Shown here in pieces: positions 1 to 32,000 of a stretch of DNA of 32,000 nucleotides. A program made the translations under genes and the position numbers. This stretch comes from an uncultured archaeon (lineage in GTDB: Archaea > Asgardarchaeota > Lokiarchaeia > Sigyniarchaeales > Promethearchaeaceae): assembly GCA_964426185.1 (NCBI GenBank), contig CAYRPF010000028.1, forward strand, positions 3,194-35,193. The letters are read 5' to 3'. Positions within the stretch are counted from its first letter, which is position 1; every line of letters begins with the position of its first letter. Below the pieces are notes generated by a model, which was not told the origin of the DNA, made no database searches, and saw only the letters and a list, made by a program, of their open reading frames with translations.

Positions 1-982
1 ATCGGGTGATATTAGGTTCAGGAACCGCATACCTTTTCATTAACTTGGTTATCCAAGAATTTTTATTAATGCTTGAAACAGAATAAGGAGGATTTCCAAT
101 TACTACAATGGGAATACCATTGGAATTCCTTTGGCTCTTTTGAGAGAAAATTTGTGCATTTTCATGATCTAAAGCCGTATAAAATCGGACTTCTAAATTA
201 GATTCAATTTTTTGAGCAACTACGGGGGGAAAGCAGTATTTTAACAGTAGTAGACCAATAAAAAAGGAAGATGGGTTAATTTCATTTCCAAAAATGGGAG
301 ATTTCCGTGGAAATGGAAGAATCTCTTCGGTTTGATTTTTGTATTTTTCTAGATAATGCGCTAGAAGACCTATTTCAAATGTCAATGGCCCTACTGCAGG
401 ATCATAAAAATCATAATTTTCATCCAAAATGCCGTTACTCAAATGAAAATCTTTAATGAGAATATTATTTACAGCATTTATCATAAAACGGGTTATTATT
501 GCGGGGGTAAAAATCATTCCATCTTGCGCTTGCTTCTTTTTATTAAATTCTTGGACGAAAGGGTTATAATATTCTATCAATATCTCATTAAATCTTTCTA
601 AGGAAGAATATTGGTTAAATCTCTTGTTTATTGATTCACAAGTTTTTTGCGTGCTTTCTCGATGAATTATATTAGAGAATTCGACATATTTATTAATGAG
701 ATGCATCCATTCATTTTTTTTTGCAATATCTATAAATAAAGAAACAAAATTAATTGCTTTTTTCCAATTCAAATGAAAGTATTTTTGTAAAATGATAATT
801 GTGGGAATTAAATGCGCATATATTTGCCTAATTTCCTTTTTTGAAATTTTATCTTGCGCGATTTCACAAAAGAGAAATATCTCTCTTAGCCTTAACTCGA
901 TTTCGTGAGGGGATTGGTTATAAATTTCTTGAAAAATCGAATGCGCAAAATCTACTGCCGCTTTCAATAATTTTTGATTCAT
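1..982 (-). CDS. N6-adenine DNA methyltransferase, type ISP/IIG-like; partial, runs off the left edge; absent from the ORF track
   Basis: My translation from ATG at 982 (MNQKLLKAAVDF...) is open to position 1. It contains GMIFTP, ILIKDFHLSNGILD, YDPAVGPLTF (motif I variant), FGNEINP and IVVIGNPPYSVSSINKNSWI (motif IV). Confidence 0.85.
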   Translation of the reverse strand, partial: MNQKLLKAAVDFAHSIFQEIYNQSPHEIELRLREIFLFCEIAQDKISKKEIRQIYAHLIPTIIILQKYFHLNWKKAINFVSLFIDIAKKNEWMHLINKYVEFSNIIHRESTQKTCESINKRFNQYSSLERFNEILIEYYNPFVQEFNKKKQAQDGMIFTPAIITRFMINAVNNILIKDFHLSNGILDENYDFYDPAVGPLTFEIGLLAHYLEKYKNQTEEILPFPRKSPIFGNEINPSSFFIGLLLLKYCFPPVVAQKIESNLEVRFYTALDHENAQIFSQKSQRNSNGIPIVVIGNPPYSVSSINKNSWITKLMKRYAVPEPNITR

Positions 983-1017
983 TATTCGAAATTAATTATA
1001 AGTATGAAATGAAAAAA

Positions 1018-1269
1018 TTAATTTCCACCTGCTTGAGTGGCCATTACAGTTATGATATCCGCTTTTGGATTCAAACCGATCTTAGAAAATTTAATATCAT
1101 CTGCTAAGACTTTTCCCTTAAAGATGAATTGAATTGCTAAAATTGGATTTAGCTTGTATTCTTTCTGCACAACTTTCTTAATCTCACCAACAGTCTTACT
1201 TTGGTCCACTTCTATCAATTTAATTGCTTGATCAGGTGGAACACCCGTTAATCTGAAGCGTAATTTCAT
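1018..1269 (-). CDS. Eukaryote-like ubiquitin-family protein with C-terminal GG plus one extra residue (GGN)
   Basis: 83 aa. KTVGEIKKVV matches ubiquitin DTIENVKAKI, QFIFKGKVL matches RLIFAGKQL, and the protein ends QAGGN. Confidence 0.85.
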   Translation of the reverse strand: MKLRFRLTGVPPDQAIKLIEVDQSKTVGEIKKVVQKEYKLNPILAIQFIFKGKVLADDIKFSKIGLNPKADIITVMATQAGGN

Positions 1270-1324
1270 AATTAAATACTTGCGTTTCGTAACTTAAATT
1301 ATTTTGCTTCGACTTCTCATTTTA

Positions 1325-1346
1325 TATTACTAAAGCATTAGTAATA
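1325..1346. promoter_or_regulatory. Perfect 9-4-9 inverted repeat in the divergent ubiquitin/mutL intergenic region; candidate operator
   Basis: TATTACTAA-AGCA-TTAGTAATA. Confidence 0.45.
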
Positions 1347-1401
1347 GAGTTGAAAAATTGCTGTTCTTAATAGATTATTAGATGGATAGAGGTGGATTAA
1401 A

Positions 1402-3438
1402 ATTAGAATTAAATTAATTGAAGACTATCAAAAAATTGCTGCAGGTGAAGTTATCGAACGACCCGCTTCAGTTGTCAAAGAGTTAATTGAAAACGCAATT
1501 GATGCCGGAGCTACCAAAATTTCTATCATTCTAAAAGATGCAGGTAAAACGTTGATTCAGATTATCGATAATGGATGCGGTATCGACCCAGAAGATTTGG
1601 AGATTGCATTTCAACGTCATACTTCTTCTAAAATCACCTCTGCTGATGAATTAGATGCCATCAATACTCTAGGTTTTCGGGGAGAAGCATTAGCCAGCAT
1701 TGCAGCGGTATCTCAGATTGAAATTACTTCTCGTACTGCAGAAAAAGAAAATGGGATGAGATTACAGATAGAAGGTGGAAAGGTCATATCAAAAGCACCT
1801 TGTGGGGCTCCAATCGGAACTGATCTGAAAGTTCAAAATCTTTTCTTCAATTTACCCGTCCGTCAGAAATTTTTACGTTCTAATCGAGTTGAAATAGGAC
1901 ATATAACGGATATTATTACTCGATATGCCTTGGCGTATCCATTAATTCATTTTGCTCTAAAACATAACAATCTTTCAATATTAAATTCTCCTGATTGGCG
2001 CGGCCAAATAGATCATGTAATTAATAACAATAAGATTGATATTTCCACAAATTCTTCAAAGTTAACCGAAATTTATGGATTTACCGTGCAAACAATTTAT
2101 GGAAAGAAAATTAGTACTCACCTTCTTCCTATAGATGTTGGGGGCGAAGATTTTCGTATCTTTGGATTTGTAGGTCAACCAGATATCGGCCGCTCGGAAA
2201 AAAATGCGTCTTCACTTTTTGTAAACCATCGCTATGTAATCAGTAAAGAATTTTTCGCCATCATGCAGGATATCTATAGGGATTATCTAATGAGACACAA
2301 ATACCCGTTTTTTATCCTATTTCTGGAAATAGCTCCCAATAAAATCGATTGTAACGTCCATCCAACCAAGAAGAAAATTAAGTTTCTGAATGCTTCTCAT
2401 TTTTTCGCTGAAATTCAGCAAGCTCTTAGTAAACCCATAAAAAATTCGATCTTAATGGCATCTCAAAGAAACAATCTTGGTGAATCTGCTAACGTCCAAT
2501 CTTTTGACACAGTCATGGATTACTGGACTCCATCTTCTCGCACTTCTAACCCATCTAACTCATCTAACTCATCTAATCCATCCATTTCATCTCAAATCTC
2601 TCACACATCTTTATCCAAACATGATTCTTCAATTCGGGTTGAATCGTCTCATCAACACCATTTAACGAATCCCAAGCAAACTCACCTTCTCCCTACTCCA
2701 AAAAAAATACAAAAACCCAGAATTAAGAGCCCCTCTTCAAAATACAATAAATTCAAGCCACAATTTTCACATGAATTATCTTCTACTTCTACTTCTCTTG
2801 AAAATCAATCAATTTCGGAATCACCATATATTCTAGTGAAAAATCTGCCCCCTTTATTTAAGCTAAACGCTGGAATTCAAGCAGGAAATAATTATCTGGT
2901 ATTTCAAAATGAAGAAGGTCTTATTTTAATTGATCAACATGCAGCACATGAGCGTATTAATTACGAGCGGGTGCAACAATGGCAGAAATTGGATCAAGTA
3001 CCAATTCAAAGGCTTATTTTACCTATTCAATTAGAAGTTGCACCCAATGAAGTCGAATTTGTTAAAGACGCTGCACATGAGTTGAAATCTTATGGGTTTG
3101 AGTTGGATCATTTTGGTAGCAAAACTTTCTTGCTTAGAACCGTACCGGCAATTTTACAGCCGAAACACATGGATTCTCAATTAATAGTGGATATATGTTT
3201 GGAAATCATCAAAATGGGGCGGGAAAAATCCTTTTCTGACATTAAACGAGATATTTTTCAATATATCGGCTGTCATCAGAGTATTAGAGCTGGAGATGAA
3301 ATCTGGAGTGAGTCTCAAATTAAAAAAATCATCAAAGATCTGGATGCTTGTGAAAATCCCCATCACTGTGCTCATGGAAGACCCACTTATATCAAAATTT
3401 CATATAAGAATATTGATAAATGGTTCCATCGCACATGA
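1402..3438 (+). CDS. mutL: DNA mismatch repair endonuclease MutL; true start lies upstream of the ORF-track TTG, probably ATT at 1402
   Basis: The in-frame region upstream of 1552 encodes KIAAGEVIERPASVVKELIENAIDAGA. The protein also has GFRGEAL, the DQHAAHERINYE endonuclease motif, QRLILP and CAHGRP. Confidence 0.95.
   Translation: MRIKLIEDYQKIAAGEVIERPASVVKELIENAIDAGATKISIILKDAGKTLIQIIDNGCGIDPEDLEIAFQRHTSSKITSADELDAINTLGFRGEALASIAAVSQIEITSRTAEKENGMRLQIEGGKVISKAPCGAPIGTDLKVQNLFFNLPVRQKFLRSNRVEIGHITDIITRYALAYPLIHFALKHNNLSILNSPDWRGQIDHVINNNKIDISTNSSKLTEIYGFTVQTIYGKKISTHLLPIDVGGEDFRIFGFVGQPDIGRSEKNASSLFVNHRYVISKEFFAIMQDIYRDYLMRHKYPFFILFLEIAPNKIDCNVHPTKKKIKFLNASHFFAEIQQALSKPIKNSILMASQRNNLGESANVQSFDTVMDYWTPSSRTSNPSNSSNSSNPSISSQISHTSLSKHDSSIRVESSHQHHLTNPKQTHLLPTPKKIQKPRIKSPSSKYNKFKPQFSHELSSTSTSLENQSISESPYILVKNLPPLFKLNAGIQAGNNYLVFQNEEGLILIDQHAAHERINYERVQQWQKLDQVPIQRLILPIQLEVAPNEVEFVKDAAHELKSYGFELDHFGSKTFLLRTVPAILQPKHMDSQLIVDICLEIIKMGREKSFSDIKRDIFQYIGCHQSIRAGDEIWSESQIKKIIKDLDACENPHHCAHGRPTYIKISYKNIDKWFHRT
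2545..2589 (+). repeat. 9-bp tandem repeat in the MutL linker (4 near-perfect units plus 1 degenerate unit)
   Basis: TCTAACCCA TCTAACTCA TCTAACTCA TCTAATCCA TCCATTTCA, encoding SNP-SNS-SNS-SNP-SIS. Confidence 0.8.
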
Positions 3439-3452
3439 TTAAATGTAATTCA

Positions 3453-3475
3453 CTCCTTGTGCCCAAGCAAAGGAG
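3453..3475. terminator. Stem-loop between convergent mutL and EF-1beta genes; possible terminator or RNA stability element
   Basis: CTCCTT-G-TGC-CCAA-GCA-AAGGAG forms a 9-bp stem with one bulge, and an A/T tract lies nearby. Confidence 0.4.
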
Positions 3476-3498
3476 CGTAAAATTGTAAAAAAAATAAT

Positions 3499-3798
3499 TT
3501 AGGAAATAATGGAAACCATGGTGCATTCTGATCTTTGAATTTCATCTAAGGACGAAATTGCATCTTCCAGTGGTTGGGTTCCACCCTCACGTTCTTTCAA
3601 TAAAATTCGCGCAATTATTTTTTTTGCACCAAACGCAATAGGTTCAATCTTAAATGTTTCGACCATTCCACCTTCTTTTTCAACAATGGGTTTGACAACA
3701 TTTTCCATTAGTTCTTCTAATCCTTCAAAATCTTCAGGAATTATATCAAAAATTCCCAATAATGTCTTTGGGCCTTTCTTTTTTTTTTCGTCAGCCAT
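3499..3798 (-). CDS. ef1b: Archaeal translation elongation factor 1-beta
   Basis: EPIAFGAKKI motif and typical size. An AGGTGA SD at 3804-3809 favours ATG 3798. It lies downstream of its usual Zn-finger partner. Confidence 0.9.
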   Translation of the reverse strand: MADEKKKKGPKTLLGIFDIIPEDFEGLEELMENVVKPIVEKEGGMVETFKIEPIAFGAKKIIARILLKEREGGTQPLEDAISSLDEIQRSECTMVSIIS

Positions 3799-3814
3799 TA
3801 TATTCACCTATTAT

Positions 3815-3988
3815 TTAAGGTCCTTCAAATCCGCATTTAGGACATTTATATGCTCGTGCAAAGCGACGGCATCGTTCACAGCGCCATAACATGACGTCTC
3901 CACAGTTGGGGCAAATAAAGTGGACCGCATTTTCGTTTGGCTGGATCATTTTACCACAAGATGTGCACGACTCTTGATTATAACTCAT
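3815..3988 (-). CDS. Small Zn-finger protein (DUF1610/HVO_2753-like), 57 aa; below the ORF-track cutoff
   Basis: [57 protein letters not shown] has four CxxC motifs and a GFEGP end. Its position directly upstream of EF-1beta is the usual archaeal arrangement. Confidence 0.92.
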
Positions 3989-4199
3989 TGTAAATATACC
4001 TCAAAAAGGCTACTTCTTGGTTAATTAATGCGGAGATTCTAAATTAATTTTATGGTATAATAAATAAGAAATTCTACTGAGAAAGGAATACGATTATATT
4101 AGGTCCAAGCGATTACTTTTTCACCGAATTATATCTATTTACTATGAGGTAATATTTTCAATAAATTGAGTTTTTTCTATTACAGATTGTGATTTTTAA

Positions 4200-4898
4200 T
4201 CATTTCAACATAAAATCCAGAGTGCTCTCGACATGCAATTTGGTTGTGTTGAAAATAGGGATAGAAACATCTTCTTGGTGAATTAATAGTGGAATTTCGG
4301 TGCAACCTAAAATAACTCCCTCAGCACCTTTGTGATGGAGGTTGTTTATAATGGTTTTGAATGCTTGACGTGATTCTGGGCGAATTTTTCCGAAAGAAAG
4401 TTCCTTAAATATCACCTTATTTATCTCATCGCGCTCCGATTGTGAAGGAATTATCGTTTCTATTTGAAATTTATCCAAAAGTCGCTCTTTGAGGAACTCT
4501 TCTTCCATTGATATTTTTGTTCCTATCAATCCAACCTTATTGATACCGAGTTCCTGAATTTTTAATGCAGTGGCATCGATTATATGAAGAATTGGAATTG
4601 TAAAACTCGTTAATGCCTCCATTGCGGGAACTATTTTATGAATTGTGTTGGTGCAGATAAGTAACGCTTCTGCCCCTATATCCTGCAAGTCAATGGCGAT
4701 TTTCGTAAGAATTTGAGTGATTTTTCTCCAACTATTTTCTTCCATTAACTTGAAAATTTCGTCGAAATCTACTGAATAGAGAATTAAATGGGCGGAATGA
4801 TATCCTCCTAATCTTGTTGCAATTCCTTCATTTAATAAGCGGTAATATTCAAGCGTTGATTCCCAAGTCATTCCGCCAATTAATCCAATTTTTTTCAT
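4200..4898 (-). CDS. PLP-independent Asp/Glu racemase family protein (YgeA/RacX-like)
   Basis: IGLIGGMTWESTLEYY, ICTNTIH and ILGCTEIPLL motifs. Confidence 0.92.
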   Translation of the reverse strand: MKKIGLIGGMTWESTLEYYRLLNEGIATRLGGYHSAHLILYSVDFDEIFKLMEENSWRKITQILTKIAIDLQDIGAEALLICTNTIHKIVPAMEALTSFTIPILHIIDATALKIQELGINKVGLIGTKISMEEEFLKERLLDKFQIETIIPSQSERDEINKVIFKELSFGKIRPESRQAFKTIINNLHHKGAEGVILGCTEIPLLIHQEDVSIPIFNTTKLHVESTLDFMLK

Positions 4899-4959
4899 AT
4901 TATAATTGATTATCTATGAAGAATATAAAATTTTAGCTTTGTGAGCGGAGGGGTTGTTT

Positions 4960-6339
4960 TCATTCTTCTTCTTCTCGATTTGCCGAGGTATACTCTATTT
5001 CAGGATAATATTTCACCGAGATTACTCCCGGAAAAGTTTCTATTTTCTTAGTTATCATAAAAAGTCTTGCTACAGATCGAAATGCTGCATGAAATATTAT
5101 TCCAACGCGCCCAAAAGTTAGATACACTTCACTAATCTCTCGGAAACCATGAACATATTTCAAAAATGGTTCAATTTCGGAATTTTTTATCCTAATTTGG
5201 AACAAAATTAATCGGTAGTTGGCACTTTCGTGCAAGTATCGAATAATAATTGAAATAATAAGAAAAATCGAGGTGATAATAACATAATTGAGCGAAATTG
5301 GTTCTAACCAAATGAAAATTCCGATATATAGACCTACCAAAGGCTGAAGCACTGTTAATACGCTATTCCAAGAATCAAAACCTAATTCATGTTTTGGCCA
5401 ATTTCCCGAGGCGAAGACTTGGATCATGTAGGGGATAAGAGTACAGAATACAGCTATGGAGAGAATTGCGGGATTTATTAGAAAATTTGGCAGTTTTTTT
5501 AAATCTTCAAATATAAATCTATGAGCTTCGGTGCCAGCAACGGTTGAATGGTCAGTAATACCTATTATCAACATTAGAATCAAAAATATAAGAGATCCCA
5601 ACAAATGGATTCCAAACAATTTATAAAAAGAACGTATTAGTCCCAGATCTTTTCTAATTTCTTGAGAAATATCTTTTGAGATTTTGGAAGTTGGAATTAA
5701 TTGAACTCTATATAAGGAATCTTGACTAATATAGACAGAATATAATATAAATGCAAAAGTTGTCAGAATTAGGATGAGAAATCCAAAAAATGTCAAATTG
5801 GCCTCTGAAGTTGATTCATAACTGAGCGTAATCGAAATTATTCCCGCTGTGAGTAAAAATAAATAAATTAACTTAAATCCATCCATTTCTTCAACTCGTC
5901 TTGTCCAGTTTTGAACTGTAATAAAGAGGATTGGGAGTGCATTTACAATTATCGTGCTCATAATGACCCCAACAAGCTGAAAACTTAAGTAATAAAAGGG
6001 AACAACAATGCCTACTAATAAAAAACCAAGAAATGCTAAATAGAAAATCTGTGGCTTCCCACGTAAGAAAAATTTGTTTTTTCTAAAAAAATAGGATTTT
6101 AACGATGTTATAATTAAAAAACCGAGTTTTGGAGGGGAATTTTCCATACTTTTCTTACGTAGAGTGAGAAAAATGCGTCCCCAAAGAAAAATTAAAATCA
6201 TGAATTCAAAAATTGCAGCAACGATGAAACGACTGAAGCCTATGGTGAAAGGGCTAATACCTGGAATGAATTTGATAAATAAAGGGCCTAACCCGATAAA
6301 CAAATTTCCCAAGATTAATAAAAATAAGAATAAATTCAT
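4960..6339 (-). CDS. DMT/EamA-family transporter with a C-terminal Lrp/AsnC-like ligand-binding (RAM) domain
   Basis: About 10 hydrophobic segments with EamA-like motifs (ISPFTIGFSRF; LQPLVGLYIGIFIWLEPI). The last ~80 aa (EVYLTFGRVGII...IETFPGVISVK) follow the RAM pattern. Alternative start GTG 6348. Confidence 0.7.
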   Translation of the reverse strand: MNLFLFLLILGNLFIGLGPLFIKFIPGISPFTIGFSRFIVAAIFEFMILIFLWGRIFLTLRKKSMENSPPKLGFLIITSLKSYFFRKNKFFLRGKPQIFYLAFLGFLLVGIVVPFYYLSFQLVGVIMSTIIVNALPILFITVQNWTRRVEEMDGFKLIYLFLLTAGIISITLSYESTSEANLTFFGFLILILTTFAFILYSVYISQDSLYRVQLIPTSKISKDISQEIRKDLGLIRSFYKLFGIHLLGSLIFLILMLIIGITDHSTVAGTEAHRFIFEDLKKLPNFLINPAILSIAVFCTLIPYMIQVFASGNWPKHELGFDSWNSVLTVLQPLVGLYIGIFIWLEPISLNYVIITSIFLIISIIIRYLHESANYRLILFQIRIKNSEIEPFLKYVHGFREISEVYLTFGRVGIIFHAAFRSVARLFMITKKIETFPGVISVKYYPEIEYTSANREEEE

Positions 6340-6409
6340 AATTTTCACTTATATATTGAAAGATTTTTTCGTTTTTTTTGAATTTTAAGGCATTTTACCC
6401 TAAATATAA

Positions 6410-6661
6410 TCATTTAAGGGAAAATTTCTTGATAACTACTTGTGTGTAAGTTTCTTGGATTCCAGGCAAATTATCTAAATGTTGGTGATAGAATTCATAA
6501 ATATCTTCAGTATCTTCCCCTTCAATTTCAATCATTCCATTATAATCTCCTGTTAATCGATAATAAGCCTTAATTTGGGGACATTTTAATAAATAGTCCT
6601 TTACCTTCTCTCGCTCATTTCGTTCGATTTGGAGAAAACAAAAAGCTGTCAGTTTTTTCAT
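6410..6661 (-). CDS. Stand-alone Lrp/AsnC ligand-binding (RAM) domain protein without an HTH
   Basis: YYRLTGDYNGMIEI...LDNLPGIQETYTQVV, about 83 aa. Confidence 0.85.
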   Translation of the reverse strand: MKKLTAFCFLQIERNEREKVKDYLLKCPQIKAYYRLTGDYNGMIEIEGEDTEDIYEFYHQHLDNLPGIQETYTQVVIKKFSLK

Positions 6662-6712
6662 AATTTCACACAAAAAAAAGCAATCAAAACCAATAAAAAT
6701 TTGTATTATTCG

Positions 6713-7219
6713 TTAAGTCGAATCATTTCGGTGTTTTCGGGGAGGTTGATGTTTATCTAAAAATTTTTTTAGATTTGAATCCAATTGGCTCCTTAAATCA
6801 GAATCATAAAATGCAGATAGTTCTTCTTGGGCTTTTGGATAAAATTTCTTACTTAAGAGTTCTTCCTTGCGTTCATAGTATTCTATTAAAAGAGTAATAT
6901 TTTCATCAATAACATCTGCTGTGGTTGATTCAGATTCTAAAATCCGTAGTATTTTCATTAACAAATCTAAAAAATGATATGAATAACCCAGAGCTGCTTT
7001 TTGTACTGCTTTTTTTGTTTTACTGCTGCTCGAATAATTTATTTGATTGTATTTTTGCAATACTTTGTTAAGAATTCTATTATATTCTCCTATTGCAGGG
7101 ATGATTAATTCATGCAATCGATTTCGCGCAGTCAACTCCTTCTCTGATTCATCTTCACATTTCTGGTAATTTTTAGAAAATTTTGTGATCTTTTGTTCTA
7201 AAAGATGTAGCGCTTTCAC
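6713..7219 (-). CDS. Hypothetical alpha-helical protein
   Basis: 168-aa open frame of charged, helical character, co-oriented with its neighbours; no motif recognised. Confidence 0.7.
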   Translation of the reverse strand: MKALHLLEQKITKFSKNYQKCEDESEKELTARNRLHELIIPAIGEYNRILNKVLQKYNQINYSSSSKTKKAVQKAALGYSYHFLDLLMKILRILESESTTADVIDENITLLIEYYERKEELLSKKFYPKAQEELSAFYDSDLRSQLDSNLKKFLDKHQPPRKHRNDST

Positions 7220-7413
7220 GATTAATATTCTCTAGAGAGCTTGTAAATAAATTGTTTGTTTTTTTCAAATATTTGTTAGCTTCCATCAAGTACTTTATTT
7301 TCATACCATACTGAGAAAAGATCGTCATATTACCTTGAATTATATCAACCGAGCAATTTTTGTCAAGTGGTTATTAAAGTTACATTGATAAATTGTTATA
7401 GTGATTGTGGCTC

Positions 7414-10002
7414 ATGATAGGGGATAATTCCAAGGTTTCATCCAAGATTTCTTTTGATATTTCATCCAAATCAACTGATTTTCTTAAGAAAAAATCTGAA
7501 ATTGATTATTCCATGCAAGAATTTACCACAATGTTTCACAATGTGCTTATAAAGATAAGAGATGAACTCCTCATCTCATTTTCTGAAAATCCGACATTAA
7601 TTAAACCTTCAAATGATTTATATGAATTTCTCAAAGATGAAACTCTTTTGGAGCTGAAAGATGAAAATTTTTTGCTTCAAGCTTCAGAAATGGGTGCATT
7701 CTATCTGTTGAATAAAATTTTTTATTATGAATTTATACGACAACAAGTTCGAGAATCACATGCCATAAAACTTCCCCAAATTTATTCCTCCAAATTATCT
7801 GAAAGTCTTCCTTGTCAAGTTTTGAAGAATTTTAAGATTCTTGAAGAACTATTTGAAGTCGCGCCAATATTCAGTAACAATCCTTATTTTAAAATCCTCG
7901 AAGTTTTTCCTTCATTCAATAATGTCATTGCCATACTCTCTACTTTTATTTCAGAGATAAGCCGTATGAACTTTCTGCATCTTCAAGTAGATTTTTTGGG
8001 GAATTTTTTTCAAGAATTATTACCTGGATTAGATCGAAAATTACTCGGCCAAATCTATACTCCTCCAGAAATTGCGAAACTAATGGTTGAGCTGGCTATC
8101 CGTTCACCTAATGATACGGTGCTGGATCCAGCTTGTGGATGTGGTAGTTTGCTTTTACAAAGTTATAGGCGCTTAAACAAGTTAAAAGATCAAAATATTT
8201 CAAAATCTTCCCCAAATTCGAAGGAATTTCTAAACTCCTTTCATAATCATGTATTAAATCAATTATGGGGGATCGAAATTAATCCTTTTCCAGCGCATAT
8301 TTCCATGCTATCTCTTTCACTCTTGAATTTATCATCCATAACTGATAGTGTGGGTATTTTTTTAGAGGATTTCCTTAAATTAGGCCCATTAAAAACGTAT
8401 ATAGTGAAATCGAAGAATTTACAAAATGGGCATATTATCACGCGCGTATTGCCTTCTTTTTTTGATGTTGTTATCGCCAACCCTCCATATATTAAACAGG
8501 AAAAAATCCCGAATAAGAAAGAAATGATGTGCCAATTACCCTTATTTGCTTCTCAAAGGGTTAATTTCCAAAAAAAAAGGAATTTTTCTGGTGAAATCCC
8601 TTCAAAAAAAAGAATTAAATTAGGTCTCACGGGAAAAACAGATTACTATGGCTTCTTCTTATGGTATGCTACCTATTTTTTGAAAGAAGGAGGTCGACTT
8701 TGCTTTATTCTTCCAAATAAGTGGATGGATGTTAAATATGGTGAAAAATTGAAGGAATTTCTATTGGCAAATTATAAAATTAATGCGATAATCGGATTTG
8801 ACCAGAATGTTTTCCCAAAAGCACAAGTTTCAACAGTAATTTTATTAGCAGACAGATGCAATTCAGCCACAATGCGTAAATCTACCGAAGTGCAGTTTCT
8901 TCGCCTGCAATCGCCGAAAGTTTTTCCCCTCATTACGAAGATATTAAAATCCAGAGATCAAGATGCTATTATTCCATCTAACGAGGGTGAATCTTTCAGT
9001 GGATCCCGTGAACTCACTAAACACAACCGAATTCAGAAGGATTTTCATCCAAATCTTCATAATATTACCTATATTTTTGACAATTCAATATCTGGCATTT
9101 CCCGAACAATAATCCGGCAAAAATTTCTGGATGCTGAAGAAAAATGGTCCATGAAGTATCTTTTTCAAAGCAGGTTCGCCCGTTTTCTGTCTCAATGTGA
9201 CCTTCTATCATTGGATAATGGAATTTTCACTCGAGTGGTAGGAGGAATTAAAACTGGAGCAAACGCATTTTTCTTTCCTTCTTCAGAATTAATCGAGCAA
9301 TTTTGTTTTCCTTCACATTATCTGAAACCTGGAATTCGTTCGGGGCGAAATTTACCCGATACTTTTATAATTAATTCATCCATCGACCTATTTGTATCAA
9401 TCCCTCCAGAATTAAATTCCCATGAATCTCCGGAAATTTCTGCCTACATAAAATACGGAGAAGAAAAAGAAAAATATCCCAAGCGACCTTCGCTGCATTG
9501 GAAACCTTGGTATGCAATTCCCGAAAGTCAACAAGATTCTCCTGATATATTATTTTTACGACATATTGATAAAAATTTTCGGGCTTTTTGGAATAAAATT
9601 GGGGCAATTGTTGCTGATGGAATACGGGGTATCAAGGTTTTAGATTCAAAATGGCTCTACTTTCTATTAGGTCTATGTAATTCCACCTTTTTTTATTGGC
9701 AAGCGCATATGTTAGGAAGGTGGGAAGGACAAGGTGATCTTCAATTATTGGTTTATGAACTAAGAAGATTTGTTATACCGAATTTAAACAAAATTTCAGA
9801 TAGGCAAAAATCTCGAGTGGTCCATGCGATGAAATCAATCTTAAGCAATTCTCCAAGGATAGATCAAGTTTCCCTTTCACAACAAGAATCATTAGACAGA
9901 GCAGTGCTGGCTTGTTTTGATTTAGAAGGAAAATATGACTTATTGGTGAAAGAAACTCTTGATTTGGAACGAAAACGTATAAATAAGGGGAAATCAGAGT
10001 AG
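7414..10002 (+). CDS. Large N6-adenine DNA methyltransferase (Eco57I/IIG-like) with a C-terminal target-recognition region
   Basis: GQIYTP, VLDPACGCGSLL, WGIEINP, DVVIANPPYI and LKEGGRLCFILP motifs. ATG 7414 is preferred over TTG 7405. Confidence 0.9.
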   Translation: MIGDNSKVSSKISFDISSKSTDFLKKKSEIDYSMQEFTTMFHNVLIKIRDELLISFSENPTLIKPSNDLYEFLKDETLLELKDENFLLQASEMGAFYLLNKIFYYEFIRQQVRESHAIKLPQIYSSKLSESLPCQVLKNFKILEELFEVAPIFSNNPYFKILEVFPSFNNVIAILSTFISEISRMNFLHLQVDFLGNFFQELLPGLDRKLLGQIYTPPEIAKLMVELAIRSPNDTVLDPACGCGSLLLQSYRRLNKLKDQNISKSSPNSKEFLNSFHNHVLNQLWGIEINPFPAHISMLSLSLLNLSSITDSVGIFLEDFLKLGPLKTYIVKSKNLQNGHIITRVLPSFFDVVIANPPYIKQEKIPNKKEMMCQLPLFASQRVNFQKKRNFSGEIPSKKRIKLGLTGKTDYYGFFLWYATYFLKEGGRLCFILPNKWMDVKYGEKLKEFLLANYKINAIIGFDQNVFPKAQVSTVILLADRCNSATMRKSTEVQFLRLQSPKVFPLITKILKSRDQDAIIPSNEGESFSGSRELTKHNRIQKDFHPNLHNITYIFDNSISGISRTIIRQKFLDAEEKWSMKYLFQSRFARFLSQCDLLSLDNGIFTRVVGGIKTGANAFFFPSSELIEQFCFPSHYLKPGIRSGRNLPDTFIINSSIDLFVSIPPELNSHESPEISAYIKYGEEKEKYPKRPSLHWKPWYAIPESQQDSPDILFLRHIDKNFRAFWNKIGAIVADGIRGIKVLDSKWLYFLLGLCNSTFFYWQAHMLGRWEGQGDLQLLVYELRRFVIPNLNKISDRQKSRVVHAMKSILSNSPRIDQVSLSQQESLDRAVLACFDLEGKYDLLVKETLDLERKRINKGKSE

Positions 10003-10068
10003 TTGCATATCTGTTTAATTATAAATTGTAACCCTAAATTTTATTATGTAGAACAACATATTGATCAT

Positions 10069-10956
10069 ATGGTATCTACATATCAATCTGTTTCGTCATT
10101 GATTTTGAATCAAAGAAAAATATGTGTGGTTACCGGTGGTACGGATGGAATTGGGAAGGCGATTGCCGCTCAATTGGCTTTGATCGGTCATTTTGTAATA
10201 ATTGTTGCCCGAAATGAACTAAAAGGTCAGCGAGTTGTTCAAGACATCAATGAAAAATGCTGTGAATCGCGCGTTGTATTCTACAGGGCTGATTTATCTC
10301 TTCTTGAGGAAACCCATCGAGTGTCTAATTTAATTTTGTCTCATTATTCTCGAATAGATCTATTAATAAACAATGCCGGGGTATTTTCTTCTGTACGCAA
10401 AGAAACCAAGGAGGGTTTTGAACTAACTTTTGCCTTAAATTATTTATCTCCAGTGTTGCTTACTATTTCATTACTTCCAGCACTTAAAGCAAGTCATTCT
10501 GCACGCATTCTTAACATGACATCGGTGGATCATAAGCTGGCTAGAATTAGGTTCAACGATCTCCAAAGTAATAAATATCCTCTTGGAACCCGCGCTTATG
10601 GGCAATCAAAATTAGCTTTAATGATGTTTACACGCACTTTAGCCAAGAAATTACAATCCTCAACTATTAGAGTAAATGCGATTCATCCAGGTATAATACG
10701 TACAAAAATTACCGAAAAAACACCTGGTTTTGAAGGTTTTATTACCAAGTGGCTGGTCAAGATATTCGGAACCCCGCTTGATAAATGCGTTAAGAATATT
10801 CTTCGGTTTGCACTGTCTCCCAAATTTGCTAATACAAATGGTGTATATTTTTCCAAAAATAGAATAGGAAGGTGTTCCCCTAGAGCTCGAAACACTAAAG
10901 CTGCCGAAAAATTATGGAAAATTACGTTAAAACTGGTGGAAGGGGACGTTGAATGA
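10069..10956 (+). CDS. Short-chain dehydrogenase/reductase (retinol dehydrogenase-like subgroup)
   Basis: VTGGTDGIG, LINNAG, YGQSK and IHPG motifs; likely start ATG 10069. Confidence 0.92.
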   Translation: MVSTYQSVSSLILNQRKICVVTGGTDGIGKAIAAQLALIGHFVIIVARNELKGQRVVQDINEKCCESRVVFYRADLSLLEETHRVSNLILSHYSRIDLLINNAGVFSSVRKETKEGFELTFALNYLSPVLLTISLLPALKASHSARILNMTSVDHKLARIRFNDLQSNKYPLGTRAYGQSKLALMMFTRTLAKKLQSSTIRVNAIHPGIIRTKITEKTPGFEGFITKWLVKIFGTPLDKCVKNILRFALSPKFANTNGVYFSKNRIGRCSPRARNTKAAEKLWKITLKLVEGDVE

Positions 10957-10989
10957 AAAGAATTCGTGAAAAAAATCCTTAATTTTGGC

Positions 10990-11865
10990 TTAAAAGTTAG
11001 TAATAAGCACTTCCGGAATGGCTCCGCGTTTTTTACCATTGCTGTTAATTGCTCTTTTTGCAGAAAGAGTGTGAATATTGTATTCAGAAAACAAATCTAA
11101 AATGAAATCACAGTAGGAATTTGATAGCATTATATTGCATCCAAGTTCGTTCAATTGTTTGATAATTTCCTTTAAACGAATTTGATCTTCCTTACGGAAC
11201 AACTCTTTGGTGTATCCGGTAAAATTTGAAGTTTTAGATAGAGGCATGTACGGGGGATCGAAATAAATAAGACTTTCTTGAGTAGCATAATCCAACACAG
11301 ATTCAAAGGAAGCTTCAATAATTTTAATGCCTTGCAGGGCTTCATGAACGGTTCGCAGGTTCTTTTCATCGCAAATTACTGGATTTTTGTATTTACCGAA
11401 GGGAACATTGAAGTATCCTTTGGAATTAACACGATAAAGACCGTTAAAACAGGTGCGGTTAAGGAAAATCGTGCGAGATGCCTTTTCCATTGGGCTTAAA
11501 TTAGCAAACGAAGAAAATCTGTCCAGCTCTCTGATTTGATAAAAGTATTCCTTTTCATTTTTGTGCTGTTTGAGATGTTCGATAAGTTCATCCACAGATT
11601 TCTGGATAACCTTATATACATTTATCAAAACTGGATTATTGTCAATTAGAACCGCATTTTCTGGAAGTAAATAGAAGAAAAGAGCGCCACCCCCCACAAA
11701 TGGCTCAATGTAGTGCTTAATTTTGGAAGGAATAAATGGATCTAATTGTTTTAAAAGCTGCCGTTTACCTCCTGCCCATTTCAGAAAAGGGTGCGGTTCT
11801 GAAACTATTTTAAGATTTTTTCTATTTTGTGCCCGCAATTTAGAGCGATCTAAGGTATCCGACAT
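10990..11865 (-). CDS. dam: Dam-family (D12 class) DNA adenine methylase
   Basis: PFLKWAGGKRQL, EPFVGGGA, FNGLYRVN and YFDPPY motifs. Confidence 0.92.
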   Translation of the reverse strand: MSDTLDRSKLRAQNRKNLKIVSEPHPFLKWAGGKRQLLKQLDPFIPSKIKHYIEPFVGGGALFFYLLPENAVLIDNNPVLINVYKVIQKSVDELIEHLKQHKNEKEYFYQIRELDRFSSFANLSPMEKASRTIFLNRTCFNGLYRVNSKGYFNVPFGKYKNPVICDEKNLRTVHEALQGIKIIEASFESVLDYATQESLIYFDPPYMPLSKTSNFTGYTKELFRKEDQIRLKEIIKQLNELGCNIMLSNSYCDFILDLFSEYNIHTLSAKRAINSNGKKRGAIPEVLITNF

Positions 11866-12000
11866 CTGTATGTAATAATTGAAGATAATTTAAAAGTTGC
11901 ATCATGTTATCGAGTTAATTTCACTAATATGGGAAAATTCCAGATGTCATTTCTTCAAAAAATAAACGGCGAAATCAAATTATAATTGTGATTCGTAAGC

Positions 12001-12051
12001 TTTAAATATTCATTTTTACTATTATAATATAGATGACAACTAAAAGTTGTC
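12001..12051 (+). promoter_or_regulatory. Putative archaeal promoter with a downstream 7-3-7 palindrome upstream of the hsp20 cluster
   Basis: TATA-like TTTAAATA at 12001-12008; GACAACT-AAA-AGTTGTC at 12035-12051. Confidence 0.55.
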
Positions 12052-12094
12052 TAATGGTTGAATAAATTATAAAAATAAAATTTAGGTGAGCAAC

Positions 12095-12448
12095 ATGACC
12101 GATGGTAAAAAAAATCAAACGAAAACCGAAGAAAATCCTAAAACTGATGAACACCGACTAAAATATCGAATTACACCAAAGTATGGTGTCTATACAGAAG
12201 ATGACAAAGTAATTTTACAAGTCGCAATCCCTGGTGTTAAAAAAGAAAACATTCAAATGAAGGCATTAAAAGATTATTTCACCTTGCGGGCTCAACGTGA
12301 TGAAGACACGGTTTACATGTTAGATTTGGACTTTGGGGTGAAGATCGAGCCAGAAAAAACTTCTTCGAGTTATGAAGAAGGACTATTACGCTTAGAATTT
12401 AAACGATTCAATCCCTTGGAGCACGCTTATACCGTTCCAATTCAATAA
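12095..12448 (+). CDS. Small heat shock protein (Hsp20/alpha-crystallin) 1
   Basis: IPGVKKENI, SYEEGLLRL and a C-terminal VPI motif; AGGTGA SD before ATG 12095. Confidence 0.88.
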   Translation: MTDGKKNQTKTEENPKTDEHRLKYRITPKYGVYTEDDKVILQVAIPGVKKENIQMKALKDYFTLRAQRDEDTVYMLDLDFGVKIEPEKTSSSYEEGLLRLEFKRFNPLEHAYTVPIQ

Positions 12449-12504
12449 TACATTTTTTTCTTTAACTAAAACGATAAATTTGAAAAAACAAAAAGGTGAT
12501 GAAT

Positions 12505-12864
12505 ATGGCACTCGTAGAAAATGAAAAATCCAAAGCAATGCAAGAATCAAAAACCAAAGAAGAACAAGATGAAGTCTATTATCGGGTTTTCCCCGACATG
12601 CGACGCCGAATCAACTACGAAGATAAGAAAATTTTCATCGAAGTTTCCCTCCCAGGAGTTAAAAAAGAAAACATTACTCTGAAAGTATTACCCACCTGGT
12701 TCCATTTAATTGGTCGACGCGGCCACATGGAATACAGTGCCAACCAAGCTTTTGGTGCTGAAGTGGTGCCTGAAAAAACTAAGGCAAAATATGACAACGG
12801 TTTGCTGGAAATAACCGCCTACATCCGTGATCCAATGGATGATGCTAAGGAAATTTCATTATAA
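12505..12864 (+). CDS. Small heat shock protein (Hsp20) 2
   Basis: LPGVKKENI and AKYDNGLLEI motifs; AGGTGA SD before ATG 12505. Confidence 0.9.
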   Translation: MALVENEKSKAMQESKTKEEQDEVYYRVFPDMRRRINYEDKKIFIEVSLPGVKKENITLKVLPTWFHLIGRRGHMEYSANQAFGAEVVPEKTKAKYDNGLLEITAYIRDPMDDAKEISL

Positions 12865-12956
12865 TTCAGAAAATATTCAATTTTTTAATTCTCTGTAAAT
12901 CTCTTTACAATAAATTATTAATATCAACCGTAAAAAAACCAAGAAGGTGATAGATT

Positions 12957-13328
12957 ATGTCAACAGTGGAAAAAGAAAAAGAAATGGTGGAAAAAAAGGA
13001 AGAAGTAGCTGAATCCAAAAAATCTGAGGAAGAAATCAAATATCGCATTCGTCCAACCCGATACTTGAATTATGATTGCATTGAAAACAAATGGGAAATG
13101 GAGTTTCATTTACCTGGTGTTCCAAAGGAGAATGTGAAATTTAAGATCTTAAACGATGCCTATTCTCTCGAAGCTAAGCGGGATCAAGCACTGTATCACT
13201 CTAGTGAGTATTTACCCTTTGAAATAGACACAGACAGCGTTAAAGCGGAGTACAACAATGGACTTCTATATGTGTCAGGAAAAATCAAAGATCCCATGGC
13301 TGATGCGGTAGAAATTAAATTGAACTAA
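12957..13328 (+). CDS. Small heat shock protein (Hsp20) 3
   Basis: LPGVPKENV, AEYNNGLLYV and a C-terminal IKL motif; AGGTGA SD. Confidence 0.9.
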   Translation: MSTVEKEKEMVEKKEEVAESKKSEEEIKYRIRPTRYLNYDCIENKWEMEFHLPGVPKENVKFKILNDAYSLEAKRDQALYHSSEYLPFEIDTDSVKAEYNNGLLYVSGKIKDPMADAVEIKLN

Positions 13329-13432
13329 AAAAAATGGTAATATAAAGCAAATCCAGCTAACTTAACATTTTTTTCTCATTCTTTCAATTCTATTTATTTT
13401 TTAACCGATTATTTCCTTTATATTAATGATAT

Positions 13433-14503
13433 ATGGGATCAGAAGATTCTAAATTACCTAAAATTCTTTTAATCGGAACCGGTGGGACCATTACTGCCCA
13501 AAAAATCGACCAAGCGTGGTCTCCCGGTAAATTCACCGAAGAAGATTTGCTCCAATTCATCCCGGAAATTCGCAAATTAGCCGAAATCGATACAACTAAC
13601 CTGTTCAACATAGATTCAGTCTGCATGCAGCCAAAGTATTGGGTAAAAATTGCCGAAACCATTCGAAAGGAGTATGATAATTATCAAGGTTTTGTGATCA
13701 CACACGGAACCGATACTTTACATTACACTGCTTCATCACTTTCCTTTTTGATGCAAAATTTGACTAAACCTGTTGTTTTAACCGGATCCATGGTGCCACC
13801 TCACGTTCTAGGGACTGATGCTTGGCGGAATTTAACTGATGCAATTAGGGTGGCGGTAGAAACGAAAATTCATGAGGTTTTGATCGTTTTCAATCGAAAA
13901 ATTCTCCGTGGCAATCGTACCAAGAAATTTCGGGAGGTGGAATTCGATGCCTATCAATCCATCGGGATGCAACCCATTGGAATAGTCGAACAAGACATTC
14001 GCTATTCGGGAGTCCCCTATTTTTCTCGAGATCAAAATGAAAAGCCAATATTTTACGATAAGATGGAATTGGAAGTCTGTATTCAAAAAATTACTCCTGG
14101 ATATAATCCCGAAATCATTGCTAAGTTGAGAGAAATTGGATATAAAGGTATAGTTACGGAAGGTTTTGGGTCGGGAAATATTCCAATTTATGAAAATTCG
14201 TTGATAAAAGAAATAGAGCAATCTACGCGGGCCAAAATACCTGTAATTGTATGTTCGCAATGTGCTATTGGATTTTCTTGGATGGATTTGTATGAATCGG
14301 GGAAAATGGCATTGATAGCGGGAGCAATTCCTGGATACGATATGATCGCTGAAACAGCTATGACTAAATTAATGTGGATTTTGGGTAACTTTCCTAATTT
14401 GACCATGGAAGAAATTCGTGCCAAGGTTTTGGAAGATGTTTCAGGTGAGATTTCATCAATAAAAACTCCTAAAGAAAAACGCGCTTGGGAATATGCATTT
14501 TAA
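13433..14503 (+). CDS. ansA: L-asparaginase, cytoplasmic type I
   Basis: IGTGGTIT, ITHGTDT, RGNRTKK, GFGSGN and CSQC motifs; lacks the GatD N-terminal domain. Confidence 0.92.
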   Translation: MGSEDSKLPKILLIGTGGTITAQKIDQAWSPGKFTEEDLLQFIPEIRKLAEIDTTNLFNIDSVCMQPKYWVKIAETIRKEYDNYQGFVITHGTDTLHYTASSLSFLMQNLTKPVVLTGSMVPPHVLGTDAWRNLTDAIRVAVETKIHEVLIVFNRKILRGNRTKKFREVEFDAYQSIGMQPIGIVEQDIRYSGVPYFSRDQNEKPIFYDKMELEVCIQKITPGYNPEIIAKLREIGYKGIVTEGFGSGNIPIYENSLIKEIEQSTRAKIPVIVCSQCAIGFSWMDLYESGKMALIAGAIPGYDMIAETAMTKLMWILGNFPNLTMEEIRAKVLEDVSGEISSIKTPKEKRAWEYAF

Positions 14504-14578
14504 CTAAAAAAGAAAAAGGTAAAAATTGTTACTTAAAAGAAAGATAGATAAAAAATATAGGATATTTTTATGTAAATA

Positions 14579-16030
14579 TCAACGATAAGCATCAAAACGG
14601 GGATTTGGCTCTAATTTTTTCATCATTTCTTTCAATCCCGGCTCTACCCCTTGTAATAACATATACCCCTTGTTAGGTTCTCTATTGGTGATTTCTCCCC
14701 TCAAGTTGGTGGTCATAATCTTTCTTACTTCTTCATAATTGCGTGTTTGCCCAAGTGTCCAAATCATTTTGGCATAAGCTGCGGAAGGCAACATGTTTGC
14801 ACCCTCAATCACCCCACGCGCCAACATATCACGCCCTGTTTCATAAACTCGTAGATTTGTAAAACCAAAAAGGGGTTCAACCACAATTGCCACTGGTATT
14901 TCTTCTTCTTGGGCTCGCTCTAATGCCTTAAAAAGATATGAACTAACATGTCCAAGTCCTGTTCCAATTATAACCATTCCATGATACTGCTTATCAATCA
15001 CTGAGTGAATCAAATCTTCATCCATTCCAGGATAGAAATAAAGCATTGCCACTCGTTCATCGATTTTATCGTTCAACCATGTATCTTCAATATTTCCCCG
15101 CCGCTTTACATCATCCTTCAGCCAAGTGATATTCTGATTGGCATCAATATAACCTAAAGGCATATCACTTAAAGTTCTAAATGCATCACGACGACTAGAG
15201 TGCATTTTTCTAACCCGAGTGCCTCGATGAATGAGGTTGTAGGAGTCGCTGGTGTTTCCGTGCATGGATACAACTACTTCTGCCAAGTCTGCATGGCCAG
15301 CAATGGTACTTGCATCAATAATATTTAATGGGCCATCGCTGGAAGGACGATCGCTGCTTCGCTGTGAACCTACGCAAACGATGGGACGGGCAAGATCTTG
15401 AAACATGAAAGAAAGAGCAGAGGCAGTATATGCCATTGTATCAGTTCCATGACCGATAATCACACCATCTGCCCCATTTTCAAACTCTTTCATTATTTCC
15501 CTTGCAGTTTTAACCCAATATTCGGGTTTGAAATTTTCACTTAAAATTCCATAGATTTTTTTTGGTGTGAGGTTACAAATATTCATTAATTCGGGAACAG
15601 CAGAAAATAGTTCCTCGGGGGTAAATGCAGGTAATACGGCACCGGTACGGTAGTCTAAACGACTTGCCACCGTTCCACCCGTTCCTAAAAGCGTGACATT
15701 AGGTAGTCCCGGTTTAAACTGGACGTTGACTTTGGGTAATTTATATGTCCCTTTCCGATAACCCAATTCTTCAATGTGACAATCATCGGTGATTCTCACA
15801 CCCACATTATATCCCGTATCTACTTTAATTACCAAGTAATCTTCAGAAGTATGTTCACTTCGCGGTAAAATGACACCTTCATATTCAGCTTTACCTCGAG
15901 TAACTTTTACCACACTCCAAACACCTACTCCTTCTTTAAGTAAGCGTTCTCGGAGTTTTCCCCTATAGCCGGTTGGTTCTTTCTGTAATGATTTTGATGA
16001 ATCAGATGTTTTAGTATTCGGTTCGGTCAT
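14579..16030 (-). CDS. gatD: Glu-tRNA(Gln) amidotransferase subunit D, copy 1
   Basis: GatD N-terminal domain (EGVILPR...GYNVGV), GTGGTVASRLDY, HGTDT, GSQRSSDRPSSD and RKMHSSRRDAF. Confidence 0.95.
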   Translation of the reverse strand: MTEPNTKTSDSSKSLQKEPTGYRGKLRERLLKEGVGVWSVVKVTRGKAEYEGVILPRSEHTSEDYLVIKVDTGYNVGVRITDDCHIEELGYRKGTYKLPKVNVQFKPGLPNVTLLGTGGTVASRLDYRTGAVLPAFTPEELFSAVPELMNICNLTPKKIYGILSENFKPEYWVKTAREIMKEFENGADGVIIGHGTDTMAYTASALSFMFQDLARPIVCVGSQRSSDRPSSDGPLNIIDASTIAGHADLAEVVVSMHGNTSDSYNLIHRGTRVRKMHSSRRDAFRTLSDMPLGYIDANQNITWLKDDVKRRGNIEDTWLNDKIDERVAMLYFYPGMDEDLIHSVIDKQYHGMVIIGTGLGHVSSYLFKALERAQEEEIPVAIVVEPLFGFTNLRVYETGRDMLARGVIEGANMLPSAAYAKMIWTLGQTRNYEEVRKIMTTNLRGEITNREPNKGYMLLQGVEPGLKEMMKKLEPNPRFDAYR

Positions 16031-16033
16031 TTT

Positions 16034-18013
16034 TTATAACCCCCCTTGTAGCTTATTATTAACAAACTCTGCTACTTGATTTCCAGGAAGTGCATGATTA
16101 ATCTTTCTCATAATTATACCGATTAATTGATTCGATTTATAATTCAATATATCTTCTTTTGATAAATGCTTTAGAACTTCTTTTTTCTTCGATTTAGCTT
16201 CAAAATTTTTGTAAACTTCTAAAGCATATAGGTATTCTTGTTCCAACTGTTCCTCAGACAAATCTTTTGTGCCGAATGCTTCTAATAATTGATCTAAAGT
16301 TAGTTCTGGATGATTCAAGGTAGAAATGACTAAATTGGGCAATATTGACCAATCAAAGTTCTTATCTTGTGCGCCCTTTAATAACTCGATAATTTTCTCA
16401 TCAGAAAGCTTATCGATTTTTATACCATCCCGTTTTAAGCCCAATAAACTATCTTCTAAGAAGTAATATGCTCGTTTAATGGGAATTTTATGTTCATTAA
16501 CTAAGTTTTCAAAAAGAATAATATGATCATGTCGAATTAGCTGTGTCAATTGATCGAAAGTTATTCTTGATTTTCCACAATACATTTTTTCATATTCCCA
16601 CGGCCGTTTTCCTACTTTAACCACCAATTTTGAAATCGCTTCCATATCCATATCTAGGACAGGTGTATCAGTATCTGGATACAATCGCTCTTTTCCATGA
16701 ATTACTCGGAGAAATTCGGAATTTCCATTAGGCAAAGCACGGCGAGTTTCTTGAGGTACTCCATCAAAGGCTATTTTAATGCGTTCAATTACCTTTTTCA
16801 TGGCGTGAATTGCCCATTTTTGAGAACCTAAAGCCAAAACATAAGCATCTTCACCGGAACAACTCAAGGTTTTAGCGATTTCTTGACGACGATTTTGATC
16901 TATTAATGGTTTAAAGAAATTTCCTTGTGAATTAATGGGGGAATTAAACATATCTGAATGATAAAGATTCCAAATGGGAATACCACTGATAAGCGAAGCT
17001 TTCTCCAAAATATCTTGGCCAAAATCTTTTCCTGGCTGTTCTTCCTTTCCTAGTATTCCAGCTAATTTAGGTAGTCGAATTCCCATCACAATGGAATTTT
17101 CGGGAATATCTTGGAAATGATGGGTAATATCTATGTAAGTGTGCTCAAAATTATCCTTTTTTAAACCTCTTTGCTGAAGTTCTTGTGCAATTTCAATTAG
17201 GGTCTCTTGACGGCACACCTCATATCGGCAGAGCTTCTCAAAATTATCTAAATCTTGCACTCCTTTTAATTCAACTCGATCTCCTCCAGTAATACTGATA
17301 TTTACATCTTGGCGAACAGTTCCGATTCCTCTGCGCCCGATTCCGCTTAATCGTAAAACAAGACCAATAGTTTTAGCGGTTTTAATTAATTCTGCAGGAT
17401 TGGAAACATCTCGATGATCAGTAATTACTTCAACTAAAGGAATGCCTAGACGATCTAAGTTGTAATAAACTGTTCTGCCATTATTTTCCGTTTTAATTTT
17501 ACGTGCACTGTCTTCTTCCACTGTAAGATTGGTGATCTTTACTTTTTTGCCATCCACCTCTACCCAACCATCACGAGCAACAATAGTAGTCCGTTGAAAA
17601 CCGGTAGTGATGCTTCCATCAAGATACTGCTTTCGGGCAAAAATAATTTCATCCACCATAGCTTGACAGTTCAACCAATGAGCGAGTTCATATCCTCTCA
17701 TCAAAGCCTCTACATCCGGATGCATGGGCGGCTGTTCATCTTGTTCATAAATACAATCGCATTTTTCAAAAGCATGATAGATCACCCGATACCCTTTCTC
17801 ATATTCAATGAGCATCCCAGGATCGAAGTCACCCATTTCACCCAACACTGGTCGAAAGTATCGTTCAAAGCGATAATCTGGTTTTGTTGAATTTGGGATC
17901 ATAATTGGGGGGCAATGGCAGAAAAGTTTGCGTTTTGAGTTAATTTGATGATGGATTTCTAAACCAGCATGAAACCCAATTTTTTGAAAATCAATATTAT
18001 TTGGATCTAGCAT
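16034..18013 (-). CDS. gatE: Glu-tRNA(Gln) amidotransferase subunit E, copy 1 (more diverged)
   Basis: GLEIHHQI, KLFCHCP, DGSITTGFQRT, EEDSAR, LDRLGIPLVE, RQDVNISI, ELKGVQ, VPQETR and RLYPDTD. Confidence 0.93.
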   Translation of the reverse strand: MLDPNNIDFQKIGFHAGLEIHHQINSKRKLFCHCPPIMIPNSTKPDYRFERYFRPVLGEMGDFDPGMLIEYEKGYRVIYHAFEKCDCIYEQDEQPPMHPDVEALMRGYELAHWLNCQAMVDEIIFARKQYLDGSITTGFQRTTIVARDGWVEVDGKKVKITNLTVEEDSARKIKTENNGRTVYYNLDRLGIPLVEVITDHRDVSNPAELIKTAKTIGLVLRLSGIGRRGIGTVRQDVNISITGGDRVELKGVQDLDNFEKLCRYEVCRQETLIEIAQELQQRGLKKDNFEHTYIDITHHFQDIPENSIVMGIRLPKLAGILGKEEQPGKDFGQDILEKASLISGIPIWNLYHSDMFNSPINSQGNFFKPLIDQNRRQEIAKTLSCSGEDAYVLALGSQKWAIHAMKKVIERIKIAFDGVPQETRRALPNGNSEFLRVIHGKERLYPDTDTPVLDMDMEAISKLVVKVGKRPWEYEKMYCGKSRITFDQLTQLIRHDHIILFENLVNEHKIPIKRAYYFLEDSLLGLKRDGIKIDKLSDEKIIELLKGAQDKNFDWSILPNLVISTLNHPELTLDQLLEAFGTKDLSEEQLEQEYLYALEVYKNFEAKSKKKEVLKHLSKEDILNYKSNQLIGIIMRKINHALPGNQVAEFVNNKLQGGL

Positions 18014-18022
18014 TATTATTCA

Positions 18023-18085
18023 CAAAAACCACTAAACTGAATTATTTGAGTTAAGAACGGAACCTTTTTGAAGTCGTGGTTTTTG
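18023..18085. promoter_or_regulatory. 10-bp perfect inverted repeat in the gatE1 5' region
   Basis: CAAAAACCAC (18023-18032) and GTGGTTTTTG (18076-18085). Confidence 0.4.
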
Positions 18086-18112
18086 CAAGGAGCACGGGAA
18101 GAAAATGGGATG

Positions 18113-18523
18113 TTAACATAATTGAAATTCAGAAAATTTCGTGTTGATTAATACATCTATCTTCTTTTTAAGCAAGTCTACATCGAAATTTGAAACATTA
18201 AGGATACCTTTATTCTCTATATAAATCGTAGTGGCGATCTCCCTCAATCTTTTTAAATCACAATTATCCTTTAAATAGAAGACGAAATAGATGGCTTTTT
18301 TCTGAAAATATAAATTTTTGGCAATCACAACCATATAGGTTAGATCTACACCAGAACCGAATGAAATGGTGGCTATATCTTGATGAAAGAGTTTTTGTCC
18401 CAAACTTCCTATAGCCGAAACCATTCCGCTAAGAAGCACACCATTAATTTCGGGAAATCCTGCGAATGTGCGTGTAAAAAAAGGAAATCCTCGTGAATCA
18501 CAAATTTGTAGGCATAAAATCAT
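18113..18523 (-). CDS. Longin/roadblock-like small domain protein (Asgard eukaryotic-signature type)
   Basis: LQICDSRGFPFFTRTF, then LLSGMVSAIGSLGQKLF, then beta strands and a C-terminal helix; 136 aa. Confidence 0.65.
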   Translation of the reverse strand: MILCLQICDSRGFPFFTRTFAGFPEINGVLLSGMVSAIGSLGQKLFHQDIATISFGSGVDLTYMVVIAKNLYFQKKAIYFVFYLKDNCDLKRLREIATTIYIENKGILNVSNFDVDLLKKKIDVLINTKFSEFQLC

Positions 18524-18643
18524 AAAATCTCTAAGAGATTAAAGGAAACGCACCCAAATTAATTTAATCGATTTGGAAGCATTAAAAATGAAGCATTTAT
18601 TCGGAATATCAAATTATAAAAATTTTTGACACCTTTAGTTCAT

Positions 18644-20635
18644 ATGGGAAAATCGATAGACTATGCCGCAGTCGGGCTTAAATGTGGGATTGAAATCCAC
18701 CAACAATTGAATTCTGCCACTAAACTCTTTTGTGCTTGCCCAAATCAACTACAAGGCACCCGAGATCCAGATTTCAGAATTTTAAGAAAACAAAGACCAG
18801 TTTTAGGGGAAGAAGGGAAATTTGACGAAGGTATGCTGTCTGAATTTTTGAAAGGTGGTTCAGTCATTTACGAAGGATATTATGATTGCACCTGCACTTA
18901 CGAACTTGATGAAACTCCTCCGTTTGCATGCGATGAAGAATGCATTGATATTGCACTGGAGATTTGTGCGCTTTTTAAAATGGATATCGTCAGAGAAATG
19001 CATGTATGTCGAAAAAATTATGTAGATGGAAGTGTGCCGGCTGGGTTCCAGAGAACCATGGAAATCGGCCAAAATGGCAGATTAACCTTAAAAAACGGGG
19101 AAGAAATCGGAATTGAAAATATATTTTTAGAAGAAGATGCCGCCCGTCGAATAAAAACTGAAGGAAAAATCTCATATTTTCGAGTTGATCGATTAGGAAT
19201 TCCTTTGGTCGAAATAACTACTACTCCAGACATCCATGATCCAGAAGATGCACGAGAAACGGCCTATCGCATTGGTTTATTATTGCGTTCCACAAACAAA
19301 GTCAAAAATATAATTGGTTCCACTCGTCAAGATATAAATGTCTCGATTGCAGGAGGAAAACGTATAGAAATTAAGGGTGTCCAGAAATTAGATTGGATAC
19401 CGTTATTAATCCAGAATGAAGTTCTCCGACAGCAGAAACTGATTGAAATTAAGGACAAATTGAAGCAAAAATCATTCTCAGCCACAGATATCAAGAACAA
19501 ACCCGTGGATTTAACCAATGTTTTTCAAAAAACCAATTGCAAATTTGTTAAAGCAGGGATAAAACGAAAAGAAAAATTAATAGGTTTGAAAATTCCTGGT
19601 TTTAAAGGCATATTTGGAACGGAAGTCCTACCAAATCGTCGATTCGGAACAGAAGTTGCCGATAAAGTAAAAGTAATTACTGGTTTAAAGGGTCTTATTC
19701 ATTCAGACGAACCATTAATTGAGAAATATCAGTTTTCTGAAGAAGAAATAGAACAAGCTAATCAAAAATTGGAAATTAATGAGGGAGATCTATTTATCTT
19801 ATTACTCGCAAAAGGAAAAGCTTTAGAAACCGCCCTTAATGTGATTATTGAACGTTGTAAACAAGCATACATCGGTGTTCCTGAAGAGACTAGGCAAGCC
19901 CAAGAAGATGGTATTCATGTTTTTCTGAGGGAATTGGGAGGCGAAAAAAGGTTATATCCAGATACAGATACTCCTCCAATAATCCTTTCTGAAAATCGTA
20001 TCAATGCCTTTGAAGATAAGTTACCTCTTTATCCATGGGATGTCATTAAGATTTACTCTAAAAAATATCAGCTCGAAGAATTTCTCATTGAAGATTTAAT
20101 AATGACGGGTAAACTTCCGCTATTTGATGAGTTAATTACAAAGTATCCTGATAATCCCATGTTAATTGTCCGAGCCATAACCGATATGGTTAAAGTTTTA
20201 CATCGCGAAGAAAAAGATACTAATAATTTGCACCCCAATCATTATCATCAAATATTTAAGGGTTTAAAGGAGGAAATCATTGCAAAAGAAGCTATTCAGA
20301 AAATACTACGGGTCTGGTGTGATGAGCCTAATTTACCTTTAACTCGAGCGAAAGCTAAAGCGGGAGTTCAATCGGTAAATGAGTCAAAATTAGACGAAAT
20401 TATTACAGATCTCGTTAGGAAAAATCAAGATCTTATCAAATCACGAGGACGGGGAGCAGTGGGGCCATTAATGGGTGATTTAATGAAGATTGTGGGTAGA
20501 GGGTCGATAGATGGGAAAATTTTATCATCCAAATTAAGCCAAGCAATCAGTAAAATCCTCCCAAATTCTCAAACAACTCCAAAGAAGAAAAAGGAAAAAA
20601 AAAATACTACAAAATCAAAGAAGGTGAAAAACTAA
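18644..20635 (+). CDS. gatE: Glu-tRNA(Gln) amidotransferase subunit E, copy 2
   Basis: GIEIHQQL, KLFCACP, DGSVPAGFQRT, LEEDAAR, VDRLGIPLVE, RQDINVSI, EIKGVQ, VPEETR and a YqeY-like GPLMGDLM tail; ATG 18644. Confidence 0.95.
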   Translation: MGKSIDYAAVGLKCGIEIHQQLNSATKLFCACPNQLQGTRDPDFRILRKQRPVLGEEGKFDEGMLSEFLKGGSVIYEGYYDCTCTYELDETPPFACDEECIDIALEICALFKMDIVREMHVCRKNYVDGSVPAGFQRTMEIGQNGRLTLKNGEEIGIENIFLEEDAARRIKTEGKISYFRVDRLGIPLVEITTTPDIHDPEDARETAYRIGLLLRSTNKVKNIIGSTRQDINVSIAGGKRIEIKGVQKLDWIPLLIQNEVLRQQKLIEIKDKLKQKSFSATDIKNKPVDLTNVFQKTNCKFVKAGIKRKEKLIGLKIPGFKGIFGTEVLPNRRFGTEVADKVKVITGLKGLIHSDEPLIEKYQFSEEEIEQANQKLEINEGDLFILLLAKGKALETALNVIIERCKQAYIGVPEETRQAQEDGIHVFLRELGGEKRLYPDTDTPPIILSENRINAFEDKLPLYPWDVIKIYSKKYQLEEFLIEDLIMTGKLPLFDELITKYPDNPMLIVRAITDMVKVLHREEKDTNNLHPNHYHQIFKGLKEEIIAKEAIQKILRVWCDEPNLPLTRAKAKAGVQSVNESKLDEIITDLVRKNQDLIKSRGRGAVGPLMGDLMKIVGRGSIDGKILSSKLSQAISKILPNSQTTPKKKKEKKNTTKSKKVKN

Positions 20636-20636
20636 G

Positions 20637-22025
20637 ATGACTAGCCAAACTCAAGAATTTTACAGTGGTTATAAGCCTCAAACCATTAAAATTATGCAAA
20701 AATTTGATGTAAAGATTTGGGATCGAATTGAAATTACCACCTCCAAAGGAAAAGCCCAAGGTGTGGTTCTTCCCCGCAATAAATTTGCCCCCGATGGTTT
20801 TATTGAAATAAAACTCAAAAATGGATACAATATTGGTATTCCTGTGGATGAATCTTCTAATATCAAAGTATTGGGAACTGTGCCTCCGATGAAAGTATCA
20901 TTTGAACAAAAAACTCTTCCACACAACAAAAAACTTCCCACAGTAAAATTAATTGGGACGGGAGGGACAATCGCTTCCCGCTTGGATTATACTACAGGTG
21001 CGGTAATTCCCGCATTTGAACCAGGAGAATTATTTACTGCAGTGCCAGAATTAGCTGAGATCAGTAATATAGAGACTGAGGTGGTATTTCAACTTCTTTC
21101 GGAGAATTTATCCCCCCAGAACTGGCTTGAATTGGCAAAAAAAATTGTTTCTATAGCGAAATCGGAAATTGATGGAATCATAATTGCTCATGGAACCGAT
21201 ACTTTAAGTTTCACGGCCGCAGCTTTATCCTTTTTGTTAAAAAATGTTTCTATTCCAATTGTACTGGTTGGATCCCAGCGCTCAAGCGATCGACCTTCTT
21301 CAGATGCTGCCTTAAACTTGATTAATGCCGTAAAAGTTGCTAGTGAAGCCAATTTAGGAGAAGTCGTTGTCTGTATGTTGGGTTCATCAGCGCATGATTA
21401 CGGTTTTATTCACCGGGGTACCAGAGTTCGTAAGATGCATTCATCCGCGCGCCACACTTTTCGATCGATTGGAGCATCTCCTCTGGGGATGGTACGAAAT
21501 CAGATAATTACCTATTTTAGTCCTGATTATAATCCCAGAAATAAGAATAATCTCAGTAAAATGGATTTTTGGCCGAAAATTGAAGATAAAGTGGCTTTAA
21601 TTTATTCACATCCTGGTATGCAAAGCGATGTTTTAGATTTTTATATCAATAACGGATATAAGGGCATTGTTTTTGCTGGTTCAGGATTAGGACATTTACC
21701 AAAAACGATGTTTCCTGCTTTGAAGCGGGCGCAGCAAGCTGAAATTCCCGTTCTAATGACTGTCCAAACTATTTGGGGTTATACTGGAATGGATGTGTAT
21801 GAAAGTGGTCGAGAATTACTGGAATTGGGGGTAATTCCCGGAAAAAATATGTTACCTGAGGTGGCTTTTGCTAAAATGTGCTGGGCTTTGGGAAATTTCG
21901 AAGGATACAATAAGGTTAAAGAAATCTTAACCACCAACATTGCGGGAGAAATCACTCTGGGAGAACCGATGAATGGATTTATGGTGCTACAAGGGGTAGA
22001 AGATAAGATACTACCCTTAAAATAA
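20637..22025 (+). CDS. gatD: Glu-tRNA(Gln) amidotransferase subunit D, copy 2
   Basis: GTGGTIASRLDY, HGTDT, GSQRSSDRPSSD and RKMHSS motifs; starts 1 nt after the gatE2 stop, with an AAGGTGA SD inside gatE2. Confidence 0.95.
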   Translation: MTSQTQEFYSGYKPQTIKIMQKFDVKIWDRIEITTSKGKAQGVVLPRNKFAPDGFIEIKLKNGYNIGIPVDESSNIKVLGTVPPMKVSFEQKTLPHNKKLPTVKLIGTGGTIASRLDYTTGAVIPAFEPGELFTAVPELAEISNIETEVVFQLLSENLSPQNWLELAKKIVSIAKSEIDGIIIAHGTDTLSFTAAALSFLLKNVSIPIVLVGSQRSSDRPSSDAALNLINAVKVASEANLGEVVVCMLGSSAHDYGFIHRGTRVRKMHSSARHTFRSIGASPLGMVRNQIITYFSPDYNPRNKNNLSKMDFWPKIEDKVALIYSHPGMQSDVLDFYINNGYKGIVFAGSGLGHLPKTMFPALKRAQQAEIPVLMTVQTIWGYTGMDVYESGRELLELGVIPGKNMLPEVAFAKMCWALGNFEGYNKVKEILTTNIAGEITLGEPMNGFMVLQGVEDKILPLK

Positions 22026-22123
22026 CTTTTTTTTATTTATTTCACCCTATTACTTCATCCTCATTAGCAATTAGAATAAATCAGAAAAAAGAGTGAGAAG
22101 CAGGAAAAGTGGGAAAAAATGGA

Positions 22124-23422
22124 TTAAGGGGTATTTCGATTCATTACCCTGGGATATGCAATAGTATCTCGAATATGATCTAATTTTCCCACCCAGCGAA
22201 GTAGTCTTTCGATTCCTAAACCAAAACCTGAATGAGGTACGCTTCCGTACCGGCGTAAATCTAAATACCATTGATAATCTTCGATATCTGAGCCGTCTCG
22301 CTTAAGATTAAAGATAATATTGTCAATGTCATCCTCGCGCTGACTGGATCCAATAATTTCACCATAACCTTCAGGTGCTAATAAATCGTTGCATTCCGCG
22401 TATTTCCCATCCAAAGTTTTCATATAAAATGCTTTAATATCTCGAGGAAAATGAGTTATATGAATTGGGGCTGTAAGATCCTCGGTTAAGGCACGTTCGT
22501 GATGGGTTCCAAAATCTTCACCCCACTCGATAGGCACACCCTTATTTTGAATGCGTTCCACAGCTTCATCGTAGCGGATTCGGTCAAATGGTGGTTCGAT
22601 TTTTAATAATTCTTCAGGATCGCGGCCCAATTCCTTCAAATCTCGGGATACTTCCTTAGCTGCGTGATGAATCATGGAAGTAACCAATCCATCTTCCAAA
22701 TTAATTATTCCCTCCAAATCCACAAACGCAGCTTCAGCTTCCAAATGCCAGTATTCTGCCAGATGACGAGTAGTACGAGATTTTTCTGCTCGAAAACTGG
22801 GTGTCAAAGAGTAAACTTTTTGATGAGCAAAAATTAAGGATTCTAAATACAATTGAGCGGATTGAGAAAGATAAGCTGGTTTACCGAAATACTTAATTTC
22901 GAAAAGGGTGCTTCCTCCTTCACAAGAACTTCCTGTAATTATGGGAGGAAACATTTCCCAATAGCCTTGCTCTTTGAAATAAGCCCGAGCACCTTCCAAT
23001 AATGCAGCTTTAACCCGAAAACTACTGGTAAGTTTTTGACTCCGGACCCAAAGATGGCGATTGTCCAAGAGAAAGGCTTCACTTTGATCCTTTGAAATCG
23101 GAAATGGTTCTGCCTGATGAATGAGTTTGTATTCTGAAATTTTTAACTCATATCCGTTTGGTGCTCGTTCATCTGGTTGAATTTTGCCACCTACCCAAAG
23201 TGAAGATTCATACCGAATTCCACAGATATCTTCAAATTTTTCAAGTTTAAAATCTGAAGCTTTGGCAGTGCATTGTAAAATACCCGTTCCGTCTCGAATA
23301 ATTATGAATGCAATTTTCTTACTGTTCCGTTGGCGATATACCCAACCACGGACCCGGACTTCTTTTCCCGCAAATTCTGGTGATATCACTTCTTCAATAC
23401 GATAGAATTTTTTTTCTTCCAT
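22124..23422 (-). CDS. asnS: Asparagine--tRNA ligase
   Basis: OB-fold RGWV...RDGTG, AYLSQSAQLYLE, FRAEKSRTTRHLAE, GEIIGSSQRE and WYLDLRRYGSVPHSGFGLGIER. Confidence 0.95.
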   Translation of the reverse strand: MEEKKFYRIEEVISPEFAGKEVRVRGWVYRQRNSKKIAFIIIRDGTGILQCTAKASDFKLEKFEDICGIRYESSLWVGGKIQPDERAPNGYELKISEYKLIHQAEPFPISKDQSEAFLLDNRHLWVRSQKLTSSFRVKAALLEGARAYFKEQGYWEMFPPIITGSSCEGGSTLFEIKYFGKPAYLSQSAQLYLESLIFAHQKVYSLTPSFRAEKSRTTRHLAEYWHLEAEAAFVDLEGIINLEDGLVTSMIHHAAKEVSRDLKELGRDPEELLKIEPPFDRIRYDEAVERIQNKGVPIEWGEDFGTHHERALTEDLTAPIHITHFPRDIKAFYMKTLDGKYAECNDLLAPEGYGEIIGSSQREDDIDNIIFNLKRDGSDIEDYQWYLDLRRYGSVPHSGFGLGIERLLRWVGKLDHIRDTIAYPRVMNRNTP

Positions 23423-23622
23423 ATATCGTTCACAAGGTAAAATTAAGGTTGCTAATTAACATTTACGAGAAATAATATGAATGGATATTGTGTTCAACAT
23501 TTTTATCGTGACGATCCGATGCATCATTGTACCAAATGGAATTTCACATTCTACTTTTCTCCCCATTTATAGGAATGGAATAATTTTACTTATTTAGAAA
23601 TACCTGGAATCGGGGTGATAAC

Positions 23623-23748
23623 ATGACTCGAAAAAATATGAAAATTTATCGGATCGCCAAAGATTTTGTGGAACAAACTAGCGGAATTGAGCGAGAATTA
23701 GATGATATGAAGAGAAATCTGCACAGGACTTATTTGTTTTTCTTCTAA
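23623..23748 (+). CDS. Candidate 41-aa small protein; not in the ORF track
   Basis: GGGGTGA SD 4 nt before ATG; MTRKNMKIYRIAKDFVEQTSGIERELDDMKRNLHRTYLFFF; lies in an otherwise empty 330-bp gap. Confidence 0.5.
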   Translation: MTRKNMKIYRIAKDFVEQTSGIERELDDMKRNLHRTYLFFF

Positions 23749-23752
23749 TTAT

Positions 23753-24007
23753 TTATATCTTTTTAACCAATTTCATGGTTTTACCACATTTTTCACAGCG
23801 GTAATCTTCTTCAGAAAGTTCTCGTTTGCGGAGTGTCCGTTGATAACCGCATTTTGTTGTGCATTTTAGGTAAAATTTTCTGCGTATTCCTGCAGTTGTT
23901 TTTTTTTTTATGGATATTTTACTTGACTTTTTAGTGGACTTTTTGCTTTTTTTATCTTCAGGCTGTGTTTTAGATTTTACTTTAACACCAAATTTATCCA
24001 AGCTCAT
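23753..24007 (-). CDS. Small Lys-rich protein with a C-terminal Zn ribbon
   Basis: CTTKC...CEKCG motif; very basic N-terminal half. Confidence 0.75.
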   Translation of the reverse strand: MSLDKFGVKVKSKTQPEDKKSKKSTKKSSKISIKKKTTAGIRRKFYLKCTTKCGYQRTLRKRELSEEDYRCEKCGKTMKLVKKI

Positions 24008-24095
24008 GATTATCACAATATGATAATTATTCTAAATAATATTCAAAATGCATCTGTGCTTATTAAGAAGAGCAGAATTTGGGTTTTTTTAAAAA

Positions 24096-25364
24096 TTATT
24101 TATTACTAATTGTATCTTTTGATTCTTCTTCATGTTCTTTTTCATGTTTTTTCTCATTTTTCTCCTTCTTTTTGTCATCTGTATATTTTTTGAAGAGTTT
24201 TTCTTTTATACCTAAAATTGCAGCTAATTGTTCTTTAGATTTCTTCTCTTCCCGACTTTTTTCTCTTTCTTTTGCTTCAATGCGGGCTAATTTCTTCCGT
24301 TCTTTTTCAATTTTCTTTTCTAACGCAAGTTTTGCAGCTTCCAATGCTTTCAAAGATTGAATCTGTTTTAATTCAGCTTTGTATTCGTTTTTATCTGCTT
24401 TCCATTCTAAGCGTTCAAGCCGTTCTCTTGCTTTTTCCCGTTTTTGTTGAGCTTTTTCCAGTAATTTCTGGGCTCGGCGATCTTTGTATTCCGTCTTTTT
24501 CAATTGATAATAGGCAATTGGTGTTTTCCGACCTTTTAGTTCTTCATGTTCTGCAATTATTTCTTCCACTTCTTTGATTGGTTTTATTTTGGCGCGTTCT
24601 TCTGCAGTAAGGTCATCCTTTTCTCTAAATTCGCTGGGTCGATATTTCATAGCTGGGGTTCCCATATACACCCAATTGGGTTCCAACTCTTGATGGAAAG
24701 AAGTGCTGGAAAGGGCACCTAGAATGGTGTTATCTCCTATAATTGTTCCTGGACTGACCACAGAGTGGGCTCCAATCAAGCAATTTTTTCCAATCTTTAC
24801 TTTCTTTATGATGAGAAGTTCAGTGGTAATTAAGGAAGTCATGATTACAGAACCTTGCCCGATAATTGTTCCAGGTCCGACTTCTAAGAATTCTGAATCC
24901 ACCCATGCATCATATGTGGGTGTAGAGAATGATACTCGGTTTCCAAAGACCTTAAGAGCAAGTGAATCTGCCCAAGGAACGGGAAAATTATGGCAAATCC
25001 ACAGAGTAAATTTTTTAATTACTGCGCGAAGACTCCAAAATCGATAATCGCGGTTTTTAGAAGATCTTTCAAAATATCCCTCACGTGGACGATGGAATAG
25101 GTTAATTATTTTAAGAAAAAGCCAAGACCACCATATTGCTCCAAAAATCAATAGAAAATAGCCCAGAAAGAAAAGAAGGGGGAATATTCCCAAAAACCAA
25201 GCAAGTGAAATTTCGAAAGATGAAAGGATCTTAAAAATAATATATGTTTCGGGAAACAAAGTTAACCAAATCAATAAAACATATAGTAAAATATCCCATT
25301 TTACCAATAAAGTATTTGTGGTAGTCGGTCCTGCTTTTAAACTGGTCGGTAGTTGATTTGACAT
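24096..25364 (-). CDS. Membrane-anchored left-handed beta-helix (hexapeptide repeat) acyltransferase-like protein with a long E/K/R-rich tail
   Basis: Two N-terminal TM segments; LEVGPGTIIGQGS, VKIGKNCLIGAHS, IIGDNTILG and YMGTPA; about 170-aa charged helical tail. Confidence 0.8.
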   Translation of the reverse strand: MSNQLPTSLKAGPTTTNTLLVKWDILLYVLLIWLTLFPETYIIFKILSSFEISLAWFLGIFPLLFFLGYFLLIFGAIWWSWLFLKIINLFHRPREGYFERSSKNRDYRFWSLRAVIKKFTLWICHNFPVPWADSLALKVFGNRVSFSTPTYDAWVDSEFLEVGPGTIIGQGSVIMTSLITTELLIIKKVKIGKNCLIGAHSVVSPGTIIGDNTILGALSSTSFHQELEPNWVYMGTPAMKYRPSEFREKDDLTAEERAKIKPIKEVEEIIAEHEELKGRKTPIAYYQLKKTEYKDRRAQKLLEKAQQKREKARERLERLEWKADKNEYKAELKQIQSLKALEAAKLALEKKIEKERKKLARIEAKEREKSREEKKSKEQLAAILGIKEKLFKKYTDDKKKEKNEKKHEKEHEEESKDTISNK

Positions 25365-25415
25365 TTTGAATTACTCCCTCTTTATTGTTGTATATTTTTT
25401 ATTCTTGCATATTTT

Positions 25416-26294
25416 TTACTTTTGCGTATTTTTCGCTTCTTTATATCGCTTTTTTCGCTGTTTATTTTGAAGCACCAGCGGTTCAAGCTCATCTGGAATT
25501 TCAAGCATCCTTATATAACGTTTAAGCGAAATCTTTCCGACGGGTAAACCGAAATATTTGCCAAATCCCTTAACTCTCCGAAATTTCACCACTCCCGACA
25601 TTGGTAAAAATTCTGTATAGGGGTCCAATTCAGTTCCAGGAGGAATTGCATTAAAAGCACCCACAACGGCATGATCTCCAATTTTCACTTTTTTTAAAGT
25701 TATGGCACCGTATTTTCCTTCCACAAGATGGCTGCTTACTATTGCACCCTGCCCAATATATGCGTTTTCTCCCATCTCCAAAAATTCTTGGGTATAAAAC
25801 TGATCTTCTAACACAGAATTTTTTCCAATTTTGTTCGCACCTACAAATGCAAAAGCCCAAGGAACCAACCAGGGATATATTGATTTAGAAACTTCCCATT
25901 TTAAGATACGTAAAATTAATCCACGCAAGTGATAATAATTTAGCGCCCGAACTTCAGCTCTATTTACACCAGCAGCTGCCACCAATTCCGTTTGAGGCGA
26001 CCGCCAATTACAAAATCGTATCACCCAACGGCTGAACAGGATTAAAATCATTAATCTAATAAAAAAGAAGAGTATAATAATTATGGGGGTAAAAATCCAT
26101 ATCGCAATTAATCTAAGGTCTATAATAACTAACGAAAATTGAAGCAAACTTGGCAAATTTGGATATACTGAAAATTTTACATAATAATACAAACCAATTG
26201 ATGGAAAAAACCAAGAATATCCCCAAATAAATAAGATAATTGGAACATACCGTTCATATTGAATTCTAACCTTAGGGACAGCGGAAGAGATCAT
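25416..26294 (-). CDS. Membrane-anchored left-handed beta-helix acyltransferase-like protein, paralog of its neighbour
   Basis: Two TM segments; LEMGENAYIGQGAIVSSHLVEG, VKIGDHAVVG and YFGLP. Confidence 0.8.
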   Translation of the reverse strand: MISSAVPKVRIQYERYVPIILFIWGYSWFFPSIGLYYYVKFSVYPNLPSLLQFSLVIIDLRLIAIWIFTPIIIILFFFIRLMILILFSRWVIRFCNWRSPQTELVAAAGVNRAEVRALNYYHLRGLILRILKWEVSKSIYPWLVPWAFAFVGANKIGKNSVLEDQFYTQEFLEMGENAYIGQGAIVSSHLVEGKYGAITLKKVKIGDHAVVGAFNAIPPGTELDPYTEFLPMSGVVKFRRVKGFGKYFGLPVGKISLKRYIRMLEIPDELEPLVLQNKQRKKRYKEAKNTQK

Positions 26295-26348
26295 TAATCA
26301 TCAAGAATTGATTATTTTGATCAAATAAAAAGCAAATCATCTAAAATG

Positions 26349-26756
26349 TTAACCATCGGGATTTCGCTTGTTAAACAACGATTTCAATTCATCCATGATA
26401 CTGCCCCGAAGACTCACCGGATTAGCTGGAGCGGCATTTGCTTGTGGTTTCGGCGCTGGAGGTGGAGGTGCTCCAGGTTTTGACCCAGAAGGTGGTGGTG
26501 GGGCTCCAAGACCTGCTGCGCCACCGCCTTGTGCAATTTTTCGTTCTAATGTACCAATTTTAGATTCAATTGAACTTATTTTTTTAGATAATCCATTAAT
26601 TTGATTTGTAATTACTTGAATCTGAACATCTGTCATTTCTGGAATCTTTAAAACAATTTGCATAATCTTCTCTATCACATCCGCCAACCCTTCTACTCTT
26701 TCTTTTAAGGGTGCTTCAGAATTAGCATTCATCATCTTGAAAAATTCTTCTGCCAT
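26349..26756 (-). CDS. Coiled-coil, polyproline and C-terminal amphipathic (WH2-like) helix protein
   Basis: Heptad IQVITNQINGLSKKISSIESKIGTLERKI; APPPPSGSKPGAPPPPAPKP; SLRGSIMDELKSLFNKR. Confidence 0.75.
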   Translation of the reverse strand: MAEEFFKMMNANSEAPLKERVEGLADVIEKIMQIVLKIPEMTDVQIQVITNQINGLSKKISSIESKIGTLERKIAQGGGAAGLGAPPPPSGSKPGAPPPPAPKPQANAAPANPVSLRGSIMDELKSLFNKRNPDG

Positions 26757-26882
26757 TAACCATTCACATTCCGTTTCAATATTATATAAAAATTTTCTCT
26801 ACAATAGAGAATAATAGTTGTTCTTATTAAGAATTACTTTTCCAATAATTCCAATTTTGGCATGAGGAAAAATTAAAAAAGC

Positions 26883-27503
26883 TTAGAATTCGAGAAATCC
26901 AGGATCGCCTAAAATTTCTTCTATATTTGCTCGTTTTTTTGGCTTTTCTGAAGGAATATCTTGCTCTTCCCCAAATGGATTCATTTCTTGTTCATCGTAA
27001 ATATTTTCTTCTAATTCCGCATCAACGATCAAACCAGCTTTCAATTGTTCCAATAGGCGTTTCTCATTTTCTTTATATTGCTTGGCGGTTTCTTTCCACC
27101 GTTCTGCATTTTCTAAATCTTTCGGATCATTATATTTCTCAAATTCTTCCAAAGCCTTATCTGCATTAATTTGAGCATTATCTGATAGGAAAGAATATAC
27201 TAAAGCCAATTCGGAATATTGTTGCTTTTCCTTCAAGATTTCTTCGCGTCTGGTTAATCTTTCATATTCTTGATCTTTATAGTAGATATCAATAAAAGAA
27301 CCAAATGCATCAACGGGTTCACTGATTTCATTCTTAGGAACTACCTGCTGCTCACCGCAATGCCCGCATTCAATCAAAGCTTTGTCATCGCTATACTTCA
27401 TATTCGCTTTCATGGTTTTATGTCCACATTTCGGGCAAGTAAAAATTTTAGGAACGGCTCTTACTCTTCTATAAACTACTTTTTTTCGCTTTCTTCTTCC
27501 CAT
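26883..27503 (-). CDS. elf1: Transcription elongation factor Elf1 with a long C-terminal extension
   Basis: MGRRKRKK, FTCPKCGH, CGHCG and EPVDAFGSFID motifs, followed by about 130 additional aa. Confidence 0.88.
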   Translation of the reverse strand: MGRRKRKKVVYRRVRAVPKIFTCPKCGHKTMKANMKYSDDKALIECGHCGEQQVVPKNEISEPVDAFGSFIDIYYKDQEYERLTRREEILKEKQQYSELALVYSFLSDNAQINADKALEEFEKYNDPKDLENAERWKETAKQYKENEKRLLEQLKAGLIVDAELEENIYDEQEMNPFGEEQDIPSEKPKKRANIEEILGDPGFLEF

Positions 27504-27549
27504 TATATTTCATATTATATAAAAAATCCATTTCCAAAAAATTTTCGCA

Positions 27550-28515
27550 TTATTTTTCTTTATCGATTTCATCCATAATTTCTTTGGCACAAGATGGGCA
27601 GTAACTATGAGAAAAATAAACATCATTGTGTTTTGCCAAATATTCTTCTAATTGTTCCCAATAACCTTCATCTGTGCGTATTTTCTTACATTTAGAACAA
27701 ATGGGTAAAATAGTTCGCAGTTCATTTATTTCCTTTTTTGCATCTTCATACTTTTTTAACAAACTTTTACGTTTGGGCGGTAAAAAATAGCGAATGAAAG
27801 AAAATTGAATGGATGTGAATTTTTCCAATTTCGATGGGAATAAATTTAAGTAGATGAATAGAAGTAATCCAAATCCTCCCCCAAAGATTAGTTTTGCATA
27901 AATTCCATATTTTATAGATAGGTTACTGCCTGAAAATAATATGTTTATCCCTACAGGGTAGAGAATTCCATCTAAAATCATAATTATTATGAATATAATG
28001 GTAATAACTCCCGAAAGAAGCAAATTATGTTTTTTCTTCTGGAAGAAAAGACGGAAAGTAAAAAGTAATAGCAATAATTCTCCACTAATCAAGAGATATG
28101 AATATAAAACCGATTTATAAGAAAATTCAACAATCATTTCTGAATAATCCAGATAAATAACATTAACATTAGAGGCAAAAACTCCATTTAATAAAATAAA
28201 CAATAAGGAAATAAAAAGATTCAAGATGAAAATGAAATTTATTAGATTTCTGACATTTTCAGGCTCAGGATGTGTTAACACAAGGAAAATGGCGGCGAAC
28301 ATCAAGGCACTGTATGCAATATCGCCCCCGTTAAGTAAAAAATTCTTTGATAATTGAAGTGAATATAAGGAATTGAATATTTTAGTTAGACAAAATACTG
28401 CTCCCAGATAAGCATAACTAAAATACAACTGATATTTCGGCTTAAATAAGGTAATGAAAAAAATGGGGAAGGCATAAATCGCAAAATGTAATAAAATTAC
28501 TATGATTGAGTTCAT
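27550..28515 (-). CDS. Multi-TM membrane protein with a C-terminal Cys/His-rich putative Zn-binding signalling domain
   Basis: About 7 TM segments, a short coiled coil, then LPICSKCKKIRTDEGYWEQLEEYL...FSHSYCPSC. Confidence 0.75.
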   Translation of the reverse strand: MNSIIVILLHFAIYAFPIFFITLFKPKYQLYFSYAYLGAVFCLTKIFNSLYSLQLSKNFLLNGGDIAYSALMFAAIFLVLTHPEPENVRNLINFIFILNLFISLLFILLNGVFASNVNVIYLDYSEMIVEFSYKSVLYSYLLISGELLLLLFTFRLFFQKKKHNLLLSGVITIIFIIIMILDGILYPVGINILFSGSNLSIKYGIYAKLIFGGGFGLLLFIYLNLFPSKLEKFTSIQFSFIRYFLPPKRKSLLKKYEDAKKEINELRTILPICSKCKKIRTDEGYWEQLEEYLAKHNDVYFSHSYCPSCAKEIMDEIDKEK

Positions 28516-28639
28516 GGAATAAACCTTTTTCCTAGAAAAAAAATATTTAATGTATTTAGTTCTCCTTTGAAAATATTAATTATTTGATTTAAAATTATAA
28601 CGGGGAAAAAAAATATGCAAATAATCTAAAAGATCTTTT

Positions 28640-29560
28640 CTAATGCTTTTGAATGATGTTTAAGGCAGCAATAGTCCCATCAGACACAGCAGTTGTAATT
28701 TGCCATTGGTATTTATCCCGTAGATCACCTACAGCATAAACACCAGGAATATTGGTTTCCATGGTGTGTTCATCGGTTGGAATATAGCCATAATCGTTTA
28801 AGGCAAGAGTGGTGTTTTTAACAAGCGCATTATTGGGAATCATCCCTACAAAAATAAAAACCCCATCTCGCTCCATGGAAAAACGCTCATTGGTCTTTAA
28901 ATTTTCGATTTCTACTGTAATTCTGTCACCCACCGCTTCAAATTTTCGAGGTTCATGAGAATAAAGAAAGGTAACTTTTGGATTGCTTTTTACTTTATCT
29001 GCGGTAATTTTTTCTGCTTGTAATTCATCAAATTGGTGAATAACGGTGATAGAGTTTACCAATTGTAACAGAAGTAAGGATTCTTCTATAGCAGAATTTC
29101 CCCCCCCTATTACAAATATATCTTTGTCTTTATAAAAATCTCCATCGCAGGTAGCACAGTATGAAATTCCATTACCTGCCAGTTCTTTCTCTCCAGGCAA
29201 ATTTAATAATCGAGGTGATCGCCCCATGGCTAAGATGAAGAAGGGTGCTTCATATTTTTCTCCTGATGCAAGAGTAACCCATTTTTCTTCGGGGGTAAGG
29301 TGCAATTTGGAAATAGTACTGATAAGCTTAAATTCTGTTCCAAATGCTAAAGCTTGCTTATACATATTCTGAGCTAATTTGTATCCTGGGATTGGATCAA
29401 CAAATCCCGGAAAATTGGCAACCTGATGCGTGGTTTTCACTTGACCACCTGCAGTTGACTTATCAATCACCAATACATGTAATTTGGCACGTGATGCATA
29501 AATTGCGGCGGTTAGACCTGCAGGACCAGCACCAATAATTATTAAATCGTATTTTATCAT
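28640..29560 (-). CDS. trxB: Thioredoxin reductase
   Basis: GAGPAG, GISYCATCDG, GGGNSA and GVYAVGD motifs. Confidence 0.95.
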   Translation of the reverse strand: MIKYDLIIIGAGPAGLTAAIYASRAKLHVLVIDKSTAGGQVKTTHQVANFPGFVDPIPGYKLAQNMYKQALAFGTEFKLISTISKLHLTPEEKWVTLASGEKYEAPFFILAMGRSPRLLNLPGEKELAGNGISYCATCDGDFYKDKDIFVIGGGNSAIEESLLLLQLVNSITVIHQFDELQAEKITADKVKSNPKVTFLYSHEPRKFEAVGDRITVEIENLKTNERFSMERDGVFIFVGMIPNNALVKNTTLALNDYGYIPTDEHTMETNIPGVYAVGDLRDKYQWQITTAVSDGTIAALNIIQKH

Positions 29561-29665
29561 ATTTTTTTCATCTAAATTTTATGTGTTCATAATATTCCAT
29601 ATTATTCCCATATCATTAATTATAAAAAATACAGAATTAAAAAAAGGGAAGAAAATAACATCCTT

Positions 29666-30019
29666 TTAGGCAAATACTTCGTTGATAATTGCTTTTACTT
29701 CTTCAGGTTGCTGGATGCTGGAAGTGGCTTTCGCCACTTTCCCATTACGATAATAAATAGTAAACGGTAGACCTCGGAATCTTCTACATTCAGGAAGTTT
29801 TCTAATCACCGCGGCTTCAGGGTGATCAAACAAGAAATCATTAAATTTAATGTCAGGATGTTCTGATTTCAATAATTCCATAATTCCATAGACTGGAACA
29901 CACATGGGACCCATTCGGCCACAAACAACAACGACTTTTTCATTATTGGAAACAATTTCTTCTAATTCTGCTTTGCTGGTAATATGATGTAAATTTGTAT
30001 CTAATGTGGGATAGTTCAT
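29666..30019 (-). CDS. Thioredoxin-fold protein with an atypical CGRMGPMC active-site region
   Basis: 117 aa; VVVCGRMGPMCVPVY and the GLPFTIYYRNGK cis-Pro loop; directly upstream of trxB. Confidence 0.85.
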   Translation of the reverse strand: MNYPTLDTNLHHITSKAELEEIVSNNEKVVVVCGRMGPMCVPVYGIMELLKSEHPDIKFNDFLFDHPEAAVIRKLPECRRFRGLPFTIYYRNGKVAKATSSIQQPEEVKAIINEVFA

Positions 30020-30049
30020 TCTTTTTTACCTATGTAAAATATAATTTGA

Positions 30050-30070
30050 TTGTGCAATTATAATGCACAA
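30050..30070. promoter_or_regulatory. 7-7-7 palindrome upstream of the thioredoxin-trxB pair; candidate operator
   Basis: TTGTGCA-ATTATAA-TGCACAA, 30 nt upstream of the thioredoxin ATG. Confidence 0.55.
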
Positions 30071-30119
30071 CTAAGATAAAAAGGAATTCTTTACTTTTAA
30101 ATTCGATGGTGTCTAAGTA

Positions 30120-32000
30120 TTAATCGATTACCTCTACCGCTTCTTCAAAAATTATACAGCGAGAAGAAGTTCCCACCAAAATTTTGAATACACCCTTTTC
30201 TACCTTCCATTGATGAGAAGATACATCGAAAAAGGCGAAATCTGCCGCGTTAAGCTTGATATCAATCCTTTTCGATTCTCCCGCCTTAACAAACACTTTT
30301 TTAAATCCTAATAGTTCTTTTGCGGGTCTATCCACCGTGGATTTCAAATCCGAGTAATACACCTGCACCACCTCGGCTCCGCCACACTCTCCGATGTTCT
30401 CCACAGTCACAGAAATGTGAAATGAATCATCTGCCTTCAATTTATGTTTATCCAACTTTAGATCTGAAAGTTGGAACTTTGTATATGAGAGTCCGAAACC
30501 GAATTCAAATTGTGGTTCCAAGTTTTTGCTGTCAAAGTACCGATACCCTACATAGATGCCTTCGTCGTAAAATACCTTGACATCTTTATATTCAGATTCA
30601 GGAATTTCACGTTTTCGGATCATATCCATAAAACTCTCGCTGAAAATTGGGCCATCTCCGGGATATGTGCTTGAACCAGCATGAGCATGGGCAGGACTAT
30701 CAGAAAGTCTTTTCGGGAATGTGATGGGCAGTTTTCCGGAAGGATTCACATTTCCGAGTAATATGTCAGCTAAAGCATATCCCCCCATCATACCCGGATA
30801 CCAAGCCTCCACAACTGCGGGAACATTATCAATCCATTTTTCCATAGAAACTGGACTACCTGTTATTAAAACAACCACCGTGTTCGGATTTTGTTTCGCT
30901 GTATCCAAGATCAATTTTTCTTCCTTTTGGGGAAGATTAAGACTATTTTTATCAAAAGATTCTCCGTCATAACCCTTATCATGATTCAATCCAGTAATAA
31001 CCAAGGCAATATCGGCATTTTTAGGATCATTAGTGATTTCCACGGATTTTCCAAAAATCTCTCGAATTCCCTGCAGCGGAGTGATTTCAAAGGGTGGAAT
31101 TACGGCCGCGCTTCCACCATATAGAAATTTGCCGAACTTTTTACTGGCATTTTTCCCTAAAACGGCAATTTTCCTTATATTTTTAAGATTTATCGGCAAA
31201 ATGCTGTTGTTATTTTTTAAGAGAACCATTCCTTCAGCTGCTATTTCCCGTGCAATCTGCTGATGAGCTGTCCAATCCACTTTGATCCTTCTCTTAGCTT
31301 TCTCACGATCCAAAACCTCGGTTTTAACCATTACTGTTAAAATCCTTTCAATAAGTTCATCGATATCTTCCATGGTTATTCTTCCTTGTTCCAAAGCTTT
31401 TTGAAGTTTCTCGGGAGTATAGGTATGCATTTTCGGCATTTCTAAGGAAAGCCCCGCCTTTACACATCTTTCCGGATCCTTGATGTTTACAGTGGCACCC
31501 CAATCAGACATTACAAACCCAGTAAATCCGAATTCATTTATGAGGTATTCCCGCAACAATTTGGGGTGTTCACTACCGTAAATTCCATTCACCCGATTAT
31601 AGCAGCTCATGACGGTCCAAGGATCTGCCGCCTTTATGATCTGTTCAAATGCCTTTAAATAGATTTCCCGCAAGGTTCGTTCATCGATTTCCACACTGAC
31701 AAAATGTCGATTGGTTTCTTGATTGTTAGCGACATAATGTTTCAAACATGCCCCTACCTTCTGTTTTTGAACGGATTTAACTAAAGGAACCACCATCTCC
31801 CTTATAAAAATGGGATCTTCCGAAAAATATTCAAAGGTTCGACCGTTTAAAGGAGTCCGATCGATGTTAATTCCTGGTGCTAGGAGGATATGCTTACCAC
31901 GGGCTTTAATTTCTTTCGCAACGGCAGTTCCGAATTTCTCGGATAAATCAGGATTCCAAGTGGCGGCTAAGGATTTCGGAACGGGAAATTGAGTATTTTT
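30120..32000 (-). CDS. Glycoside hydrolase family 3 beta-glucosidase; partial, its start lies beyond the right edge
   Basis: The frame stays open upstream of 31796 (FPVPKSLAATWNP...LLAPGINIDRTPLNGRTFEYFSEDP). It also has KHYVANNQE, VMSDWG, NPSGKLPITFP and an Fn3-like C-terminus. Confidence 0.95.
   Translation of the reverse strand, partial: KNTQFPVPKSLAATWNPDLSEKFGTAVAKEIKARGKHILLAPGINIDRTPLNGRTFEYFSEDPIFIREMVVPLVKSVQKQKVGACLKHYVANNQETNRHFVSVEIDERTLREIYLKAFEQIIKAADPWTVMSCYNRVNGIYGSEHPKLLREYLINEFGFTGFVMSDWGATVNIKDPERCVKAGLSLEMPKMHTYTPEKLQKALEQGRITMEDIDELIERILTVMVKTEVLDREKAKRRIKVDWTAHQQIAREIAAEGMVLLKNNNSILPINLKNIRKIAVLGKNASKKFGKFLYGGSAAVIPPFEITPLQGIREIFGKSVEITNDPKNADIALVITGLNHDKGYDGESFDKNSLNLPQKEEKLILDTAKQNPNTVVVLITGSPVSMEKWIDNVPAVVEAWYPGMMGGYALADILLGNVNPSGKLPITFPKRLSDSPAHAHAGSSTYPGDGPIFSESFMDMIRKREIPESEYKDVKVFYDEGIYVGYRYFDSKNLEPQFEFGFGLSYTKFQLSDLKLDKHKLKADDSFHISVTVENIGECGGAEVVQVYYSDLKSTVDRPAKELLGFKKVFVKAGESKRIDIKLNAADFAFFDVSSHQWKVEKGVFKILVGTSSRCIIFEEAVEVID

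Follow-up and report, generated by a model that had tools for sequence, protein, structure and literature searches.

Two divergent GatDE amidotransferases encoded at one locus of a Lokiarchaeal genome

Introduction

Why should one archaeal genome encode two complete GatDE amidotransferases? The question is raised by a window of 32,000 nucleotides (the whole stretch of DNA that was analysed) from the metagenome-assembled genome (MAG) of an uncultured Lokiarchaeal organism of the order Sigyniarchaeales. Two gatE-gatD pairs, hereafter GatDE1 and GatDE2, lie here next to each other, between genes for an asparaginase and for asparaginyl-tRNA synthetase (AsnRS). The initial annotation held that archaea normally use one GatDE, assigned another role to the second enzyme, with amidation of Asp-tRNA(Asn) at the head of the candidates, and viewed the locus as an Asn-centred amide-nitrogen module. 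Identity, ancestry, conservation and tRNA partners of the two enzymes are described below.

Organization of the locus

The two intact gatE-gatD pairs are arranged head to head. The order is ansA (plus strand), gatD1, gatE1 and ORF136 (minus strand), gatE2 and gatD2 (plus strand), asnS (minus strand), all open reading frames being located exactly where the initial annotation had placed them. The gene for a stand-alone type I L-asparaginase, ansA (13433-14503, plus strand), is convergent with gatD1 (14579-16030, minus strand), which encodes the D subunit, an asparaginase-like glutaminase of 483 aa. gatD1 lies 3 nt downstream of gatE1 (16034-18013, minus strand), whose product is the 659-aa E subunit of the divergent GatDE, termed E1-type. 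ORF136 (18113-18523, minus strand; 136 aa) lies upstream of gatE1 on the same strand, and is separated from gatE2 by an AT-rich divergent region of 102 bp (18524-18625). Direct reading of the sequence reveals a TATA-like 'ATTATAAAAA' ~25 nt upstream of the ATG at 18644, and the region is a putative promoter. The canonical gatE2 (18626-20635, plus strand) encodes 669 aa from a TTG start, the ATG at 18644 being an alternative start, and is followed after 1 nt by the canonical gatD2 (20637-22025, plus strand; 462 aa). asnS, encoding AsnRS (22124-23422, minus strand), is convergent with gatD2.

The ansA product scores 293.9 bits with TIGR00519 (cut-off 260.5), stays below the cut-off of the GatD model (244.7 vs 324), features the Pfam domains Asparaginase and Asparaginase_C only, with no GatD_N, and is placed far from the GatD clades in the tree (branch length 1.95). 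AsnRS scores 475 bits with NF003037 (cut-off 414). The view of these genes as parts of an Asn-centred module is not borne out. ansA is syntenic in genome G001 only, and asnS is adjacent in G001 and G002 only, so that both linkages are confined to the host genus. In the compared neighbourhoods no neighbour of the E1-type pair is conserved across families, and the AsnRS tree does not match the trees of the E1-type subunits. Besides AsnRS, the genome has an archaeal AsnA (346 bits, cut-off 309); having both, it has no need for tRNA-dependent Asn synthesis.

ORF136 has no Pfam or NCBIfam match, and is conserved within the host genus only (69% identity in G001 and 55% in G002 by BLAST, 68% and 54% in the alignment). 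Its structural model is of low confidence (pLDDT 57), with the order beta-beta-alpha-beta-beta-beta-alpha-alpha, and the Foldseek matches are weak (E 4e-3 or weaker, TM 0.41 or less), but are all roadblock/longin proteins. Judging from the model, ORF136 is possibly a roadblock/longin-fold protein, and the earlier label longin is kept in this weaker form.

Identity of the subunits

All four GatD and GatE subunits exceed the NCBIfam equivalog cut-offs, set at 324 bits for the GatD model TIGR02153, 310 for NF003217, 456 for the GatE model NF003107 and 319.55 for TIGR00134. GatD1 scores 518 bits with TIGR02153; GatD2 scores 493, and 494 with NF003217. GatE2 reaches 654 bits with NF003107, whereas GatE1 passes narrowly (481 bits), and scores 413 bits with TIGR00134. 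GatD1 features the Pfam domains GatD_N, Asparaginase and Asparaginase_C, GatE2 the domains GatB_N, GAD and GatB_Yqey. Pfam gives no GAD match for GatE1, whose YqeY tail scores only 20 bits, under the cut-off. All four parts, i.e. cradle, AspRS-like insertion, helical domain and YqeY-like tail, are seen in the GatE1 AlphaFold model (pLDDT 89), whose best PDB matches are the GatE chains 1zq1_C (TMt 0.81) and 2d6f (0.78).

The co-resident copies are strongly diverged, with 35% identity between the GatEs and 45% between the GatDs. Alignments show that the catalytic residues are all kept in both GatDE types, and the motifs listed in the initial annotation are visible in the translations of both copies. 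Eighty positions, including EIH, GFQRT, EED, RQD and ExKGVQ, are identical across the E1 and canonical GatE sets, and the sole fixed difference between the sets is a conservative Ile/Leu swap. GatD1 carries TGGT, HGTDT and RKMH, and its Thr-Thr-Asp-Lys site is conserved.

Ancestry and distribution of the two pairs

All single-copy GatEs of the order are of the E2 type. GatE2 groups with those of its own order (99% support), and GatD2 falls within the canonical clade of the same order (100% support). In the genome, which is 92% complete, profile searches found no GlnRS and no GatB or GatCAB. Equivalog scores, domain architecture, orthology and the position as only available route to Gln-tRNA(Gln) all assign GatDE2 to archaeal GatDE. 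The housekeeping Glu-tRNA(Gln) amidotransferase is GatDE2, which was inherited vertically and is the obligatory route of this genome to Gln-tRNA(Gln).

GatDE1 is not orthologous to this canonical clade. E1-type GatEs form a clade with 100% support and a stem of 0.82 within the Asgard GatE radiation; D1-type GatDs form a clade, also with 100% support, having the same internal topology. A D1-type GatD follows every E1-type GatE: the two subunits co-evolve and travel as a unit. Of 400 Asgard genomes, about 55 carry the pair. In the order it marks 9 of 154 genomes, all of family f1, where it is kept beside the canonical pair in four genera; the remaining 145 have no second type, and one GatDE is thus the norm among relatives, as had been stated for archaea at large. 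Elsewhere in the phylum the E1 type resides in families f12, f13 (26/31 genomes), f16 (8/22) and f18 (10/12). In the E1 and D1 trees, the sequences of family f18 (labelled Heimdallarchaeota) branch from among those of the f1 genera (99% and 100%, respectively), whereas the canonical enzymes of f18 and f1 are far apart. This nesting suggests lateral transfer, and the f1 GatDE1, which groups with Heimdall-group sequences, was probably exchanged laterally; the direction of transfer we infer rather than observe. GatDE1 is neither a local duplicate nor an assembly artefact. As judged from sequence comparisons, it is a distinct, old, previously undescribed, Asgard-wide sister lineage of GatDE.

Selection and domain conservation

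Synonymous sites are saturated in all four genes, and dN ranges from 0.06 to 0.26, which shows purifying selection on each of them. GatD1 has a lower dN (0.057 vs G001) than the other three subunits. Constraint in GatE1 and GatE2 was compared in the same 8 genomes. The cradle measures 0.71 in GatE1 vs 0.66 and 0.63 in GatE2, the helical domain 0.33 vs 0.45, the tail 0.16 vs 0.37. Signature residues of the insertion and of the tail are lost in GatE1, and the tail is absent altogether in genus g3. The helical and tail domains, which bind the tRNA elbow, thus appear relaxed or rebuilt in GatE1. The canonical GatE tail reads the tRNA D-loop, and GatDE recognises the A1-U72 pair. A weakly conserved or lost tail suggests that tRNA recognition may have changed in GatE1.

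Because GatDE1 forms a separate clade, has relaxed tRNA-elbow domains and is retained beside the canonical pair in four f1 genera, it probably does not simply duplicate the housekeeping role. Long co-retention with the canonical pair, in these genera as in f18 and f12, argues against simple redundancy.

tRNA partners of E1-type enzymes

In f13, all 13 genomes checked have a GatE of the E1 type and no other. These genomes keep CUG and UUG tRNA-Gln with A1-U72/A73 and normal anticodons, and have both GlnRS and AsnRS, yet E1 is retained. In genus g49, 7 of 8 species checked have a GatE, either E1-type or canonical, and none has both; no GatE was found in G212. The g49 species with canonical GatDE alone still have the old type of tRNA-Gln, with A73: CUG and UUG in G224, G225 and G228, only a UUG copy being found in G220. 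Five E1-bearing g49 species keep exactly one old-type Gln-body tRNA each, with anticodon CUA. This tRNA bears an intron, which diverges between species, and has a conserved UUCUAU loop; in G210 it features an A1.G72 mismatch. TAG is an ordinary stop in these genomes, so the partner tRNA is not a normal decoder. G210 and G191 apart, in the genomes examined E1 is never the sole Gln-tRNA route, and is always accompanied by canonical GatDE or GlnRS. In family f1 no special third tRNA was found, only normal CUG and UUG tRNA-Gln, the tRNA set of the MAG analysed here being incomplete. The tRNA-Asn of this genome has G1-C72/G73. Overall, the co-retention patterns point to an association of the E1 type with tRNA-Gln-type acceptors, not with tRNA-Asn.

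Discussion

With moderate confidence, we favour the reading that each of the two pairs makes up a functional GatDE holoenzyme, separate from the other, and that GatDE1 would still convert Glu to Gln on tRNA-Gln-type acceptors, as an auxiliary or specialised, not Asn-forming, enzyme alongside GatDE2. The GatD glutaminase would deliver ammonia to GatE, which would carry out ATP-dependent activation and amidation of the tRNA-bound carboxylate, most likely Glu on tRNAs with an A1-U72, A73 acceptor. The substrate tRNA of GatDE1 and its division of labour with GatDE2 we infer from the patterns described above.

GatDE1 resembles the canonical archaeal GatDE, known from M. thermautotrophicus (2D6F, with tRNA-Gln) and P. 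abyssi (1ZQ1), in the two-subunit layout and gatE-gatD operon, the GatD_N and asparaginase fold, the four-part GatE model, the catalytic residues and the equivalog scores. It differs in its separate, long-stemmed clade, low identity to the co-resident pair, lost insertion and tail signatures, patchy and seemingly laterally transferred distribution, and in never being the sole route to Gln-tRNA(Gln). Thermus thermophilus and Deinococcus radiodurans use GatCAB for tRNA-dependent asparagine synthesis beside AsnRS (transamidosome, PDB 3KFU). GatDE1 is likewise a tRNA-dependent amidotransferase kept where aminoacyl-tRNA synthetases already cover decoding, and in the genomes searched it and GatCAB are mutually exclusive. 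GatCAB, however, belongs to another enzyme family (GatB/GatA/GatC vs GatE/GatD); moreover, the present genome, unlike those systems, has AsnA, and the tRNA comparison points to tRNA-Gln-type acceptors. In Helicobacter pylori and Acidithiobacillus, GluRS1 and GluRS2 are duplicated, tRNA-specialised components of the indirect Gln pathway. As with GatDE1 and GatDE2, two paralogs of the same pathway coexist, and may split tRNA-Gln (or Glu/Gln) isoacceptors, the duplicated component being there the synthetase, here the amidotransferase. By analogy, one may hypothesize an isoacceptor split between GatDE1 and GatDE2.

GatDE1 could instead be an Asp-tRNA(Asn) amidotransferase which took over tRNA-dependent asparagine synthesis from GatCAB, although we regard this as unlikely. 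GatB was found in none of the about 55 E1-bearing genomes searched, and f1 is split into 9 genomes with E1 and no GatB, and 4 with GatB and no E1. This exclusivity is mostly phylogenetic, since Heimdall-group families lack GatB with or without E1 (f15, E1-less f16 species), and within f1 the switch between GatB and E1 coincides with the gain of AsnRS. AsnA is missing from GatCAB-bearing relatives, where GatCAB therefore probably makes Asn, and in many E1-bearing genomes no AsnA or AsnB exceeds its cut-off (among them the single-contig G168 and G169, G211, G004/G009); yet G220, devoid of AsnA, AsnB and GatB, has canonical GatDE only. AspRS (numbered on 1b8a and 1wyd) features an ND-like Pro85 in genera g1, g5 and g6, in f13 and f18, and in this genome as well, and the K85P change reportedly relaxes AspRS specificity. 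The same Pro85 is found, however, in the f15 control, which has neither GatCAB nor E1, and G004 and G211 combine E1 with Lys85. The rebuilt tRNA-binding domains of GatE1 would fit a change of substrate, but the tRNA-Asn acceptor is unlike the A1-U72 read by GatDE, and the either/or pattern and Gln-body tRNA co-retention in g49 point to tRNA-Gln. Finally, AsnA and AsnRS being both present, the genome context does not require an Asp-tRNA(Asn) amidotransferase. It is very improbable that GatDE1, as an extra copy, is redundant or in decay and lacks a separate function. Its chemistry is the same as that of GatDE2, and the reciprocal loss in g49 is compatible with redundancy; but no reading frame is broken in any of the roughly 55 genomes, dN stays far lower than dS, which is saturated, and is lowest in GatD1, the GatE1 catalytic cradle is conserved more strongly than that of GatE2, and the pair is kept in four genera and several families. 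Of the role proposed at the outset, what stands is that the second GatDE is old, selectively kept, and probably not a simple repeat of the housekeeping enzyme; Asp-tRNA(Asn) amidation as its leading role does not.

More doubtful than the auxiliary Gln-forming role that we favour is the possibility that E1-type GatDE acts on a tRNA of its own that stands apart from ordinary decoding, or on a carboxylate that is not attached to tRNA. It might, for example, form Gln on the Gln-body tRNA(CUA), and so allow UAG to be suppressed, rarely or conditionally, or supply Gln-tRNA for a use outside the ribosome. The single intron-bearing CUA tRNA kept in five E1-bearing g49 species in which TAG still is a stop, the retention of E1 in f13 in spite of GlnRS and AsnRS, and the GatE1 tail, which is missing in g3 and poorly conserved outside that genus, are consistent with such a role, as are full gatE-gatD operons in bacteria, where they are presumably not needed for decoding. 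However, tRNA-Gln anticodons are normal in f13, as in the f1 sets found; the CUA gene could be left over from an old tRNA set and decaying since GlnRS took over, as the mismatch in G210 would suit; and no conserved partner gene hints at a new pathway. It is a tentative and rather improbable proposal that there is a second tRNA-dependent system, not a housekeeping one, in which E1-type GatDE is the amidotransferase and acts on a dedicated Gln-body tRNA (CUA in g49). If true, this system would provide either conditional UAG-to-Gln suppression or a supply of Gln-tRNA for a non-ribosomal purpose, the task of GatDE1 in this Lokiarchaeal genome would be distinct from decoding of CAA and CAG, and the widespread bacterial gatE-gatD operons would be part of the same unrecognised biology.

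Organization of the locus

The window, on contig C28 of a 3.26-Mb assembly estimated to be 92% complete, carries two intact gatE-gatD pairs, and the order and positions of the open reading frames agree exactly with those of the initial annotation. The divergent pair, GatDE1, is encoded on the minus strand by gatE1 (16034-18013) and gatD1 (14579-16030), 3 nt apart; the canonical housekeeping pair, GatDE2, is encoded on the plus strand by gatE2 (18626-20635) and gatD2 (20637-22025), 1 nt apart. All four genes pass the NCBIfam equivalog cut-offs, gatE1 narrowly (481 vs 456). Pfam misses the AspRS-like GAD insertion of GatE1, and scores its YqeY-like tail at 20 bits only. The copies are 35% (GatE) and 45% (GatD) identical. 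Near the pairs lie ansA (13433-14503, plus strand), coding for a stand-alone type I asparaginase, a 136-aa reading frame upstream of gatE1 (ORF136, 18113-18523, minus strand), and asnS (22124-23422, minus strand), coding for a bona fide AsnRS. These three neighbours are common to the genus of the window only, and across families the E1-D1 pair has no conserved neighbour.

The locus is flanked by a gene for a D12-class N6-adenine DNA methyltransferase and two adjoining genes for hexapeptide-repeat transferases (10990-11865 and 24096-26294, both minus strand). The latter proteins are left-handed beta-helices, and in genera g5 and g6 their genes share synteny with gatD2. Three tandem paralogous HSP20/alpha-crystallin small heat-shock genes (12086-13328, plus strand; 120-123 aa) are also kept, as a triplet, in the congener G001.

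Distribution and phylogeny of the E1/D1 lineage

Textbooks present GatDE as an enzyme restricted to archaea, present in one copy and dedicated to a single task, the making of Gln-tRNA(Gln). All single-copy GatE and GatD proteins found in 40 relatives are of the E2/D2 type (46-61% identity to E2, only 33-38% to E1), which argues that GatDE2 is the vertically inherited enzyme. Orthologs of E1 (58-77% identity) occur in 9 of 154 genomes of the order, all nine in f1, the family of the window, and there the E1 pair never lies more than about 25 kb away from the canonical one. When 1.8 billion representative proteins were searched, a clean break in identity set the E1 group (45-57%) apart from all others (at most 38%). 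Among 400 Asgard genomes sampled, about 55 carry the E1 type, which outside f1 was found in families f12, f13 (26/31), f16 (8/22) and f18 (10/12); NCBI titles on E1-type contigs read "Candidatus Heimdallarchaeota". A D1-type gatD directly follows every E1 gene.

In IQ-TREE phylogenies the E1 clade has 100% support and a stem of 0.82, and lies inside the Asgard GatE radiation, its sister (96%) being a group with canonical enzymes of f29, f16 and the order of the window. The D1 clade of the GatD tree likewise has 100% support, and the same internal order. Family f18 is nested among f1 genera in both the E1 and the D1 tree (99% and 100%), and the canonical enzymes of f18 and f1 are far apart in both; the E1-D1 pair hence seems to have moved laterally, as a unit, between these lineages, and apparently between classes.

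An apparent GatE-GatD fusion in f3 proved to be two in-frame genes with one stop between. Canonical GatE genes of f21 (660 bits; G272:C76:9844-11760, G275:C18:14612-16528, G270:C1:1470525-1472444) carry in-frame TAG and TAA stops, which could denote an intervening element, recoding or a split gene. Complete gatE-gatD operons were also observed in genuinely bacterial assemblies (loci L249, L230, L225, L260, L284), namely a Bacteroidales chromosome (OY820914.1), a 2.5-Mb Acidobacteriota contig, Myxococcales, Planctomycetia, and an isolate of Clostridiales oral taxon 876. Bacterial GatE is 30-34% identical to E1 and 32-38% to E2, bacterial GatD 50-59% to D1. These operons are at odds with the textbook restriction of GatDE to archaea; a literature search returned nothing on bacterial GatDE, and no description of a second or paralogous GatDE lineage in Asgard archaea.

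Sequence constraint and structure of GatDE1

Comparison of the window's genome with congeners shows saturation at synonymous sites (pS 0.70-0.77; dN 0.06-0.26), so that dN/dS is given as bounds only. The dN of GatD1 (0.057) is the lowest at the locus, below that of AsnRS. The same conserved residue is found in the E1 and canonical GatE sets at 80 alignment positions, every catalytic motif included, and the sole fixed difference is an Ile/Leu swap. Positions whose conservation is confined to canonical GatE map to the insertion domain and to the tail. Compared by region in the same eight genomes, identities for E1 and E2 are 0.71 vs 0.66 in the N part of the cradle, 0.71 vs 0.63 in its C part, 0.33 vs 0.45 in the helical domain, and 0.16 vs 0.37 in the tail, which GatE1 has wholly lost in genus g3. 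Modelled by AlphaFold (pLDDT 89), GatE1 shows all four parts of the GatE architecture and resembles 1ZQ1 and 2D6F; from homology, E1 is expected to bind D1. Retention of the catalytic positions, along with the lower identity of helical domain and tail, indicates that the chemistry of GatDE1 is probably preserved, and that constraint has loosened on the part gripping the tRNA elbow. As judged from the sequences, the second GatDE lineage is under selective maintenance; that GatDE1 is a redundant copy is highly improbable.

GatDE types, GlnRS and tRNA-Gln

In the genome of the window GlnRS was not found (a single GluRS-like match only), nor was GatB besides the two GatEs; for Gln, this makes the indirect GatDE route obligatory. 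For Asn, a direct route is available, as the genome encodes one AsnRS and one archaeal AsnA, an AsnRS-core paralog (346 bits vs a cut-off of 309), next to one archaeal-type AspRS; AsnB was not found. The tRNA set of this assembly is incomplete (29 Infernal matches), and includes tRNA-Gln(CUG), with A1-U72/A73, and tRNA-Asn(GUU), with G1-C72/G73. The tRNA-Gln genes found in f1 are just two ordinary isoacceptors, and no odd third tRNA-Gln-like gene was detected in this family by aragorn, BLAST or Infernal, with the window's assembly contributing its incomplete set. Several Lokiarchaeal tRNA-Gln anticodon loops, CCCUGAC and CCUUGAC (L125, L126, L130, L131, L132; genomes G010, G011, G001), apparently have C33 instead of U33, which is near-universal at this position. 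The tRNA-Gln(UUG) of G001 features a 13-14-nt intron in the D-arm.

Both GatDE types coexist in f18, f12 and part of f1, with GlnRS present in f18 and absent from f12 and f1. Family f13 has E1 only (13/13 genomes checked), with GlnRS, and likewise AsnRS, in 12 of the 13. Members of g49, a genus of f16, feature either E1 or the canonical type, never both (7 of the 8 checked; none was found in G212), and GlnRS is mostly present. Reviews hold that archaea lack GlnRS, and nothing on GlnRS in Asgard archaea or Heimdallarchaeota was found in the literature searched. The genes in the Heimdall-group families f13, f16 and f18 are bona fide (630-723 bits vs a cut-off of 426; G168:C1:1132418-1134016, G220:C1:2444400-2445989 and G211:C76:3366-4937, among others). 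In f16 a G73 pair of tRNA-Gln genes directly adjoins GlnRS; the tRNA-Gln genes found in f13 are all A73, about 13.5 kb from GlnRS.

The tRNA-Gln of f13 keeps CUG and UUG and the classical A1-U72/A73. All g49 species have the G73 pair beside GlnRS. Canonical-only g49 genomes also keep old-type A73 tRNA-Gln, as CUG and UUG in G224, G225 and G228, and as the UUG copy alone among genes found in G220. Five E1-type g49 species (two confirmed as E1-only) have a single old-type, intron-bearing Gln-body tRNA with A1-U72 and A73, whose anticodon is CUA (L177, L187, L179, L188, L148; genomes G211, G214, G215, G216, G217). Its loop UUCUAU is conserved, its introns diverge, and in canonical-only congeners its ortholog is the CUG gene. 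Genome-wide reassignment of TAG was rejected: in these genomes 23-41% of long ORFs end in TAG, the open stretches beyond it are short, and it is an ordinary stop codon.

Function of GatDE1

The initial annotation had taken the second GatDE for a distinct system, which the analysis bears out, and the locus for an Asn-centred amide-nitrogen module, which it does not. If GatDE1 were an Asp-tRNA(Asn) amidotransferase, the absence of GatB from all of the about 55 E1-bearing genomes would fit, as would the complementary pattern in f1 (E1 without GatB in 9 genomes, GatB without E1 in 4) and the lack of both AsnA and AsnB in some E1-bearing genomes. However, Heimdall-group families are devoid of GatB whether E1 is present or not, the f1 switch coincides with gain of AsnRS and, in most genera, of AsnA, and G220, a canonical-only genome, is likewise without AsnA, AsnB and GatB, which leaves the AsnA/AsnB inventory mixed as a sign of tRNA-dependent Asn synthesis. 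The AspRS signature, read at positions 26 and 85 with 1b8a and 1wyd as anchors, fails to discriminate: Pro85 occurs in the lineages with GatCAB and in most of those with E1, and f15, devoid of both enzymes, has it as well; E1 occurs together with Lys85 AspRS in G004 and G211. The AsnRS tree, with two origins within f1, does not match the E1/D1 history, and rules out co-transfer of AsnRS with the pair. The module is thus unsupported, and an Asp-tRNA(Asn) role for GatDE1 is unlikely. In the AsnRS tree, g1, g5 and g6 form a clade of their own, and g3 groups tightly with f3 (L134-L146; window 22124-23422), in which asnS lies 2-3 kb from gatB.

Each GatDE type is co-retained with tRNA-Gln-type acceptors, which favours Glu-to-Gln amidation on such tRNAs. 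GatDE1 may be a tRNA-Gln-type Glu amidotransferase with an auxiliary or specialised role, a reading held with about even confidence; service to a dedicated non-decoding tRNA, or to another substrate, is doubtful. The enzyme is a GatDE in structure, and is predicted to be GatDE-like in working. It differs from the canonical family in orthology and in sufficiency as a housekeeping route: no surveyed genome was seen to depend on the E1 type alone for Gln-tRNA(Gln), as it coexists with the canonical enzyme or with GlnRS.

GatDE1 and GatDE2 of the window make a ready pair for side-by-side biochemistry, in a lineage with cultured relatives; orthologs are present in the cultured congeners Ca. Prometheoarchaeum and Ca. 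Lokiarchaeum. Knowing the substrate of GatDE1 would clarify the coexistence and mutual replacement of indirect and direct aminoacylation routes in the archaea most closely related to eukaryotes, and could reveal a new use for tRNA-dependent amidation.

Follow-up and report, generated by a model that had tools for sequence, protein, structure and literature searches.

The window analysed here, a 32,000-nucleotide stretch of an Asgard archaeal genome, carries on its minus strand (26,349-26,756) a single open reading frame, with an ATG start, for a 135-aa protein that is a stand-alone member of a pan-Asgard family built from a coiled-coil head, a flexible arm and a near-invariant end helix. The family is previously unannotated, and we found no description of it in the literature searched, which did not take in most subscription papers. 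The protein is very probably an oligomeric adaptor that presents docking helices, and we tentatively assign the docked partner to the actin family, so far as its sequence goes making it a candidate, and still unproven, actin regulator.

Asgard archaea are the closest prokaryotic relatives of eukaryotes. They crawl with actin-filled protrusions, and the actin regulators named in them so far are profilins and gelsolins only, which have been contrasted with the formins and Ena/VASP proteins of eukaryotes (PMC13716822). A protein of 135 residues that is abundant, nearly universal and equipped with a FAB-like helix would offer a direct route to asking whether a VASP-type filament binder predates eukaryotes. 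Should the helix dock on something other than actin, its invariance and the fusions to GTPases would still indicate an interaction, conserved from the Asgard ancestor, that has yet to be described. The protein may thus be an easily expressed, pan-Asgard candidate for the missing class of actin regulators, a prospect tempered by the negative co-IP result given below.

Architecture and distribution of the family

AlphaFold2, run with 41 sequences, predicted helices at residues 2-12, 17-77 and 116-131 and a disordered arm between residue 77 and the terminal helix. The short N-terminal helix (residues 2-12; 26,721-26,753, minus strand, as for all the features that follow) is kept in both the Loki and the diverse-Asgard alignments. 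The long helix, or coiled coil, of residues 17-77 (26,526-26,708) was modelled confidently, most residues from 21 onward having a pLDDT above 90, and has E19, E29, M32 and P39 conserved across Lokiarchaeales. It includes a clean Ile/Leu heptad repeat at residues 46-74 (26,535-26,621), in which all a positions are Ile (I46, I53, I60, I67 and I74) and the d positions are Ile or Leu (I49, L56, I63 and L70), while L17-I38 forms a second heptad phase, with a register shift near P39-Q45. The Ile-rich a and d positions, together with PDB profile matches that are mostly to trimeric coils and are generic, suggest that the coil is probably a trimer. The Gly/Pro/Ala arm (residues 77-114; 26,415-26,528) has a pLDDT below 50 over much of its length and holds two APPPP tracts, at residues 85-89 (26,490-26,504) and 96-100 (26,457-26,471); no other stop-to-stop frame of at least 80 aa in the 3.26-Mb genome has two separate PPPP tracts. 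The basic amphipathic end helix (residues 115-131; 26,364-26,414) follows, and the protein ends four residues after it. The reading frame, Ile heptads, Gly linker, two APPPP tracts and terminal helix of the initial annotation are thus all present where it described them, and the VASP-like layout of coil, polyproline and terminal helix that it proposed stands. Foldseek and VIA-align searches returned generic long helices only.

Orthologues were found in 37 of the 41 genomes of the order, including all 23 of the high-quality ones, and a broader profile matched in 270 of 301 Asgard genomes, a count that includes uncertain cases, as some of the weak matches in the Heimdall-type range are unrelated coiled coils. 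Scores were strong in Loki, Hel, Thor, Odin-type and several other families and weaker, with E of 1e-4 to 1e-13, in Heimdall-type and a few other families. Members with the full module were seen by eye in many of the weak-scoring families, and the profile of the Loki head aligned with that of the Heimdall head at a probability of 95%. The family is mostly single-copy per genome; two genomes of the same class but outside this order (L069 and L070) have two tandem paralogues, and one of them has a third copy. Among 1.84 billion representatives the full module occurred only in family-like proteins, the remaining matches being repetitive coils, and those full-module matches that bear names belong to Baldr, Njord or Promethearchaeota; the Atlas clusters of the family are 76-99% archaeal and carry no protein name. 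In these searches, which went through phylum genomes, Atlas clusters and representatives rather than individual non-Asgard archaeal genomes, the family was not found outside Asgard. Full-module relatives came only from Asgard-labelled or unlabelled records, in line with the initial annotation, which had named homologs common in archaea without actin as telling against its reading. Since the family and actin are both near-universal across the phylum, their co-occurrence cannot discriminate between partners.

Short, Pro-poor members lie on small metagenomic contigs with densely packed small ORFs (L257:676-1029 and L259:1279-1734), one of them adjoining a thymidylate synthase; these copies are possibly borne by viruses or mobile elements, and a search of the IMG/VR viral contigs gave no match.

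The source organism belongs to Lokiarchaeales and to the same genus as the genome matching Harpocratesius repetitus FW102. Lokiactin is encoded in its genome together with two actin paralogues (G000:C35:27724-28815 and C5:73220-74776), gelsolins and a weak match to profilin, in line with the earlier expectation of an Asgard host with actin and profilin. One of the gelsolins, the GelX at C21:14085-15134, has short basic L-K-K-I-P-like motifs, as does a long coiled-coil protein (G000:C27:5893-7419) that has a zinc ribbon at its C-terminus, and this zinc ribbon also occurs in a two-domain gelsolin (C127:1347-2387) and in several other proteins.

Directly upstream of the 135-aa ORF, at 26,883-27,503 of the minus strand, lies the gene for a 206-aa transcription elongation factor, Elf1, whose C-terminal extension is long, an adjacency kept in Harpocratesius, Promethearchaeum and Lokiarchaeum and not order-wide. 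The neighbours, Elf1 and hexapeptide membrane proteins, were rejected as functional context because they are conserved in part of the order only, and a scan for promoters and terminators gave chance-level results only. Elsewhere in the window, ORF translations revealed two adjacent gatD/gatE-like pairs (14,579-22,025, the pairs spanning 14,579-18,013 and 18,626-22,025), a third asparaginase-like gene (13,433-14,503) and three tandem small heat-shock-protein-like ORFs of 120-123 aa (12,086-13,328).

The end helix and its resemblance to the VASP FAB

The C-terminal helix, whose conservation in Asgard orthologs the initial annotation had proposed as a check, proved to be the most conserved part of the protein. 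Of the 16 columns that are invariant among 37 Loki proteins, 12 fall in residues 113-131, and E123 and L124 are invariant in 41 diverse Asgard members, among which the arm varies freely in length and sequence.

We built a helix profile from Asgard helices only and used as background 921,127 windows of the genome's own longer ORFs. On this profile the human VASP FAB motif (sequence from PMC10340426) scored 23.6 bits, and none of the 921,127 windows and none of 2000 shuffles scored as high. The FAB still reached 18.2 bits on a profile without Thor members, with 3 windows as high, and 12.2 bits on a Loki-only profile, with 2 windows as high; in a Thorarchaeota member, 12 of 20 residues are identical to the FAB. 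Compared on its own with the FAB, the 135-aa protein gave a BLOSUM62 score of 19, under the background maximum of 36, so that the pairwise match is not significant. PDB sequence searches with the helix profile, the Thor tail, the Heimdall tail and the Heimdall profile returned no VASP or WASP chain, and the C helices of WASP and N-WASP scored -1 to 7 bits on the helix profile. The FAB, a motif of 17 residues, was picked post hoc, after the resemblance had been seen. In a proteome with some 10^7 windows, chance alone could yield as many as a few tens of FAB-like matches, so basic amphipathic helices may have converged. At the level of sequence, the end helix resembles the VASP FAB in register.

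Longer versions of the protein, of 290-430 aa, occur in Heimdallarchaeaceae and a related family (L209:1495-2430:+ and L188-L216). They begin with the head and a Pro/Gly/Ala arm, continue with between one and three conserved helix-LxK repeats, in tandem where there are several, and a FAB/C-like helix that fits the family profile, and close with an acidic stretch followed by another terminal helix; this order recalls GAB-FAB or V-C-A. The repeats do not pass Pfam WH2 and are spaced differently from WH2, the repeat profile gives the VASP GAB only 1.5 bits, and WH2 was not among the Pfam families matched by 20 Heimdall long forms. Although they fail Pfam WH2, the long forms appear to be better WH2-like candidates than the window protein. 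A WH2 search of 83 Heimdall-class genomes found other genes only, none over the cut-off; among them, a protein of about 740 aa in nine genomes of one Heimdall-class family (L340-L349) shows a weak, recurrent, sub-cut-off Pfam WH2 match (E 0.005-0.06 per genome). A further variant, in MK-D1 (L355:691-2781:+), is a 697-aa protein with an internal Pro arm and the family helix and with no Pfam match, whose C-terminal hydrophobic segments resemble membrane anchors.

Candidate partners of the docking helix

In the mechanism that we favour, the N-terminal coiled coil, probably as a trimer, would bundle several flexible arms, and the short basic amphipathic helix at the end of each arm would dock on a partner conserved across Asgard. 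This helix would act like the VASP FAB, making weak, multivalent contacts with the sides or ends of filaments; the protein would thereby tether filaments or bundle them, in contrast to the nucleation expected of a WH2 protein. Where the module sits on Arf/Rag-like GTPase tails, docking would be coupled to GTPase signalling. An actin partner is favoured by the FAB match, the GAB-FAB or V-C-A order of the Heimdall forms, the precedent of arcadin-2, the near-universality of both family and actin, the GTPase fusions and the expression of the protein. It is weakened by the post hoc choice of the FAB, by the co-IP, by the loci examined, which have short flanks and in none of which a family gene accompanies one for actin, and by the gelsolins of this genome and GelX, Gel1 and Gel2 of L. 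ossiferum, which are without the module (best E 0.13). Secondary matches in ten genomes likewise included no fusion to gelsolin or profilin, though such fusions may occur in other lineages.

Both the expression and the co-IP evidence come from published data on L. ossiferum (bioRxiv 10.1101/2025.11.30.690169, Supplementary Table 2), comprising its proteome and a Lokiactin co-IP, which we read through an inferred locus mapping. The orthologue lies at 2,628,799-2,629,257 of CP104013, and gene counting from mass-matched anchors put it near locus 2210-2235. There, GNAMCCOK_02218 has a mass of 24.01 kDa against 24.03 calculated for the upstream Elf1, the same offset as for the other anchors, so the next gene, GNAMCCOK_02219, is inferred from its neighbour's mass to be the orthologue. 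This protein was detected in all 16 proteome columns, with a mean log-intensity of 18.47 against 21.69 for actin, and its abundance, judged by its place in the file, is roughly among the top 500. Such detection, together with retention in every high-quality related genome, establishes that the gene encoding the 135-aa protein is real.

In the co-IP, GNAMCCOK_02219 is not among the rows listed, which run from a log2 ratio of +10 to -1.06 with 841 rows lower, so it was either depleted or not detected, in an experiment that did enrich a profilin and five gelsolins (bioRxiv 10.1101/2025.11.30.690169). This is real evidence against stable binding of the orthologue to Lokiactin, and it goes against the actin binding that had been proposed, within the limits of an experiment that used stationary-phase cells, may have lost weak binders and may not have captured actin paralogues. 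The list is also noisy, with Elf1 itself at +1.36. The co-IP-enriched Arf GNAMCCOK_04696 is apparently without the module, and no match was found in the expected 5.32-5.53 Mb region.

A separate observation from these data concerns an 83-aa, ubiquitin-like-looking protein encoded in the window (1,018-1,269, minus strand), in which a single residue follows a terminal Gly-Gly. The orthologue in L. ossiferum (2,823,804-2,824,055; 9.25 kDa) is probably GNAMCCOK_02393, mapped by mass only; GNAMCCOK_02393 ranks within the 60 most abundant proteins and has a log2 ratio of +2.67 in the Lokiactin co-IP.

The main rival to an actin partner, which we consider rather unlikely, is a GTPase-linked tether or scaffold in membrane trafficking, whose head would co-assemble with the homologous Arf/Rag-like tails and whose helix would dock a non-actin partner, for instance a BAR or roadblock-type protein, a tether or a coat protein. 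The sole recurrent multidomain context that we found for the module is the C-terminus of Arf/RagA-like GTPases. Such fusions occur in this genome, as a 398-aa GTPase with a shortened coil, Pro arm and end helix (G000:C27:564-1757; L130:564-1757:-), and are common in Lokiarchaeia, sometimes with two or three per genome; the long coiled-coil head, too, occurs behind Arf/Rag-like GTPase domains. The co-IP rows listed also agree with this alternative, as do weak matches, of a generic kind, to BLOC1_2-type Pfam coils in 10 of 45 members. It leaves unexplained, however, both the specific FAB match and the helix-LxK repeats of the Heimdall forms, and L. ossiferum has the stand-alone protein with no GTPase fusion detected.

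The initial annotation had read the RGSIMDELK-type helix as a WH2 motif and the protein as a minimal nucleator or elongator, in which polyproline recruits profilin-actin and WH2 binds G-actin. Coiled coil, polyproline and terminal helix do stand in that order, PPPP occurs in 48 of 50 Lokiarchaeales members, and the profilins of Heimdall and Thor bind polyproline weakly (PMC8410842). The helix itself, however, lacks the features of a WH2: no LKKT/V-type motif follows it in the 135-aa protein or in any of 50 Lokiarchaeales members, the protein has no match to Pfam WH2 (PF02205), and WH2 is not among the most frequent Pfam families of 45 family members. On the helix profile, the WH2 motifs of N-WASP, WASP (sequence from PMC6624021) and the VASP GAB scored -4 to +10 bits, the GAB below 0, and are 4,000 times less rare than the FAB or worse. 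By sequence, these results set the helix apart from WH2 and place it closer to the VASP FAB. As to the arm, the two P4 tracts are present, yet PPPP was found in 1 of 12 Thor-type and 8 of 36 other members, so that polyproline is a Loki elaboration outside the family core, and the profilins of Loki and Odin were reported not to bind it (PMC8410842). With the orthologue not enriched among the co-IP rows listed either, we regard the WH2 model as improbable.

We give similarly little credence to the view that the end helix binds anionic membrane, the protein being a membrane-tethering or curvature-sensing oligomer. The amphipathic helix with its basic tail and the fusion to Arf-like GTPases would suit such a role, but the invariant E123 and the side chains fixed across the phylum suit a protein surface better than lipid, and some family members add acidic tails. 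Least probable is the ESCRT adaptor that the initial annotation offered as its alternative, with a MIM1 or MIM2 binding the MIT domain of Vps4: ESCRT-III tails likewise end in an amphipathic helix after a Pro-rich linker, but the MIM1 pattern occurs in 0 and MIM2 in 1 of 98 members, Glu123 occupies the position where MIM1 needs Arg, and no recognisable ESCRT genes adjoin the gene among the loci listed, the lack of the two patterns being what removes it.

Comparison with known systems

By the tests run, the protein falls outside WH2 proteins, Ena/VASP, the WASP family and MIM adaptors, and it has parts in common with several of them. The nucleation-promoting factors WASP, WAVE and WASH (PRD-V-C-A) likewise have an N-terminal helical coil, a PRD, an amphipathic helix and sometimes an acidic tail, whereas the 135-aa protein has no V and no Trp-containing acidic tail that binds Arp2/3. 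Among the small coiled-coil subunits BRK1 and CCDC53, one Heimdall member exceeds the Pfam CCDC53 cut-off (25.5 against 24.6 bits) and most Heimdall heads do not; CCDC53 matches occur in 3 of 20 Heimdall members and weak ones in 11 of 45 family members, and the Loki profile matches BRICK1 weakly (E 0.13). In a reverse CCDC53 search of 301 genomes none was over the cut-off, and the best match, below it, was a family member. It is conceivable, if quite unlikely, that this family is the archaeal starting material of the eukaryotic actin-assembly factors. On this view the common Asgard ancestor would already have had a proline arm between an oligomeric head of BRK1/CCDC53 type and a helix of FAB/C type; certain Heimdallarchaeia would have lengthened the tail until it resembled GAB-FAB or V-C-A, and fusion would have connected the module to small GTPases.

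The tails of the Asgard Arf/RagA-like GTPases, proteins of about 400-460 aa, share the homologous head, coil, Pro arm and end helix; they carry a GTPase domain, whereas the 135-aa protein is free-standing without one. We found no description of these tails in the literature searched. In layout only, the protein also resembles arcadin-2 of Pyrobaculum calidifontis (PDB 5LY3), another archaeal core with an unstructured linker and a conserved C-terminal helix, the latter binding the hydrophobic groove of crenactin (PMC5173319); arcadin-2 is encoded beside its actin, and the 135-aa protein is not.

The EVH2 region of human VASP comprises a GAB (223-239), a FAB (259-278) and a tetramerisation coil (343-380) (PMC10340426). 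Like Ena/VASP EVH2, the 135-aa protein has an oligomerising coil, a proline-rich arm and a basic helix that matches the FAB pattern in register. Unlike Ena/VASP, it has no EVH1, its N-terminus being all helix with no EVH1 Pfam match, and no GAB/WH2; its coil is N-terminal instead of C-terminal and is probably not a right-handed tetramer. The sequence match is confined to the 17-residue motif; the protein is a candidate for actin binding and may work like the EVH2 tail of VASP.
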